In this document: piece by piece, positions 1 through 64,000 of the stretch
Position numbering within the stretch: the stretch's first letter is position 1
Layout: each line of letters begins with the position of its first letter
From: Neoconidiobolus thromboides FSU 785
Taxonomy: Eukaryota; Fungi; Entomophthoromycota
Length of the DNA stretch: 64,000 nt
Assembly (NCBI GenBank): GCA_025603075.1
Contig: MU626326.1
Coordinates: forward strand, 1-64,000
Reading direction: 5' to 3'
Made by a program: the position numbers and the translations under genes
Notes under the pieces: generated by a model
Told to the model about the DNA's origin: nothing
Seen by the model: only the letters and a program-made list of their open reading frames with translations
The model's database searches: none

Positions 1-1413
1 TAAATTCTCTGTTATCTTCGTAAGGTAAGCTGGGATTGATCTTTTAATTTTTCTATTTTCTATAGACTCTATAACTCTAATTGGAACTATATCGCTTTTT
101 TTGATGTATCGGATACTGTATAACAACGTAGTTTGTTGTTATGTTTAATAAAGTGTAAATACTTCTTAATGCCCTGCATCTCTATTATTCTTTTTGTATT
201 TTTGTTTCTTTTATACTTTTTAAAAATTATATCTGTTTTCTCATTATTAACAGTCGAGTTATTAATTTTATTATGCTCACAAATAAAAGCCTCAAATCTT
301 GAAATTAATTGATCAATATCTTCTATTTTACCTAGTGCTTCAAAACTACTTTTCCATTTTGAAAGATTTCCAAAATATCTATCAACTATACTTTTTCCAT
401 GATGCTCAGCAAAAAAATTAAGATTAACATTCAAACTACTATTTATTTTATGAATTTTTTAAACATATAATGCAGGAACTTCTGGGATTTAAAATGATTT
501 CCTGTATCTACTCATATATTAGTTTTTGTAAACTTTTTAAATAAAAGCTTTGTAGAGATTAAATCGATTAAACAATCTCGTACATATGGGGATGTATTTT
601 TGTGTTTAAGAATTTTACTAACAAATCTTCCGCTTAAATAATGCTTAAAAAATGGAAAAAACAATGAAGTCAAAAAAAACACTCTCATATGCTGAATCAT
701 GATTTAATATTTCAGATAGATAATCAAAGTAAACTTTGCCTGTTGTTTTATCATCTTTTAGATATAAAACACCAAAACTCAATACTGATATAGCTTGTTT
801 ATTATAATAACCTAAATTTATTGAACCTGGTTTTGTTGCTATTTCCATATTTTGTTTAAAATCTAAAATTCTTATACAACTTCTATTATTTAATTTTTTG
901 ATAGTTTCATTAAATGTGTTTTTTTTAAGTATCAACACAGAATTTATGTAATTTGTATAATTTTTCCTCTTCATTAGAAACTTCTTCTATCTCTATTTCG
1001 TTTTCAAATAACTTTTTTCTAACTGTATACTGGACACATATATTACATAGATCCGTTTTTCTTGCTGCATTTTTGAAATTATTTGCTATATATTTAAGAA
1101 ATGCTGACCTAGCTACTACTTTATCTTTTAAATCATTAAAATATTTACTGTATATCATTCTTCTACTTTTATTTAATATATATATTATCTGATGAATATT
1201 TACTATCATTATTTTTTTTATTAAATCTTGATGAAATAGTTGAATCATTTAGTAAAGATTGTATAATAGTTTCAATTTGCTCATCTTTAATTTTTTTGTA
1301 TTTTTAATAACAGGTTGTAATGTTGATATTTTACTACTATTATTACTTATTTTTGAATAATCATATTGATTTCTATTTATATTAAACTCAAAACTTTTAC
1401 ATTCATCAAAAGA
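1..1413 (-). pseudogene. DDD transposase pseudogene (frameshifts, stops, MITE insertions at 588 and 1418)
   Basis: Motifs KTDLCNIC, ILDFKQN, I*VDTGNHF and FFAEHHGKSIVD in ORF pieces 87-434, 645-974 and 925-1248; roughly 90% identical by eye to 49420-50660. Confidence 0.8.
588..686 (+). mobile_element. ~99-bp MITE
   Basis: GGGGATGT...CACTCTC with ATAT/ATAT TSD; the empty site (single ATAT) is visible at 50107-50110 in the paralogous transposase. Confidence 0.9.
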
Positions 1414-1417
1414 ATAT

Positions 1418-1516
1418 GGGGATGTATTTTTATGTTTAAGAATTTTACTAATAATTTTTCCACTTAAATAGCGCTTAAAAGATAGAAGAAGTGATGAAGT
1501 CAAAAAAGACACCCTC
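1418..1516 (+). mobile_element. ~99-bp MITE
   Basis: Family consensus, ATAT/ATAT TSD. Confidence 0.9.
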
Positions 1517-1631
1517 ATATACTGAAGCTATAGTTGATAATAATGCTACTTATTAATTTTTATTTTCTGTTTCCCTCAAAGCACTAATTTTATACATTGC
1601 TTGATTAATTTTATTATTATCGATAGTAAAC

Positions 1632-2095
1632 TGTGAAATCTGGTACTCAGGGTTTGGAGTCAAGAATAGCTATTGCTGGGTTGACTACACTATAAGTCGA
1701 AAGGTCTTAGTTTATGTGACTAAGATAGACTTAGATTATGAGAAATAGCACGTAATAGGTTACAAGCTATATAAGACAAATAGAATAGATAATATTAATG
1801 TAAAATCTACGAAAAATACTATTAAGAAAACTTAGTGGCTTTATTAAATGTTCGAGATATCAGTAAATAATTCAGTTAAGAAGCCTCGAGCTATTATGTT
1901 TTAGAATCTCTTTTACACTCCGATAAGTATAAATATCAAAACGAGAGGAGAATATTCTTTGAGACGAAGATAGAAATTCTCATAACAAATCAAACTAAGA
2001 ACGTGGAATTGATTTTCTCTGAACTCGAGAACACAACAGCTTAGGCGATTGTTATGTTATAATTAACCATGGGACTGACAAAGCGATATTTCACA
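1632..2095 (-). mobile_element. 464-bp solo LTR (TGTGAAAT...ATTTCACA)
   Basis: TG...CA ends with 8-bp inverted termini; TATA-like then AATAAA in the sense orientation; flanks AAAC / GAAG. Confidence 0.8.
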
Positions 2096-2517
2096 GAAGT
2101 TAATCCAAATTTTAAATTTTAAATTTATATATGATGTGATGGTTAAATCTAAAAAGCCTAAATTAAATCTCTCTACTTAAAACTTATTTTAATTGTTTCC
2201 TTTTCTTAAATAGTTAATTTTTCTAACTACATATTTTACGTTATTTCTGTTAAGTATTTAGTAAATATATAATATATAATTATATAATTATATAAATACA
2301 GCTATTTGGCTTTATTTTTTGTTGAAATAAAAGTAAAATACAAACTTTCATAGCTAAACTTCGAAATAGAATTTTTGAAAATTTCAATACAATAGGGAGG
2401 AGTACACAATATAAACATTGTAATTCATTTACATCAATTTTAAGAGCTACTTATAATAACCCAGGGTTTATGGAATTTATAATAAAGCAAAACAAAGAAA
2501 AGACATTATGAAAGTTT

Positions 2518-2981
2518 TGTGAAATATCGCTTTGTCAGTCCCATGGTTAATTATAACATAACAATCGCCTAAGCTGTTGTGTTCTCGAGCTCAGAGGAAA
2601 TCAATCCCATGTTCTTATTTTGATTTGTTATGAGAATTTCTAGCTCTATCCAAAAGAATATTATCTTCTCATTTTGATATTTATACTTTTCAGAGTATAA
2701 AAGAGTTTACAGAGTATAATAGTTCGAGGCTTCTTAACTGAATTATTTACTGATATCTCGAACATTTAATAAAGCCACTAAGTTTTCTTAATAGTATTTT
2801 TCGTAGATTTTACATTAATATTATCTATTCTATTTGTCTTATATAGCTTGTAACCTATTACGTGCTATTTCTCATAATCTAAGTCTATCTTAGTCACATA
2901 AACTAAGACCTTTCGACTTATAGTGTAGTCAACCCAGCAATAGCTATTCTTGACTCCAAACCCTAAGTACCAGATTTCACA
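2518..2981 (+). mobile_element. 464-bp solo LTR, inverted relative to 1632-2095
   Basis: Same family; flanks GTTT / CTTC; last ~255 bp differ from the 1632 copy at one base. Confidence 0.8.
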
Positions 2982-3534
2982 CTTCTAAGTAAATTCTGAA
3001 ACCAATTCGGACAACCCCATATAATTAATTTAATAATAACTGTTACTGATTATTAAATTAAGCAATATCTTTAAGTATTAATTTTATTAATTAATAAAGA
3101 ATTAGTTTTTATATTAGATAATAATAATACAAAATTTTAACTATTTTAATATATAAACTATTGTATTAACAGCTTTATAAATAATTTAACTATAACTTAT
3201 ATAGTAAATTTAGCTTTAAATGATTTTACAACTGAAAATTATTACATTTTGAATTCAAGTACAATCAATTCAAAGTTTTTTTATTAAAATTTGTCATAAA
3301 AGTTTTTAGCACTTAATTGTAAAAAATATCTTTATACTTTAATGTCTATATTTGACAGCTATAATAAAAAACGATTATTATTGTATTTCTTATATATAGC
3401 CACCTAGTTAAAATATAAAGAAATTCCTTAATATAGTAATTTAAGGCTTTTAACTAAATTGTTCCTTAATGGTATGCTTTTTAATAAAATCACTAAATTT
3501 TATAATATTATTTATTTTATATAGTTTATTATAT

Positions 3535-3633
3535 GAAGGTGCTTTTCTTGGCTTCATTGTTTTTTCCATTTTTTAAGCACTATTTAAGTGGAAAAATTGT
3601 TAGTAAAATTCTTAAACATAAAAATACATCCGT
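3535..3633 (-). mobile_element. ~99-bp MITE (diverged)
   Basis: Reverse-orientation consensus, ATAT/ATAT flanks. Confidence 0.8.
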
Positions 3634-3878
3634 ATATGCTAGCTTTACTGGTTTAAGTTTATTTTGATTATATAAACTAGAGCTTTTTAATTTAGAACCA
3701 GTTAAAAAAAAACTGTTTTTTACTAGTTATTTAATATTGACTTTTATAAGTATTAATTGATGTTTTTATTTTATGCTTAAAATCATTAGAGTTTTATATT
3801 TTATTTAAAGATAAGTTTTTAAATTATTAAATTATTAAATAGAACATAAATACTGCTTGACTTTCATTATTTCTATTT

Positions 3879-3976
3879 GGGGATGTATTTTTATGTTTAA
3901 GGATTTTATTAACAAATTTTCCGCTTAAATAGCGCTTAAAAATGGAAAAAATTGTGAAGTCAAAAAAAACATTCCC
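3879..3976 (+). mobile_element. ~99-bp MITE
   Basis: ATTT/ATTT TSD, showing the 4 flanking bases are a target duplication and not part of the TIR. Confidence 0.9.
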
Positions 3977-4024
3977 ATTTATTGTTATTTTTTTAGTTAA
4001 ATTTTCAAAATTTTGATAACATAT

Positions 4025-4108
4025 AAGGGTATTTTTTTGGTTTTAGTAGTTTTTCCACTCAAATAGCGCTTAAAAAATGAAAAAAGTAGTGGTCAAAGAA
4101 ACATTCCC
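4025..4108 (+). mobile_element. MITE, internally deleted/degenerate
   Basis: Retains CCACTCAAATAGCGCTTAAAAAATG core and ...ACATTCCC end. Confidence 0.7.
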
Positions 4109-4470
4109 ATTTAATAAAAAATGAGTAAAAAATTTTAGCTAACTATTTATAACAAATTAAAGAATTTTAATTTTAATTTTAATAGTTAACAAAGTTATAA
4201 ATAAAAGAATAATATACAATAAGTAAATCATATAAAAAATTGATAAAAAATAATATAATTAAAAAATAAAATAAGTTTATTAAAATTATACATAATAAAA
4301 GTTAAAAAGAAAAGTCATTACAACAAAAAGTTTTTTTAATATTTGATATTAAAGTGTTATATAAAGCACATTGTTAGTTATGATTTTTTACTATAAACAA
4401 CTAATTTAAAAACTTTTATAGCTTTTTTACTAAGCATTAACTTTTATAACTTATAAATTCAAGTATTAGG

Positions 4471-4932
4471 TGTGAAATCTGGTACTCAGTGATTGGAGTC
4501 GAAAGCAGTTATTGCTTGGTTGCCTATGCTGTAAACCGAAAGGTCTTAGTTATGTGACTAAGATAGACTCGAATTATGAACAATAGGACGTAATAGGCTA
4601 CGGACTATGTAAGACAAATAGAATAGACAATACTACTATAAAATATATGTGAAACACTATCAGAAAGATTTAGTGGCTTTATTAAAGGTACAATATCAGA
4701 GAATAGTTCAACTAAAAGCCTTGAGTTATCATGTTCTAAAATCTCATTTATACTTTAACAAGTATGGCTGTCAAGACAGCAAGATAATGTTCTTCGGAAT
4801 TACATGACAAAAATTCTCATAGCAAATCAAAATAAGAGCTTGGGGTTGCTTGTGCCTGAACTCGAGAACACAATAACTTAAGTAATTCTTATATTATAGT
4901 CAATCATAGAGCTGACAAGGTGGTATTTCGCA
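4471..4932 (-). mobile_element. Diverged solo LTR of the 464-bp family
   Basis: TGTGAAATCTGGTACT start, ATTTCGCA end, colinear with 1632-2095; TSD no longer recognisable. Confidence 0.75.
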
Positions 4933-5415
4933 GTATTAACAAATAAATTTTAATCATATTTAATAAACTTTGTATTAGAACAAAACTTTATGAATATTAA
5001 ATTTGCTATCAGAATATTATAATCAAATATAGTTTATTTAAATTAATAAAAAAAATTAAACTTTTTCAAACTTTATTTATATTGTTTTATAAAGTTTTCA
5101 AAAGATAAAAAAGTTTTTGAAAGCAAAAGCTATGTTCAATAATGATTGACAATAATTGATTGTTATAAACGCTTTGTAAAAAACAAAAGAAACTAATATT
5201 TACAAATAGACTAAATTTAATATATAGTTATAGCCTAATCTTTTTGTTAAGCAGCTTATTGTGTGGCCAGCTGCTACTTGTTTAACCACTTCAAGACTTA
5301 ACTATAATTCAAAAGCAAAAAGGCTCACCTGAATAATCACTCAACTTTTTTCCTTTTTTCCTTTGTATTAAATAAACCATTTGTCCATAAGGGCTTAAGA
5401 TATTCAGAAAAACAT

Positions 5416-5510
5416 GGGAATGTTTTTTTGGTTTCATCAGTTTGTCATTTTAAGCACTATTTGAGTGGAAAGATTGTTAGTAAAACTATTAAACAAAAAA
5501 ATATATCCCC
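5416..5510 (-). mobile_element. ~99-bp MITE (diverged)
   Basis: Reverse-orientation consensus. Confidence 0.8.
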
Positions 5511-5602
5511 ATACAACTATAAAAGTAGTTTATTTAATAAAGCTCCGAGGTTCTTGGCATTAAGGTATTTAAACTCTAATTTAATTATATCTTTACATAA
5601 TA

Positions 5603-6208
5603 TCATACATATTTATAAGGATAACTAAAGCTATGAGACAACTTAATAATTTGATTATTGTTTAGTCTATTGAGCATAATTGGTAAATAGTCATCATTCA
5701 CTTTTCTGAAATGATTTTCATAATGCTAATGATTTTATTTTATTTTATTTTTTGGTTATATAATTTTATATTACCTCCAATAAGTGAGTAAAGTGTAGTT
5801 CAGATTGAGGATTCAACCCTTCTATTAAAAATATAGATTTAAAAGTACTCAATTCAATCATAAGTGTATCCAACCTTGCGTGTAACTTTTTTGCAATATC
5901 ATACTTTAAATAGAGCAATAAAAGGGGATAGAGACCTTTTTCTTCAAATAAATAGTAAATTGAAACTACGAAATTTAATACTTTTGTTTTTGTGGAGACA
6001 TGTTATTATTACTTTTTAATATTATGCTATTTAGAAATATAGAGCGGGGAACTTTCTTGAAATCGTCTTTTTGGAAGACTCGATACATATACGTGATATA
6101 ATCATAATCCTTTTTTATCGCAACATCAAATCGATCATCTTTAGAATGGGTATACATCCTATGGTTAAATAAGTTATAAACCCAACTTAAACTAGCATCA
6201 CTTTCCAT
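5603..6208 (-). CDS. Hemerythrin-like (HHE) paralog with substituted metal ligands; introns 5966-6012 and 5726-5774; last exon uncertain
   Basis: Spliced reading MESDASLSWVYNLF...DVAIKKDYDYITYMY...ILKISIYYLFEEKGLYPLL...HYENHFRKVNDDYLP aligns with 7267-7997 and has the same intron positions and phases. Confidence 0.6.
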
Positions 6209-7266
6209 TGTTTAATTTTTTAAATCATAAAAACCAAAAGCAAAAAGTTGTATTTTAAAAACTCATCTTATATCACTTTATAAGATGTTTTTATAATGAT
6301 TTGACACCACTTAGTATTTAGCACTTTAAAATCTAATCTATGCCAAAGTATGACATGTGGTAAACGTTATATTATAAGAGCAATAAAGAAGTTACAAAAC
6401 TGTAAAAATATAGTCTAAATTGTAATATAAATATTCAATATAGTTTTTATAATAGTATAGTTCGTTATCCGAGATATTAAATCTGCAAAATATGATATAA
6501 TCATAGGTACTGAACTATTATATATAAAATGTCAATTTAGAAACAAATGAGTTTAAATATTGGAAAATAAATTGACTAAAGCTCCAAATATCTTTAGTTT
6601 TGATGAAAAAGTCTGTTTCAAATACTGAGTTTTAAAAATTACAAGAATTTATAAGCAGAGTGTGATGCTTATTTTAAAAAAAGTTATTGTTTTACTTAAA
6701 ATTCCATGCTTGTGATTTCTAGTCTATTAGATTCTGGTGTTTTTAAACGGAATGGCTAAGTTAAATTTGTGTCCATCTCATAATTTAGATGGAAAATAGA
6801 CTTGATTCCTTATATTTGTGATTCTAAGCTTTATTATATATACTTATATAAAAATATAGAGTAATGCCATCTTTTTAAATATATCCCTGATAATCATACA
6901 CAAATAGGCATATAAGAAATTTAGACGCTTCATCCTAAGTAGAGCTCATCTATATATTTTTTAACTTATACTGTGCTTTAGGTTTATAAGTATACTAATA
7001 TATGATACCCAGCAAAAATTATATCATTAAATTATAGCTTTATTTATGATTGAATTATTACTCTCTCCCTTTAAATAAATTTTTAGCTTTAACTGCAAAA
7101 TCATATCATTAGAAATTTGACAGTATACAATTCTAGTTTAATAGCCCATAAATTAATTATTAATATTTACTAGTATTGATAAAATAGTACTTTATATATT
7201 TGGTGCTTTGAAGTTTTAATAGAAAATGTTTATAAAGCTTTATTAAGCAATGAATAGAGTGAGATT

Positions 7267-7997
7267 CTATTCTCCCAAAATCGGATTATCTGGAGCCAAA
7301 GGGTTAATTCTATTTAAATATTAAAGTGTTAATAAACTATATTTAAAAGATGATACTTTTTGATATCAACCTTTTTAAACTCTAAATACGAGTTTAATAA
7401 AGATCTCTGCTCCTTTTGGGTTAACTCTTTTAAACAGGTTGGCATTTGGTAGTTCTCTTCGTCTCTTGCATGAATTTGGAATTCCTAAATCTAAATTTAA
7501 TTTTATCACAGTAATATATTTTTACATCAATGATTTCATCTAACCCTTTTTCGAACTCGTCACATATACCTTTTTTACCATATAATAGACTTAAATTATA
7601 CATATCGTTGCATAACTTTCGATGCTCTTGAAGCAGTTTCATTGCACTTTGTTCACCAAGAATTTGAAGTAGTACTGGGTATATAATGGTTTCTTCTGTT
7701 ATACAATGTGAGGATACTAATAATTAGTTACTTAATATACTAAACATAAAAAGTCTACAATATTAGATGGTCGAAAATACTTCATGTTAATTTTACCTTA
7801 CTCAATGCTACCATCTCATTTATATATTTCTTTTTCTCTGATTGAGAATTGGACTTTAATTTACTTAACTTATAAAGGTAAATTATACAGTCATGCTCTT
7901 TTTTTATAGCAATATCTATACTTTCTCCGTCTGAATGCTCAAATAACTTTAAGTTAAATATTTCATGTAACCAATTGGAATTATCAAAGGTAGACAT
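7267..7997 (-). CDS. Hemerythrin-like HHE cation-binding protein; introns 7717-7801, 7485-7525 and probably ~7311-7354
   Basis: Spliced reading ...IDIAIKKEHDCIIYLY...LISSHCITEETIIYPVL...LLQEHRKL...EFQIHARDEENYQMP...NPLAPDNP; H, HxxxEE, H, HxxxEE ligand pattern. Confidence 0.7.
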
Positions 7998-8930
7998 TTT
8001 ATATTTTACTTGTATTAAAAAGTATCAAAATAATGTTCAAATACCTTTTATAGTTTAAAAATCTGTAATTTTTATTAACGTAAATAAAATGCAATTGTTC
8101 TAGATAGATCATTGAGATGTAACTTAGTCATAAGTTCAATTTGTTAGTTACATTAAAAATAATATAAGTGCTTATAAAAAAGATCGAAACACTCATGCAA
8201 TATGGTTTGGAAACCACTTATATGAAAATTCTTATCAATTACGACTATATTTATAAAATGAAAAAAGTATAGAATAACTCTAACTTTGTGTCCTCCTTTC
8301 TACTCTGTTAGCGCTTTATCTTTATTTTTATCATTTTAATTGATAATTAGGGGTTTCGTAATATTATAAAACTTTATTGCCACTTCAAAGCCATCCTTTG
8401 ATCACTAATGCTTTTTAAACTAGAGGCTTTGAACTTTACCAGATACATATTTTAAACTTAGTTATTAATAAACAACCATTTCAAATTATTTTTTTATTAT
8501 ATTTTTCGTGAGGCAATGCGATTTTTATTTTTTAATAGTCACCGTTTTGAACATTTATCCTACTTTTTAAAAGGAATAATTTATGTCTTTATAAAAAGCA
8601 TTTTGCTATAACAAAAATTCGAATGTTCTTTAACTCTTTTCTTCAAACATACTCTCATGTCTTTCTTTAGCACTATGATCTTATATATATCAATAATTAA
8701 CATAGAACTTCAATATTAAAAAGTTAATAGCTATTTAAAGAGAAAATAGTGATGAGCAAAGTGATTTTTAGTATTTTAAGTGACAATTACCTACGGTGTG
8801 TTTGTAGGTATTTCAATGAAATTGTTATACAAGCATTAAGAAAATGGAAACAATCACTAACCGTTTGCTCTAGCATGGCTGTTATTTTTATTTGAAATTC
8901 TACTTTATTTAGCTTCAACTTTGAAAATAT

Positions 8931-11804
8931 TTAAAGTTCAAAGATAACGTCTTTAAACAGGTATAAAATACCAGCTCTAGGGGTAGAAATCACAGCCCAA
9001 TTAGGTATATGTTCATTAATCTCTTGAATAGATGGAATGACTTTTGGATCATCATAAGTACATGTAAAACCTAATCTAATAGACTTTCGTGCATTTTTAT
9101 CTTTTAAATAGTCAAAAGACACTTCAAATGGAAAATTGTAGTCTCTTCTCATTAAAATAATTTCATTCTCGTTATAATCGTCTATAGTTAATTCCTCTTG
9201 ACTATTGTTAGAACCGATTGTTTTGATACTAATATTTTTGACATTTTGCTTATAGAAACTCAGTATACATATGTTACTTTTATATGCGTTTAATTGAACT
9301 CTTAGCTTATGCTGATTACTACTTGAAATATTTTCTTTTAAAGTAACATTAATAAGCTTGGAATTCTCGATTGGAAAGGAAGGTTCAGGAGCATTATAGT
9401 AATAAACATACTGACTTCCACTAGGTCTAATTTCTGATAGGGGATTATTCTTTGCAGATGGAATATTATTAATGATTTCTTTTAAATAAGAAGGAGAAGT
9501 AATTGAAGCATAAGAAGTATAGTTACTGTCAAAACTAAATGGATCTAAATTGTCCCTCATTAATTTGCACCCAATGTCTTCCGAAATACATTTATTCTGT
9601 CCAAAATGGTATACCAATGGTGCATTTTCACTTAATGGAAATTTCATTATAGTTAAAATCGAAATAATGACCCATAAACCTAAAAACCTAAATATCATTT
9701 TTAAAGGAATTTTACCAATTAACTTTGGTATCAAATTAACTGATAATAAAGAAGATATTCCTCCCAAAAATGAAATAAAGTAATATACAATTGCTTTTTT
9801 AGTGCCAGTCGGGATCGTTTGTGTTAAGCCTGCAAATGCTGCTATTACTATTTCTTGATAAATCAGATTAGATAGTAGTACGATTAATAATTGTAGTACA
9901 GAATTAAAGACACTACTATTATCATTAGGGGCTTTGTCATTCAATTTAGCATTGCTTTCCTTCTTCTTACCAATACTTAAATTTGGATAATTGTATTTGA
10001 ATATTAAACCATGCGTTGTCGAGTATGCAAAATTCAATAAAGATAGGATACTTATAAAATACAAAGGACCTAATCTTTTGAGCAATACCAAAATATTAAG
10101 AATGTTACACAATAACCAAAATAAGCTATTTGATTGAATTAAAATAGGCTCGATTAAATCAAACTGGCCATTATTTTCATACCATGACCATAAATAGATC
10201 GATAAACTTAAACATGATATTCCAAGGAATGAATAAGACGCAAATATATAATATGAGTAGCTATGCGCTGACATACCTTCTCCAGTAATCCAAAATGCAT
10301 TTGATATCATTGTTCCAGAAATATAAAGTAAAATAGCTAACAAAATAGCAACAAACCCACGAATAATAGGAAACACTGTTAATTTTACAGTTAAAAGCAA
10401 TTTATCATCGTTTTTGTTCAAATTATAATTGATTGTTTTCACTATAATGAACAATGCTGATGCAAATTGTAAAAACGCTAATGCTACGCACAATTTAATA
10501 TATGAATCAAACGAATACACCTTTGAAAAATAACCCAAAATATCGAAAAACACTCCACCATCTTCTGGTTCATTTAGCTTATCAATTTCATTTGAGTTTC
10601 CTAATGAATTGACTGCTGAACATACTGTTTCGCCAAATACTTTGAGAGATTCAAAATAAATTTTGGAAATGTCATCTTTATAAGTATGATAAAATGCTCT
10701 GTTTGAATAGATAGCAAAATCTACTCCTGGGATATTGGCATCAGTATAAATTTGAAAGTCAGTTCTGGAATTAATTAGTCTTAGCTTAAAAGCAGTAAAC
10801 GCGATTACAGAACTATGCGGATGTGGTGAATTCGAAAATGCTTTGTTTATTACACTGCTTGATGATTGAAATAACATTCCTTTATTACCACTACCTGATG
10901 CTTCTAAGTTAATAAATCCCCTAACATCCTTTACCCATTCATGTAATAAAAATGTTCTTGATCCAAACAGCCCTTTTTCTTCTGCCGAATTAAAATTGTA
11001 GATAAAATCAACTGTTTTGGGTGGATTTAATACACTTAACCTTAAAGATTCCAACAATGACACTACTGAGATACCATTGTCACTTGCACCATGACTAGTT
11101 GACTGTGAATCATAGTGGGCAGATAAAAGTAATGCTGGTTTATTATAACTTTTAATAGTATTGTTATTGTTGTTGTCATTTGATAAAGCGAATGAAAGAG
11201 GATGAACTCTTGCTAAAATATTACTTGACTCAAAATAGGAAGCATGATAGACTCTTGGTAATTTCATCTTATTTAGCATCTCTTCACCCAACATATTAGT
11301 ACTACGATCAAAATGAAATTCGATTATATTTTTGTTATGTAATCTTATTGATAATTCTTGTAAGGCTTTGATATAAGATATGATATACTCTTCTACATTT
11401 TTTATTTCATCAGTGTTATATGTATGTACCTTACTACCAAGTCTCAATAAATGGGAATATGCAAAATCAGTATCAAATCCGTTATCTTTTATCAATTCAT
11501 CAAAATTAAACTTATATTTGTAAACGTTATCTTCTGTTTCAATCGTTGATAAACTTATTTTGTTATTTAGAAAATTTTGATGCCAATCTTTCCAATAGCT
11601 TGGTGATTCTTCTGGTAACACTAAAAAGTCAATTGCAATATGAAAAGTAAATAAATAGATTAACACAGTTAAACAAAATGTTATAATTGAAATATTTCTT
11701 CTAAAAAAGCTTGAAATTATATTATCGGGTCCGCTATATTTCTTTTTATCCTCCACCTGCTGATCACCTTTCATTTGATTGTTGACTACTTTACGCTGCC
11801 TCAT
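8931..11804 (-). CDS. PFF1: M28 family membrane metalloprotease (Pff1/ERMP1-like), 957 aa, intronless
   Basis: LLSAHYDS..GASDNG, NSAEEKGLFGS, NLEASG and YHTYKD zinc motifs, N-terminal TM, central multi-TM block. Confidence 0.9.
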   Translation of the reverse strand: MRQRKVVNNQMKGDQQVEDKKKYSGPDNIISSFFRRNISIITFCLTVLIYLFTFHIAIDFLVLPEESPSYWKDWHQNFLNNKISLSTIETEDNVYKYKFNFDELIKDNGFDTDFAYSHLLRLGSKVHTYNTDEIKNVEEYIISYIKALQELSIRLHNKNIIEFHFDRSTNMLGEEMLNKMKLPRVYHASYFESSNILARVHPLSFALSNDNNNNNTIKSYNKPALLLSAHYDSQSTSHGASDNGISVVSLLESLRLSVLNPPKTVDFIYNFNSAEEKGLFGSRTFLLHEWVKDVRGFINLEASGSGNKGMLFQSSSSVINKAFSNSPHPHSSVIAFTAFKLRLINSRTDFQIYTDANIPGVDFAIYSNRAFYHTYKDDISKIYFESLKVFGETVCSAVNSLGNSNEIDKLNEPEDGGVFFDILGYFSKVYSFDSYIKLCVALAFLQFASALFIIVKTINYNLNKNDDKLLLTVKLTVFPIIRGFVAILLAILLYISGTMISNAFWITGEGMSAHSYSYYIFASYSFLGISCLSLSIYLWSWYENNGQFDLIEPILIQSNSLFWLLCNILNILVLLKRLGPLYFISILSLLNFAYSTTHGLIFKYNYPNLSIGKKKESNAKLNDKAPNDNSSVFNSVLQLLIVLLSNLIYQEIVIAAFAGLTQTIPTGTKKAIVYYFISFLGGISSLLSVNLIPKLIGKIPLKMIFRFLGLWVIISILTIMKFPLSENAPLVYHFGQNKCISEDIGCKLMRDNLDPFSFDSNYTSYASITSPSYLKEIINNIPSAKNNPLSEIRPSGSQYVYYYNAPEPSFPIENSKLINVTLKENISSSNQHKLRVQLNAYKSNICILSFYKQNVKNISIKTIGSNNSQEELTIDDYNENEIILMRRDYNFPFEVSFDYLKDKNARKSIRLGFTCTYDDPKVIPSIQEINEHIPNWAVISTPRAGILYLFKDVIFEL

Positions 11805-12018
11805 TTTTATTTTTTTTTGAATGATTTTTTCTCCCTTATATACTTATTTTCGCTTATTTTAATATTAGTTCAATAGTGCTGATGTAAGTCAACTCAAAAT
11901 TACCTTTAGAATCAATCATGCAAATTCAGAACTTTAAAAATCAAGGATTTTAAATCTCGTATTGCAGTTTAAATATTTAGATAATATACATTTATTTTCA
12001 TAAGTTTATTTAACATAT

Positions 12019-12111
12019 GGTGGTGTTTTTTTAGTTTCATCAATTTTTCTACTTTTTAAGTGCTATGAGTGGAAAGATTGTTAACAAAAATTCTTAAAAA
12101 AATACATCTCT
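12019..12111 (-). mobile_element. ~99-bp MITE (diverged)
   Basis: Reverse consensus, ATAT flanks. Confidence 0.75.
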
Positions 12112-13376
12112 ATATGCTTAATATATGATTTTACATGTCTGCACTTGAAAATTTAAGACTTTTACAAACATATAATTTACAATTTATTATAATGCAGACC
12201 ACTTTTCCCTTTCTACATAGAACATAATTTTAGAATCGTTAATGGTATTAATTCAGGAATACTAATATTTTCGGTTTAATGTTTTATTAGCCCAATATGG
12301 TGGCAACTTGTTGAAGTTCTTAATATAATTTGAACACAAAGTGCGGAATCAAAATTATTTAGTCCGAATGCTATGTTTGTTTTTAAAAAAATCTAATATT
12401 CATAGTAACAAGAAGATAACTAGAAAGTATATTACAGTACAATTGAAAGACATATATCCTAATAAATAAAGCATTGGAAAAATATTTATTTAAACTATCA
12501 ACTTTAGTCCAAGATAAAATTTATTTATTATTTTTACAAATAAGGAGTAATTTTAATAATATCCAAAAATAGTAGTTTAAATTTAAAAGGTGGATTATTT
12601 TGTGTTGGAGTTTTTCCAGTTTTAACACTCTTAGAAAGGGTTCTAGACATTAGGGTTTTAAGTAGAAGCAATGCCTATAATATGTAATCATTAGATTTTA
12701 TATAAAGCAAAAACTATTAACACCATTCCACTAACTTACACAACTTTTAAAAAAGCAGTGTTTTTGTATTAAAATTTATTATCCATGTGAGTAACATAGT
12801 ATTTATAACCTTAATAAATTTATAAATTAAAAGTTACGTAGTGTCCACAGCTTATGCCAAAAAACTTATGACCCTAACTCTTCTATCCCGTCCATACTTT
12901 ATCTGGTCTATAAACAGCTAATCCCCAAAGAGTTGTCTTCCTTGATTCACTTTAAGAAATCTTGGACACCAGAACTGCCTTCAGATTCCCTTTTTGCGCT
13001 TTTTACCTCAATGAGCCCTTTTATATCAGCCCTCAACATGCCCCTTTTTAAGAACATATTATCATGTTTCGCTGATCCTCCTTAACTTATAATATTAACT
13101 TTATTAAAATATATAGCGATAACATTAATTTCTTTAGTGACAGGACTATCTCATAAAAAATCAGACTTTAAATTTTATTAATAAATATTTTTATAAAGAT
13201 ATATATCAAATGGCCAAAATTCTATTTTTTGTGATACTATAAAGGTATAGAATATTGTGTATTATAAGTTAGTACATATGACAAATAACCGAAATGTTGG
13301 ATCTTATATAGATGATAGAAAATATTGATAGTATATATAGTAAATATCTAAAAATAATGTTTATATTAATACATAC

Positions 13377-13474
13377 GGTGATGTTTTTTTGGCCTTATTA
13401 CTTTTTCTATCTTTTGAGTGGTATTTGCGTGGAAAAATTGTCAGTAAAATTCTTAAATACAAAAATACATCCCC
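13377..13474 (-). mobile_element. ~99-bp MITE (diverged)
   Basis: Reverse consensus ending ATACATCCCC-ATAT. Confidence 0.8.
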
Positions 13475-13929
13475 ATATACAATACGAAGCTAAATAAATA
13501 ACAGTATTACAGGCAGGAAATATAATTATTATTTTTTAGCTAACTCTAAACTATCAGCAATCTTACTAACACAAAAATATATATCAATATTTAGTCAAAA
13601 TTGGAAGTTGTAAAAAACTAAAACCCTTTATAAACGTAAAAGCTATTATATATAAGTTGTAGCCTATTAAGGTTTTTTATATAGCTCACCATTACAACGA
13701 CATTGTTTGTTAAAGATAGTAAAATCAAAAGAGTCAAAAGAAGAAGGACAATAGAACGTTAGAGTTAGGATTTTGAGGTCCCAACTAGAGCTATTGGAGG
13801 ATATCGGCTCAAGACAAAAGACTTCACCCTTCTGAGCGCTCATCTATATTTAATCATATTTTTTGCGCGTTTAAGCTACTTTGGTATCGAGTAACTTTTA
13901 TAACTTAAGATTAACTGTTTTTCATATAT

Positions 13930-14023
13930 GGAGTATTTTTTAGTTTCATCACTTTTTCTGTTTTTCAAGTGCTATTTGAGTGAAATAACTGTTAGTGGGA
14001 TTTTTCAATAAAAATATACCTCT
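13930..14023 (-). mobile_element. ~99-bp MITE (diverged)
   Basis: Reverse consensus, ATAT flanks. Confidence 0.7.
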
Positions 14024-14465
14024 ATATTTTGGTTCAAAGCCGATAAAAAAAGCAGTAAAAAGATATGTTTAGGTTATCTACTCTGTTCTTCCTTTACTTT
14101 TTTTTATCAATAAAACACCAAGCAAATAGTATTTAAAAGGTATCTCAAAAATGCACATAGATGAAATTGTGAGTAACAAATTTAAGCTCCTGTATGATGA
14201 TATTGACAGAATTTTACATTTCAAAAGACTTCAATAAGTGCACCCCCTTTATTATAACTAAAGAGAGAGTTGAATGCTCTATTTTATTATGCCCTTGTAT
14301 ATGTACCTTTGGGTATATAATGAATTTAAACAACCAATCTATTCATATATAATTGGAACTATCATGTTCGATAGTAACCATACAATATACATATAAATTT
14401 CTAAAGCATAAAAATAAAAGGTGTTTTATTTAAGCGATATAAATATGTATAGGATATTTTTTACT

Positions 14466-14552
14466 ATATGATGTTTTTTTATTTCATTACTTTTTCTATT
14501 TTTCAAGCAATTTGAGAATGATTGTTAGTAAGATTCTTAGAAATACTTCTCC
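14466..14552 (-). mobile_element. Degenerate MITE
   Basis: Partial match to the reverse consensus; boundaries approximate. Confidence 0.5.
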
Positions 14553-14702
14553 ATACGCTACTCCCTTAAAAGTCGACTAAAAGCCGGTTTTTACATCATC
14601 ATTTAAACTAAAATTTACTAAAAAGTTGAATGTGAAAAATAGAAGTAATGATATTACGGTTTATTAATTTTATGTTTCTAACTTATATATTAAACTAAAA
14701 AA

Positions 14703-15296
14703 TTAATATTGTTTTTTACATTTCTTTTTTGGTTCTTCTTGAACTGGGGTGACTTTTTCACATTCAATAAACATAGCTTTCTTACGGCAGACACGTCCTG
14801 GGCATTGGCAGGAACCTTTAACATATTTGTTATCTTTACATTCATAATAACCTCCATCTTCAGCACAGAAACCAGTGCTTTGCTCACATTGAGTAGCATC
14901 TGGGTTTCCGGCAACATATCTGGTGATTGGTAAGGAACCAGCAGATTCACATACTGGATTTGGGGTTTCAACTGGTGGGGTTACTGGGTCTACAGTTTGG
15001 ACTGGTGGAGTTACTGGAGTTTTTCTTTCACATTCAATAAACATAGCTTTTTTAGTACAGAATCTGTTTGGACATTTGCAGAAATCTTTAACATATTTGT
15101 TACTCTTGCACTCATAGTAGCCTCCATCTTCAGCACAGAAACCAGTACCCTCAACACATTGAGTAGCATCTGGGTTACCGGCAACATATCTAGTAATTGG
15201 TAAGGAACCAGCAGATTCACAAATAGGGTCTACTTCGGCGCTAACTGAAGCTAAAATAGCGGAAAATAAAGCAACTAAGGTGGTATTAAATTTCAT
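14703..15296 (-). CDS. Secreted protein with two 8-Cys repeats and a Pro/Thr/Val linker, 197 aa
   Basis: Signal-peptide-like MKFNTTLVALFSAILASVSA; repeat C-x20-C-x6-C-x8-C-x9-C-x-C-x4-C-x8-C; TATATAAA about 50 bp upstream. Confidence 0.9.
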   Translation of the reverse strand: MKFNTTLVALFSAILASVSAEVDPICESAGSLPITRYVAGNPDATQCVEGTGFCAEDGGYYECKSNKYVKDFCKCPNRFCTKKAMFIECERKTPVTPPVQTVDPVTPPVETPNPVCESAGSLPITRYVAGNPDATQCEQSTGFCAEDGGYYECKDNKYVKGSCQCPGRVCRKKAMFIECEKVTPVQEEPKKKCKKQY

Positions 15297-16716
15297 TATA
15301 AATTATTAATATTTATTTGAATTTGGAGTCACATACTTGGTTTATATAGTCATTTTCGAGGTTTGTACTGTCAAATTTAACCATTTTTGTAAGTAATTTA
15401 AAGGTTCTCATTATTTTTAATTTTGTGGTATAATTAGATCTGTCAATTCTTTAAAAAAAATAGAATATCAATGCATCGTTTTATTACAGTTATTTATTTT
15501 TAGACTTAATCTCCCCTCATTAACTTTTTATTGGCCAAGAATATCTAAAAATATCAGTTTGATTTTAACTTTTATACTGTATTTGTCTTTTTTAACCAAA
15601 TTCTATTGTTTATATTAATTAAAAAATTCCCAAAGAATGCCTATAAGTTAAAGGTTCTGATGATTTTATACTTTTTATTTAACCTATTTGTCCTTTCGTT
15701 ATATTACAATAGTGTTGACAATAAAATTTAACTATAAATTAAATTTACTTGTTTTACTTGTTTTACTTGTTTAAATAATGAATATGCTATTCATTATCAA
15801 TGATATCAGACTTGAAAATAATGCAATAAATTAAAACATCATTGAGTCTGCAGTAAATGAGATAATAATACCACCACCAAATAAACTCATACCCATTTGT
15901 GATTGATATTCGTTGCAAGTATATTTGAATTTATTAGCTTTTAGTCTCATTTTTTAAACGCAATTTCAAATATAAAATTACTTTTAAAACATTTTTAGTA
16001 GGATTTTGGTTTTAGGTACCCTGATATGATATTTAAATATTAAAAATCTCCTTTATAAAACACTATTAATAGCATTGTAATATAAAGTGCAATAATTATG
16101 ACGCTAATACTAAACACCACGGCACAGGTATCATCATCATCTCAAATAATTAGATTATAAATTATGAGGTATCTTAATAAAGAACAAATATTAAAATATC
16201 AAGCTTTTGGTATATTTTTAGAAGCAATCCTTATATCTATCAAAGTCTATTTTAGACACTAGCACTTTAACACAATATGAGAATGTCTTTCTTGATTTCA
16301 TTTATTTGTCTACTTTTATGCAACATAGATTCGAAAAAAACTACTAAATACTAAAACAAAAAGCCATTCCTGCATGGCCCTTTGGTACATTAAATGTCAT
16401 AGTTTAAGAAGTTTTAAGGGGTAAAGCTATATTTAAACTAATATTTGAAGTTATGATTTATTACATTAATGTAAATTTTAATCTACAATTTTATTTTTAA
16501 ATAACTTTATTACTATTAGAGGTTTGCTCTGTAATATAAACATTAATAATGAATTCAGAAATTAGTAAAAATTTACAAAGCATTTATAGTAGTTATACAT
16601 AACATTGTGATTAACCACAGTATCATTCAACCTTATACCATACAAGAGACAAAATCAAAAATATCAAAGTACAATCTCCATAGAAAACCTTATTCTTCTA
16701 TGAAAAAGATACATAT

Positions 16717-16815
16717 GGGGGTGTATTTTTGTGTTTAAGAATTTTACTAACAAATTTTCCGCTTAAATAGCGCTTAAAAAATGGAAAAAATAATGAAGTC
16801 AAAAAAAACACTCCC
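16717..16815 (+). mobile_element. ~99-bp MITE (left boundary of the tandem duplication)
   Basis: ATAT/ATAT TSD. Confidence 0.9.
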
Positions 16816-16902
16816 ATATATTTACGTTGTAGTTAATAAAGTATGCAACACTACTAAGTAACATGATATAAATTATGTTTGATCAAATTCTATTTATCAT
16901 GT

Positions 16903-17000
16903 GGGGATGTTTTTTTGGCTTTATTACTTTTTCCATCTTTTAAGCACTATTTGAGTGGAAAGATTGTTAATAAAATTGTTAAACACAAAAATACATCCCC
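16903..17000 (-). mobile_element. ~99-bp MITE
   Basis: Reverse consensus, ATGT/ATAT flanks. Confidence 0.85.
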
Positions 17001-17348
17001 ATATCGTCTTATTATAAATCACATTTTTAAGCTTCTTTAATTTATTCTTCTTTTTTAAATAATATTAGTTAATGTTATATAGCACTTTATGATTATTTAA
17101 GCTGCTGCATCTTTTATCAGAAATATGTTATCTTTCACCAACATTTGGCCATCCCAAAAATGATAGTTTTCTTATATAACAAGGTATTTTTTATCTATTA
17201 TAATATCTCTATATATATTGAAATATTTTTGATTTGAAGAAAGTTTACTTTATTTCTATGCTATCGTTAATATGACGTTTATGATACACTTTAAAATATA
17301 CCTAAATTTCATATTTTCATTAAAAACTAACAAAATCTTTTTATATAG

Positions 17349-17812
17349 TGTGAAATATCGCTTTGTCAGCCCCATGGTTAATTATAGCATAATAATCGCC
17401 TAAGCTGTCGTGTTCTCGATTATAGAGACAATTAGTCCCATGCTCTTATTCCGATTTGTTAAGAGAATTTCTATCTTCGTCTCAAAGAATATTCTCCCCT
17501 CGTTTTGATATTTATACTTGTCGGAGTATAAAAGAGATTCTAAAACATAATAGCTCGAGGCTTCTTAACTGAATTATTTACTGATATCTCGAACATTTAA
17601 TAAAGCCACTAAGTTTTCTTAATAGTATTTTTCGTAGATTTTACATTAATATTATCTATTCTATTTGTCTTATATAGCTTGTAACTTATTACGTGCTATT
17701 CCTCATAATCCAAGTCTATCTTAGTCACATAAACTAAGACCTTTCGACTTATAGTGTAGTCAACCCAGCAATAGCTATTCTTGACTCCAAACCCTAAGTA
17801 CCAGATTTCACA
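17349..17812 (+). mobile_element. 464-bp solo LTR with intact 4-bp TSD
   Basis: ATAG-TGTGAAAT...ATTTCACA-ATAG. Confidence 0.9.
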
Positions 17813-18370
17813 ATAGTCAATAAATATATTTAGTATGATTCCAAAAAATGAACCAGTATTGATAAACTAACCAAAGCTTTTCTATAATATTAAATGGATA
17901 CAATAATAAGTAATAAGTGAAAATCAGTGTAAAAAATTAAATATCAGAAATCAGAAAAAACATTAAAGATACTAAAAGAATACAAACAAATCAAGCATAT
18001 TTCTCCCCTGTTTTCGATATAAAAAAATTATAAACCCTTCTATAATTTTTTAAAATAATATTTTTTCAAAATTGGTTCACCTAAAAGGAACTTGTAAATC
18101 AATTTAGTAACAAGTCTACTCTACTCTTCAAAATACCACAATCTATAGAGTGATAACTCTGAGTTATAACTTTGTTAATAACTTTGTTTTTTTATTACTT
18201 TATAAAATTTAAAATTATTAACGAAAACATCAATTTTTACAACTTTTTAAAATATAAAGTCAATAGAGTTTTTTTTATTATATTTTGAAAAAGAAGAAAT
18301 GTCCCAAAATTTAAAAAAATTATATTAAAAAGTTTATACACATGAGTTTACCCTTGAATTCTCTTTACAT

Positions 18371-18465
18371 GAGGATGTATTTTTATGTTTAAGAATTTTA
18401 GTAACAATTATTCTACTCAAACCGCTTGGAAAATGGAAAAAGTGATGAAATCAAAAAATATCACC
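18371..18465 (+). mobile_element. ~99-bp MITE (diverged)
   Basis: Family consensus. Confidence 0.8.
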
Positions 18466-18545
18466 ATATATATTATAATTTGTTTAGAACACTAACTCTA
18501 TAAAGTTTGAAGTTTTATTCAAAAACAGTAGCACATTTTAAATAT

Positions 18546-18643
18546 GGGGATGTATTTTTTTGTTTAAGAATTTTACTACAATCTTTCCACTCAAATAGCG
18601 CTTAAAAAATGGAAAAAATAATGAAGTCAAAAAAAACACTCCC
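18546..18643 (+). mobile_element. Chimeric MITE at the duplication junction
   Basis: 5' half matches 20374-20470, 3' half matches 16717-16815. Confidence 0.9.
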
Positions 18644-18730
18644 ATATATTTACGTTGTAGTTAATAAAGTATGCAACACTACTAAGTAACATGATATAAA
18701 TTATGTTTGATCAAATTCTATTTATCATGT

Positions 18731-18828
18731 GGGGATGTTTTTTTGGCTTTATTACTTTTTCCATCTTTTAAGCACTATTTGAGTGGAAAGATTGTTAATA
18801 AAATTGTTAAACACAAAAATACATCCCC
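18731..18828 (-). mobile_element. ~99-bp MITE (duplicate of 16903)
   Basis: Lies within the duplicated unit. Confidence 0.85.
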
Positions 18829-19176
18829 ATATCGTCTTATTATAAATCACATTTTTAAGCTTCTTTAATTTATTCTTCTTTTTTAAATAATATTAGTTAA
18901 TGTTATATAGCACTTTATGATTATTTAAGCTGCTGCATCTTTTATCAGAAATATGTTATCTTTCACCAACATTTGGCCATCCCAAAAATGATAGTTTTCT
19001 TATATAACAAGGTATTTTTTATCTATTATAATATCTCTATATATATTGAAATATTTTTGATTTGAAGAAAGTTTACTTTATTTCTATGCTATCGTTAATA
19101 TGACGTTTATGATACACTTTAAAATATACCTAAATTTCATATTTTCATTAAAAACTAACAAAATCTTTTTATATAG

Positions 19177-19640
19177 TGTGAAATATCGCTTTGTCAGCCC
19201 CATGGTTAATTATAGCATAATAATCGCCTAAGCTGTCGTGTTCTCGATTATAGAGACAATTAGTCCCATGCTCTTATTCCGATTTGTTAAGAGAATTTCT
19301 ATCTTCGTCTCAAAGAATATTCTCCCCTCGTTTTGATATTTATACTTGTCGGAGTATAAAAGAGATTCTAAAACATAATAGCTCGAGGCTTCTTAACTGA
19401 ATTATTTACTGATATCTCGAACATTTAATAAAGCCACTAAGTTTTCTTAATAGTATTTTTCGTAGATTTTACATTAATATTATCTATTCTATTTGTCTTA
19501 TATAGCTTGTAACTTATTACGTGCTATTCCTCATAATCCAAGTCTATCTTAGTCACATAAACTAAGACCTTTCGACTTATAGTGTAGTCAACCCAGCAAT
19601 AGCTATTCTTGACTCCAAACCCTAAGTACCAGATTTCACA
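19177..19640 (+). mobile_element. 464-bp solo LTR (duplicate of 17349)
   Basis: ATAG/ATAG TSD. Confidence 0.9.
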
Positions 19641-20198
19641 ATAGTCAATAAATATATTTAGTATGATTCCAAAAAATGAACCAGTATTGATAAACTAACC
19701 AAAGCTTTTCTATAATATTAAATGGATACAATAATAAGTAATAAGTGAAAATCAGTGTAAAAAATTAAATATCAGAAATCAGAAAAAACATTAAAGATAC
19801 TAAAAGAATACAAACAAATCAAGCATATTTCTCCCCTGTTTTCGATATAAAAAAATTATAAACCCTTCTATAATTTTTTAAAATAATATTTTTTCAAAAT
19901 TGGTTCACCTAAAAGGAACTTGTAAATCAATTTAGTAACAAGTCTACTCTACTCTTCAAAATACCACAATCTATAGAGTGATAACTCTGAGTTATAACTT
20001 TGTTAATAACTTTGTTTTTTTATTACTTTATAAAATTTAAAATTATTAACGAAAACATCAATTTTTACAACTTTTTAAAATATAAAGTCAATAGAGTTTT
20101 TTTTATTATATTTTGAAAAAGAAGAAATGTCCCAAAATTTAAAAAAATTATATTAAAAAGTTTATACACATGAGTTTACCCTTGAATTCTCTTTACAT

Positions 20199-20293
20199 GA
20201 GGATGTATTTTTATGTTTAAGAATTTTAGTAACAATTATTCTACTCAAACCGCTTGGAAAATGGAAAAAGTGATGAAATCAAAAAATATCACC
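20199..20293 (+). mobile_element. ~99-bp MITE (duplicate of 18371)
   Basis: Lies within the duplicated unit. Confidence 0.8.
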
Positions 20294-20373
20294 ATATATA
20301 TTATAATTTGTTTAGAACACTAACTCTATAAAGTTTGAAGTTTTATTCAAAAACAGTAGCACATTTTAAATAT

Positions 20374-20470
20374 GGGGATGTGTTTTTTTGTTTAAGAATT
20401 TTACTACAATCTTTCCACTCAAATAGCGCTTAAAAAATGGAAAAATAATGAAACTAAAAAAAACAGCCCC
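20374..20470 (+). mobile_element. ~99-bp MITE (right boundary of the tandem duplication)
   Basis: ATAT/ATAT TSD, ends ACAGCCCC. Confidence 0.9.
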
Positions 20471-21989
20471 ATATATTGTTGTAAATTTACATACACCTTT
20501 AATGATTATTAAGTTTAAGTAACTATAGTAATATATAGGAATTATTGTACAAGTTTTAACTTTGTTTAGTTTTAATAAAGTTATCTATATTTAAAACAAT
20601 TAATCATGAGTGAAGAAAGTATCAGTTTTATTTTAGCTTTTTGATTATTAAAACTTTGAATATTAATAGCCCAATAAAAGCTAAACAAAATAAGCTAAGT
20701 TTCAATATGTAATAATTTATATACATCACTATTCATCGTTTGAATTTTGTAACTTTTCAAGATGCATATAAAATGTTATAAACTTTTTTTAAAACTTTTG
20801 ATATTCTACATCAGGGATTATGAAAGCTCAAAAGAGCCAATCAACCCCCAAGTAACTTTTCCAAAAGGGAAAGGCGAAAAGAGGTAAATTTCTTTGTTGG
20901 TTTTGTAAGATTAACAAATTTAAAGTTGAGTTAAACTTCCATTATTATTGTAAAAAGTTTATATTATAGTAAATTTTTGAATAACTGTGATTTCGGATAG
21001 AGAAGACCCGGATATATAGTTGCATATACTAAGAAAATTAAAACTATTCTTTGATTATTTTTTCAGCTTTAATTTATTCTACATCTAAGATGTAAAGGGG
21101 TTTATACACATACAACACAGAATCTTCCAAGTTAATTTGCTAACCTAACTTTATTTATAATCACTAATGAAACAATGTTGTTTGTGTTTAAAGCATGAAA
21201 CTTTTATTTAGCCACAGAGACTCTTTATAATAAATTAATGATAAACCGGCTGAAATAGAAGAAAATACTGCTTTAAAACTGCCATCAAGCAATAACCAGT
21301 TGCTATAAACCATTTAAACTTCGTATTAGATAGTTTGCGATTCAAAACAGTAAAATGAAAAAACCAAATAGATAACACAGAAGAAGACATTTAACAAGAT
21401 GCGATTTCGATTCACTCAATGATCGAGAGTCATACAAATCAGGGTGTATGCGGTTAAAAAGACATCATATTATCATTAAAGTTAAACTTTGTCTGTTATT
21501 TTATGTTCAACTTAGCTCAAAGTACTTTAATTGTCATCCATATCTTAATTTGTTTATTATAGCTTTGAACCCATTTCAGTACTAAGGGTAACATGTTTGG
21601 CACTATAACATTCTATCTATTTTCATTTAACAGAAAAACGATATACAACTGTAATATAGAATTCAGAAATTATTTTGGTGTCAATATTTGTTAAATAAGA
21701 TTTCATTCGAAAAATTAACTCGAATTATTCAAGCAAATGATACGGAATTACGTCAACTATTGAGGAGCATTGGAAAGAAATAAAATTCTCTGTAATTTTA
21801 TTAAATTTGCTTTCTTTAGATGATAAAAAGCAAAAATGATTATGTTTGATAATTTAAAAAGATTTAAAAGATTATTCACCACTAATATACAAACGAAACA
21901 CTTGACAAAAAACTGTCTTTAATACCTTGTGTTATTTATTTCGGTAGGCCTAGGATTAATTGTTTCAAATACAAAATTTATTTAAATTA

Positions 21990-22712
21990 TTAAGAATAAA
22001 CTTTTTCGCACTCAATAAACATAGCTTTTTTGCGGCAGACACGTCCTGGACATTTACAGAAGCTTTTAACATACTTGTTATCTTTACATTCATAATAACC
22101 TCCATCTTCAGCACAGAAACCAGTGCTTTGCTCACATTGAGTAGCACCTGGTTTACCTTCAGTATATCTAGTAATTGGAATAGAAGCAGTACCTTCGCAA
22201 GCTGGATCTACAGGAGGAGTTCTTCTTTCACATTCAATAAAGAGTGCCTTTTTGGTACAGAATCTATTTGGACACTTACAGAAATCTTTAACGTATTCAT
22301 TATTCTTACATATATAATAGTCACCATCTTGAGCACAGAAACCAGTACCTTCTTGACATTTCTTATCATCAGGCTTTCCAGCAACATACCTTGTGATTGG
22401 TAAAGATCCAGTAGATTCGCATACTGGATCGGTAGAATATTTTCTTTCACATTCAATGAACATGGCCTTTTTGGTACAGAATCTATTTGGACATGAGCAG
22501 GAACCTTTAACATATTTGTTATTCTTGCACTCATAATAGCCTCCATCTTGAGCACAGAAACCAGTGTTCTCAATACATTGAGTGGCATTTGGGTCACCAA
22601 GAGTATATCTTACAATTGGAATAGAGCCAGTAGAATCACATACTGGATCTGAAGCACTGATGACAGTAGATAAAAAAGAGAATAAAGTAATTGAAGCAAT
22701 ATTGGATTTCAT
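21990..22712 (-). CDS. Secreted protein with three 8-Cys repeats; probable ATG at 22712 (MKSNIASITLF)
   Basis: Signal-peptide-like N-terminus and three copies of the repeat seen in 14703-15296. Confidence 0.9.
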   Translation of the reverse strand: MKSNIASITLFSFLSTVISASDPVCDSTGSIPIVRYTLGDPNATQCIENTGFCAQDGGYYECKNNKYVKGSCSCPNRFCTKKAMFIECERKYSTDPVCESTGSLPITRYVAGKPDDKKCQEGTGFCAQDGDYYICKNNEYVKDFCKCPNRFCTKKALFIECERRTPPVDPACEGTASIPITRYTEGKPGATQCEQSTGFCAEDGGYYECKDNKYVKSFCKCPGRVCRKKAMFIECEKVYS

Positions 22713-23866
22713 TTTTATTTTTTTTGAATATATTTTTCGTTGACAGCTTATATACATTTAATTTATTCTTTAATAAACCTGTTTTATCAATTATTTAATA
22801 CATGTATCTGTTTTATTATATCACCAATTGTATTTTTAACTTTGAAAAAGCATAAAATTGCCTTTTTTATTTTTAGTGTAAAGGTATGACATTTCTTTAG
22901 TTATTTTTAAATTATACTTTTCAGCATGCATTGACTATTTGCTTTATAAATACAGTATTTTTCACACCTGTTTTGATGAACTTTCTATTTAATGATAAAA
23001 ATTATTAAACATTTAATTTGATTACTAAAAATAACTATAAGTTTATCGTATTTTATCTAATATAAATAATATTAATAAATTAAACCTTCAAAGCCTATAT
23101 AAAATATTGGTGATTTAATATTATATTTTCATAATTAAAGTGTCCAATTTATTCACTAGATCCATATCAATTAAAAACAAAGTGCTCAATTTTGATTCTC
23201 AGATTAGATAAATAAAACCTGGTTCTTCGCCTTTTCTAGCATGTATTTCTGAATGGGAAATCCTTTTCAAATAATAGATTCTTATTGTCTCCTTTTAGGT
23301 TGTACAAATTCAAAGCCGGGATAGCAACTATTGTTAGAAGGGCTTCTGATTTATTAATTGCTATATCTGAATATCCCTTGATTTTTTTATACTATTGCTA
23401 TTTTTATAAGTTTTGTTTATTTGTTCTTTTTGCTTCAATAGATAGAGCTACCTTTTGAACATATTCTTAAAGAAAATACAAGTGTTCAATAAAAACATCC
23501 ACTCAAAATATTGATATAATTTCATTGTTATATTACATTGACAAAATCACAAGACTTGTCTTGAATTTAAAAACTTAATATGGTTGAATTTGGCATCTAT
23601 AAAAACACCTTTATTGTTTTAAATTATTAAAAGTATTATATCGTTTTGACATTTTATATAAGGCACCCTTTGATTGTTTAATATCTTTTTAGGTACGTAT
23701 TTTAAAGAGTAATTTATAAACTGTAGTTAATTACTATAATTTCAATCACTATGATAATGCTATTGAAAACTCGAGAATAGGATTTTTTGTGTTTTCTAGG
23801 ATCAATTATTCTAAATAACACTGATATTCTTAAATATGAATGAAATAATATTTTATTTTTACTCAA

Positions 23867-24610
23867 TTAATATCCAAAATTAAACTTATATTTATCGACT
23901 TGACATTGAATGTTAGGACCATTTCTAGCACAAGAGCGACCAAAGCATTGGCAATATTCTTTTGTGTATTTGTTACCCTTGCATTGATAGTAAGTACCAT
24001 CTTCTTCATCACAGAAACCAGTACCTTCAACACACTTCCTATCATTAGGTTTACCAGGATGATATTTAATAGTATTAGTAGGTTCAGCACTTTCACACAG
24101 AGTATCTACTGGAAATAAGCGCTCACATTCAATAAACAAAGCCTTTTTAGCACAAATTCTATGTGGGCACTTACAAAAGCTTTTAATATATTTGCTATTT
24201 TTACATTCATAATAACCACCATCACCAGAGCAAAAACCAGTGTTTTCAACACATTTTTTATCTTCTGGTTTACCTTCCGAGTATCTAGTAATTGGTAAGG
24301 AACTATTTGTAAGACACTGTGGAGATATTAGTAATTTTTTTTCACATTCGATATACATAGCTTTTTTAGTACAATATCTGTCAGGACAACTACATTCTCC
24401 TCTAACGTATTTGTTGTTTTTGCATTCATAATATTCGCCTTTCTTACCACAGATTCCAGTACCTTCAACACATTTAGTATCGGTCGGTTTTCCAGCAGAG
24501 TATCTAATGATTGGGATGGAACTAAGGGTATCACATTGTGAGTTGTTAGTAGCATATACAAAGCTTGAGCAAGAAATGAATAAAGCAACGAAATTGATAT
24601 TAGCCAACAT
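23867..24610 (-). CDS. Secreted protein with three diverged 8-Cys repeats, 247 aa
   Basis: Signal-peptide-like MLANINFVALFISCSSFVYA; same Cys spacing. Confidence 0.88.
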   Translation of the reverse strand: MLANINFVALFISCSSFVYATNNSQCDTLSSIPIIRYSAGKPTDTKCVEGTGICGKKGEYYECKNNKYVRGECSCPDRYCTKKAMYIECEKKLLISPQCLTNSSLPITRYSEGKPEDKKCVENTGFCSGDGGYYECKNSKYIKSFCKCPHRICAKKALFIECERLFPVDTLCESAEPTNTIKYHPGKPNDRKCVEGTGFCDEEDGTYYQCKGNKYTKEYCQCFGRSCARNGPNIQCQVDKYKFNFGY

Positions 24611-25269
24611 ACTTTTTATTTTTAAATAAGTTGAATTCTATTTTTCTTCATTTTATACTTTTTCATTTTGACATATTGTCATGTTGACATTTTATTTGTC
24701 AAACAATCATGTCATTTATTAATATAATTAATTTATGGATAGTTGTAAATACATTTTAATTCTAACTTAATTAAGATAGCTCGCATAATTCTATGTTATT
24801 TTTATACATTATCATGCATGTCTATTTTTAGCTTTAATAGTGTAGTAATTTAAGCAAATTCAAACCTTTGAAATAGACAGTAGTGAATGTTATTGGAATA
24901 TTGAAAGAATTAAATAAGGTTAAAGTACAATATAAATATTATGAAAAGCTATTATAAAAAATGCACAAAAACTTATACCATATCTGCTTTAATTACTACC
25001 ATCTATGTGACATTAGTAAATGACGAGAAATAAACTTATTTTCTTATGATCATACTTTTATCAATTTAATATTTCTTAATTCCAAAACGGAACTATTATT
25101 ATGAAAGCAGTCATTGTTTAGTGTCATATAATTAAATTAATATAACAAATCCATTAAACCACTTTTTTATTTATTTTTAGATTTTTCATTTATGATATTA
25201 TAACACATAGTTTTAATAGCTTGATTTTTTTCATTAATTAATATGTGAAATACTTATTTTTTTAATTTA

Positions 25270-25510
25270 GGGAAACCCTGTAGTGTTTGTTCCATGAAAT
25301 GAAGTGAGTAAAAGATCTTAAGAAGGTGTAAAAGAAAACGAGGATATGTCTTTAAGTTTAAAAAGGGCATAAGAAGTAACAGGAACAGGGAGAGGGTCTA
25401 GGATAAGACTAACAAACTTGGAAGGTCATTTGTTGGATCTAAAGGGTTTTCAATGTGTTATGGTTACAAAGTCATTTATGATAAGGTGATAGTAGGAGTT
25501 GGAAAAATTG
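25270..25510 (-). pseudogene. Possible decayed LINE APE-endonuclease fragment
   Basis: Stop-riddled reading ...HLIINDF...LPVPVTSY...DLLLTS resembles the II.GDFN / T...IDL motifs; weak. Confidence 0.3.
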
Positions 25511-25597
25511 ATATATTGGATTTATTTTTAAAGTTATAATTTTTATTAAAAAATACTATACATATCTTTTCTAGTCCAATTCTTTTATTTCTTTAAC

Positions 25598-25684
25598 GGG
25601 GATGTTTTTGGTTTTATCACTTTTTCTATCTTTTAACTGGTATTTGAGTGGAAAAAATATTGATAAATTCTTATATGTATCCCC
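25598..25684 (-). mobile_element. Degenerate MITE
   Basis: Reverse consensus, GGGGATG...ATCCCC. Confidence 0.7.
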
Positions 25685-25758
25685 AATAGAAATTTATAAT
25701 GTAAAGTAAACCAATATTTTATTTATTCAAAATAATGAAAAAGAGTATTAATAAGAAT

Positions 25759-25842
25759 CTCACCTTAGCTCAGTTGGAAGAGCGATGGACTGTAAATTTA
25801 ATAGCAATCCATCGGTCCCTGGTTCGATCCCGGGAGGTGAGA
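25759..25842 (+). tRNA. tRNA-Tyr(GTA) with 11-nt intron
   Basis: Cloverleaf CTCACCT/AGGTGAG, D arm GCTCAGTTGGAAGAGC, anticodon stem ATGGA/TCCAT, TTCGATC T loop, T-run terminator. Confidence 0.95.
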
Positions 25843-25930
25843 TGTTTTTATCCAGGATCTATTTTTAGATTCTTCTATAGTAATAACTAATAATAAATAT
25901 AACAATAAAAATTTCAACTCTTTTATTTAA

Positions 25931-26804
25931 TTAAACTAAAAATTCTTGGGTATATTCTTGACGGTATGGATTATCATCAGCTGGTCTAATAATTTTATTA
26001 CTAAATTTCTTTTTAATAACATTTAATAACAATTACCTGTTAATAGGTGTCCACTTTGGCAACTAAAAAAGGGATCATATTAACATATTTATAAAAATTA
26101 TCAATATTATTAGACTTACATCTTTAAATAATCTCATAGCTTTAGTAAAATTCTTAGAATCCGGGGTGAAGCGATGATAAATACCAGCAGGCTAAAAGAA
26201 ATTATGTTAATACCTTAATAAAAAGATGAGTGTTGGAATTTTAAATTTACCAAAACAATTAAATCATATGGATTTAAAGCAATACGAATCCATTGATCTT
26301 TTTTATCTAATTAAATATTAATAATTGTAGCTAATATAAAAACAGTATGCATTATTTTACCTCGAACATCAAAATAACCCGAACCTTCTAATATTAATCG
26401 AATTTCTTCGTCTTCATGAATATGTCTAATAACAGTTGAGTTAAATCCAAAATAAACTATGGAAATTCCACTTACTCCTCAAAAAAGATTTTAAGTTTCT
26501 CCTCGTAACTAGCGCCAAAATTAGCTGGTGATATATTAACCTTTTAGAAATGGATTGTTATTATCACTCAAAATTTCAAATTCTTATAATAAAAGATAAA
26601 ACTTACTACATCATGATTCTTATACTCTCTTTTATCAGCAAATTCTTTGACTTGTTGATTTAAATCTTTCTTTTCATCTAACTGATAATATTCTACTCCA
26701 ACTTCTTTTAAAGTGATTAAATCCACTTCACGATTGGGTGCAAATTTATGTTCGGCTGATGGGTTATCAATATCCACTTCTGAATTGTAATAATATGCAT
26801 GCAT
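25931..26804 (-). CDS. ADI1: Acireductone dioxygenase (methionine salvage), 7 exons
   Basis: Spliced reading ...[28 protein letters not shown]...[10 protein letters not shown]...[27 protein letters not shown]; cupin H-x-H-x3-E...H ligands. Confidence 0.93.
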
Positions 26805-26978
26805 GTTTTGAAAAATAAGAAAATGAATTAAAAGATAAGATTTGTGATAAGATTGAGATTTTAATGTCTAAAAAAATGAATTTTCAAGAAATTCTCAATG
26901 AAAATGACGTGATTGTTTTATTAAATCCTTGTTTTCATGAATGTTATTAGTAATACTCGCTATTGTTTTTTGATATAT

Positions 26979-27076
26979 GAGGATGTATTTTTGTGTTTAA
27001 GAATTTTACTAACAAATTTTCCACTCAAATAGTACTTAAAAAACGGAAAAATAATGAAATCAAAAAAAACAGCCCC
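26979..27076 (+). mobile_element. ~99-bp MITE, 175 bp upstream of ADI1
   Basis: ATAT/ATAT TSD. Confidence 0.88.
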
Positions 27077-27556
27077 ATATAACGCTCAATATGAATTTAA
27101 TATATCAATGATAGGGAAATTAGAAGAAATAAAAAAGGCTATTAAAATCACAGCTTATTATTATTTTTAAATTATGAAAGTTTGATCTATTTCTCTTATA
27201 ATACTGTACTATTTTTAACAAATAATTCAAAAAGGATTCATTAACTTAACAAATAGCTTTTGTCATTTTAAAAGCTTATTTATTTTATTCTTTCAATTAA
27301 GTATTAATTAATATATAATATATATAAACATAAATTTGATGATTAGATTAATGCAAATATTTTATTCACAATTTTAAAATAGTTTACAAATAATAATAAG
27401 ACAGATATACTAATGTAACTTTTAATAATTATGTATTTTAATTATTGAAAATAAAAATTTATAAAACTTGTTGTTTATTACATTATTTAACATTAAATTC
27501 AAAAAGCTAAAAACCATTTAGTTAGCTATAATAAGATATCAAGTAAAAAATAATAT

Positions 27557-27644
27557 GAGGTGTTTTTTGATTTTATCACTTTTTCTATCTTTTAACTGGT
27601 ATTTGAGTGGAAAAATTATTGATAGATTCTTAAATGCATTTCCC
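27557..27644 (-). mobile_element. Degenerate MITE
   Basis: ATAT/ATAT flanks, same subtype as 25598. Confidence 0.75.
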
Positions 27645-27693
27645 ATATAGTAAGAATGGATGAAAAAATTAGCATTTAGTCTGCCATTGTATA

Positions 27694-27777
27694 TCTCACC
27701 TCCCGGGATCGAACCAGGGACCGATGGATTGCTATTAAATTTACAGTCCATCGCTCTTCCAACTGAGCTAAGGTGAG
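27694..27777 (-). tRNA. tRNA-Tyr(GTA) with 11-nt intron
   Basis: Identical to 25759-25842. Confidence 0.95.
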
Positions 27778-28164
27778 ATTCTTGTCTTCTATAATTGAAA
27801 AGCATTTTAAATATATATTTAATATTTTTAAGAAATGTGTCAAATGAATTAATAAATATCAATGATGTGGTTTTTAATCTATTATTGATTGATTGATTAG
27901 TTAATATTATTAATTAAACTAGATATATATTATAGATTTTAAGCGGTTGATTTTAATATTAAAATCATTAACATTATTTGTTGATGTATTAATCAAGTCA
28001 CAACCATTGTTTTATTGCTTGATTACATTAAAAAAATTCATAAATTTTGCACAAAATAACCTTGGATTAACCCCAACTTTTAATTATCATAAACATTCCA
28101 ACTGAAATCGGCTTTCAATCTTTCGATAAAAGTTTAACTTTTATAATAAGCTTCTTTTAAAAAA

Positions 28165-30256
28165 ATGTTTGAGTTAGATGTTTACAATGCCAGCTATACT
28201 TATCGAGATTTAGAAACTTGGTTTGCTTTATTAACTTTTTTGTTTTGTTGGGCTTTATTTGCTAAAAATTGGCCTCAACTTCCGGTGGGTAGAACAGCGG
28301 CTGCTTTACTTGGTGGGTCTCTAATGGTGACTTTAAAAGTAATTACAGCTGTTGAGGCTTTTTCTTCCATCTCAGGTGGGACTATGTTATTATTAATTGG
28401 TCTAATGATTATACTGGCTAAAATGGAGGAAAAGGTAAGTAAAATTCCATTCTTTTATTAAAATACTCCATGTCATTGAAGAAAAAAATATTGATCAATG
28501 TTATTAAAAATAATAGGGAATAACTGGACCATTAAGGAAGTTGTTATTAATTGGAAATCCAAGTCCTAGAATATTTTTAGTAAGAGTTTCTTTATGTTCT
28601 GCTTTTTTAGGTGCAACAATAATGAATGATGGGGCTGCCATATTTTTAACTTCCGTAGTTATGGATATTGCTGATGAATATGGGTTATTGTTAGAGCCTT
28701 ATGCTTTAGCGGTGGTAAGTTATTTTAAATAGAATAGAATAATTATTTTAAATAATAAAATAATGAATTAATTTCAATTTATAAAAGGCCACATCGGCGA
28801 ATATTGGATCTGCTGCTACTGTGTTGGGTAACCCTAAAAACATGTTGGTTGTCGAAAAAGTACCAGGATTAGACTTTTTAACCTTTTCAAGGAAAATGGG
28901 ACCACCTTCAGTTATTTGCACATTAATTAATACGGTGTTTTTAGTATTATATTATTGGGATGATTTAGATAGTTTACCATTATTACCAGAAAAAGTAGAC
29001 AAAAATTTACAAGATGAAGAACTAGACGACGATGTTGCTAGAATGGAGCAAGAGTATTTAGCTAGTAAATCAAATTTACAAGATGAAGAATATCCACCAT
29101 TGGCTTATCTAATTAACGAAGATACTCCATTAACTAATAATAGTAATAATAACAACGGTGCTTTTTGTGATCAAATAACAGAAACTCCTAGAAGATATGA
29201 AACAAGTACATTTGATTCCTACAAATCAACTAGTCATTTTTTTAAAGTTAATGAAGATACAATATCCGATCATCAATCTATTATGTCACCTGCTTTATCC
29301 TTTTTTGATTTAGATGAGTTGGAATTAAATAATATACCAAAATATAAATGGCCAACACAAGCTAGTATTAATAATAATCAACATAATATGGATACAATAC
29401 AATCTTACTTTAGTTATCCTAACTCAACTATACATCCAAAAGATATATTACCATTTACACTTAATCAAATTCAAGCTAATAGAAATAATTCATTACAATC
29501 AAGTAAACAAATGTTACTTATTGATTTTATTAAATATAATTATAAAGATATATTAATCGGATTTACATTAATCTTTATGTATACTGGATTCATATTGAAA
29601 TGGAATTTGGGATTTACTTGTTTAACAAGTGCCATGATTATATTGTTTATAGATAATAAAGATGCTTCGTCTATTATTAATGAGCATATCAATTGGTCCT
29701 TATTATCATATTTATTTGGAGTGTTTTCATTATTATGCGGAGTATCAAAAACCCCATTACCTGGTGATTTATTTCAAAAATTTGCGCCACTAATTAATCC
29801 AAAAGTACCTAATTTAAAAGTATCTACTATTGCTTTTTCAGGTTTAGTGATTTTATTATCTTTTGTATTTACTTCCATTCCAACTGTATTGTTGATTAGT
29901 CCTTATATTCCTTTATTAAATGATCCTATATTTAAAAGAAATGCTTGGTATTTATTAGCTTGGTCAGTCACTTTATGTGGTAATTTGACTGCTTTTGGAT
30001 CTGTAGCTGGGCTAATTGTTTCGGTAAGATAAATTCATTTTATTTTATTTTATTTATATAATAACTAATTCGATTTTTATTTTACTATTAGGAAATTTGT
30101 AAAGATTATTGTATTGAAGATAAAGATAATTCTAAAATAAGACGTAAAAGACCTAATCAATGGATTGGTGAATTAATTGTTTGGTCTAAATTTACACTTT
30201 GGTCAACTATTATTTTATTAATCATTGGTGCTTTTTATATTGTTTATGAAATCTAG
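28165..30256 (+). CDS. ArsB/NhaD-superfamily anion transporter, Lsi2-like; exons 28165-28434, 28517-28714, 28788-30023, 30092-30256
   Basis: LPVGRTAAALLG, MNDGAAIFLT, ATSANIGSAATVLGNPKN and LCGNLTAFGSVAGLIV motifs; long central hydrophilic loop. Confidence 0.88.
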
Positions 30257-31369
30257 ATTGATGTTCATCTTTTATATGTGATTTTTTTACTTTAATAATT
30301 TAGCTGTACCCTTTTTTTGAAACATATTTTTTATTTTCTTTTTCTTTTTAATGGCTTTTTGTATATTTTTTTCAAATTACTAAATATAGTTTAGTTATTA
30401 AAGTTATATATTATATATTGGTATCTTATGTATAATATTTTATGTATCATGTTGACTATTATTTAGAACTATGGATTATTGTTCTGTATAAAAGAACTAT
30501 AATAAATTAGTAATTGAAGTATTTAAAATTACGATATTATTAAATAAACTTAATATTGTATAAATGATAATGATACATAAAAGACACATTATTTTTTAAT
30601 ATATCTTTTAGGATAATGCATTAATTTATGATGATTTCATCAAGTTGTAAAAATGAGTAATATTGAATGAAATTTAATTCAACACTTTTAATAAAAAATC
30701 TATATTTTAAACATTAATGATTACATTGAGTTTTAAACTATAGAAGATAATTTTAATGGTACCACTTGAATATAAGCCAACTAACTCATTTATAGCCTAT
30801 TTTATTAACTTATTTTAAGTATCTAAAACATATTGATTTTCAAATCAACAACTGCCAACAATACAAAAAAAGTTAATATTTATCATAGCACCTTGGTTAA
30901 CTGATCATATGGAAAATACTATCGCTCTCAAAAAATAGTGATTTTTCCAATTAAGGAAATTCATCTGCTAATTAGTCCAACTACACAGATTTTTTATTCA
31001 AAACTTATAAATCCCCCTAAGCACATCATAATTGATAAAAATTTCTAATTTATGGCGAGGATTGCACCATCGATTAGATGATTGGATGGCTGCTAATTTG
31101 ACATACTAGGAGGATTAAAAAGGGCTAAAATATTTAATAGCATACAACAAGAGTATAGAATATGATTGGATTAAAAGTTTAAAAGTCATTCAATTTTCAA
31201 AGATAAGGAAAAAAACAAAAAAACAAAATGTTTGAAATTTCTAACATAGCATTAAAAAAAGTATATAAATAGATAGAAATATAATGAATGATAGAAAAAA
31301 AATTGAATATAAATTATTATTGCTTATTTTATTAATATCTATTACACTAAAATAAAATAAAGTTAAATT

Positions 31370-33342
31370 ATGAAGGTTATTGATAAAATTAATTTAGCTA
31401 ATCAAGAAAATCGACCTTTTTGGTCCTTTGAATATTTTCCACCAAAAACTCAACAGGTAATAATAACAATATGTAATAGTATATAATAACAATAATATAT
31501 AATAATATATAATAATTAAACAATAATAATAATTAAATAGCAATAATAATTAAATAACAATATTAATTTATTTTATTATAGGGATTAATTAATTTATATG
31601 GTCGATTAGAAAGAATGTATCAATTAGGACCTGAATTTATTGATATTACATGGGGAGCAGGAGGCACAACTTCTTCATTGACTTTAGAAATCTGTTCTAC
31701 AGCCCAATCTGTTTATGGATTAGAAACGGCTATGCATTTAACATGTACCAATATGCCTAAAGCGAAAGTGGATGAAGCCTTAAAAATTGCGAAAGAAAAT
31801 GGAATACAAAATATCTTAGCTTTACGTGGGGACCCACCACGTGGACAAGAAAATTGGTCAAAATGTGAAGATGGATTTTCTTATGCAGTAGATTTAGTTA
31901 AATACATTCGTCAAGAATATGGAAATTATTTCTGTATTTCAGTGGCAGGGTATCCAGAGGGTCATATTGATAGTGAGGATAAAGAAATTGATTTAATTTA
32001 TTTAAAACAAAAAGTGGAGGCTGGCGCTGATTATATTGTTACTCAATTATTCTATGATGTAGATTTATTTTTAAGTTGGGTTAAAAAAGTTAGAGAAGCA
32101 GGTAGGTTGTTATTTATTATATGATATATATACATATATTTACTTATTAATTATTTTATTATTTTAATAGGTATTAAAGTACCAATATTACCAGGCATTA
32201 TGCCCATTCAAAATTATAATGGATTTAAAAGAATGACTACTTTGTCTAAAACAATTATACCAGATTTTATTGAAGAAGAATTAATACATATAAAAGATGA
32301 TGATCAAGCAGTGAAAGAATATGGAATTAATTTAGCAGTACAAATGATTACTAAAATGATTCAAAATAATATTCAAGGATTTCATTTTTATACACTAAAT
32401 TTAGAAAGAAGTACTCGATTAATATTAGAAAAATTGCAATTTATTAATAGTAAAGAGATATATCGTCCATTGCCATGGAATCCATCTTTATTAAAAAATC
32501 GAGAAAAAGAGAATGTACGTCCAATATTTTGGCGTAATCGTACACAATCTTACATTAATCGTACTCAAGATTGGGACGATTTTCCAAACGGTAGATGGGG
32601 AGATAGTCGATCTCCAGCTTATGGGGAATTGGATGGCTATGGTATTAATATAAAATACAACAAGGAACAAGTGTTGAAATTATGGGGAACCCCAAGTTTA
32701 ATTAGTGATATATTTGAATTATTTATTAAATATTGTAATAATGAATTAAATGCACTACCTTGGTGTGATCAACCGTTATATCCAGAAACTGAAATTATTC
32801 GTAATGAATTAATTAATATTAACAAAATGGGCTATTTAACAATTAATTCTCAACCTAGTGTTAATGGAATTAAATCTTCTGACAAAATTTATGGCTGGGG
32901 ACCAAAGAACGGATATGTTTATCAAAAATCTTATTTAGAGTTTTTTTGCTCTAAATTGCAATTAGATCGTTTAATTTCTCAATTAACTCAATTTAACCAG
33001 AATAATGAAGACATTTATACTTATTATGCAGTTAATAAACAAGGTAATTTATTAACTAATAATACAGTGGATGGTCCAATGGCAGTTACTTGGGGTGTTT
33101 TCCCTGGTAAAGAAATTGTTCAACCAACGGTAGTAGAAGCTGTCTCCTTTTTAGCTTGGAAAGATGAAGCATTTGAACTATGGAATCAATGGAAGTTCAA
33201 TTATGATCAAAATTCCACTTCATTTGAATTACTAAATGAGATTCAAAATAATTGGTATTTAGTTAATTTAGTTCATCATGATTTTACTAAAGTTAATGCC
33301 ATTTTTAATATTTTTAATATTGATAATGAATTATCAAGATAA
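31370..33342 (+). CDS. MET13: Methylenetetrahydrofolate reductase; exons 31370-31456, 31582-32101, 32171-33342
   Basis: SFEYFPPKT, ITWGAGG, HLTCTN, ILALRGDPP, AGYPEGH, TQLFYD and a C-terminal regulatory domain (WDDFPNGRWGDSRSPAYG). Confidence 0.95.
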
Positions 33343-33423
33343 CTTAAATATCAATTATATTTAATAAAAATAAAAATAAAAACAAAATTATTATTATTTT
33401 ATTATTTTATTTTTATCTTATTT

Positions 33424-34800
33424 TTAAGTTAATAAAAATTTATTATTCTGATAATAATCTAAGAATGGATTTTCACCAGATTTAGTAGTTGTATTTTTAA
33501 TATCACCATACAATGATAAAAATTGATTTTGAGTTAATACTTTAACTTCCTCATTATTATCCTGTCTATTATTTATATGTTTATAAACTTTTGCCATAAT
33601 TTCAAAATTAGTAGGAAAAAAGATATCAAACCAACCTGGTCTAACTAGATAAGATTTACAAGGTATCATTGTATTTTGAAATCTAGTTTGAACCACAGGT
33701 CCATGATCTCCTTCAACAGTATCTTTTAGCTCATAAAAATCTGCTAGAATTAAATGAAATTTTGCAAATTTTTGTTGAATAATTTTTAAAAATTGATATT
33801 GTTTTGTTGGTAAAAAATAGCTTTTAGATAAGCTTTTTTGAAATGGTAAATATTGATATTGCCATTCGAGTTGAGGATAACAATTAATTTGTTTTAATAT
33901 TGTTAAATATTCAGATATAATGTTATCTTGAACTGGTTGATAAACTTGTTCATATTGCTGATTTTTATCAATTAATATAACTTCTTCGTAAGCCTCTCCA
34001 TTTTGATTAAGTTTAATAACATCATGAGCAAAATTGTCTAATACTTCCATACCAATAAAATACCCATTATCTTCTATTTTATTTTCCCAATCAAATATCG
34101 AACAATTTACAACTTTACATTTCAATTTCATTTCTTCATTTAATTCCAATTGATTATTCTTTTCTTGTTCTTGACTTAACTGTTGACTAATTTCAATGAT
34201 ATTATATTCCGTTTTATCATAAATATCTTTATAATTCATCCTAATAAATTCCATTATATTTTTCATTAAAGTACCATTACCTCCACCCATTTCATAAATC
34301 ACTAATTTATCATAACCATTTTTTAAATAACTTTGAATAATATAATTACCAATTGCATAACCATAATAAGGGTTAAAAAGTTCAGTTGGGGTATGCCAAC
34401 ATTGTCTAGAAATATCATTAACTTGAGATAAATCTAACTCAATTTCTTTATATCTTAATGCTATTTGATTCATAAATTCTAAACTATCTTTTAATTTAGT
34501 TAACTCAATCTTATTTTCAGGTGAATAGATAACCGCTTGTTTAGAAAAATAGCCATAGTTTGGGTTGTATAAGCTGTCATCAATAAAATCTCTAGTTAAC
34601 AGTTTAACTGAGGAGATGGGTTCTTTGGATAATTGAGTTTGTTGAAAATTGGTCCAAGTTAAGTTTGTAGGATCAATTTTGGGTTCAAGCTCAAATATAT
34701 TTTCTAATAACTTAGCTAAACTCTTGTTGCTTTGATAACGATGAGGTGGTCTTATTGTAGCCTTAGTTAGTGCTCGGGTAGCTAGTTTCAATCGATTCAT
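33424..34800 (-). CDS. Mitochondrial SAM-dependent methyltransferase, NDUFAF7/MidA (DUF185) family, 458 aa
   Basis: RDFIDDSLYNPNYGYFS, TPTELFNPYYG, YEMGGGNGTLM, EVLDNFAHD, DIFFPTNF; presequence-like N-terminus. Confidence 0.88.
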   Translation of the reverse strand: MNRLKLATRALTKATIRPPHRYQSNKSLAKLLENIFELEPKIDPTNLTWTNFQQTQLSKEPISSVKLLTRDFIDDSLYNPNYGYFSKQAVIYSPENKIELTKLKDSLEFMNQIALRYKEIELDLSQVNDISRQCWHTPTELFNPYYGYAIGNYIIQSYLKNGYDKLVIYEMGGGNGTLMKNIMEFIRMNYKDIYDKTEYNIIEISQQLSQEQEKNNQLELNEEMKLKCKVVNCSIFDWENKIEDNGYFIGMEVLDNFAHDVIKLNQNGEAYEEVILIDKNQQYEQVYQPVQDNIISEYLTILKQINCYPQLEWQYQYLPFQKSLSKSYFLPTKQYQFLKIIQQKFAKFHLILADFYELKDTVEGDHGPVVQTRFQNTMIPCKSYLVRPGWFDIFFPTNFEIMAKVYKHINNRQDNNEEVKVLTQNQFLSLYGDIKNTTTKSGENPFLDYYQNNKFLLT

Positions 34801-34896
34801 CTTTTTTACTAAAGAAACAAGAAATATTATAAAATATTTTGAGTTTTTGATTTTATTGAATAAAAAATTTCCAATTAAATTAATTCAAAAATATTC

Positions 34897-34980
34897 TCTC
34901 ACCTCCCGGGATCGAACCAGGGACCGATGGATTGCTATTAAATTTACAGTCCATCGCTCTTCCAACTGAGCTAAGGTGAG
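34897..34980 (-). tRNA. tRNA-Tyr(GTA) with 11-nt intron
   Basis: Identical to the other two copies; TTTTT terminator. Confidence 0.95.
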
Positions 34981-35352
34981 ATTTTTCACTAGCTACATTT
35001 TAGAAAGTTAAAATTTATATAATACTAAAAATTATAAAGTTGTGAATATAAATAAGAAATTTTGGTAATTTTATTTTAAATAATAATATTATTTTTCCAT
35101 AAATTTAATGAAACCAAAATTAAGGAGGAAGTATCTTAACTTCAAATTCTGAAAGGAAATGTGAACACTTAAAGGATTAAAAAAGAACTCTAAAGGGTAT
35201 AGTCATAAGGTTTTTTTAATGAAAAACAAGTATAATAGTTAAAAAATATCCGGAATCATATCAAAGTTATATTTAAGAAAAAAAAGGAATAATAATAATA
35301 CTAAAAATGAAATCGAACTGTAGCTAGGTTAAAAAAATTGTGTGTATTATAA

Positions 35353-36306
35353 CTACACTACACCTTGCTGTCTCTTTCGAATCGAAAGTCGATTAATTTC
35401 ATGTTGCATATGCTAAAAAATAACATCAAAATATTATTCAAAATAACAAATCAAAACCCTTACCTGTGCTTCTTCCATCAAAGCAACAACATCTTCTTTA
35501 TAACGAAAGTAAAACCTTCTTTCTGTTTTAGCTGTTTTCAATAACTCTTGACCCAAAGCTAATTGATTTTCATGTAAACCATCTGGTTTCATACTCAATA
35601 ATCGATTGCATACTTTATCATGTTTTTTATAAATTTTATACACCGCTAACTTATTTAAAGGTATGAAATTGTTGCTTAGATGTTTCAATACATTGATTAG
35701 ACTGTGTAAAGAAGCGGATAATTTAGTTGATGCTTCAAATACAACATCACCAGCTTGAATACTCATAGAATTGGTATGTGGTAATGGATTAGTATTATCT
35801 ATTGAAAAAACACGGGTATCAGATAAATGTTTACTACTTTGATCTAAGCTGCCAATGTGATGGTTGGTGGGATATTTCTATTAAAAATAAAAACTCAATT
35901 AAAAAAACAACAGATGAATAAAAAAGGGATGTATTACCAATTCAAAAAATTGTAAAGTTAATTGTTGAAACATGCTTTTACACTGCTTTAATTTTGAATA
36001 TGTAAAATATTCTACTTTATCCACTTCTTCTTTAAAACCTTCTTGAAATAAATCCTCTACTTCTTTTAAGTTTTCTAAAGTCATACCAGCATTTTCTTCA
36101 ATCATTACTTCATTTCGACCATTTTCTAAACTGTCACAGTAGCTAAAGTAGATAAAAATGTAAACTACATGTTTCTTTTATAAGTTAATTAAAAACTGTC
36201 TTTACCTACTTATACGTTCTAAAATTTTCTTGAGCCTTTTATAATCTAAATAATACAACTTCCAAGCGGGCACCGCTTTACTAGCCATATGTTTAGCAAA
36301 CTTCAT
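35353..36306 (-). CDS. Stand-alone SPX-domain protein, 259 aa; exons 36306-36206, 36142-35938, 35877-35464, 35412-35353
   Basis: MKFAKHMASKAVPAWKLYYLDYKRLKKIL...F..EVDKV...LNKLAVYKIYKKHDK; exon lengths sum to 780 nt. Confidence 0.85.
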
Positions 36307-36597
36307 TTTTGTTTTATTTTTTCTAAATGGTAAAGATTGAATTGTCTGTTGAATTGCTGTTGAATTTTTTTATCAATTTAACTTTTTATCATCTTTTCCT
36401 AAATTCAAATTCTAACCAATGAAACTAGAAGTTTATTGTCCGCATTTCAACGGTGAACATTAATTAATGATTTCTATTTTTATTTATTACACTTATACTA
36501 TATAATGACGCATTTTATGTGCAACTGCCTAATTTTTTTAAAGCTTATTTATAGTTACAAAAAGTAAAAATAACACAATAAAATAAATAAAATTTGA

Positions 36598-37599
36598 TTA
36601 TTTATTACTACCCTTTTTAAGTGCTTGAAATCTAGCCTCTAACTCAGATAAAGAGGGTATAGAACTTGATTTGTTATTCGTATCAACTGCATTATTAACT
36701 ACATTGTTAGTTGGAGATAAAGCTTTAGGTACGTCAGGTGACAGATTATTTTTTTCAATTTTGGTTTTAGGTTTGGTTACTGGTGGAGATGGTATAACCT
36801 CATTATCCTAAAAAATAAAGAATAAAAATTTAATTTTACTATAAATAATAAAACAAGCTACGTTTTCTACATCAATTAAGGAAGTTTCATTTATGTCATT
36901 TTGATTGCTTTGGCCATTCTGACAATAACTCGACACATTATATCGAATGCCTATTTCTTCAAGATATTTTTCAATTAGTTCTTCACCTGGTGGAGTTACA
37001 TCAAGTTTTTTTATTATCTAATTAAATTTGTATACTCAATATCAGTTACTTACTTATAAAAAATAAATTACATTCGAATTAACTAAATGGTCTTGATCTT
37101 GCATAGCTTTTACTACATATTCTTTACCATATTTCATGGCAAATTGGTCACGAATCATAACTAACTCTTTAATTTCTCCACATCTTGCTGAACAGTAAAT
37201 TAAACTTTGGACCCCTTCAATTAAACTTGGGTCTAGATCACTTTAATTTATGTACTATTAATTTTTTATTTTTATATAAGTTTTTGAGTTTACCCATTTA
37301 ATTCTAACAATGAAAATCGAGCTAATAATAATTCACAAAATAATTCCAATACTTCTAAAGCTTCACAATAGTTGTCTTCTCGGATAATATTTTCTACCTG
37401 AATTTTTTATTCATTTTAGTTTATTATTCATCTACTAAACGCTTACCCTTATCTTTGCCGATTCTAATTTATCGTCCGCTAATAATAAAGAAATTTCTTT
37501 TCTTAATTTTAAACTTAAGTTTTCTTTTTTTGCCCTTAATAATTTTACTCGATTGATACTAAGTTTCAAATGAATCTTTAATCTTGCTGAACTAAACAT
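36598..37599 (-). CDS. IST1: ESCRT-III/Vps4 regulator Ist1, 5 exons
   Basis: MFSSARLKIHLKLSINRVKLL...AKIRVENIIRED...ELFCELLLARF...; C-terminal LEARFQALKK MIM motif; absent from the ORF track because of introns. Confidence 0.9.
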
Positions 37600-38571
37600 T
37601 ATTATAATATTTTAATTGATACTTATTTTCATTAAATAATAGTTATAATGTATTAACAAACATTAAAAATAAAAATAAAAATTTCGGATTTATAAGAAAT
37701 TCATAGGTAAGTATACTTTACAACAAATCATCAAGCTTATAGAAATTAGAATGAGGTCACGTTCAAATTTCCAAAAATAAAAATAAAAAATAAATACTAG
37801 ATCAATAACCTTATATTTATCATATATCTTAAGATATATATAGCTACTGATTATTAAGAAGTATATTATAATAAAAAGATTTCAACAAAAAAGAAGAAGA
37901 TATCAAAAATCATATAGAAACATAGTGATATTTTTAATGATGGACTAGGTTATCAACCGATACCTTACATGTAATAAACAAAATAACAAGAGAAGCTGAA
38001 TTTTAGCAGAATAGACTTAAGTTTATATATCAAGTACATGGTATTTAATAGAAATTCAGAAAGTCATAATTAGCAGTATAAAAAAAGTCTATCAGATAAG
38101 CTCAATAATATGTATAAACGTTAGGATATAAGTGCTACAAAATAATACAATATTGTATATCTAATAAAATGAGACTAAGTTATATATTGTAAATTATACT
38201 ATAAAAAAACTTTTTAGAGATATAAAAGGAGTATATCTTAAGGTAAGTGTTTTAAAATATTTTATGAGATGCAGCTGCTAATTTTAAATTATGTTACTAT
38301 GCTTGTTATAGGATCCTCTATAGGAGCTAAGCTATAATAAATACAATTCCATCATACTTACTATTCAACTATATTTTCGAATGGGACTTATCTTTAAAAC
38401 ATTTGACCTTTTAAATGTTTAATTGAACTTTATTATGTTTCATTAATTTCAAACTTTAAACAAAAAGTTAAAATTCACCCTAATTTCCTAACCAATCAAA
38501 GCACAATTTAACGTGTTAGTCTTTATAAATAATTTAAAAAATTAAATAAGTTTTTTCTATAAATTATAGCA

Positions 38572-39218
38572 ATGAGCGAAAAATCATATAATAAAGAAGT
38601 CGAAACCAAAAAGAATAAATTAGCGTAATATAAAGATTAGCTATTATAAAGTAATGTACTAAATATTTTGATAACTAGTAATAATCCTCATTTAAACGTA
38701 TTTACAAATGATGGTAGTTTTTTAGAAAGGTTTAAAAGTATGCAAAAAGAACAGGATGAAGCAAAGAAGAGGGAAATAGCACTTAAAAGGTAACTCAATT
38801 ATAATATTTACCATTTATTTATAAAACAATTAAATCGCTTTTTTGGCTAAGATGGCTAATTTATGCCAACTACATTTTGTATCAATATGTTTTAGGTGCC
38901 AATTGTTCAATTAGTATTTATTGGAGTTTTTTTGTTTTCAATTTACTAACTTTTGATTTTTTATATTATTGCTAATAGAAAAAAAGAACTTGAGGATAGA
39001 ATAGTAAGACTAATTATTATTATTTAGAAAGACCAGTTAATATCTTAATTTAGAAAAACCGAGGTAAAAGAAGTGCTAAAAAAAGAAAGGAAGAAGTTGA
39101 AGATAAAAATAAACAAAATAAAGATAAAATGGTTAAAGGTTATCTAAGGGAGCTTAAGAATCAGGCGGAGAATAAAAATGGTTTGGAAGCTAGAAAAAGT
39201 CCTACCAATGGTAATTAA
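38572..39218 (+). CDS. Small TRIR/C19orf43-like protein, about 4 exons
   Basis: NVFTNDGSFLERFK motif, Lys-rich middle, C-terminal GYLRELK; internal exon boundaries approximate. Confidence 0.55.
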
Positions 39219-39968
39219 GCCTTGATTTATTTTTCTTATTGAATAAAATTTTTTTGTATGAAGGTTTAAATAATTGTATTTGTCCATTTAGTTAACTGAA
39301 CCAATTATCATGATGCATTATAATATATTATTTGTGTTTATATTATTTTGAGTATAGTGGAATTAAGAATAATTTATAGTGATGTAATTGAAATATATTA
39401 TTATCAAATAAGTTTACTCCAAGCTTTAATATGCTGTTTTATAATTTATTATTTAAACATCTTTAAAACGCTATTATATAATATTCTAATAGATCAGTGT
39501 ATATATGTGTATTTTTTTTAATACTTTGCCCATTTTCTAATTAGTTTATGATTTATAAAAATTACCATTTAGTTTTTCAAAAACAGGGTGATACTATAAA
39601 ATTAATATAAAAATTAGTCAGAACATAATTTCTTATAAATCTACATGTATTGCTTTTTGAATTAGTAAAAAAAATACAAAAATTAATATATACGGCTTAT
39701 GTGAAGCTGTAAACATGTGCAAATAAAGGTATCAATAGCGTTTTTTATTGTAATAAATTCCATATGAAATTAACTATTAAATCATTTTTAAACTTACAAA
39801 ACTAAATTAAGATAAAATCATTTTAAGTAAATTTAATTGGCTACATTTACATAAGCTCAATCCCATTATAATTTCTGAAAAAACTAAAAGGAAATCCATC
39901 TTTTTGAAAAGGTAAAGATGAATAAATTAAAAAATGACTATTATTAATAAATCAGATTAATTTAGAAG

Positions 39969-40635
39969 ATGCCTAAAAATAAGGGAAAGGTAATAATAGA
40001 AAAGGGCTATTATTAAAGAAAGTATATTAATAAATAAAAAGGGAGGTAAGAATCGCCGTAGAGGAAAGAATGAAAATGAGAACACAAAAAGAGAGTTAAT
40101 TTTAGCCGATGAAGGGCAAGGTAAATAGTCAAATATCTTGGCTAACTACATAACTAACAGAACATTAAATTTTTCAAAAAAATTAGAATATGCTCAAGTT
40201 TTAACCATGTTGGGTAATGGACGTTTAACAGCACAAAGTTTCGATGGTACAAAAAGGTTAGCTTTGATCAGAGGAAAAATGCGCAAGAAAGTTTGGATTT
40301 CAGCAGGTGATATTATTCTATTATCTCTAAGAGATTTCCAAGATGATAAAGCTGATGTTATCATGAAATACACTCCGGATGAAGCTCGTGCTTTAAAATC
40401 TCAAGGTGCTATTCCCGATACTGGTAAATGTTACATTTTTGTTTTGTGTTACTTGTATATTAATATGCTTTTTTAGCTCAAATCAATGAAAATGCAGGTG
40501 GAGATGAAGATGAAGACGTTGGTTTCGATTTCGATTCAGAAGCTGAAGATGGTGAAGCTGAGGAAGTTGATATTGATGATGTAAGTTCAATAGATTATAA
40601 TCGAAAATAGATAATAATAGTGATTTTAGATTTAA
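39969..40635 (+). CDS. TIF11: Translation initiation factor eIF1A, 5 exons including a 6-nt last exon
   Basis: [17 protein letters not shown]...[14 protein letters not shown]...[11 protein letters not shown]...acidic tail ending DDI*. Confidence 0.97.
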
Positions 40636-40893
40636 GTTAAGTGTACATTGTATATTAAAGTTATCATCCACTTTTGATTCTCCCCTTTTCTTTCGGCGGT
40701 TTTTAAATAGGAATATAGAACTACTGCGTTAACTTTTTTCTTTTAAATTTTTTTTATGATTGTTTATTGTTTATATTTTTGGTTCAAAACTATAGGTTAG
40801 CCGGTAATATCAGTCCAAATTTTTTATACTGATTTGTAATAAAAAACAAAATAAAATATAAAATGACAATAAAATATAAAATTTAATAAACTT

Positions 40894-41376
40894 TTACCCC
40901 CATTCTGGAAGTTGGGTAAAATCCTCATTAATGGACGATGGCTTTAAAGAAGGAGGTAGTTCGTTTTTATGTTTCAACAACTCGAAAGGCATTGAATCAT
41001 CAAACAAAATGAACAACTTTGGCTATTCAAATAAACATTATATATCCAATCATAAAAAACTTCAACTTACCTTTTTGACTATTCTAAAAGTTTCCTCTGC
41101 AGGAAAACCACGGTAATAATTCGGAGGTTTACCTTCAATTTCTCTATCTATATTTAAAAAGGAAGACTATTAAAGATTCAATTTGGTTAACTTTTATTTT
41201 ACTCACTATAAGCTTTATAGTAGTCTTTTTTACTTCTTAAATGCATAGTGGATACATTATGTTGCTTGATGTTGACTCGGTTATTTAATAAATATCTATT
41301 ACAATGATCACAATAATCTAGTCTAATTTTAATTTTATTTGATTATTAATTGCTAGTTTTTACATCGCTTTCCCAT
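40894..41376 (-). CDS. ZMAT5: ZMAT5 / U11-U12 snRNP 20K-like protein, 109 aa; exons 41376-41364, 41317-41207, 41147-41071, 41022-40894
   Basis: MGKRYYCDHCNRYLLNNRVNIKQHNVSTMH (matrin-type C-x2-C-x13-H-x5-H) and C-terminal ELPPSLKP...EWG*; exon lengths sum to 330 nt. Confidence 0.82.
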
Positions 41377-41864
41377 TTTGTTATGGCTAGTTTGATTAAG
41401 AATTATTGTAAATTGAAATAAATGATTGGCTTTTGTTTGATTTTATTTTGCTCATTTCTGATTTTTGAAGTGGAAAATTATTTTTCTTATCCTTATTTTT
41501 AAATTATGTATTCTCATTTATGACTATTATTTTAAAAAACAAAGTATATTTGTGAAATAAAAAATGATTTTTTAATTAAACTTTTTATTTAACATAATTA
41601 TTCATTATTTGTTATGTATAAAGCAATCTTAATAAAGGGTCAATAAACAATTTAATAAATCTATTCAACTAAATAATAAAAGAACATAATTATGCGATGA
41701 TTCATATAGACAAATAAAATAAGAATAAATTAGGATTCTAAACTACAATTGGACAAAAAATAATTATACTACTTTAATTGACCATAAACTCAAAAATAAG
41801 AGTAATTGACAACAAATTCAAATGAACTAATTTTCAAAACACTTTATTAAAATAGTTTATTATA

Positions 41865-44264
41865 ATGAGTAAAGACAAGTTACCAACAAAAGACTATCTG
41901 ATAAAGCAGTTGGATACCATGATTAAAGGTCTGCCAGTAAAAAACAAGAAGGTATCTGAGCAAAACGAAACAAAAGAAGGTATTATGGACTTTATATCCA
42001 AAGTGAGGAGAACAACGAAATTAGGTCTTAAAAGTAAGTTAAATCCAGAAAGAGACATAAAGATACTTAAGGGAAGAAGAGGGGACTCAGCAATCAAGAT
42101 ATTATTTAAAAGACTGGATCGAAATAATTTGGAAACAGAATACAGTGAAGTAAATAATTATAATGGTACTACCTCAGCTCAACAAAGAAGAAGTAAAGTA
42201 GAACTAAAAGAGCCTGTAGTTAATAATATTACTACAAAAAGTACAAGAGCAACTTATACAAACAAGCCAAATGATGATCATGCTACTTCTACTCGTACAA
42301 TAAATAAAGATATCTCAAATGATAGGTCAGCTCCTATAGGTAGAACCAAAGTGTCAGAAACTAATTTTAAAAAACTTGGTGAATTTACTATGAAGCCTAT
42401 GGAACGTGTCACATCGAAAACTAGTATAGCTCCAGCAGCCAAAAGAGCCAATATTGATAAAGCTGAAATACTCAATAAGTCTAACAATATTTCATGTAAA
42501 AGTCAACAAGAAAGTAGAAACTCGATGACTAAACCTAGTAGAAGTAGCAATCCATCTAGTAATAAAGGTTATAACGAGGAAAATCAATATTTAAGGCATA
42601 AAAATGAAAGAGGTCCTAATCCTGGGATAGGTATTCAAAATGAAATAACAAATTATGCCAATGGTTATTCAGAAATAAAACAGACAGAAAAGGACAAAAG
42701 GGCACTTGAATCTGGAAGAACAGGTCAAGGCGTTGTTGGAGAAAAGGGTGAAGGTGTTAGATTAGAGTATAACAAACTCCCAAAAATTAAAAAGTTTACT
42801 GAAGAAGCTAAAGCAAGGATTATAACTGAAAAGAAAGAGTTAGAAGGACAAAAAGAAAAGGCAGCAAAAGAAAGATCAAATAGTGGCATTGTGGATCCAT
42901 TGGCACTCCATATCCAAAAGGTAAAGCAACATCCACTTCTAGCTGGTACTAGGAATGCTGAAGTTTTTCATGATGAAAATCAGAGGCAAGATTCTTATGG
43001 TAATAGACTTGATGCTAATTATTACGACGACCCAAGATCTAATATTAATTATAATGCAGGAGGGCCTAATCATAGCCATGACGGAGGAAGATCCAATTCT
43101 AATTATAATGAAGATAAATTTAACTATGATACAGGAAGGTCTAGTTATAATTATGATGAAGGAAGAGATAACTCTGACTATAACGGAGGGAGACCTGTTG
43201 TTAATTATGACGCACCTAGATCTAATACCAATTATGATACAGGAAGATCTAACCATTATATTACAAATAGTAACAGTGGGTCAAGGACTTCTTATCAACC
43301 TCAGCAGGCTTATAGATTGCACGATTCAGACACTTTTGAAAGTAAGTGGGGGAAACCCAAAGTACGTACTAATGCTAACAACTATTTCGCCAACCGAGGA
43401 GATAGAACACCTTATCATGACTTAAATGGTACTCCTAATAATCAACATCATAATGATAATATCAAATCAGGTCTGCACCCAACGGATTTTACACAAGCCA
43501 ACTCAGGTACATATGAACCGGTTTATACTAATTTTTCGTCACCTCATGATGGTGATACTACTAAGTCTGAACAACCCATAAAGTTGGATTATCCAGCTCC
43601 TTTACCAAGAGATACTCCAGAAAATATTAAGTCCCTCTATGAATTGTATCGTGTTAAAGCCAAAGAAATTAAGGATATTAGTACTAAATATGATAAGAGT
43701 TCCAATGAATTTAAATTAGCTTATATGCAAGCTATGTTCTTTCATATTAAATGTATTTCATTTGTTCCACACGCTGATGAAGCTTTAAAGACTGTTTATC
43801 AAGCCCTTCTTTATTGGCAATCTTTATTGCCTACCACTAATTACTTATTGCAAACTACTATTTATCATTCAATCCATCGTCCTCTTCTTCCAGTTTTGTA
43901 TTTAGTTAAAGCAATTATCTATCGTAATATTGTAATTTGTGGGGAAGTATTATTAAACAATAGTGAATATGAAGGCTCAGGGTTGAAAGAAGTATTAATT
44001 GAAGCTTTAGATTTATCACGCAGGTTCTATAGGAGTGCAAGAAAAGAATTTGTAGATTTAGGTAAAGTTAAAATTTACCAACCAGTGTTTGATTTCTTTT
44101 CAGAATCAGCGCCAAAGTATTTCCCTGTCGATTTTACAGCTCAGTTTGATCATGGTTATTTATTCTTCTTTCTAAGAAGTATCTTTACGATTAATATTAA
44201 AACTAGTGGGATTAACTTTGACATTGTACCAGATGACTTAGAAAAGTATCATGTAGAAACTTGA
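41865..44264 (+). CDS. 799-aa protein: basic disordered N-half, NYDxGRS repeats, helical C-terminal domain (possibly AF4/Ebp1-CHD-like)
   Basis: Long intact ORF; the C-terminal Y...AK.IK......AY.QA.FF..C pattern is only a tentative family hint. Confidence 0.85.
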   Translation: MSKDKLPTKDYLIKQLDTMIKGLPVKNKKVSEQNETKEGIMDFISKVRRTTKLGLKSKLNPERDIKILKGRRGDSAIKILFKRLDRNNLETEYSEVNNYNGTTSAQQRRSKVELKEPVVNNITTKSTRATYTNKPNDDHATSTRTINKDISNDRSAPIGRTKVSETNFKKLGEFTMKPMERVTSKTSIAPAAKRANIDKAEILNKSNNISCKSQQESRNSMTKPSRSSNPSSNKGYNEENQYLRHKNERGPNPGIGIQNEITNYANGYSEIKQTEKDKRALESGRTGQGVVGEKGEGVRLEYNKLPKIKKFTEEAKARIITEKKELEGQKEKAAKERSNSGIVDPLALHIQKVKQHPLLAGTRNAEVFHDENQRQDSYGNRLDANYYDDPRSNINYNAGGPNHSHDGGRSNSNYNEDKFNYDTGRSSYNYDEGRDNSDYNGGRPVVNYDAPRSNTNYDTGRSNHYITNSNSGSRTSYQPQQAYRLHDSDTFESKWGKPKVRTNANNYFANRGDRTPYHDLNGTPNNQHHNDNIKSGLHPTDFTQANSGTYEPVYTNFSSPHDGDTTKSEQPIKLDYPAPLPRDTPENIKSLYELYRVKAKEIKDISTKYDKSSNEFKLAYMQAMFFHIKCISFVPHADEALKTVYQALLYWQSLLPTTNYLLQTTIYHSIHRPLLPVLYLVKAIIYRNIVICGEVLLNNSEYEGSGLKEVLIEALDLSRRFYRSARKEFVDLGKVKIYQPVFDFFSESAPKYFPVDFTAQFDHGYLFFFLRSIFTINIKTSGINFDIVPDDLEKYHVET

Positions 44265-44516
44265 TTCTAAAGTTAAAAGTTGGATTTTTTGTACAAGAAC
44301 TTTTAATAGGAATCTTTTTATGAGCTTGTTTAATTAATCCTATTGCTGTTTTATTAAATTGTAATATTATTGTATTTGTTATTTATAAATTTGAATTTAA
44401 CTAAAATATTTATTTGATGTCATTTTAAAACATAATATCATCTATTAATATTGAAAATAACCTAATGATAATTTAATATTTATAAAAATTAACCCTTTAT
44501 TAATAGCTTGATTATT

Positions 44517-44678
44517 TTAATAAGTAGGACATGGTAAAGTGGTGGTAGTGGTAGTATAAGTGGTAGTGGTACTAGTTACGTAGGAAGTAACATCCTTGCA
44601 TCTTTTAGTATAACCATAACCATAACCTTGAGCAGCAATAGAAGTAGCAACGACAGTGATAAAGTAAATGAATTTCAT
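44517..44678 (-). CDS. 53-aa secreted peptide precursor 1: MKFIYFITVVATSIAAQGYGYGYTKRCKDVTSYVTSTTTTYTTTTTTLPCPTY
   Basis: Translated by hand; conserved in two nearby paralogs; TATAAATA on the minus strand at 44742-44749. Confidence 0.82.
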   Translation of the reverse strand: MKFIYFITVVATSIAAQGYGYGYTKRCKDVTSYVTSTTTTYTTTTTTLPCPTY

Positions 44679-45902
44679 AGTTGGATATATTGTTTTGACT
44701 TGAAGTTTGATTTTTAATATTAATGTTGATATTTTCTTTGCTATTTATATACCAGTTTTTGCTATACAATAATTAAAAATAAGCCACAGATTTTCGTACA
44801 TTATCAGCATAATTAAAAATAATTATACTCAACTCAATTATAAGCCTAATAATTTAAATATATTTAAAGCTATAACAACTTGAAAGTTGTGTGTAGTTAA
44901 AGAAAACGATAATTTTAAATGGCATTAGATATAGTAAGGGCTCTTTAATATGATTATAGATAGTAAAATAGCACAGTTTTAAATCGTCTATCTATCAAAG
45001 CCTGATATTTAAGCATGTGTGAGGTTAAAAGAAAGTTAAAACTCAAATATTTTTCCTATTTGGTTTAGATTTAAACTTATAAAATTATTAAGGCCAAAGA
45101 AAAACATAAGAAAAAACAATTGGTGATTGTAGCTATTTTAAAATCCTTGAGGAGTTTGGGGGATATGTCTTTATTTCATTTCATTATTATTTTAATTAAT
45201 TTAAAATTTAAAAAATCTTACCATTCCTTTGCAGAAAACAATGCTTTTATTTTAGTGTTTATGCTAATTTACTTTTTTTGGAATAATTTAAAATCGGTAA
45301 AGTTAAGCCTTGTATTTAAATTAACCTACAAGCAAACCGCTTGAGCTCAATTAAGCCCAGAGCAAGTACTCCAAAACAATAGGGTTTTGATTAAACAAGA
45401 ATATCTTTTTATACTTGCACATTATATTAAATATTAAAGTTTCTGAATGCTATAAGTGATTTTCCATAAAAATAATTACTTTTAGAACTATCAGAGCAAA
45501 TCCACAACTAAAACTTTGTATGATACCTCATGACTGCACTGTTATATACATTACAAATGCCATTGCCTCTATTTTAATAAACACTAATGGTACCAGATGA
45601 GCAATAAAAACCATAGTGATCTATTATTTCAACCTAAGATATCATTGTAAAAATTTTCATATTTCCATATTAAATTTGTGATTATTTAACAAGTTTGAAT
45701 TGCTGTAGAGGTCATACCTTGATATTTTTAAACCTAGTAATTTTAAAAATATTAACTTTAGTATCTAATTAAAGTAATAATATAGTAGTAGTAAGTTTTG
45801 AATGCTAGTATTACATTATAACATATAATACAGCTATATATAAAATAAAATAAAAAAGTAGTTGTTTAAATTTTCTGATGTTTTATTAATAATTTGGTTA
45901 TT

Positions 45903-46058
45903 TTAATAGGTAGGGCATGGTAAAGTGGTATTAACGACAGTATAAATGGTCGTGGTACTAGTTACATAGAAAGTAACATCCTTGCATCTTTTAGTATAGT
46001 CGTAGCCTTGAACAACGATAGAAGTAGCAATGACGGTAATAAAGTAAATGAATTTCAT
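45903..46058 (-). CDS. 51-aa secreted peptide precursor 2: MKFIYFITVIATSIVVQGYDYTKRCKDVTFYVTSTTTIYTVVNTTLPCPTY
   Basis: Frame, KR, both Cys and the stop are conserved versus copy 1; TATAAATA at 46121-46128. Confidence 0.8.
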   Translation of the reverse strand: MKFIYFITVIATSIVVQGYDYTKRCKDVTFYVTSTTTIYTVVNTTLPCPTY

Positions 46059-46522
46059 AGTCAAATGTATTATTGTGATCTAAATTTGGTTCCTTTTATG
46101 TTTTATTAATATTTTATTCTTATTTATACATCACTTTTTCTATAAGATTGCTTTTAGTTCCTAATTTTTATTGTCCAAATACTAATATAACAAACTTATT
46201 TTCTGCTTAAATTTAGCTAATCTATTTTGCACACTATTAGCATAATTAATTGAATTGGCAACTTATTTCAAGCCTAAAAAACGACTTTAATTATGTAAAA
46301 ATAAAGATAAACAATAGCATTAAGTGGGTTAATGAATACAAAGCTCGCCAACCTGAGTTTATATATTAATCTAAAGTATCTCTTTATAAAAAATCCTCTC
46401 GTACCATAGTAATTTAATCTACACATCCACTAAAGGGAGTTAAGCCCAGTTTGGTAGCTGTAAACGACTGCTAAAAAGCTAGAGTATATAAGTTCGTAAA
46501 TATACTAATATATCATTGAAAA

Positions 46523-47062
46523 ATGAAATACATCTCTCTCTTAGTATTTATCTACTTATCAAAAGGTATTGAATCTGCTGGCTATGCATATGGTTGTCGT
46601 ACAAAAACTACTACTTCCACATCTATCATAGCAAGCACTTCAACTAGAACTTTGACCATAAAGCCTACAAACTGTCCTGTTCCATGTACTAAAAACACTA
46701 TTACTTCTACTTTAACAGAAACATATGTTGGTACCGAAACCAAGACTGAAACTGTAAAACCAACTGATTGTCCTGCTCTCTGCACTACACAAACTGTTAT
46801 TTCCACCTTGATCGAAACTTCCACTGACACCAAGACTGAAACCGTAAAACCAACTGATTGTCCTATCCCATGCACTACACAAACTATTACTTCCACCTTA
46901 ACTGAAACTACTACTGGAACTAAAACCGAAACCGTAAAACCAACTGATTGTCCTATCCCATGTACTACACAAACTATTACTTCTACATTGACAGAAACTA
47001 GTACAGCCACTCAAACAAAAACAGTTAAAAAAGTATATTGTTCTAGAAGAAGATACTACTAA
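46523..47062 (+). CDS. Secreted Thr-rich protein with four ~30-aa TVKPTDCPxPCTTQT repeats, 179 aa
   Basis: Signal-peptide-like N-terminus, ~90-nt tandem repeats at ~46650-47030, TATATAAG at ~46485; no hydrophobic GPI tail. Confidence 0.9.
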   Translation: MKYISLLVFIYLSKGIESAGYAYGCRTKTTTSTSIIASTSTRTLTIKPTNCPVPCTKNTITSTLTETYVGTETKTETVKPTDCPALCTTQTVISTLIETSTDTKTETVKPTDCPIPCTTQTITSTLTETTTGTKTETVKPTDCPIPCTTQTITSTLTETSTATQTKTVKKVYCSRRRYY

Positions 47063-47539
47063 ATAAATTATTGAATTCTCTATTTTGTATGTTTTAATTA
47101 TTATAAAGATTTATCAAATTTTAATATTCCATTAGCTTTTATAAATTCAATGACTGAGATAATTTACATAATGCTTAATATCTAAATATCAAATATATTA
47201 GTCATTTTTAAGAACATGATAAATGGCTACTTATAAACCATGTATTTGTTTCCCAAATGACTTAGGTTTAGATAAAACAGCTCCTTATTTATATGCTGAA
47301 TAGTATATTGTATGACATAATAATTATTGCTCAGCTATCAAAAGATTCTTCTCTAGCTCTAACGGTGTGAAAGTCACTCCTCAATCACTTTTTCTTACCA
47401 TTTCATACTCTTTAAATCGAATAAATACTATCTACTCCTTTGAGCCCAAGCTTTTCAAAAAAAAATAACTACATTGTCTAAAAAACAAAATAAGTCAATT
47501 GATTAAATTTTTCTGGTGCCTTATTAAAGATTTGATTAT

Positions 47540-47701
47540 TATAATAACCAAGGCAAGGTAAAATGGTAGTAGCGGTAGTATAAGCGGTAGTGTTACAGTT
47601 GCGTAGGAAGTAACATCCTTGCATCTTTTAGTATAATCGTAGCCATAATCTTGAGCAGCAATAGAAGTAGCAACGACAGTGATAAAGTAAATGAATTTCA
47701 T
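47540..47701 (-). pseudogene. Peptide precursor 3 with a 1-nt deletion frameshift
   Basis: MKFIYFITVVATSIAAQDYGYDYTKRCKDVTSYAT, then ACT-GT where copy 1 has ACT-AGT; TATA box reads TACAAATA (47765-47772); 3' end approximate. Confidence 0.75.
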
Positions 47702-48341
47702 AGTTGGATATATTGTTTTGACTTGAAGTTTGATTTTTAATATTAATGTTGATATTTTCCTCACTATTTGTAAACCATTTTTTCTATGTATTTGTAACCT
47801 CAACTCATTATTAAGAGCTAGAATTAGTATAATCAATAACCTTTAATCTTTTTGATTTAAATTACAGTTGAAACTTTGTTGTGACTTTTTTTAGCAATGG
47901 TTCTTACGTTTTTTATTTATATAGCCAATTTTTTTAAGACCTAGTCTATATATCAAGTAAATTTTATTACAAAGTTATTTTTTAAGTGAGCAGTTGATTA
48001 GGTCGGATAAGAGTTGCAGCAGCTGTAAGGTATCTATTTTTATACAATCCTGGCATTCAGTTTTTAAAAACTATTTGGACTTTTTTAAACAAGTGATTGC
48101 CAGTATTATTAATTGCGGCTATCAACATAAACATAAGTTTATAAAAAACTAAATGATATAGTTGAAAATCAAATATGTTTTTATGTTATTATTGCTTTTA
48201 TTAAAAAACTTTAAATTTATTACACATATATAGTTGTTATATAAAACTATTGCTTTAAAGTTTGTCATAATAAACACATTGATTAAAAACTCAGCTATAA
48301 CACTTATTAGTTACCTTGTTTTATATATTACAAACAGCATT

Positions 48342-48440
48342 GGGGACGTATTTTTGTGTCTAAGAATTTTACTACCAATTTTTCAGCTTAAATAGCGCTT
48401 AGAAAATGGAAAAAATAATGAAGTCAAAAAAAACACTCCC
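48342..48440 (+). mobile_element. ~99-bp MITE
   Basis: Family consensus. Confidence 0.88.
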
Positions 48441-48479
48441 ATTATATTTTTAAAATAAATTAATACTTTTAGTCAAATA

Positions 48480-48890
48480 TGTGAAATGTCGCTTTGTCAG
48501 CTCCATGATTGATTATAACATAAAAACCACCTAAGTTGTTATGTTCTCGAGTTCGGAGGCAATTAATCCTATGCTCTTAGTTTGATTTGCTATGAGAATT
48601 TCTAGCTTCATCCCAAATAATATTAACATCTTATTTTGATATTTGCACTTATCAGAATATAAAAGAAGCTTTAGGACATAGTAGCTCAAGGCCTTTTAAC
48701 TGGATTATTCCCTGATATCTCGTACATTTAATAAAGCCACTGAATTTTCTTAGTAGTATTTTACGTAGATTTTACAGTAGTATTGTCTATTCTGTTTGTC
48801 TTACATGGATTATGAATGATAGCAAGTAATATGCTATAAACCAAGTCTATCTTAGCCACACAAACTAAGACCTTTCGACTTACAGCATAT
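48480..48890 (+). mobile_element. Diverged solo LTR, 3'-truncated by the Sola-like insertion
   Basis: TGTGAAATGTCGC start; colinear to ...TTACAGCATAT, then the transposon TIR. Confidence 0.8.
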
Positions 48891-50660
48891 GGGGTTGTCT
48901 GAATTAGTTTCATTATTTTATCCAATTTTTGAAAAATTTTGTATTTTAAAAACTTCGCTTAAAATTCTATAAAATCAAATCTTTATTAAAATAAAAGTAC
49001 CCGGACACAGTTCTAAATCATTCTATTACAGTTTATACTGTAAGTTAGCTGAATTTCTACTAGATCTTAAATACATATTCTTATAAAGCTTAATTGAGAA
49101 ATATTTATTATCAACTGCTTTATAACCAAGATTGTAGATTTGCTATTAAATAAATAAACTATTTTAATGTTATAATTACATTATTAATATATTGCCAAGT
49201 TAATAAATAGCTGTATGAGAGGGACCGGTTAGCCCCAAAACTATAATTAACCATCCCTATATAGTACAAGTAAAGTAGTTTTTACATATTATTACAACTA
49301 CTTGTTCCTTGAGTATTTATTAACTTAGCTATTAATAGCTTAAGTAATCTTGACATTTAACAATCCATTTCTATCATTCAATAAACTACTTACTTGCTTA
49401 GTAAATATCAAAATTTTTAAATTCTCTGTTATCTTCGTAAGGTAAGCTGGGATTGATCTTTTAATTTCTCTATTTTCTATAGACTCTATAACTTTAATTG
49501 GAACTATATCGCTTTTTTTTGATGTATCGGATACTGGATAACAATGTAGTTTATTGTTATGTTTAATAAAGTGTAAATACTTCTTAATGCCTTGCATGTC
49601 TACTATTATTTTTGTATTTTCGTTTCTTTTATACTTTTTAAAAATTATATCTGTTTTCCCATTATTAATAGTCGAGTTATTAATTTTATTATGCTCGCAA
49701 ATAAAAGCCTCAAATCTTGAGATTAATTGATTGATATCTTCTATTTTACCTAACGCTTCAAAACTACTTTTCCATTTTGAAAGGTTTCCAAAATGCCCAT
49801 CAACTATACTTTTTCCATGATGCTCAGCAAAAAAATTAAGATTAACATTCAAACTACTATTTATTTTATGAATTTCTTTAAACATATGGGGATGTTTTTT
49901 TTGGCTTCATTACTCTTTCCATTTTTTAAGCACTATTTGAGTGGAAAAGCTGTTAATAAAATTCTTAAACACAAAAATATATCCCCAATATAATGTAGGA
50001 ACTTCTGGGATCTAAAATGATTTCCTGTATCTGCTCATATATTAGTTTTTGTAAACTTTTTAAATGAAAGTTCTGTAGAGATTAAATCGATTAAACAATC
50101 TCCTGCATATGCTGAATCATAATTCAATACTTCAGACAAATAATCAAAGTAAACTTTGCCTATTGTTTTATCATCTTTTAAATATAATACACCAAAACCT
50201 AATACTGATATAGCTTGTTTATTATAATAATCTAAAGTTATTGAATCTGATCTTGTTCCTATTTCCATATTTTGTTTAAAATCTAAAACTATTATACAAC
50301 TTTTGTTATTTAATTTTTTAATAGTTTCATTAAATGTGTTTTTTTGAGTATCAACACAGAATTTATGTAATTTGTATAATTTTTCTTCTTCATTAAGAAT
50401 TTATTCTATCTCTGCTTTGTTTTTTATTGCTGTGTTTATTTTATTTTATTTTCAAATAACTTTTTTCTAATTGTATACTGGGCACATATATTACATAGAT
50501 CCGTTTTTGCTGGATTTTGAAATTACTTGGTATATATTTAAAAAATGTTGACCTAGCTACTGCTTTATCTTTTAGATCATTCAAATGTTTACTATATATC
50601 ATTCTTCTACTTTTATTTAATATATATATTATCTGATGAATATTTACTATCATTATTTTT
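48891..50660 (-). mobile_element. Degenerate Sola-like transposon, copy 2; 3' TIR at 48891-48912, 5' part lost
   Basis: ATAT-GGGGTTGTCTGAATTAGTTTCA terminus; transposase pieces 49340-49885, 50035-50268 and 50441-50653. Confidence 0.75.
49888..49986 (-). mobile_element. ~99-bp MITE inside transposase copy 2
   Basis: The empty site (AAACATATAATG) is visible at 461-472 in copy 1. Confidence 0.9.
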
Positions 50661-50669
50661 TATTATAGT

Positions 50670-50800
50670 TACTAAGTATGGATATTAGAAAAAAGAGATG
50701 ATGTTTTTTATAACTAGATGGAAGGAATTCTCATAGTAAATCAAAATAAAAAGCCTTCAATTAGTTATATAAATCATGACTAAAATAGTCATAAAGTTGG
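50670..50800 (-). mobile_element. Decayed fragment of the 464-bp LTR family
   Basis: GAATTCTCATAGTAAATCAAAATAA resembles 1975-2000; boundaries approximate. Confidence 0.45.
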
Positions 50801-50835
50801 AACTAGTTTTATAGATAAGTTAGATGATACTATAT

Positions 50836-50933
50836 GGGGATGTATTTCTGTGTTTAAGAACTCTACTAACAAATTTTCCGCTTAAATAGCGCTTAAAAAA
50901 GGAAAAAGTAATGAAGTTAAAAAAAACACTCCC
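50836..50933 (+). mobile_element. ~99-bp MITE
   Basis: ATAT/ATAT TSD. Confidence 0.9.
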
Positions 50934-51975
50934 ATATTATAAATAATTATAAAGCTGATAAAGGAATATTTTATATGATATTATTTTAGAATTTTAAAAA
51001 TTTATTTTGAAATTTATTTAAAAAGCTTGCATTTCGTATTTGTTTTAATAAAAAATAACTATATATACATTATATGTTAAACATTTAATAAAAATAATAT
51101 AAAATACATAATTAGAAAAATTAACTACTTAAAAAAAATAAAACAATTAAAATAAAATTCTACTTTCAAGCTTTCTAAATTTAATTAGTTTAAGTATCTT
51201 TATATATTAATTAAAGAAGTTTTTCAATAATATGCTATTATTTAATCATATAATCTTTTAAAATGTATATATATCAACACATACTTTAAATTATTTTTAT
51301 TTTTTAATAATTATTTTTTAAAAAGTAGTTAAATTTTAAGTCTCAAAGCTGTAAAATTTGATTTTTACTAAACTGCTTAAAAACTGATATAAAGTATAAA
51401 CATACTAACTGATAGCTCTATCATATTTAGAAGTAAAGCTAACTCTAACCTTAACCTTAATCTCTTCAACTTCTATTTTTACCTTGATTTTAACTTTAAC
51501 AAATTTATTCTTAAAAAACTTTACAAACTTTTTTTCTTAAACTAAATTTTAAACCTCAAAAGTTTACTTAGTTTGATCCCTATGCTTTTATAATTAAAAT
51601 AATTTGTATCAAAATGACAGGTTTTTTATATTATGTTAAGAGAATTTAATTCTAAAAAGTAATAGTTTTAGCTAAAACAGTTAATTTCAATTCTTAAGCT
51701 TTTTAATAAAAGCTAAGTTTCACCTAAAGTAATTTTCTATGACATAAATTAACTTATCTATATTTTTTTGATTGCAATTCTTAAAAACAGTAACAACGTT
51801 GCAAAAAATAACCTTTGGGATTGCAACCTACGTCTTTACGAATTTTTTTTTGCAAAATTCTTAACTTTTTGAGACAGAGATACACAGGAAAACCTAATAA
51901 ACCACTTAGTCGTAATCAGAAGTATAAATCAATATAAAGTTGCACTTCATCTCATTATAGAATAAGTTGATCAAA

Positions 51976-54201
51976 ATGTCCAATAACAAAAACATTATGC
52001 GCACCTCAGATGGTTTAGATGAAACGGATGACAAGCTAGATGACTTTGATATCTTATTTGCTGAAACTGAACAAATAATGTTTGATGAACCAATCGAAAG
52101 GATAAAAGAAGAGATGCCAAAAGCTGTTACAACTGACGATATGAGTGATTTGGAACTCCCTAATTTAAAAGAACAACTTGCTTGTTGGGATCAATATGAC
52201 CAAGCAACTGATGGATACGCGGAATTTAAATCTCCTTACTTTGAATCTGAAGAAAATGACACTCAAGGCTTCGATCCTGATTTTTTAAAACTTAAATTGA
52301 GTATAGAAACATTCATCCAAGAGGAAGATTATGTAAGCTCATTGTATATAGCTAATCTTATGAACGATCTTTATCCCGAACGTGATTTACCAAAATATTT
52401 AGTTGCCAAATCTCTTTATCATTTGGGGAATTACCATGCGGCGCATAGGTTATTAAAAGAAATTCCCCAAGATCAAATGGATATAATTACTAGCATCTTA
52501 TTTGCTAAGATCTGTTTGAAATTAAACAACTTTGTTGATGCAGAACAAATATTATCAAAATATAAGGATTTAAATAATTATCAAGTACAGTTAATTCTTG
52601 GTAAAGTGTATAACCTTTTAAATAGAAAAGATCAAGCAGAATTACACTTTGATCGCGCTTGGAAACTTAATGCTTTTTCATATTCTGCTTACAACTCCTT
52701 ATGCTCTGTTATAAGCCTAAATCAAGATGTCTATAAGTTTATAAATAGGATAAGAAAAACATTTAATTCCTCAATTAAATCTTCTGCCCTTAATGGGAAC
52801 CAAAATGGAACAATTTCACTAAACAACACTCCAGTAAAAGTAAAAAGACACCATATAGAGCTTCCTTTAAATGGTGCTTTATCTGAGAGTGGATCTCCAC
52901 TACCTTTGATACATGATCTTGGTATTTCTCTTGACCATAAAGTGAAATTTTCATCCAAGCCCTATCATATTCAAAGATTTCAGAATTTTATTTCTTGGCC
53001 TAATGAAAACGAAATAGATAATGAAATTTTGGGTACATTTTCTATTTCTGAACTTAACACTGAAACTGTATCTTCAAAAAGACTTCGTGATGATCATGAA
53101 GGAGATGATCCTAATAAAAGAGCAGAAAATGAATCAAGTCAACAAAAATCGATCATTGACGCTATTTTCTGTGACATGTTTATTATCAAAGCATCTTTAA
53201 CTTTCTGTGAATCAAAATTGGGCGAGGCACATTTAGCTTTACTTCCAGAGAACGTTAGAAAGGGCCAATGGGCTCTTGGGATGCATGCTCAGGTTTTACT
53301 CAGGCAAGAGGAAACAACAAGTGCTAAAGATAAATTTACCAAAATGCTCAATTCATATCCACATTTAATAGAACATATGGAGCATTATATAGGATTTTTA
53401 CTTAAGAAAAAAGACTTCGGCGGGATTTCAGGTATTAATAGCATACTTGAAATAATGGCCCCGGATTCTATGGTTTCGCACCTTGCTCAGGCTGCTAAAT
53501 GTTTTGTGCAAGGTCATGATGAAACTGGGGTAGAATTTTTAGAAGAAACAAAAAGGTTATTTCCCGGGGAGTGGGCACCATACTACATTGGTGGATTACG
53601 ACATTTACAGTTAAAAAATTACCACGAAGCAAACGATAATTTTCAGCTTGCTTTAAAGTTTAACCCTCGTCATTTTGAATCTTATTTAGGGGTCTTATCT
53701 CTTTCCACTGTTTTAGGAAACTTCGATGAATACATAGACCTTATTAAAATGGGAATTAAATTATCTCATTCTCATTTATCGATTAATAAGTTAGCACTTC
53801 AAACTTTCTTTTCACTTGGAAAGTATGATGAAGTGAGAGATATTTTAAATCGATATACTGATAAAGATAAAGATATACCCGGGATTTCGTTTTATCGTGC
53901 TGTTATGTTAGCTTATGACAAGAAATTTACTCAAGCAAAGGCTATTTTAGAAGAGATACTCAAAACTTACCCTAATCATGCTAGCGCTCGTGTGATATTA
54001 GGTAGAATTTACTGCTATGAGAGAAAAGATGAGGAAGCTTATTTTATGTTTGCAATTGCACAAAATCTAGATCCAAGTCTGAAAGAATCAATTAAAGATT
54101 TTATGGTTTTTATTAACAATATGAAATTGAAGCCAGGAAGACTAGAAGAGGCAGCCTTTGAGATTAGTGACTTGGTGATTTCAAAGCCGTGTATTATTTA
54201 A
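51976..54201 (+). CDS. Divergent Cdc27/APC3-like TPR protein, intronless
   Basis: N-terminal TPR cluster, disordered linker, C-terminal TPR superhelix (ALKFNPRHFESYLG...FAIAQNLDPS); first ATG at 51976. Confidence 0.75.
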   Translation: MSNNKNIMRTSDGLDETDDKLDDFDILFAETEQIMFDEPIERIKEEMPKAVTTDDMSDLELPNLKEQLACWDQYDQATDGYAEFKSPYFESEENDTQGFDPDFLKLKLSIETFIQEEDYVSSLYIANLMNDLYPERDLPKYLVAKSLYHLGNYHAAHRLLKEIPQDQMDIITSILFAKICLKLNNFVDAEQILSKYKDLNNYQVQLILGKVYNLLNRKDQAELHFDRAWKLNAFSYSAYNSLCSVISLNQDVYKFINRIRKTFNSSIKSSALNGNQNGTISLNNTPVKVKRHHIELPLNGALSESGSPLPLIHDLGISLDHKVKFSSKPYHIQRFQNFISWPNENEIDNEILGTFSISELNTETVSSKRLRDDHEGDDPNKRAENESSQQKSIIDAIFCDMFIIKASLTFCESKLGEAHLALLPENVRKGQWALGMHAQVLLRQEETTSAKDKFTKMLNSYPHLIEHMEHYIGFLLKKKDFGGISGINSILEIMAPDSMVSHLAQAAKCFVQGHDETGVEFLEETKRLFPGEWAPYYIGGLRHLQLKNYHEANDNFQLALKFNPRHFESYLGVLSLSTVLGNFDEYIDLIKMGIKLSHSHLSINKLALQTFFSLGKYDEVRDILNRYTDKDKDIPGISFYRAVMLAYDKKFTQAKAILEEILKTYPNHASARVILGRIYCYERKDEEAYFMFAIAQNLDPSLKESIKDFMVFINNMKLKPGRLEEAAFEISDLVISKPCII

Positions 54202-54513
54202 TTGCATCTTATATCCTTAACCACTTTTGATTCTTGTTATACTTTTTACAACATTCGGCCATTATTTATACATTTTGATGATATTAAAATGAAATTACTT
54301 AAATATTGATATTTTCTTATATCGTATATTTTAAATTGTTTTTAAATATATTAAATAAATTGAATGATTGATTTGAATTAATAATACTAAAACTATCTCT
54401 TAAAGAGCAATTCAGCCAACTTTCACAAGATAAAAATGAGCTATAATTTAAAAAATTAGTTTATTTAGTATGTCAAAGATGACAAAGATCTATTTTTTTT
54501 AAAAATCAGAAAG

Positions 54514-55992
54514 TTAATTTTGGTCAATATTTAACTGTGCTATTTTTTCAAGCATATCTTTCTGAGAAGGATCTAAAGTTACAGTGTCATCGACTTTGTC
54601 CCCTTTCTTTCCCTCCTCCTTAGTAGCAGCATCTGTCGTCCCTTCTTCCTCAAATAAAGTATCTACAAACATAATAAGTGCATCGTTTTCTAAAATTGGT
54701 AGTAAATAATTTGGATCTTTAAAAAATTTGGCTGTTTTAGGTATTTCGGATCCTAGGCAGTTGGAATTTAGATAATGAGATTCAAGGTTATCTGGAGATT
54801 CATAATGACTTGAACACAAGAAACATTTGTTTTGCAATTTATGAAATCTTATACAATTAATTAATTGAACCATTTGATAAAAATCAAGACCTAAAATAAT
54901 AATTTAACGATAAACAAGCTATAAACTACAAGTGCAAACTTACTGAGATCTTTTTGAATTTTAACTAGATCAAACCGGAATCTCTTTTTCATATGATTAA
55001 GGCACCCAGTAGTTGTATCAAAACTTTGGTTATCGAAAAGAGAATGTGTTTGCTCCTTTTCAATTTCATCCCATTGCATCCAGGCTGAGTCTCCTTGGTC
55101 ATCTAATACATCGTCATTCTCCTCCTTTTCTAGCTGCTTCCAGTCTTTGCCAGGTTCCGCATAATTAACAATATAGTATGGATCATATCCATGATTTCTG
55201 CTATGAATTTTAAAGTGCTTCTTCTTCCTCATATGCTTTCTCAATACTATAGCACTCGTAAACGTTCTTTCGCAATAAATGCACACATTTCTTTTTAATT
55301 TGTCTTCTAAAATCGAAAGGAACTCTTCAACATATACTAAATTATCTGGCAATCCTATATTAAATCCATGCTCTTGGTACATGTGCTGAAAGAGGCTGGA
55401 GCGATTATCAAATATTAGAGAGCAAAAGAGACACTGTCTTGGTTCATTTGCTTCAGTTTTGCGTTCGTTTTCTTGTTCTTGTAACACTGAGTTTAATTTT
55501 TCTTGTTGTAATTTGGTACGAATTTTCCCATCCTTATGAAATCGATGGCTATCAATAATCTTATAAGTAAACCCCTCTATAAAATGTTAGAAAAATACTT
55601 ATAAACTAAAACAAAATACCTTGATTATCTTTAATTGGAGGGAGATGCTTATCATCATTTAAAATACTCTGGTTTTCTGCCCAGTACTGTAAGTATTCGT
55701 CTAAAAAGGTACGACAATAAATTAAATTCTTGAAAAAGTACCCATGCTCTTTTTTAACATGATTGCTAATCCCACTTATTTCATACACTTTTTTATTGCA
55801 GTTGTCAAATGGGCAGTTGATTTTGATTGGGTTTGGGGTAAACTTAATGTATTCCTCTTCACTCTCACTATCTTCATACTCACTTGTCTTTTCTTTATTT
55901 TCTACTTCTTCAGTCACAGCCTTGTCTACAACTTTGACAGCTGGTCCTTTCACAGTTTCCCATCCTCCCTCTTCTTTTTCCTTAACTAGCAT
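54514..55992 (-). CDS. ZNF277: C2H2 zinc-finger protein ZNF277-like, 3 exons
   Basis: HMYQEHGFNIGLPDNLVYVEEFL, CIYCERTF...LRKHMRKKKHFKI, DFYQMVQLINCIR, YLLPILENDALI. Confidence 0.85.
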
Positions 55993-56276
55993 TATAATAA
56001 ACTAAAAAATATTTTAGATGATAAAAAGGAATTTTTTGTTCATTGTTTCCTTTTATGTACATAAATTGATTTATTCTCCTTTTATCAAATTATCTAGAAG
56101 CTCCCAAACCTGTAAGTTTCGGTCGAGAAAAACTAAATTCTACTCACTTTTCAATTTACTGATCCAATTATATATTCTTACTAATTGGGCCAAGGATAAA
56201 AGCGGACCTAAAAAATGTCACGTATCTTTTGAACAAGTTTATATAAAATCAATAAACTAAAGTAACCGTAGTGCGA

Positions 56277-56349
56277 GCCCTTGTAGTCTAATGGATAAGA
56301 CGTCGCTCTCCTAAAGCGGAGGTTGCAGGTTCGAGTCCTGCCTGGGGTA
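56277..56349 (+). tRNA. tRNA-Arg(CCT) with imperfect acceptor stem
   Basis: Anticodon arm TCGCT-CTCCTAA-AGCGG, T arm GCAGG-TTCGAGT-CCTGC, acceptor GCCCTTG/CTGGGGT; T-run terminator. Confidence 0.85.
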
Positions 56350-56643
56350 CTTTTTGGATATTTTATTTTGTTAAGGAAAATTTGTATGCTATATAGCTAA
56401 ATGCTCTAATGCTAATATTGAAATATATGTACCAAGTATTATACAATTAGAGTATAAAAAATTGCTCTTATACAAATTAAGTTTGAAATTACTAAACTTA
56501 GTTATTATTTAAAACCTATATCTATTTTGGATATTTATTATAAAATCGAAAAGCTTATATATGTAGTTGAATGACTTGGTTAAAATTTACAAATAGGATT
56601 ATATTAGATATAAATAGAATCAATAAATTATACTTGATATAGA

Positions 56644-59600
56644 TTATGAGACTAACTCGTTACCCATAATGTCTTCAAGGATTGACCAATCAAGAGAATC
56701 GGAATGACAAAACCTAGTGGGATGGAAGCATAAAGTACCTCTCAAATCATTAAGTTTATATAATAGTTCATTCTTTGGAGATTTAATCTTTCCATTTTTT
56801 ACCTGAAGATTAAATTCCTCCCATTCTTGAAAAGTATTAAATGAATTAGAAGGTATATGAGGGAAAATTTGCTTAAATATCCCAGTATTAAGTTTGGCTA
56901 CTTTCCTGAAGATACCATGATAGGTAGCATCACATATGGGATCTTGTGATAGTTGTTGGACCCAAGGGTGTTGATCATACACCTTGTTCAAAAGTCCTAA
57001 ATGTTCTCTCCAAAGCTTGACTCGTAAATCATGAGCAAATCTCCTTCCAGTAAACTTTTTGTTGTCCATATTCATAGAAACCCTTTTTGTGTCTAAAACA
57101 ACAGCTCCTAATTCTGAATCTCGATTTCCAAGCATTGATCTATCATTAAGATTGTTTGAAGCAATGATTGCAATCTCATCATCTACTAACATTATTTTAC
57201 TATGTACAAACACCATATCAGTCACACATTTCCATTCAAATTCTTCATCTCCTTGAGTGTTATCATTACTAGACATTTCTTTACCAGAAGGAAGGATACC
57301 ATAGGTTCTTAAAAAGTAAAATCCTACATAATCAAATGCGTCTAAATCGGGGAATTCTAGTTTAAATTGATCAAGCAAAGATAGTCCGCCACGGAAGAGT
57401 GTTTGATATGATAGCTGTAACATATGGTTAGCAGGTTTTCCAGTTTCTTCTGGAATAGGGAACATAATAAACACTCTAAACTTTCTTTTGTTTTTTATGG
57501 CATCTTTGATCCTATCTAAAATAGCTACAATAATTCGATTCTCTACCCCACCACCTGCTGTTGATGATACTATATATTGGTTTTCTATATAGATATAGTG
57601 TTGAGCTTTAGAAATGGCTGCCATATAGGCACCATAGACAGATGCTTCAGTAGTTCTTCCTTGTAATCCAGACCAATCTCCTAATGATCTAATAATCTGA
57701 ACCTCGCATGTAAACCTTCCTCTACCAGCAATACCTGAAGGGGGAAGAGCAGGGGCTTTTGGGAGTCCGATCTTAGGTAAATGCTCAAAAGTATGACTTT
57801 TTCTATGATGATTCCATCTTTCTATAAAATTAACTGCAACATCATAAGCAGCTAAGCCCTCAATAGCTACTGAGACATCATGCCATGGCATTCTACATCT
57901 AGAAAACCTATGTACTATATCCTTTGTTGGTTCACTGTAACTTTCTGGTCTAGAATCCTGTGGTTGGTAGTAATCTAGTCCAAGCCAAACATAATTGGGC
58001 TCAAATTTTGAATTGTTTTTCTTAAGCTCTAAATAAGTTAAAGTTTCTGCCATCCCTCTTAAATTTTCTAGCTTTTGGTTTACTTTATATTTAATTTTCG
58101 GCTTCGATTCTGTATTCTCATTTGAATCATCAAGATCTAAAGCTGCTGTTGGAAGTAAAAAGGACCCCGGACTTGTCATATTTGAGTTAGGTGAAAAATT
58201 GGGAGATCCATTCAACGGTGATATATTTCCAAGTCCAGGTCCAGTAAATCTATAAGAAGGAGAAGTAGGTGGAGGAGTCTTCGGCTTTAAAGAAGGTGGT
58301 ACACCTAGATCTGTTAATTCATGATTAAAAGTGTCATACCTACCAACTGCATAATCTAAGCCCCCTACAATTGCTTTAGTAAAATCAATGCATGTAAATT
58401 TTTGGTGATGAGACCATAAAAAGTTTGGTAAACTAAAAGCTGGGTCCCTCATAATATGTATGTTTGGATGGTCTGCTTCGAGGATTTCTTTAGCTTCTTC
58501 CGAACATAAACTTAAAAAAAGAGAATTATTCCATATAATAACATATATTTGTATTCCCTCGTCTGCTTTTTTCCATAATAGGTTACATAGTCTATCTTCA
58601 TCTTTGAGTGGCAATGAGTCTCTCTTTAAATGGATAAAAGGGCTAAGCCACCAACAGCTCATAAATATAGAATCTGTAGCATCGTTTATTAAAGAAAAAC
58701 TTTTATCAAAAAAGTCTTTGCCATCAACTAATGCCTCACAAGCGATATGTGATCTAACCTCAGCAAATGATTCAAAAGGATGTTGGTATCTAAGCAGTTG
58801 TTTCCTGTGGGAGCTTGACATTGATTCAACGCTGCCACTACTTTTACGACCACAAGGAGTGGGATCTTCCCAACTTAGTATTTGATCGCCGCATTTAGCA
58901 CAAGTATAATGCAAAAGCTCTGATATTACCACCATGTTACTTTCAAATGCCCCGAAATCTGTGTGACATGTAGCACATAAAAAAGTTGACGACTTACAAT
59001 AACTACAACGATAGGTATCATGCAATACATACCCTCTATGCATTAAATAATGAGACGAGTAATGAAAACAAGATGAACAATATCCCATTTTACACGGCCT
59101 TTCTTCTCCCCATTCACTAATGGTACCATCGCAACGTGCACTAAAAAATATAAGTTTTTATTTGAAAAATTACTAAATAGTTACCATAATTCCTCATCAT
59201 AATCTTGATGACCCCTTGACATAGCTCCACAAGATGTACGACATTTTAGAGTAACTTGAGTACATTCAGTACATTTATACCTTGATCTTCTTAATAAATT
59301 ACGCTGTACTCTACCATGCACGGTCTGTTTAAAACACCATGAACAGTAAGCAAAAGCAACAAATTTTTTATCACTTAATAGATTGGTCATTCCTATTTTT
59401 ATTGCTTCTTTTTCGATACTTTCAACTTCTCTTAAGATTTCATTCTGGTAATCTCCTGACCCAGTAATTGGGCCAATTTTTGTGCCATCATCTAAAGATA
59501 ACTGTCGAGCCATTCTTTCTCTAAGGCCTCCATCTCCATCTACTAAACTATTTGGGTTAGGTATAGGACTTACTATACTATTTATATCTTCTCCAATAGT

Positions 59601-60221
59601 CGCCCCACACGTAGAAGTTGGAGAAGAGGCTCTGGGCAATTCTTTTATTAAACTCAAGAAGTTTGAACTATTAGACTCTTCGTATTCCAATTTTGAATCA
59701 CTGCTTAAGAGCTCTTTGATGGTTTGTGGGCTAGGGCTATATACTTGTATTTCCGCTTTTTGCTCTATATCTTCATCACAATCTTCATATCTTAATGGAT
59801 CCAGTCGCGCTGCTCTTAATTGTGATCTTTCTGCAACTAGGGCCGATTTTAATGTCTGTAAATTAAGCCTTAATTCCTTCTTCTTAGCTTTTCCCAGTCC
59901 ACTTAATCTTGATTGAACATTTTCTATCATCGTTGTTAATAATTCTTCTGAGGCTAATATTTCAGGCGATAATGAGGATATTTTATCACTGTCATTATTT
60001 TCAATTACTTCCCCACTTTCGCTTAGCTGCTCTATTAAATCTTGAATATATTCATGCTTCTTTAAACATGCATTTTCACTATTTGTATCCGCTGTTTCGC
60101 CTTCAATGACTATATCCGGTGTAATAATGGTTGATTGGTTACTATCGTTGTCTGGTTTTATCATATCATCATAAAGTACCCTAGATAAAGAAGGACTATT
60201 AACTTCATTTGCGGTTGACAT
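56644..60221 (-). CDS. Phospholipase D (two HKD motifs) with an N-terminal tandem Cys8 module, ~1177 aa; single intron 59141-59184
   Basis: HQKFTCID and HSKIMLVD, RMPWHDV, IYIENQY, RSMLGNRDSE; the 44-nt GT-AG intron joins the two ORF-track ORFs in frame (TG|T = Cys). Confidence 0.9.
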
Positions 60222-60615
60222 TTTAACAAATTTAATTAAAAAGGGCTCAGAATTCTCTTATATAAGTGTTTTATTGTAATTTCTTTTTATGCTAAATTTT
60301 CAAGTGTTTTAGTTAAATTAAGGTTATTTTTTCATTTAATGGCTCAAATGAAACTTTATCATCTACAAATGTCCCACATGGATAATTTTTGGTGTCAACT
60401 GCTATAACCGAAACGATACCTACCATGTGTTAGTCAATATTTAAAAGTTTGACATTAAAATTTACCTTTGTGATGTATTTTTCTCACGCGTAAATTTAGA
60501 TATTAATATTTTGTTAAACTTATTAGCATCATAAATATTTTGCAGAATTAAGTTGACATCATTATTGGAAAATGAGCTTCACAAAGTATTTGTTTTGAGG
60601 TTCTATTTTTTTAAA

Positions 60616-61599
60616 ATGCTACCAACTAAATTTATAAATTTGCTATTTTCTTCACTATTAGTATCAATTTATTTAGCAAGCAGAGGTGATAACCAGCCAA
60701 AGTTTATCAATTGTCTAACCAAATGTAAAGTAGATGAATGCGATTCAAACGGAAATAGCAAAACCCCCCTTCCGTTACAGCTTCAGTTAACATTTTGGAA
60801 TTGCGAAGATGAATGTAAATACCAGTGCATGCAAAAAAGTTACAGTATAATGCTACAAAATGATCAAGTTGAACAATTTTATGGCAAATGGCCGTTTTAT
60901 AGAGTGTTTGGTATTCAAGAGATAGCTAGTTTCGTTTTTTCCATTTTAAATGGTTATCAGCATTTCAAAGGTTTAATGAGATTAAAAAATGAAATCAGTT
61001 TTTTTTCCCCATATAAAATCATATATATGATATACGCATGTATATCCCTGAATACTTGGGTTTGGTCAACTATATTTCATGCTAGAGATAAAATATTTAC
61101 TGAAAAAATGGATTATTTTTCTGCTTATTTGTCAATCATCTATACTCTTTACATGACTTCAATGAGAGTCTTTAGGGTCAATTATGTATCCCATCCGAAA
61201 TATTTTATTACTTGGAGTCTAGTTTGTTTAGTTATTTATGCAAGACATGTAGCTTATTTAAGTGGTAAATTTGATTATGATTATAATATGTTAGCAAATA
61301 TAGTTACCGGAGGTATTAATAACCTTTTATGGTTTTTTTGGTCTACCTTTAATCAGCTTTTTCATCAGCCTAAGCACCCTAACCGTTGGGCTCCTTCTAT
61401 TGTTTGTTTCCTTATTTCTTTAGCTATGAGCATGGAATTGTTTGACTTCCCAGCTGTATTTGGTTTATTTGATGCCCATTCTATTTGGCATTTCTCTACT
61501 ATTTTCCTTATACCACGTTGGTATGACTTTTTTGTTAATGATATCAAGTATCTACACCTTAACTTGTTAGATAACAGAATATCTGCCAAAGAAATTTAA
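60616..61599 (+). CDS. PER1: Per1/PGAP3 GPI lipid-remodelling protein; probable ATG at 60616
   Basis: WNCEDECKYQCM, QFYGKWPFYRVFGIQE, HARD..FTEKMDYF, ELFDFP....FDAHSIWH. Confidence 0.95.
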   Translation: MLPTKFINLLFSSLLVSIYLASRGDNQPKFINCLTKCKVDECDSNGNSKTPLPLQLQLTFWNCEDECKYQCMQKSYSIMLQNDQVEQFYGKWPFYRVFGIQEIASFVFSILNGYQHFKGLMRLKNEISFFSPYKIIYMIYACISLNTWVWSTIFHARDKIFTEKMDYFSAYLSIIYTLYMTSMRVFRVNYVSHPKYFITWSLVCLVIYARHVAYLSGKFDYDYNMLANIVTGGINNLLWFFWSTFNQLFHQPKHPNRWAPSIVCFLISLAMSMELFDFPAVFGLFDAHSIWHFSTIFLIPRWYDFFVNDIKYLHLNLLDNRISAKEI

Positions 61600-61959
61600 T
61601 TAGAGTAAAAGTTTTTTTTGTAATTGAGTATCATTTCAATAATTAATATAATAAATTTGTATTATTACTTTTTTGACTATAGCAACTATGACTTTAAAGT
61701 ATATTTCTACTCGAATATTCATTAACTTATTACTTTATTTTTCCAGATCTAAAATGACTCACTGCCACTTACAACTTTTTGTAACACTGTTTAATATTGA
61801 GATTTTTAACTTTAATTGGTAGATATAATATACCAAATTGAACAATATTTTAGAATATAAAGCTGTTTGTTACTTTTAATCGACTGGTTAAACATATATA
61901 AACCAAGTAGCTAATGTTTCACTATTATGGCAAAGTGAATATATAAGTGTAGCGTATAT

Positions 61960-62223
61960 TTGGATGCTGAAAGTTTATATCAGGATACGAAAATAAAAAA
62001 CGAAGATAAGAAATACATGGGAAAATACTCTTACAGTAAATTTGGACAATTTACTTTGATAAATATTTATGATTACACGGGAATTAGGGCAACCAATCTG
62101 CAATTAGATGGTGGAGATTTTACGGAGAATCGTGCGGATAAACACTATGTAAGATTAGATTTACGCATAAACCAACTTAATAATGCAAAATTTCTCGAAA
62201 CTATGAATTCAAGCTATCTTTAA
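61960..62223 (+). pseudogene. Possible LINE APE-endonuclease remnant
   Basis: TLINIY and GGDF motifs in a short isolated ORF. Confidence 0.3.
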
Positions 62224-62603
62224 TTAAAGTCTTGATATTCATCATCATTTTTAATTAAAACTTCGTTTCAAGTATTTTAACCATAAAATAGTGATTAGAA
62301 CCAAGTTTAAGCTTATATAATATTTATGTTATAGCTTTAAATTACATACTAGTTAATTGAATAATTATGACATAACATAAGGAGAGAAGCTGATAATAAC
62401 ATCAAAGAATAGATTTGACTTTAAATTTTGTCATGGCTAAAAAAGGCATAGTTTTTTTGAAATAAATTTTGCCGTGAAATTCCCATATTAAATACTAGCC
62501 AATAAAAGCTTCCATGTTTGCTAACTGTTTAAAGACGAAAAGGTTAAACTAACAGAAATTTAATTCTTGAAAGCCACTTTTCTTAGAAAAACAAAGTGTT
62601 AAA

Positions 62604-63658
<1,055 letters not shown>

Positions 63659-64000
63659 ATTGAAACATCGATTATTGCAGCTATATTATTAAAAACATGC
63701 TTAGATTGTTTAAACTATAATTTCATTTGATTAATATAATAAAGTTTAGCACTTTGATTTTTATGCACATTATTACAGAAAGATTTAGCTGAGTGCTTGA
63801 AAATTTTGATTTAAAATTTTGATTTTTTATATTGATTCTACTAATCTCCTTAAACTTTAAAGCGTTTATCTATTATAAATTTAAATATGTTTATTAACTT
63901 TGATCTATTAAGTCAAGTTTTAAATTAAAATGTTTAATACAATAAAGTTGTTACTAAGTGTTTATATGTCTGAAATTTTAAAGATATTCATTTCAAAAAG

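Follow-up and report, generated by a model that had tools for sequence, protein, structure and literature searches.

Monomer and polymer genes for predicted secreted, Thr-rich proteins with Tyr-rich ends in Neoconidiobolus thromboides

Genes and features at the locus

Neoconidiobolus thromboides is an insect-associated, aphid-pathogenic member of the Zoopagomycota used in biocontrol research. The window, i.e., the whole stretch of 64,000 nucleotides of contig MU626326.1 of isolate FSU 785 that was analyzed, contains three small open reading frames encoding monomers and one gene encoding a larger, polymer-type protein (Table 1). Copies 1–3 of the monomer have a common layout, namely a leader ending before a Gln, a Tyr/Gly head, the dibasic KR, the bracket C-x22-C-P-T and a terminal Tyr. 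The leader is a hydrophobic stretch of 16 residues and by inspection is of the signal-peptide type. Copies 1 and 2 are intact, and copy 3 is frameshifted by a one-base deletion between positions 47596 and 47597. If the broken codon is masked, the Cys residues are again spaced by 22 residues. At the position of the stop codon of the other copies (47541–47543) copy 3 reads TAT, and it shows AATAAG where the others show AATAAA. The earlier note had described three paralogs with these leaders, heads, KR and the 22-residue Cys spacing (copy 3 after repair), and all of its sequence statements check out.

The genome record carries no annotation for the three window ORFs. In the base composition of the window a 53-codon open frame has a probability of ~0.9% to occur by chance, and it is kept by five diverged paralogs. 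Of copies 1–3, the first two are functional genes and the third is decaying; all three belong to the monomer (single-module) branch of a two-branch family.

Table 1. Positions of genes and sequence elements in the window and of monomer paralogs on other contigs.
Feature	Position	Strand	Details
Monomer copy 1, intact	44517..44678	-	53-aa ORF; 16-aa leader, QGYGYGYT, KR, C-x22-C, PTY; dN/dS 0.26 vs copy 2, ~0.1–0.2 vs L004 paralogs
Monomer copy 2, intact	45903..46058	-	51-aa ORF (MKF start at 46058); QGYDYT, KR, C-x22-C, PTY; dN/dS 0.26 vs copy 1; head-to-head with polymer gene
Monomer copy 3, decayed	47478..47701	-	ATG at 47701; QDYGYDYT, then KR; deletion, TAT at stop position, AATAAG replacing AATAAA
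Polymer gene	46523..47062	+	179 aa, NCBI-annotated; leader, GYAYG head, five Thr-rich segments, ends RRRYY
Divergent intergenic region, copy 2/polymer gene	46059..46522	.	464 bp; separate TATA element per gene
TATAAATA, TATA-type	44742..44749	-	64 nt upstream of copy 1 ATG
TATAAATA, TATA-type	46121..46128	-	63 nt upstream of copy 2 ATG
TACAAATA	47765..47772	-	at TATA box position in copy 3
TATATAAG, TATA element of the polymer gene	46485..46492	+	within divergent intergenic region
AATAAA, likely polyadenylation signal	44496..44501	-	16 nt after copy 1 stop
AATAAA	45882..45887	-	downstream of copy 2 stop
Monomer paralog L002/L003	9119-9277	-	same architecture, RP replaces KR; intact
Monomer paralog L004	5608-5772	+	same architecture, KR present
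Monomer paralog L004	7435-7599	+	same architecture, KR present; gene model P0007, mis-spliced

When the six monomer loci are aligned, each shows a TATA-type motif at the same position, i.e., TATAAATA in copies 1 and 2, TACAAATA in copy 3 and TATAAAC in L002/L004. The position of TATAAATA upstream of both intact copies had been noted before and was found again 63–64 nt before the ATG; because the motif is not significantly enriched in the window (39 found vs 31.5 expected at 26% GC), the evidence for it lies in its conserved position only. Despite otherwise diverged flanks, the monomers keep the TATA motif, AATAAA and an A at position −3 relative to the ATG. An Rfam search of 44000–48500 gave no match, and a scan for bacterial promoters and terminators, irrelevant to a fungus, stayed at chance level.

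Paralogs and the polymer branch

Further monomers are present at four loci (three distinct sequences) on three contigs other than MU626326.1, and every one of them sits head-to-head with a polymer gene, like copy 2. These monomer/polymer pairs recur at a distance of 460–720 bp with an own TATA box for each gene. The divergent intergenic regions align solely among the recent L002/L004 duplicates, and no regulatory motif beyond the TATA boxes is shared between the window and the other loci. Next to copies 1 and 3, tblastn detected no polymer remnants. The monomer cluster, which had been regarded as self-contained, belongs to a larger family of monomer and polymer genes dispersed across the genome.

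The comparison of the family covered six monomer and four polymer loci. Invariant across the five intact monomers are Q17, C-x22-C, P-T and the terminal Tyr. The mature monomer has 35–38 residues with a Thr/Val-rich segment of 22 residues between the two Cys and ends in Tyr or Tyr-Tyr. The Tyr/Gly head has 4–8 residues and differs in every copy, and the loop is conserved. In the L002/L004 monomers the leader carries S/A/T at −3 and A at −1.

Members of the polymer branch contain two to five Cys-bracketed Thr-rich segments, or a long Thr-rich tail, together with a Tyr/Gly head and a Tyr end. In the window polymer, ten Cys bracket the five Thr-rich segments in the pattern C-x25/27-C-P-x-x-C, which would allow five closed loops, and the 3′ half of its gene contains about three tandem 90-nt units. 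The N-terminal homology between polymers and monomers is weak and rests on ~28 N-terminal columns (hhalign 87.7%; tblastn E ~1e-4).

Selection and gene status

Copies 1 and 2 give a dN/dS of 0.26, and comparisons with or among the paralogs on other contigs give 0.06–0.2. L002 and L004A differ by 15 synonymous and 8 non-synonymous changes (omega 0.13), with 8 vs 2 changes in the mature part. Between the window monomers and L004, pS reaches 0.68–0.75 at a pN of ~0.3, and CKDVT is written with different codons in the two monomer subfamilies. Synonymous sites are saturated between the subfamilies, whereas the proteins are retained together with their terminal Tyr and the Cys spacing of 22 residues (dN/dS 0.1–0.26), and this combination shows that these are real genes under purifying selection. 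This agrees with the view of the earlier note that they are genuine genes for secreted-type precursors. It had named a dN/dS near 1 together with a loss of KR and of the Cys spacing in homologs as evidence against its proposal; the ratio is well below 1 and the Cys spacing is kept, but KR is replaced by RP in L002/L003.

It might be argued that the ORFs are non-functional or never expressed, being either remnants of a repeat family or pieces of polymer genes. The three window ORFs, L002/L003 and L004 5608-5772 are unannotated in the genome record, with a gene model at L004 7435 only, copy 3 is visibly decaying, and a same-species RNA run (X1, 16 million letters) gave no coverage of any of the genes, its reads on the window forming a single 178-nt contig (47130–47307) outside all of them. 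However, the low dN/dS at saturated synonymous sites, the conservation of ORF, leader, Cys spacing, TATA and AATAAA across four contigs, the low chance of such an open frame for each copy and the fact that annotators modelled one paralog (P0007) make this highly improbable.

The share of ACC among Thr codons is 42% in the monomers and 23% in the polymers compared to 9% in the background (p = 3e-8 and 3e-4; seven background ORFs), which hints at codon adaptation. A second run (X2), typed as RNA by guess and labelled as another organism, contains 45% of the words of copy 1. The omega of 1.3 between copies 2 and 3 in the loop does not support diversifying selection, given the very low counts and the pseudogene status of copy 3.

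Searches for relatives and structure

No known family matched, in agreement with the architecture having been noted as unrecognised. Pfam gave no match above threshold and a PDB profile search none at all; HMMER against 1.84 billion proteins and a word-indexed profile search each returned a same-species paralog as the sole true match. A word-indexed protein search with copy 1 and the polymer as queries, in a collection without the polymer itself, gave no match, and two metagenome scans with monomer and polymer profiles gave chance patterns only. In the HMMER search with the polymer, four of five matches (P0002–P0005) were discarded as low-complexity noise. On the basis of these searches the family appears restricted to Neoconidiobolus thromboides so far.

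AlphaFold2 models were uninformative, with pLDDT values of 51.6 (monomer) and 36.4 (polymer), which is in line with what mucin-like chains in an extended or disordered state are expected to give. Among named proteins, the closest by language-model features are, at low scores, fungal wall glycoproteins and adhesins. The C-termini end in Y or YY and are hydrophilic (the last 15 residues average −1.0 to −1.9 on the Kyte-Doolittle scale), and since no hydrophobic C-terminus is present a GPI signal is absent. With two Cys per monomer and no Pfam match, the proteins also do not show the eight-Cys pattern of hydrophobins.

Kex2 processing of the precursors

KR is kept in five of the six monomers, which may reflect selection for cleavage. 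However, RP takes its place in L002/L003, and in four of four polymers no dibasic site lies between the Tyr/Gly head and the first Cys, to which the head is joined directly. Because of this paralog and of the polymers, the family cannot have the liberation of a Tyr-rich peptide by Kex2 as its conserved principle, and the proposal of two Kex2 products per precursor is not supported in its original form. KR does not define the family; the two-product model is possible for some members, but as the central mechanism it lacks support. The Tyr head would, by parsimony, belong to the mature protein.

The monomers resemble K2PP effectors (SnTox3, ToxA, SIX1/4/6) in having a signal peptide that is followed by a short disordered stretch at the N-terminus, then by KR and by a mature part with Cys. 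In the published K2PP in-silico filter the KR-bearing monomers (copies 1 and 2 and both L004 paralogs) pass, and L002/L003 and all polymers do not. If the head were such a pro-peptide, Kex2 would cut after KR in the late Golgi, the Tyr/Gly head would be disposable and the sole active product would be a disulfide-closed Thr-rich loop of 27–30 residues acting as soluble effector, antimicrobial or insect-directed peptide. The frequency of KR and the combination of a variable head with a conserved loop fit with this. In contrast to K2PP effectors, the pro-domain would comprise 6–10 residues only, P4 is occupied by Tyr instead of an aliphatic residue and P1′ by the bracket Cys, and the mature part is a two-Cys, Thr-rich low-complexity loop instead of a folded domain. 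Moreover, L002/L003 is under strong purifying selection despite having no Kex2 site, and the polymers retain the head without a dibasic site, making this explanation unlikely.

Alternatively, both products might be functional, i.e., a pGlu-capped Tyr-rich 6-8-mer acting as signal or cross-linker and a disulfide hairpin. Such a role would agree with the invariant Gln after the leader, with KR in most copies and with the differing number of xY units. Next to the objections from RP, the polymers, P4 and P1′, it is opposed by the head itself, which is QGYG in one conserved paralog and differs everywhere, so that a specific ligand fits less well than a spacer or attached cap. Among the ORFs scanned, none near the monomers encodes a receptor or a modifying enzyme. 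KEPs such as the Ustilago Rep1 repellents and alpha-factor-type precursors are likewise secreted precursors with KR, and Rep1-type peptides are surface-active, wall-associated products, but the definition of KEPs asks for three or more repeated motifs with KR/RR/KK between them (PMC6339444). The monomers fall outside this definition because they have a single KR per precursor, without a repeated core, and the polymer modules are separated by C-P-x-x-C and not by dibasic sites. We consider two functional products very unlikely.

A short Tyr-rich core followed by KR is superficially similar to the ustiloxin-/asperipin-type cores (see PMC7329392), which would imply a dikaritin-like RiPP precursor whose core is cross-linked by oxidases after Kex2 release. 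Dikaritin precursors carry many repeated cores, each followed by KR, with a UstYa/DUF3328 oxidase encoded nearby. The monomers have a single head as core, their conserved part is the Cys loop and not the core, and a domain scan of the 10 longest ORFs of the window detected no DUF3328/UstYa-type or tyrosinase gene, which renders a RiPP origin extremely improbable.

A possible role as surface or matrix glycoproteins

The best explanation, which we hold to be somewhat probable, is a two-branch family of monomers and polymers providing secreted, Tyr-ended and Thr-rich material at the cell surface or in the extracellular matrix. Glycoproteins of the surface or matrix are the most likely identity of the products, and not a new system of peptide signals. 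The 16-aa signal peptide would be cut before the invariant Gln and the products would pass through the secretory pathway, where the bracket Cys might close a disulfide loop over a beta-prone and heavily O-mannosylated segment. Outside the cell, the proteins would then become part of the surface or matrix of hyphae, conidia or resting spores. Their Tyr-rich ends might undergo oxidative (dityrosine-type) or aromatic cross-linking joining monomers with polymers. Processing at KR would be optional at most, and then only in some members.

Fungal wall mannoproteins and adhesin stalks (Tir/Dan, Fit, Pga, the Als Thr-rich region) are similar in having a signal peptide and a Thr-rich, beta-prone and probably O-mannosylated chain. 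Unlike these, the family shows no sequence homology to them, no GPI signal and no PIR repeat, and it has regular Cys brackets, Tyr caps at both ends and far smaller monomers. Plant extensins with their YxY motifs and the Tyr-rich precursors of the Eimeria oocyst wall are Tyr-cross-linked structural proteins. With these the family shares YxY-type motifs ending hydroxy-amino-acid-rich, glycosylatable secreted chains, and by analogy this suggests peroxidase- or P450-type coupling of Tyr. However, there is no homology, the kingdom is a different one and cross-linking in the fungal family is pure inference. Conidiobolus obscurus has 28 annotated DIT2-type P450 genes with a putative link to dityrosine formation in conidial wall maturation (PMC9026835).

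As a more speculative extension, which we regard as rather improbable, the two branches might form a two-component extracellular material co-expressed from divergent promoters. Tyr-capped, disulfide-closed Thr-rich hairpins would be coupled via their terminal Tyr or beta-stacked and would coat forcibly discharged conidia or resting spores, with the single-module proteins serving to cap or fill the chains of multi-module ones. If true, such an entomophthoralean coat would correspond in function to layers of hydrophobins, repellents or adhesins. Any role at the surface of spores or hyphae would be relevant to adhesion and wall hardening in a lineage without hydrophobins.

Secretomes of Zoopagomycota consist mostly of small secreted proteins without known domain (PMC9391592), almost none of which have been studied. 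The family has an unusual, regular design in which Tyr caps are combined with a Cys bracket fixed at 22 residues and a gene with one unit is placed head-to-head with a gene with several. Two of the three window ORFs fall short of annotation cut-offs, although they are clearly genes under selection. The gene models P0006 and P0007 of the assembly mis-splice or truncate family members, and most members were missed.

The Monomer Genes

Each of the three tiny monomer ORFs in the window begins with a 16-residue hydrophobic leader, which is followed by Gln, a Tyr/Gly(Asp) head (6–8 residues with the Gln counted in), KR and Cys-Lys-Asp-Val-Thr. The Cys-to-Cys spacing is 22 Thr-rich residues in all of them, counted in copy 3 with the broken codon masked, and the second Cys is followed by Pro-Thr-Tyr in the intact copies 1 and 2 and by Leu-Gly-Tyr in copy 3. 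Copies 1 and 2 moreover carry TATAAATA 63–64 nt 5' of the ATG and AATAAA ~16 nt past the stop. The leader, heads, KR, Cys spacing and upstream motif described in the earlier note were all present on re-inspection. The window contains 39 occurrences of TATAAATA where 31.5 are expected, which is no enrichment, and only its conserved position counts as evidence.

Copy 3 departs from its sister copies at four functional points: a one-base deletion between 47596 and 47597 in the assembled sequence, TAT in place of the stop codon, TACAAATA where the TATA motif would stand and AATAAG instead of the sisters' AATAAA. A 110-nt block of 5' UTR and leader is identical between copies 1 and 3, and outside of it both differ at 27 of 154 aligned columns (p ~5e-7), which fits a putative tract of gene conversion between intact copy 1 and decaying copy 3.

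Coordinates of features in the window and on three other contigs of the same assembly (L002, L003, L004)
Feature	Location	Strand	Remarks
Monomer copy 1	44517-44678	minus	53 aa, intact
Monomer copy 2	45903-46058	minus	51 aa counted from MKF start, intact
Monomer copy 3	start 47701	minus	broken frame
Window polymer	46523-47062	plus	179 aa, annotated
Identity block, copy 1/copy 3	44616-44738/47639-47761
Predicted copy 1 transcript	44470-44720
RNA contig of run X1	47130-47307		178 nt, depth 3.4
Large ORF	41865-44264		799 aa
tRNA-Tyr(GTA)	25758-25843		86 nt
tRNA-Tyr(GTA)	27693-27778		86 nt
tRNA-Tyr(GTA)	34896-34981		86 nt
tRNA-Arg(CCT)	56277-56350
P0006	L002 10001-10293		polymer
P0007	L004 7435-7707		monomer
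Monomer-polymer cassette	L002 8858-10338		1,481 bp
Monomer-polymer cassette	L003 8858-10338		1,481 bp

Pairing With Polymer Genes and Further Paralogs

Copy 2 lies head-to-head with the polymer gene at a distance of 464 bp. In this polymer a leader and a GYAYG head joined straight to Cys precede five segments rich in Thr, which ten Cys bracket in the pattern C-x25/27-C-P-x-x-C. The chain closes with RRRYY, and the 3' half of the gene has about three tandem 90-nt units. A HMMER search with it against 1.84 billion proteins gave one genuine relative, P0006 of the same species, and a profile of the monomers retrieved P0007, also from Neoconidiobolus thromboides; both are annotated under FSU 785. 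Their contigs yielded four further monomer loci, drawn from ~40 kb of genome beyond the window: one identical, unannotated 52-aa ORF each on L002 and L003, and two 54-aa ORFs on L004, one unannotated and the other mis-spliced as P0007, whose model splices out the genuine C-terminal end (...TCPTVTYY in the uninterrupted ORF). All four have a leader that stops before an invariant Gln, followed by the Tyr/Gly head, CKDVT and Pro-Thr, with 22 residues between the Cys and Tyr-Tyr as the last two residues.

The head-to-head pairing was found again on every other contig fetched (once each on L002 and L003, twice in tandem on L004), with spacings of 609–723 bp. In the polymers of these contigs YYGGYNP forms the head, the one or two Cys-bracketed segments behind it lead into a long tail rich in Thr, and Tyr stands at the end. 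Polymer remnants beside copies 1 and 3 were not detected by tblastn, both copies being solo. Homology of monomers and polymers is plausible from a similarity confined to the N-terminal 28 columns (hhalign 87.7%; tblastn E ~1e-4). The contig end truncates the polymer P0006, whose model was closed with an invented intron, and the L002 and L003 cassettes, 99.5% identical with different flanks, likewise lie at contig ends. The assembly seems to break at the Thr-rich repeats, and therefore the family's copy number is probably underestimated.

Evidence for Genuine Genes

Several lines of evidence leave us in little doubt that monomers and polymers form a real secreted-type gene family. Synonymous sites are saturated between the window and L004 copies (pS 0.68–0.75), with pN ~0.3, and against L002 pS exceeds the 0.75 correction limit. 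Between L002 and one L004 monomer (L004A) omega is 0.13, from 15 synonymous changes against 8 non-synonymous ones; the mature part alone accounts for 8 and 2 of these, respectively. Copies 1 and 2 have an omega of 0.26. The CKDVT codons differ between the window and L002/L004 subfamilies, and the flanks are unalignable between subfamilies apart from three gene signals, i.e., a TATA-type motif 65–85 nt upstream, A at −3 relative to the ATG and, past the stop, a signal of the AATAAA type. The earlier note had named a dN/dS near 1 with loss of the Cys spacing as grounds for rejection; the low omega (0.13–0.26), together with the conserved spacing and gene signals, clearly speaks for the opposite. 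Furthermore, the chance of an open 53-codon frame in the window's base composition is ~0.9%, and ACC makes up 42% of Thr codons in monomers and 23% in polymers vs. 9% in background ORFs, which hints at codon adaptation.

The tiny RNA run X1 of the same species did not cover the monomer or polymer genes. Its only part of the 3.7-kb region is a single contig, located in the spacer where the polymer gene and copy 3 face each other with their 3' ends. This contig has no obvious ORF and may stem from a short transcript that is not annotated, from a long 3' UTR or from carried-over DNA. Of the 31-mers sampled from the predicted copy 1 transcript, 45% occur in run X2 (2021; RNA type guessed, organism label unlike that of X1), possibly reflecting a transcript or the same species under another name.

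Possible Processing at the KR Site

The earlier note had proposed that Kex2 cleaves at KR, releasing a Tyr-rich peptide and a disulfide hairpin. KR is indeed present in five of six monomer loci (L002 and L003 counted as one), but the intact and strongly constrained L002/L003 monomer reads Q-G-Y-G-R-P-C, which is not a Kex2 site, and in the four polymers no dibasic site stands between head and first Cys. The polymers hold the Tyr/Gly head at the same position as the monomers while being unable to release it, and we regard the two-product model as very improbable. Basic residues stand beside the first Cys in all members (KR-C-K, RP-C-K, C-R-T-K, C-R-P-K/R), and KR may thus belong to a basic patch that is conserved. 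KEPs are defined by at least three motifs between dibasic sites (PMC6339444), whereas the monomer precursors have a single KR and no repeated core and fall outside this definition. An unlikely variant is that the head would be a pro-peptide and the product a soluble loop peptide: the KR-bearing monomers pass the in-silico filter for Kex2-processed pro-domain effectors (bioRxiv 10.1101/2020.05.27.120113), but their P4 residue is Tyr and not aliphatic, and the RP paralog and the polymers again argue against it. Kex2 cleavage is therefore possible in some monomers and, judged across the paralogs, is not the family's conserved logic.

Putative Function and Novelty

We lean slightly towards the reading that these are secreted, disulfide-bracketed, Tyr-capped wall or coat glycoproteins. 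The leader would send the precursor into the ER and be cleaved before Gln, which may cyclise. A bond between the two Cys would make a 24-residue ring of the Thr/Val/Tyr segment, which is beta-prone, and the even number of Cys (10 in the window polymer, 4 in the L004 polymer of 192 aa) fits one disulfide per module. O-mannosylation is general for Ser/Thr-rich sequences in the fungal secretory pathway and would modify the Thr runs, and the products would finish in the wall or an extracellular coat. Tyr is the last residue in 9/9 intact members seen, and its presence at both ends suggests oxidative Tyr-Tyr coupling or aromatic contacts that would link monomers with polymers, while the divergent pairing suggests their co-expression. 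As background only, one related Conidiobolus is reported to have an expanded complement of DIT2-type P450 genes, putatively tied to dityrosine formation in conidial wall maturation (PMC9026835).

No match to a Pfam family, PDB relative, Rfam RNA or relative in JGI metagenomes was found, nor any relative outside Neoconidiobolus thromboides in collections of 5.8 billion and 1.84 billion proteins. The members also have no GPI signal, no PIR repeat and none of the Cys pattern of hydrophobins. AlphaFold2 pLDDT values were 52 (monomer) and 36 (polymer), as is expected of chains predicted to be extended or disordered and of low complexity. Among named proteins, the closest language-model neighbours are adhesins and wall glycoproteins of fungi, with scores that serve as leads only. 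On present sequence evidence this is a new family, known up to now from one species, and it is distinctive in that the Cys bracket is fixed, Tyr caps both ends and the monomer-polymer gene pair recurs. The protein kind itself is already known, i.e., mucin-like, secreted and possibly Kex2-trimmed, and in zygomycete secretomes it is normal for small secreted proteins to be orphans (PMC9391592).

Genomic Surroundings

Neoconidiobolus thromboides is an entomophthoralean fungus of the Zoopagomycota. The window (GC ~26%) represents the first 64 kb of MU626326.1 (100,690 bp; assembly GCA_025603075.1) and contains ordinary fungal genes, i.e., a Pff1-type M28 protease, MTHFR, Per1 and PLD. The 799-aa ORF adjoining the monomer cluster carries an Asn/Tyr/Asp/Gly-rich repeat tract, has no Pfam domain and is a singleton cluster in a collection of 15 billion proteins. 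The window also has a tRNA-Arg(CCT) gene and, elsewhere, three tRNA-Tyr(GTA) genes within 9 kb of sequence, whose length suggests an intron.

What the first reader, a model, noticed from the sequence alone, without database searches (positions are those of the whole stretch)
58860..59350. Phospholipase D with a tandem Cys8 module in place of PX-PH
Seen: after removing a 44-nt intron, two homologous units precede the catalytic core: CSWC..H...Y.C..C......C...C...CARC...I.EW and CSSC..H...Y.C..C......C..C...CAKC..I.SW. No PX or PH domain is apparent; upstream is an acidic/coiled region, there is a Pro/Ser-rich loop after the first HKD, and the C-terminus is atypical (GNELVS). Established: fungal/animal PLD1/Spo14 enzymes use PX-PH for membrane targeting. 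Inference: a new zinc-binding targeting module. From memory it resembles Cys-rich repeats in some DUF726 lipase-like proteins (unverified), which would suggest a mobile module shared by lipid enzymes.
Basis: partly seen in the sequence, partly recalled or inferred. Interest (0 to 1): 0.7.

Follow-up and report, generated by a model that had tools for sequence, protein, structure and literature searches.

The report
Phospholipase D with new zinc module
A fungal phospholipase D carries, where such enzymes normally have PX-PH membrane-targeting domains, two copies of an uncatalogued eight-cysteine zinc domain that also precedes other lipid-related enzymes in bacteria and many protists.

Summary
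Window 56644-60221 on the minus strand is one two-exon gene of Neoconidiobolus thromboides. A 44-nt GT-AG intron (59184-59141) lies inside the first Cys8 unit. The product, about 1,177 aa, is a PLD1/2-type HKD phospholipase D. It has no PX or PH domain. Two homologous Cys8 units lie directly before the catalytic core.

The unit matches no Pfam or NCBIfam model and no solved fold. A profile built only from the PLD modules finds 251 protein clusters. One to four copies lie N-terminal to DUF726 hydrolases, PLDs, GRAM+cNMP proteins or an unknown domain. Carriers include Myxococcota, other bacteria and diverse eukaryotes. All eight ligand columns are essentially invariant, and the last is Cys or His. 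AlphaFold gives a confident all-beta model.

PLDs with the module form one clade (support 100/99), apart from PX-PH PLDs. The same genome also holds a canonical PX-PH PLD.

Zinc binding and a targeting or regulatory role remain inferences. The public gene model is truncated and lacks the module.

An overlapping window of this scan (s1-255210) noted the same stretch. I class this as a new variant of a known kind, of moderate to high interest.

The parts
56644..60221 (-). Whole gene: a two-exon phospholipase D of about 1,177 aa
   Evidence: ORFs, splice sites read, orthologs P0002, P0003 and P0004 of 1181-1213 aa.
59185..60221 (-). Exon 1: acidic and coiled N-terminal region plus most of unit 1
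   Evidence: Only weak sub-threshold Pfam hits appear at E<=1 (MPH2, Myo1_CA), and no PX or PH.
59141..59184 (-). 44-nt GT-AG intron lying inside unit 1
   Evidence: One search shows GTAAC...TTTTTTAG with a TAA stop just after the donor. Orthologs read straight across the junction.
56644..59140 (-). Exon 2: end of unit 1, unit 2, the catalytic core and the stop codon
   Evidence: translation; PLDc, PLDc_2.
59110..59345 (-). Cys8 unit 1, from the CSWC knuckle to the conserved Trp, spanning the intron
   Evidence: Coordinates. The own-genome profile hit on its exon-1 part has E 1.4e-18.
58870..59079 (-). Cys8 unit 2, a divergent copy (CSSC knuckle, longer third loop)
   Evidence: The own-genome profile hit has E 1.2e-13.
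58384..58407 (-). First HKD motif (HQKFTCID)
   Evidence: PLDc hit.
57958..58302 (-). Pro/Ser-rich loop after HKD1, removed as an 'intron' in the public gene model
   Evidence: The C-terminal part of this stretch is conserved as protein in the orthologs.
57181..57204 (-). Second HKD motif (HSKIMLVD), followed by the ASNNLNDRS motif at 57136-57162
   Evidence: PLDc hit at 33.2 bits.

Best explanation
The locus encodes a eukaryotic PLD1/2-type HKD phospholipase D that belongs to a distinct, so far unnamed PLD subfamily.

In this subfamily the N-terminal regulatory region is a tandem pair of an all-beta domain of about 65-75 residues. Each domain has eight metal-ligand positions arranged as four Cys pairs. 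I infer two Zn per unit, and that the ligation is sequential: pairs 1+2 form a zinc-ribbon-like site and pairs 3+4 form a second site.

The domain belongs to a large uncatalogued family found in bacteria and in many eukaryotic lineages. It always lies N-terminal to an effector part, and its copy number goes with the architecture:
- one copy before DUF726 alpha/beta-hydrolases;
- two copies before PLD or before GRAM+cNMP;
- three copies before an unknown domain of about 300 aa.

The gene structure, the domain family, its partners and the PLD clade are shown here. The function is inferred: the module replaces PX-PH as the part that brings the enzyme to its membrane or otherwise regulates it. The most likely mode is interfacial binding through its conserved basic and aromatic residues. 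I put about 0.45 on direct membrane or lipid binding and about 0.8 on a targeting or regulatory role of some kind.

The organism also keeps a canonical PX-PH PLD, so the two paralogs probably respond to different cues.
For: Gene structure. A C. coronatus-like contig carries an uninterrupted 1040-aa genomic ORF with two units plus PLD (88-95% identical to C. coronatus P0192). P0002 lies on a 3,608-nt contig that is almost entirely ORF.

Catalytic core: E 1.9e-87 to human PLD1 (6ohr) and 1.1e-79 to PLD2. Both HKD motifs are present.

Domain family: a profile of PLD modules only (A1) finds 251 clusters at E<=1e-3 and 89 at E<=1e-10 among 1.84 billion representatives. The 152 listed proteins hold 308 units.

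Ligands: in 259 aligned units, seven ligand columns are about 100% Cys. The eighth is Cys in 81% and His in 18%. Ser12 (96%), Trp13 (87%), His20 (82%), Arg30 (82%), Thr42 (81%) and Arg53 (73%) are also conserved.

Structure: AlphaFold2 on 143 units gives pLDDT 88.4 and pTM 0.77, with six beta strands and no helix.

Partners: DUF726 in 17, PLDc in 6, and cNMP_binding, GRAM, LRR and DUF900 in 2 each of 88 carriers.

PLD tree: all 13 module PLDs fall in one clade of 16 rows with support 100/99. The other three rows are N-terminally truncated models or fragments. PX-PH PLDs lie elsewhere.

Paralog: a PX+PH+PLDc gene lies on contig 54. In this genome the unit occurs only in this gene.

Surface: units are basic on average (+2.7; 78% are positive), with conserved aromatic positions 10, 13, 33 and 73.

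DUF726 proteins are peripheral-membrane predicted lipases (yeast Mil1; PMC4751606, read).
Against: - There is no experimental evidence for zinc, for lipid binding or for localisation.
- There is no RNA evidence from this species.
- The largest carrier group has a C-terminal domain of unknown function.
- Some carriers already hold a GRAM domain, so 'lipid enzyme module' is a tendency and not a rule.
- Basic zinc ribbons often bind nucleic acids or proteins.
- Unit 2 of the Entomophthorales PLDs has lost the conserved MAR motif and is near neutral.
Confidence: 0.7

Rival explanations
1. The module is a protein-protein or intramolecular regulatory domain and not a membrane or lipid binder. It might mediate autoinhibition of the catalytic core, oligomerisation, or docking to a conserved partner protein.
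For: Small zinc domains often mediate protein contacts. The copy number is fixed for each architecture (1, 2 or 3), which fits a structural or regulatory role. Carriers with a GRAM domain already have a membrane-binding part. Unit 2 of this PLD is not basic.
Against: The family is shared by bacteria (Myxococcota MAGs, and a contig with ParA and GidB neighbours) and by distant eukaryotes. A eukaryote-specific partner such as Arf, Rab or ubiquitin is therefore unlikely. The effector domains differ, so a common intramolecular docking surface is not obvious.
Confidence: 0.3
2. The units are nucleic-acid-binding zinc ribbons, and the protein has a second, non-lipid role.
For: The N-terminal half superposes weakly on the ribosomal eL42/eL43 and RNA polymerase Rpa12/TFS zinc ribbons. 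The units have a net positive charge.
Against: The matches are below the noise level (Z below 3). No carrier has a nucleic-acid enzyme or a DNA-binding partner domain. The partners are hydrolases of lipids or membrane-associated domains.
Confidence: 0.05
3. The module is a divergent member of a known cross-braced zinc finger family (FYVE, RING or PHD).
For: It has eight ligands in four pairs, with spacing roughly like FYVE. FYVE domains target lipid-related proteins to membranes.
Against: None of these families hits in Pfam at E<=10. The FYVE signature motifs are absent from the sequence. The predicted fold is all-beta without the C-terminal helix. No FYVE or RING structure appears among the fold matches; the only such row is a TAF3 PHD finger at Foldseek rank 14, E 5.4, TM 0.24, which is noise.
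Confidence: 0.03
4. The two ORFs are separate genes: a small Cys-rich protein and a PLD that starts at an internal Met, as in the public annotation.
For: The deposited model P0005 starts at MSSSHRK (58821) and lacks the module. The C. coronatus model P0192 is also short.
Against: The intron splits unit 1 itself. Unit 2 lies wholly in the PLD ORF, upstream of the annotated start. Orthologs and an intronless genomic ORF are continuous across the junction. P0192 starts at a Met inside unit 2, so both public models are truncations.
Confidence: 0.02

Closest known systems
Eukaryotic PX-PH phospholipase D (mammalian PLD1/PLD2, yeast Spo14)
   Same: The two-HKD catalytic core is the same (E 1.9e-87 to PLD1). 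There is a loop insertion after HKD1, and a regulatory region lies directly N-terminal to the core.
   Different: There is no PX and no PH. Two Cys8 zinc units stand in their place. The gene belongs to a separate clade with support 100/99. The canonical PX-PH paralog lies elsewhere in the genome.
FYVE domain (PI3P-binding, two-zinc, eight-Cys finger)
   Same: Both have about 65-70 residues, four Cys pairs and two presumed Zn ions. Both are basic and occur in membrane-associated proteins. The role may be analogous.
   Different: There is no sequence or profile similarity and no FYVE signature motifs. The predicted fold is all-beta and probably has sequential, not cross-braced, ligation.
Classical zinc ribbon (TFIIS/TFS C-terminal domain, Rpa12, ribosomal eL42/eL43)
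   Same: The N-terminal half of the unit (strands 1-4, Cys pairs 1 and 2) superposes at rmsd 1.8-2.1 A over 37-38 residues.
   Different: The scores are at noise level (Z 2.4-3.0). The unit carries a second metal site and two more strands. No solved structure matches the whole unit.
DUF726 / TMCO4 / Mil1 alpha/beta-hydrolases
   Same: A subset of DUF726 proteins carries one copy of the same unit at the N-terminus. The Atlas fold match to a DUF726 cluster has TM 0.80.
   Different: The effector domain differs. The two DUF726 genes of this genome have no detectable unit. Yeast Mil1 is described with a C-terminal DUF726 domain, and no such unit is mentioned in the passages read (PMC4751606).
Plant C2-PLDs
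   Same: They are another case in which the PLD core is combined with a different N-terminal membrane-binding module.
   Different: C2 is a Ca-dependent beta-sandwich. These PLDs are only distant relatives and served as the outgroup.

Membership tests
HKD phospholipase D, PLD1/2 type | Two HxKxxxxD motifs in one chain | tested here: met
   HQKFTCID at 58407..58384 and HSKIMLVD at 57204..57181. PLDc and PLDc_2 score above their cut-offs.
HKD phospholipase D, PLD1/2 type | Homology of the whole catalytic region to PLD1/PLD2 | tested here: met
   E 1.9e-87 to 6ohr and 1.1e-79 to 6ohm, in two stretches reaching residue 816 of 831.
HKD phospholipase D, PLD1/2 type | Phosphatidylcholine hydrolysis and transphosphatidylation activity | not testable with these tools
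   This needs an enzyme assay.
PX-PH PLD architecture (Spo14/PLD1) | PX domain N-terminal to the core | tested here: not met
   No PX at E<=1 in either exon. The paralog on contig 54 does score for PX, at 7e-7.
PX-PH PLD architecture (Spo14/PLD1) | PH domain between PX and the core | tested here: not met
   No PH at E<=1. Only about 25 residues lie between unit 2 and the catalytic homology.
FYVE | Profile match and the WxxD, R(R/K)HHCR and RVC signatures | tested here: not met
   No FYVE hit at E<=10 in ten module instances. The signatures are absent from the unit consensus.
RING / PHD | C3HC4 or C4HC3 ligand pattern with a cross-braced alpha/beta fold | tested here: not met
   The ligand pattern is C8 or C7H with His only in the last position. 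The model is all-beta. No RING structure appears in the fold lists, and the single PHD row is noise (TAF3 PHD, Foldseek E 5.4, TM 0.24).
Classical zinc ribbon | Two beta-hairpin CxxC knuckles sharing one Zn | tested here: inconclusive
   Residues 1-45 of the model align to the TFS4, Rpa12 and eL42/eL43 ribbons at rmsd 1.8-3.5 A, but only at Z 2.4-3.0.
Uncatalogued 'CSWC' Cys8 unit family (defined here) | Eight ligand columns with family spacing, plus the CSWC knuckle, Arg30, Thr42 and the terminal Trp | tested here: met
   Unit 1 has all of these features. Unit 2 keeps the eight Cys and the Trp but reads CSSC and lacks the MAR motif. A profile built from the PLD modules alone retrieves non-PLD carriers at E down to 1.7e-42.
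Uncatalogued 'CSWC' Cys8 unit family (defined here) | Binds two Zn per unit | not testable with these tools
   This is inferred from invariant ligands and the Cys/His exchange in the last column.

The most novel reading that the evidence does not exclude
The Cys8 unit is a new class of membrane-interface or lipid-headgroup-binding zinc domain. It would be functionally analogous to FYVE or C1 but unrelated in fold. It would be conserved from bacteria to eukaryotes and would define a third regulatory architecture of eukaryotic PLDs, beside PX-PH and C2, that predates the split of opisthokonts and rhizarians.
Probability: 0.3. Interest if true: 0.8.

Novelty: new variant of a known kind. Interest (0 to 1): 0.6.

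Why it matters
Eukaryotic HKD phospholipases D are usually grouped by their N-terminal targeting part: PX-PH in animals and fungi, C2 in plants.

This gene shows a third, phylogenetically coherent architecture. It is present in entomophthoralean fungi, ichthyosporeans, cercozoans and foraminifera. It is hidden in public annotation because the gene models are truncated.

The module is a sizeable domain family with no model in Pfam or NCBIfam and no solved structure. At least 251 clusters at 50% identity carry it. It recurs before enzymes that act on or at membranes.

Naming the family would improve annotation of hundreds of proteins. It would also give a concrete handle for asking how PLD and DUF726 (TMCO4/Mil1) hydrolases are recruited in organisms that lack the classical domains.

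Tried and rejected
- The first AlphaFold run, on the tandem module with six close sequences, was useless (pLDDT 41.7). It was replaced by a single unit with 143 diverse rows.
- The Atlas feature search on the module scored only 0.76 and gave no lead.
- A PDB sequence search gave only weak C2H2 (BCL11A, E 1.4e-3; ZBTB17) and L33 hits. I judged them compositional, since they align Cys/His knuckles and nothing else.
I did not pursue it by other means.
- The search for related loci with the unit alignment found no stretch conserved enough to search with. A single bacterial carrier was used instead.
- The first tree run was killed by the sandbox, for memory or time. It was repeated without the mixture model.
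- I looked for co-loss of Cys pairs to infer which ligands share a metal. The ligands are too invariant to tell.
- Literature searches on PLD with Entomophthoromycotina, DUF726 with zinc, and PLD with zinc finger and Ichthyosporea gave no description of the module.
Each exon was searched by reference. Unit 1, which spans the intron, was modelled through the ortholog P0002, where it is contiguous.
- No complex prediction was run, because the report does not claim that specific proteins bind.
Full report
WHAT IS THERE

The feature lies on the minus strand. An ORF of 346 aa (60221..59181) and an ORF of 814 aa (59088..56644) are listed. Reading the minus strand shows that exon 1 ends at 59185 with the bases TG. 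A 44-nt intron follows at 59184..59141. It starts GTAAC, ends TTTTTTAG, and has a TAA stop directly after the donor site. Exon 2 starts at 59140 with a T that completes a Cys codon, then runs for 831 codons to the stop at 56644. The spliced product would be about 1,177 aa.

Each exon was searched by reference. Where a contiguous unit 1 was needed, I used the ortholog P0002.

ORGANISM AND GENE MODEL

A deposited protein of Neoconidiobolus thromboides FSU 785 (P0005, 610 aa) is 100% identical to part of exon 2. That model starts at an internal Met (58821). It also removes the loop at 58302..57958 as an in-frame 'intron'. So the module is missing from public annotation.

Four orthologs read straight through the junction: Entomophthora muscae P0001, Massospora cicadina P0003, and two Logan contigs P0002 and P0004.
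- P0002 lies on a 3,608-nt contig that is almost entirely ORF.
- P0191 lies on a metagenome contig as one uninterrupted 1,040-aa ORF with two units plus PLD.
- P0191 is 88-95% identical to the Conidiobolus coronatus model P0192. That model starts at a Met inside unit 2, so it is also a truncation.

The intron splits unit 1 itself, and unit 2 lies in the same ORF as the catalytic core. The two-gene reading is therefore excluded for practical purposes.

THE ENZYME

Exon 2 matches PLDc and PLDc_2. It matches the catalytic domains of human PLD1 and PLD2 at E 1.9e-87 and 1.1e-79. Both HKD motifs are intact.

No PX or PH is found at E<=1 in either exon. Only about 25 residues lie between unit 2 and the start of catalytic homology.

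The genome holds one other PLDc gene, on contig 54. Its ORFs score for PX, PH and PLDc. The organism therefore has a canonical Spo14/PLD1-like enzyme as well as this paralog.

THE MODULE

The two units are homologous. In P0002 they align at E 7e-8 with 28% identity, and all four Cys pairs align.

A profile made only from the PLD modules (A1) was searched against 1.84 billion cluster representatives. It found 251 proteins at E<=1e-3 and 89 at E<=1e-10. I ran this costly search because the novelty claim rests on whether relatives exist.

Locally, the 152 listed proteins hold 308 units. Individual proteins carry one to four units, mostly close to the N-terminus in the carriers listed.

In 259 aligned units, seven ligand columns are about 100% Cys. 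The eighth is Cys in 81% and His in 18%, a substitution typical of zinc ligands. Other conserved positions are the Ser-Trp inside the first knuckle (96% and 87%), His20, Arg30, Tyr33, Thr42, an M-A-R motif and a terminal Trp. Units are basic on average, at +2.7.

NOT A KNOWN DOMAIN, AS FAR AS THESE TOOLS SEE

- No Pfam family hits any of ten module instances consistently, even at E<=10.
- No zinc-finger family appears among 88 full-length carriers.
- NCBIfam has nothing.
- AlphaFold2 on 143 diverse units gives a confident model: pLDDT 88.4, pTM 0.77, six strands and no helix.
- Foldseek against the PDB finds nothing at E<=1e-3.
- An exhaustive VIA-align search peaks at Z 3.9, which is below the tool's stated noise level.

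The only recurring resemblance is between residues 1-45 and classical zinc ribbons (TFS4, Rpa12, eL42/eL43), at rmsd 1.8-3.5 A and Z below 3. This suggests that Cys pairs 1 and 2 form a ribbon-like site and pairs 3 and 4 form a second site. I could not check this on coordinates.

In the ESM Atlas the model matches a DUF726 cluster at TM 0.80 and Myxococcota hypothetical proteins at 0.68-0.69.

DOMAIN PARTNERS

A Pfam scan of 88 carriers found DUF726 in 17 and PLDc in 6. cNMP_binding, GRAM, LRR and DUF900 appeared in 2 each, and TerD and Lipase_3 in 1 each.

Clustering the non-module parts gave four groups:
- 49 proteins with mostly three units (a few have two or four) plus a C-terminal domain of about 300 aa. 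That domain has no Pfam or PDB match. It gave only a feature-level lead to bacterial hypothetical proteins.
- 20 proteins with one unit plus DUF726.
- 11 PLD-type proteins. Most have two units; one representative shows a single unit, and the group includes the truncated public model P0005, which has none.
- 2 proteins with two units plus GRAM and two cNMP domains.

DUF726 proteins are peripheral-membrane predicted lipases (yeast Mil1; PMC4751606, read).

TAXA

Named eukaryotic carriers include Creolimax and Sphaeroforma (Ichthyosporea), a cercozoan MAG, Nonionella and Artemidia, Mantamonas, Diphylleia and Rhodelphis.

Bacterial carriers are real:
- The three-unit protein P0157 lies in compact, operon-like contexts on marine contigs and in Polyangiaceae and Myxococcales MAGs.
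- A TerD-unit-DUF726 protein sits beside ParA, GidB and a bacterial sugar transferase.

The family is sparse in bacteria. It was found in 3 of 151 sampled genomes of that phylum. In N. thromboides the unit occurs only in this gene, and the two DUF726 genes of the genome lack it.

PLD PHYLOGENY

I built a maximum-likelihood tree of 53 catalytic regions (LG+G4, 572 columns, plant C2-PLDs as outgroup). All 13 module-bearing PLDs fall in one clade of 16 rows, with ultrafast bootstrap 100 and SH-aLRT 99 (quick version).

The three rows in that clade without a module (P0192, P0199, P0205) all start at or just before the catalytic region. They are truncated models or fragments.

PX-PH PLDs of animals, fungi and stramenopiles lie elsewhere in the tree. 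Several lineages outside the clade show weak PH or PX-PH signals just before the core.

The fusion is therefore old and defines a PLD subfamily. The tree cannot say whether its patchy spread reflects loss or transfer.

MECHANISM

Shown here: an intact PLD core; a conserved, probably zinc-binding tandem module in the position of PX-PH; the same module before other membrane-related hydrolases; and a second, canonical PLD in the same genome.

Inferred: the module recruits or regulates the enzyme. I favour interfacial membrane or lipid binding, at about 0.45, for three reasons:
- The family is shared by bacteria and distant eukaryotes, which argues against a eukaryote-specific protein partner.
- Its partners act at membranes.
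- It displays conserved basic and aromatic residues, including a Trp in the first zinc knuckle.

A protein-protein or autoregulatory role (about 0.3) is not excluded. Nucleic-acid binding is unlikely given the partners.

VERDICT

This is a new variant of a known kind of enzyme. It carries a domain family that is uncatalogued in the libraries available here.

The overlapping-window note s1-255210 describes the same stretch. Note s1-245542 led me to confirm the Per1 and cytidylyltransferase neighbours.

Noticed in passing
window 56644-58821 and 57958-58302: The public gene model P0005 (610 aa) starts at an internal Met, so it lacks the module. It also splices out the in-frame loop after HKD1, although the C-terminal part of that stretch is conserved as protein in the orthologs. 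The C. coronatus model P0192 starts at a Met inside unit 2.
   Followed up: yes
L007:3801-6609 (G000 contig 54, about 68.8-71.6 kb): A canonical paralog. Two adjacent minus-strand ORFs score for PX, PH and PLDc (twice). This is the Spo14/PLD1-type enzyme of the same genome.
   Followed up: partly
window 60553-61596 (+) and 62604-62858 (+): A Per1-family gene (E 3.9e-90) lies divergent from the PLD gene, followed by a cytidylyltransferase-like exon.
   Followed up: partly
alignment A4 (for example P0009:241-533); L008:6001-7239; L014:3001-4236: The largest group of carriers has three units followed by a conserved domain of about 300 aa with no Pfam or PDB match. Members occur in Myxococcota MAGs, marine metagenomes and protists (Mantamonas, Diphylleia). 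The bacterial copies sit in operon-like rows of unannotated genes.
   Followed up: partly
L011:4513-6153: A bacterial protein combines TerD, one Cys8 unit and DUF726, next to ParA, GidB and a sugar transferase.
   Followed up: no
P0195:245-327 and P0021:106-188 (alignment A5): In the ichthyosporean PLDs the last ligand pair of unit 2 reads C..H instead of C..C. In Entomophthorales and Conidiobolus, unit 2 has lost the MAR motif and gained an insertion.
   Followed up: partly
window 59900-60000 (exon 1, residues about 105-140): A short stretch of the otherwise poorly conserved N-terminal region is nearly identical in all entomophthoralean orthologs. It has a coiled-coil-like sequence ending in SALVAERSQL. 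Its function is unknown.
   Followed up: no
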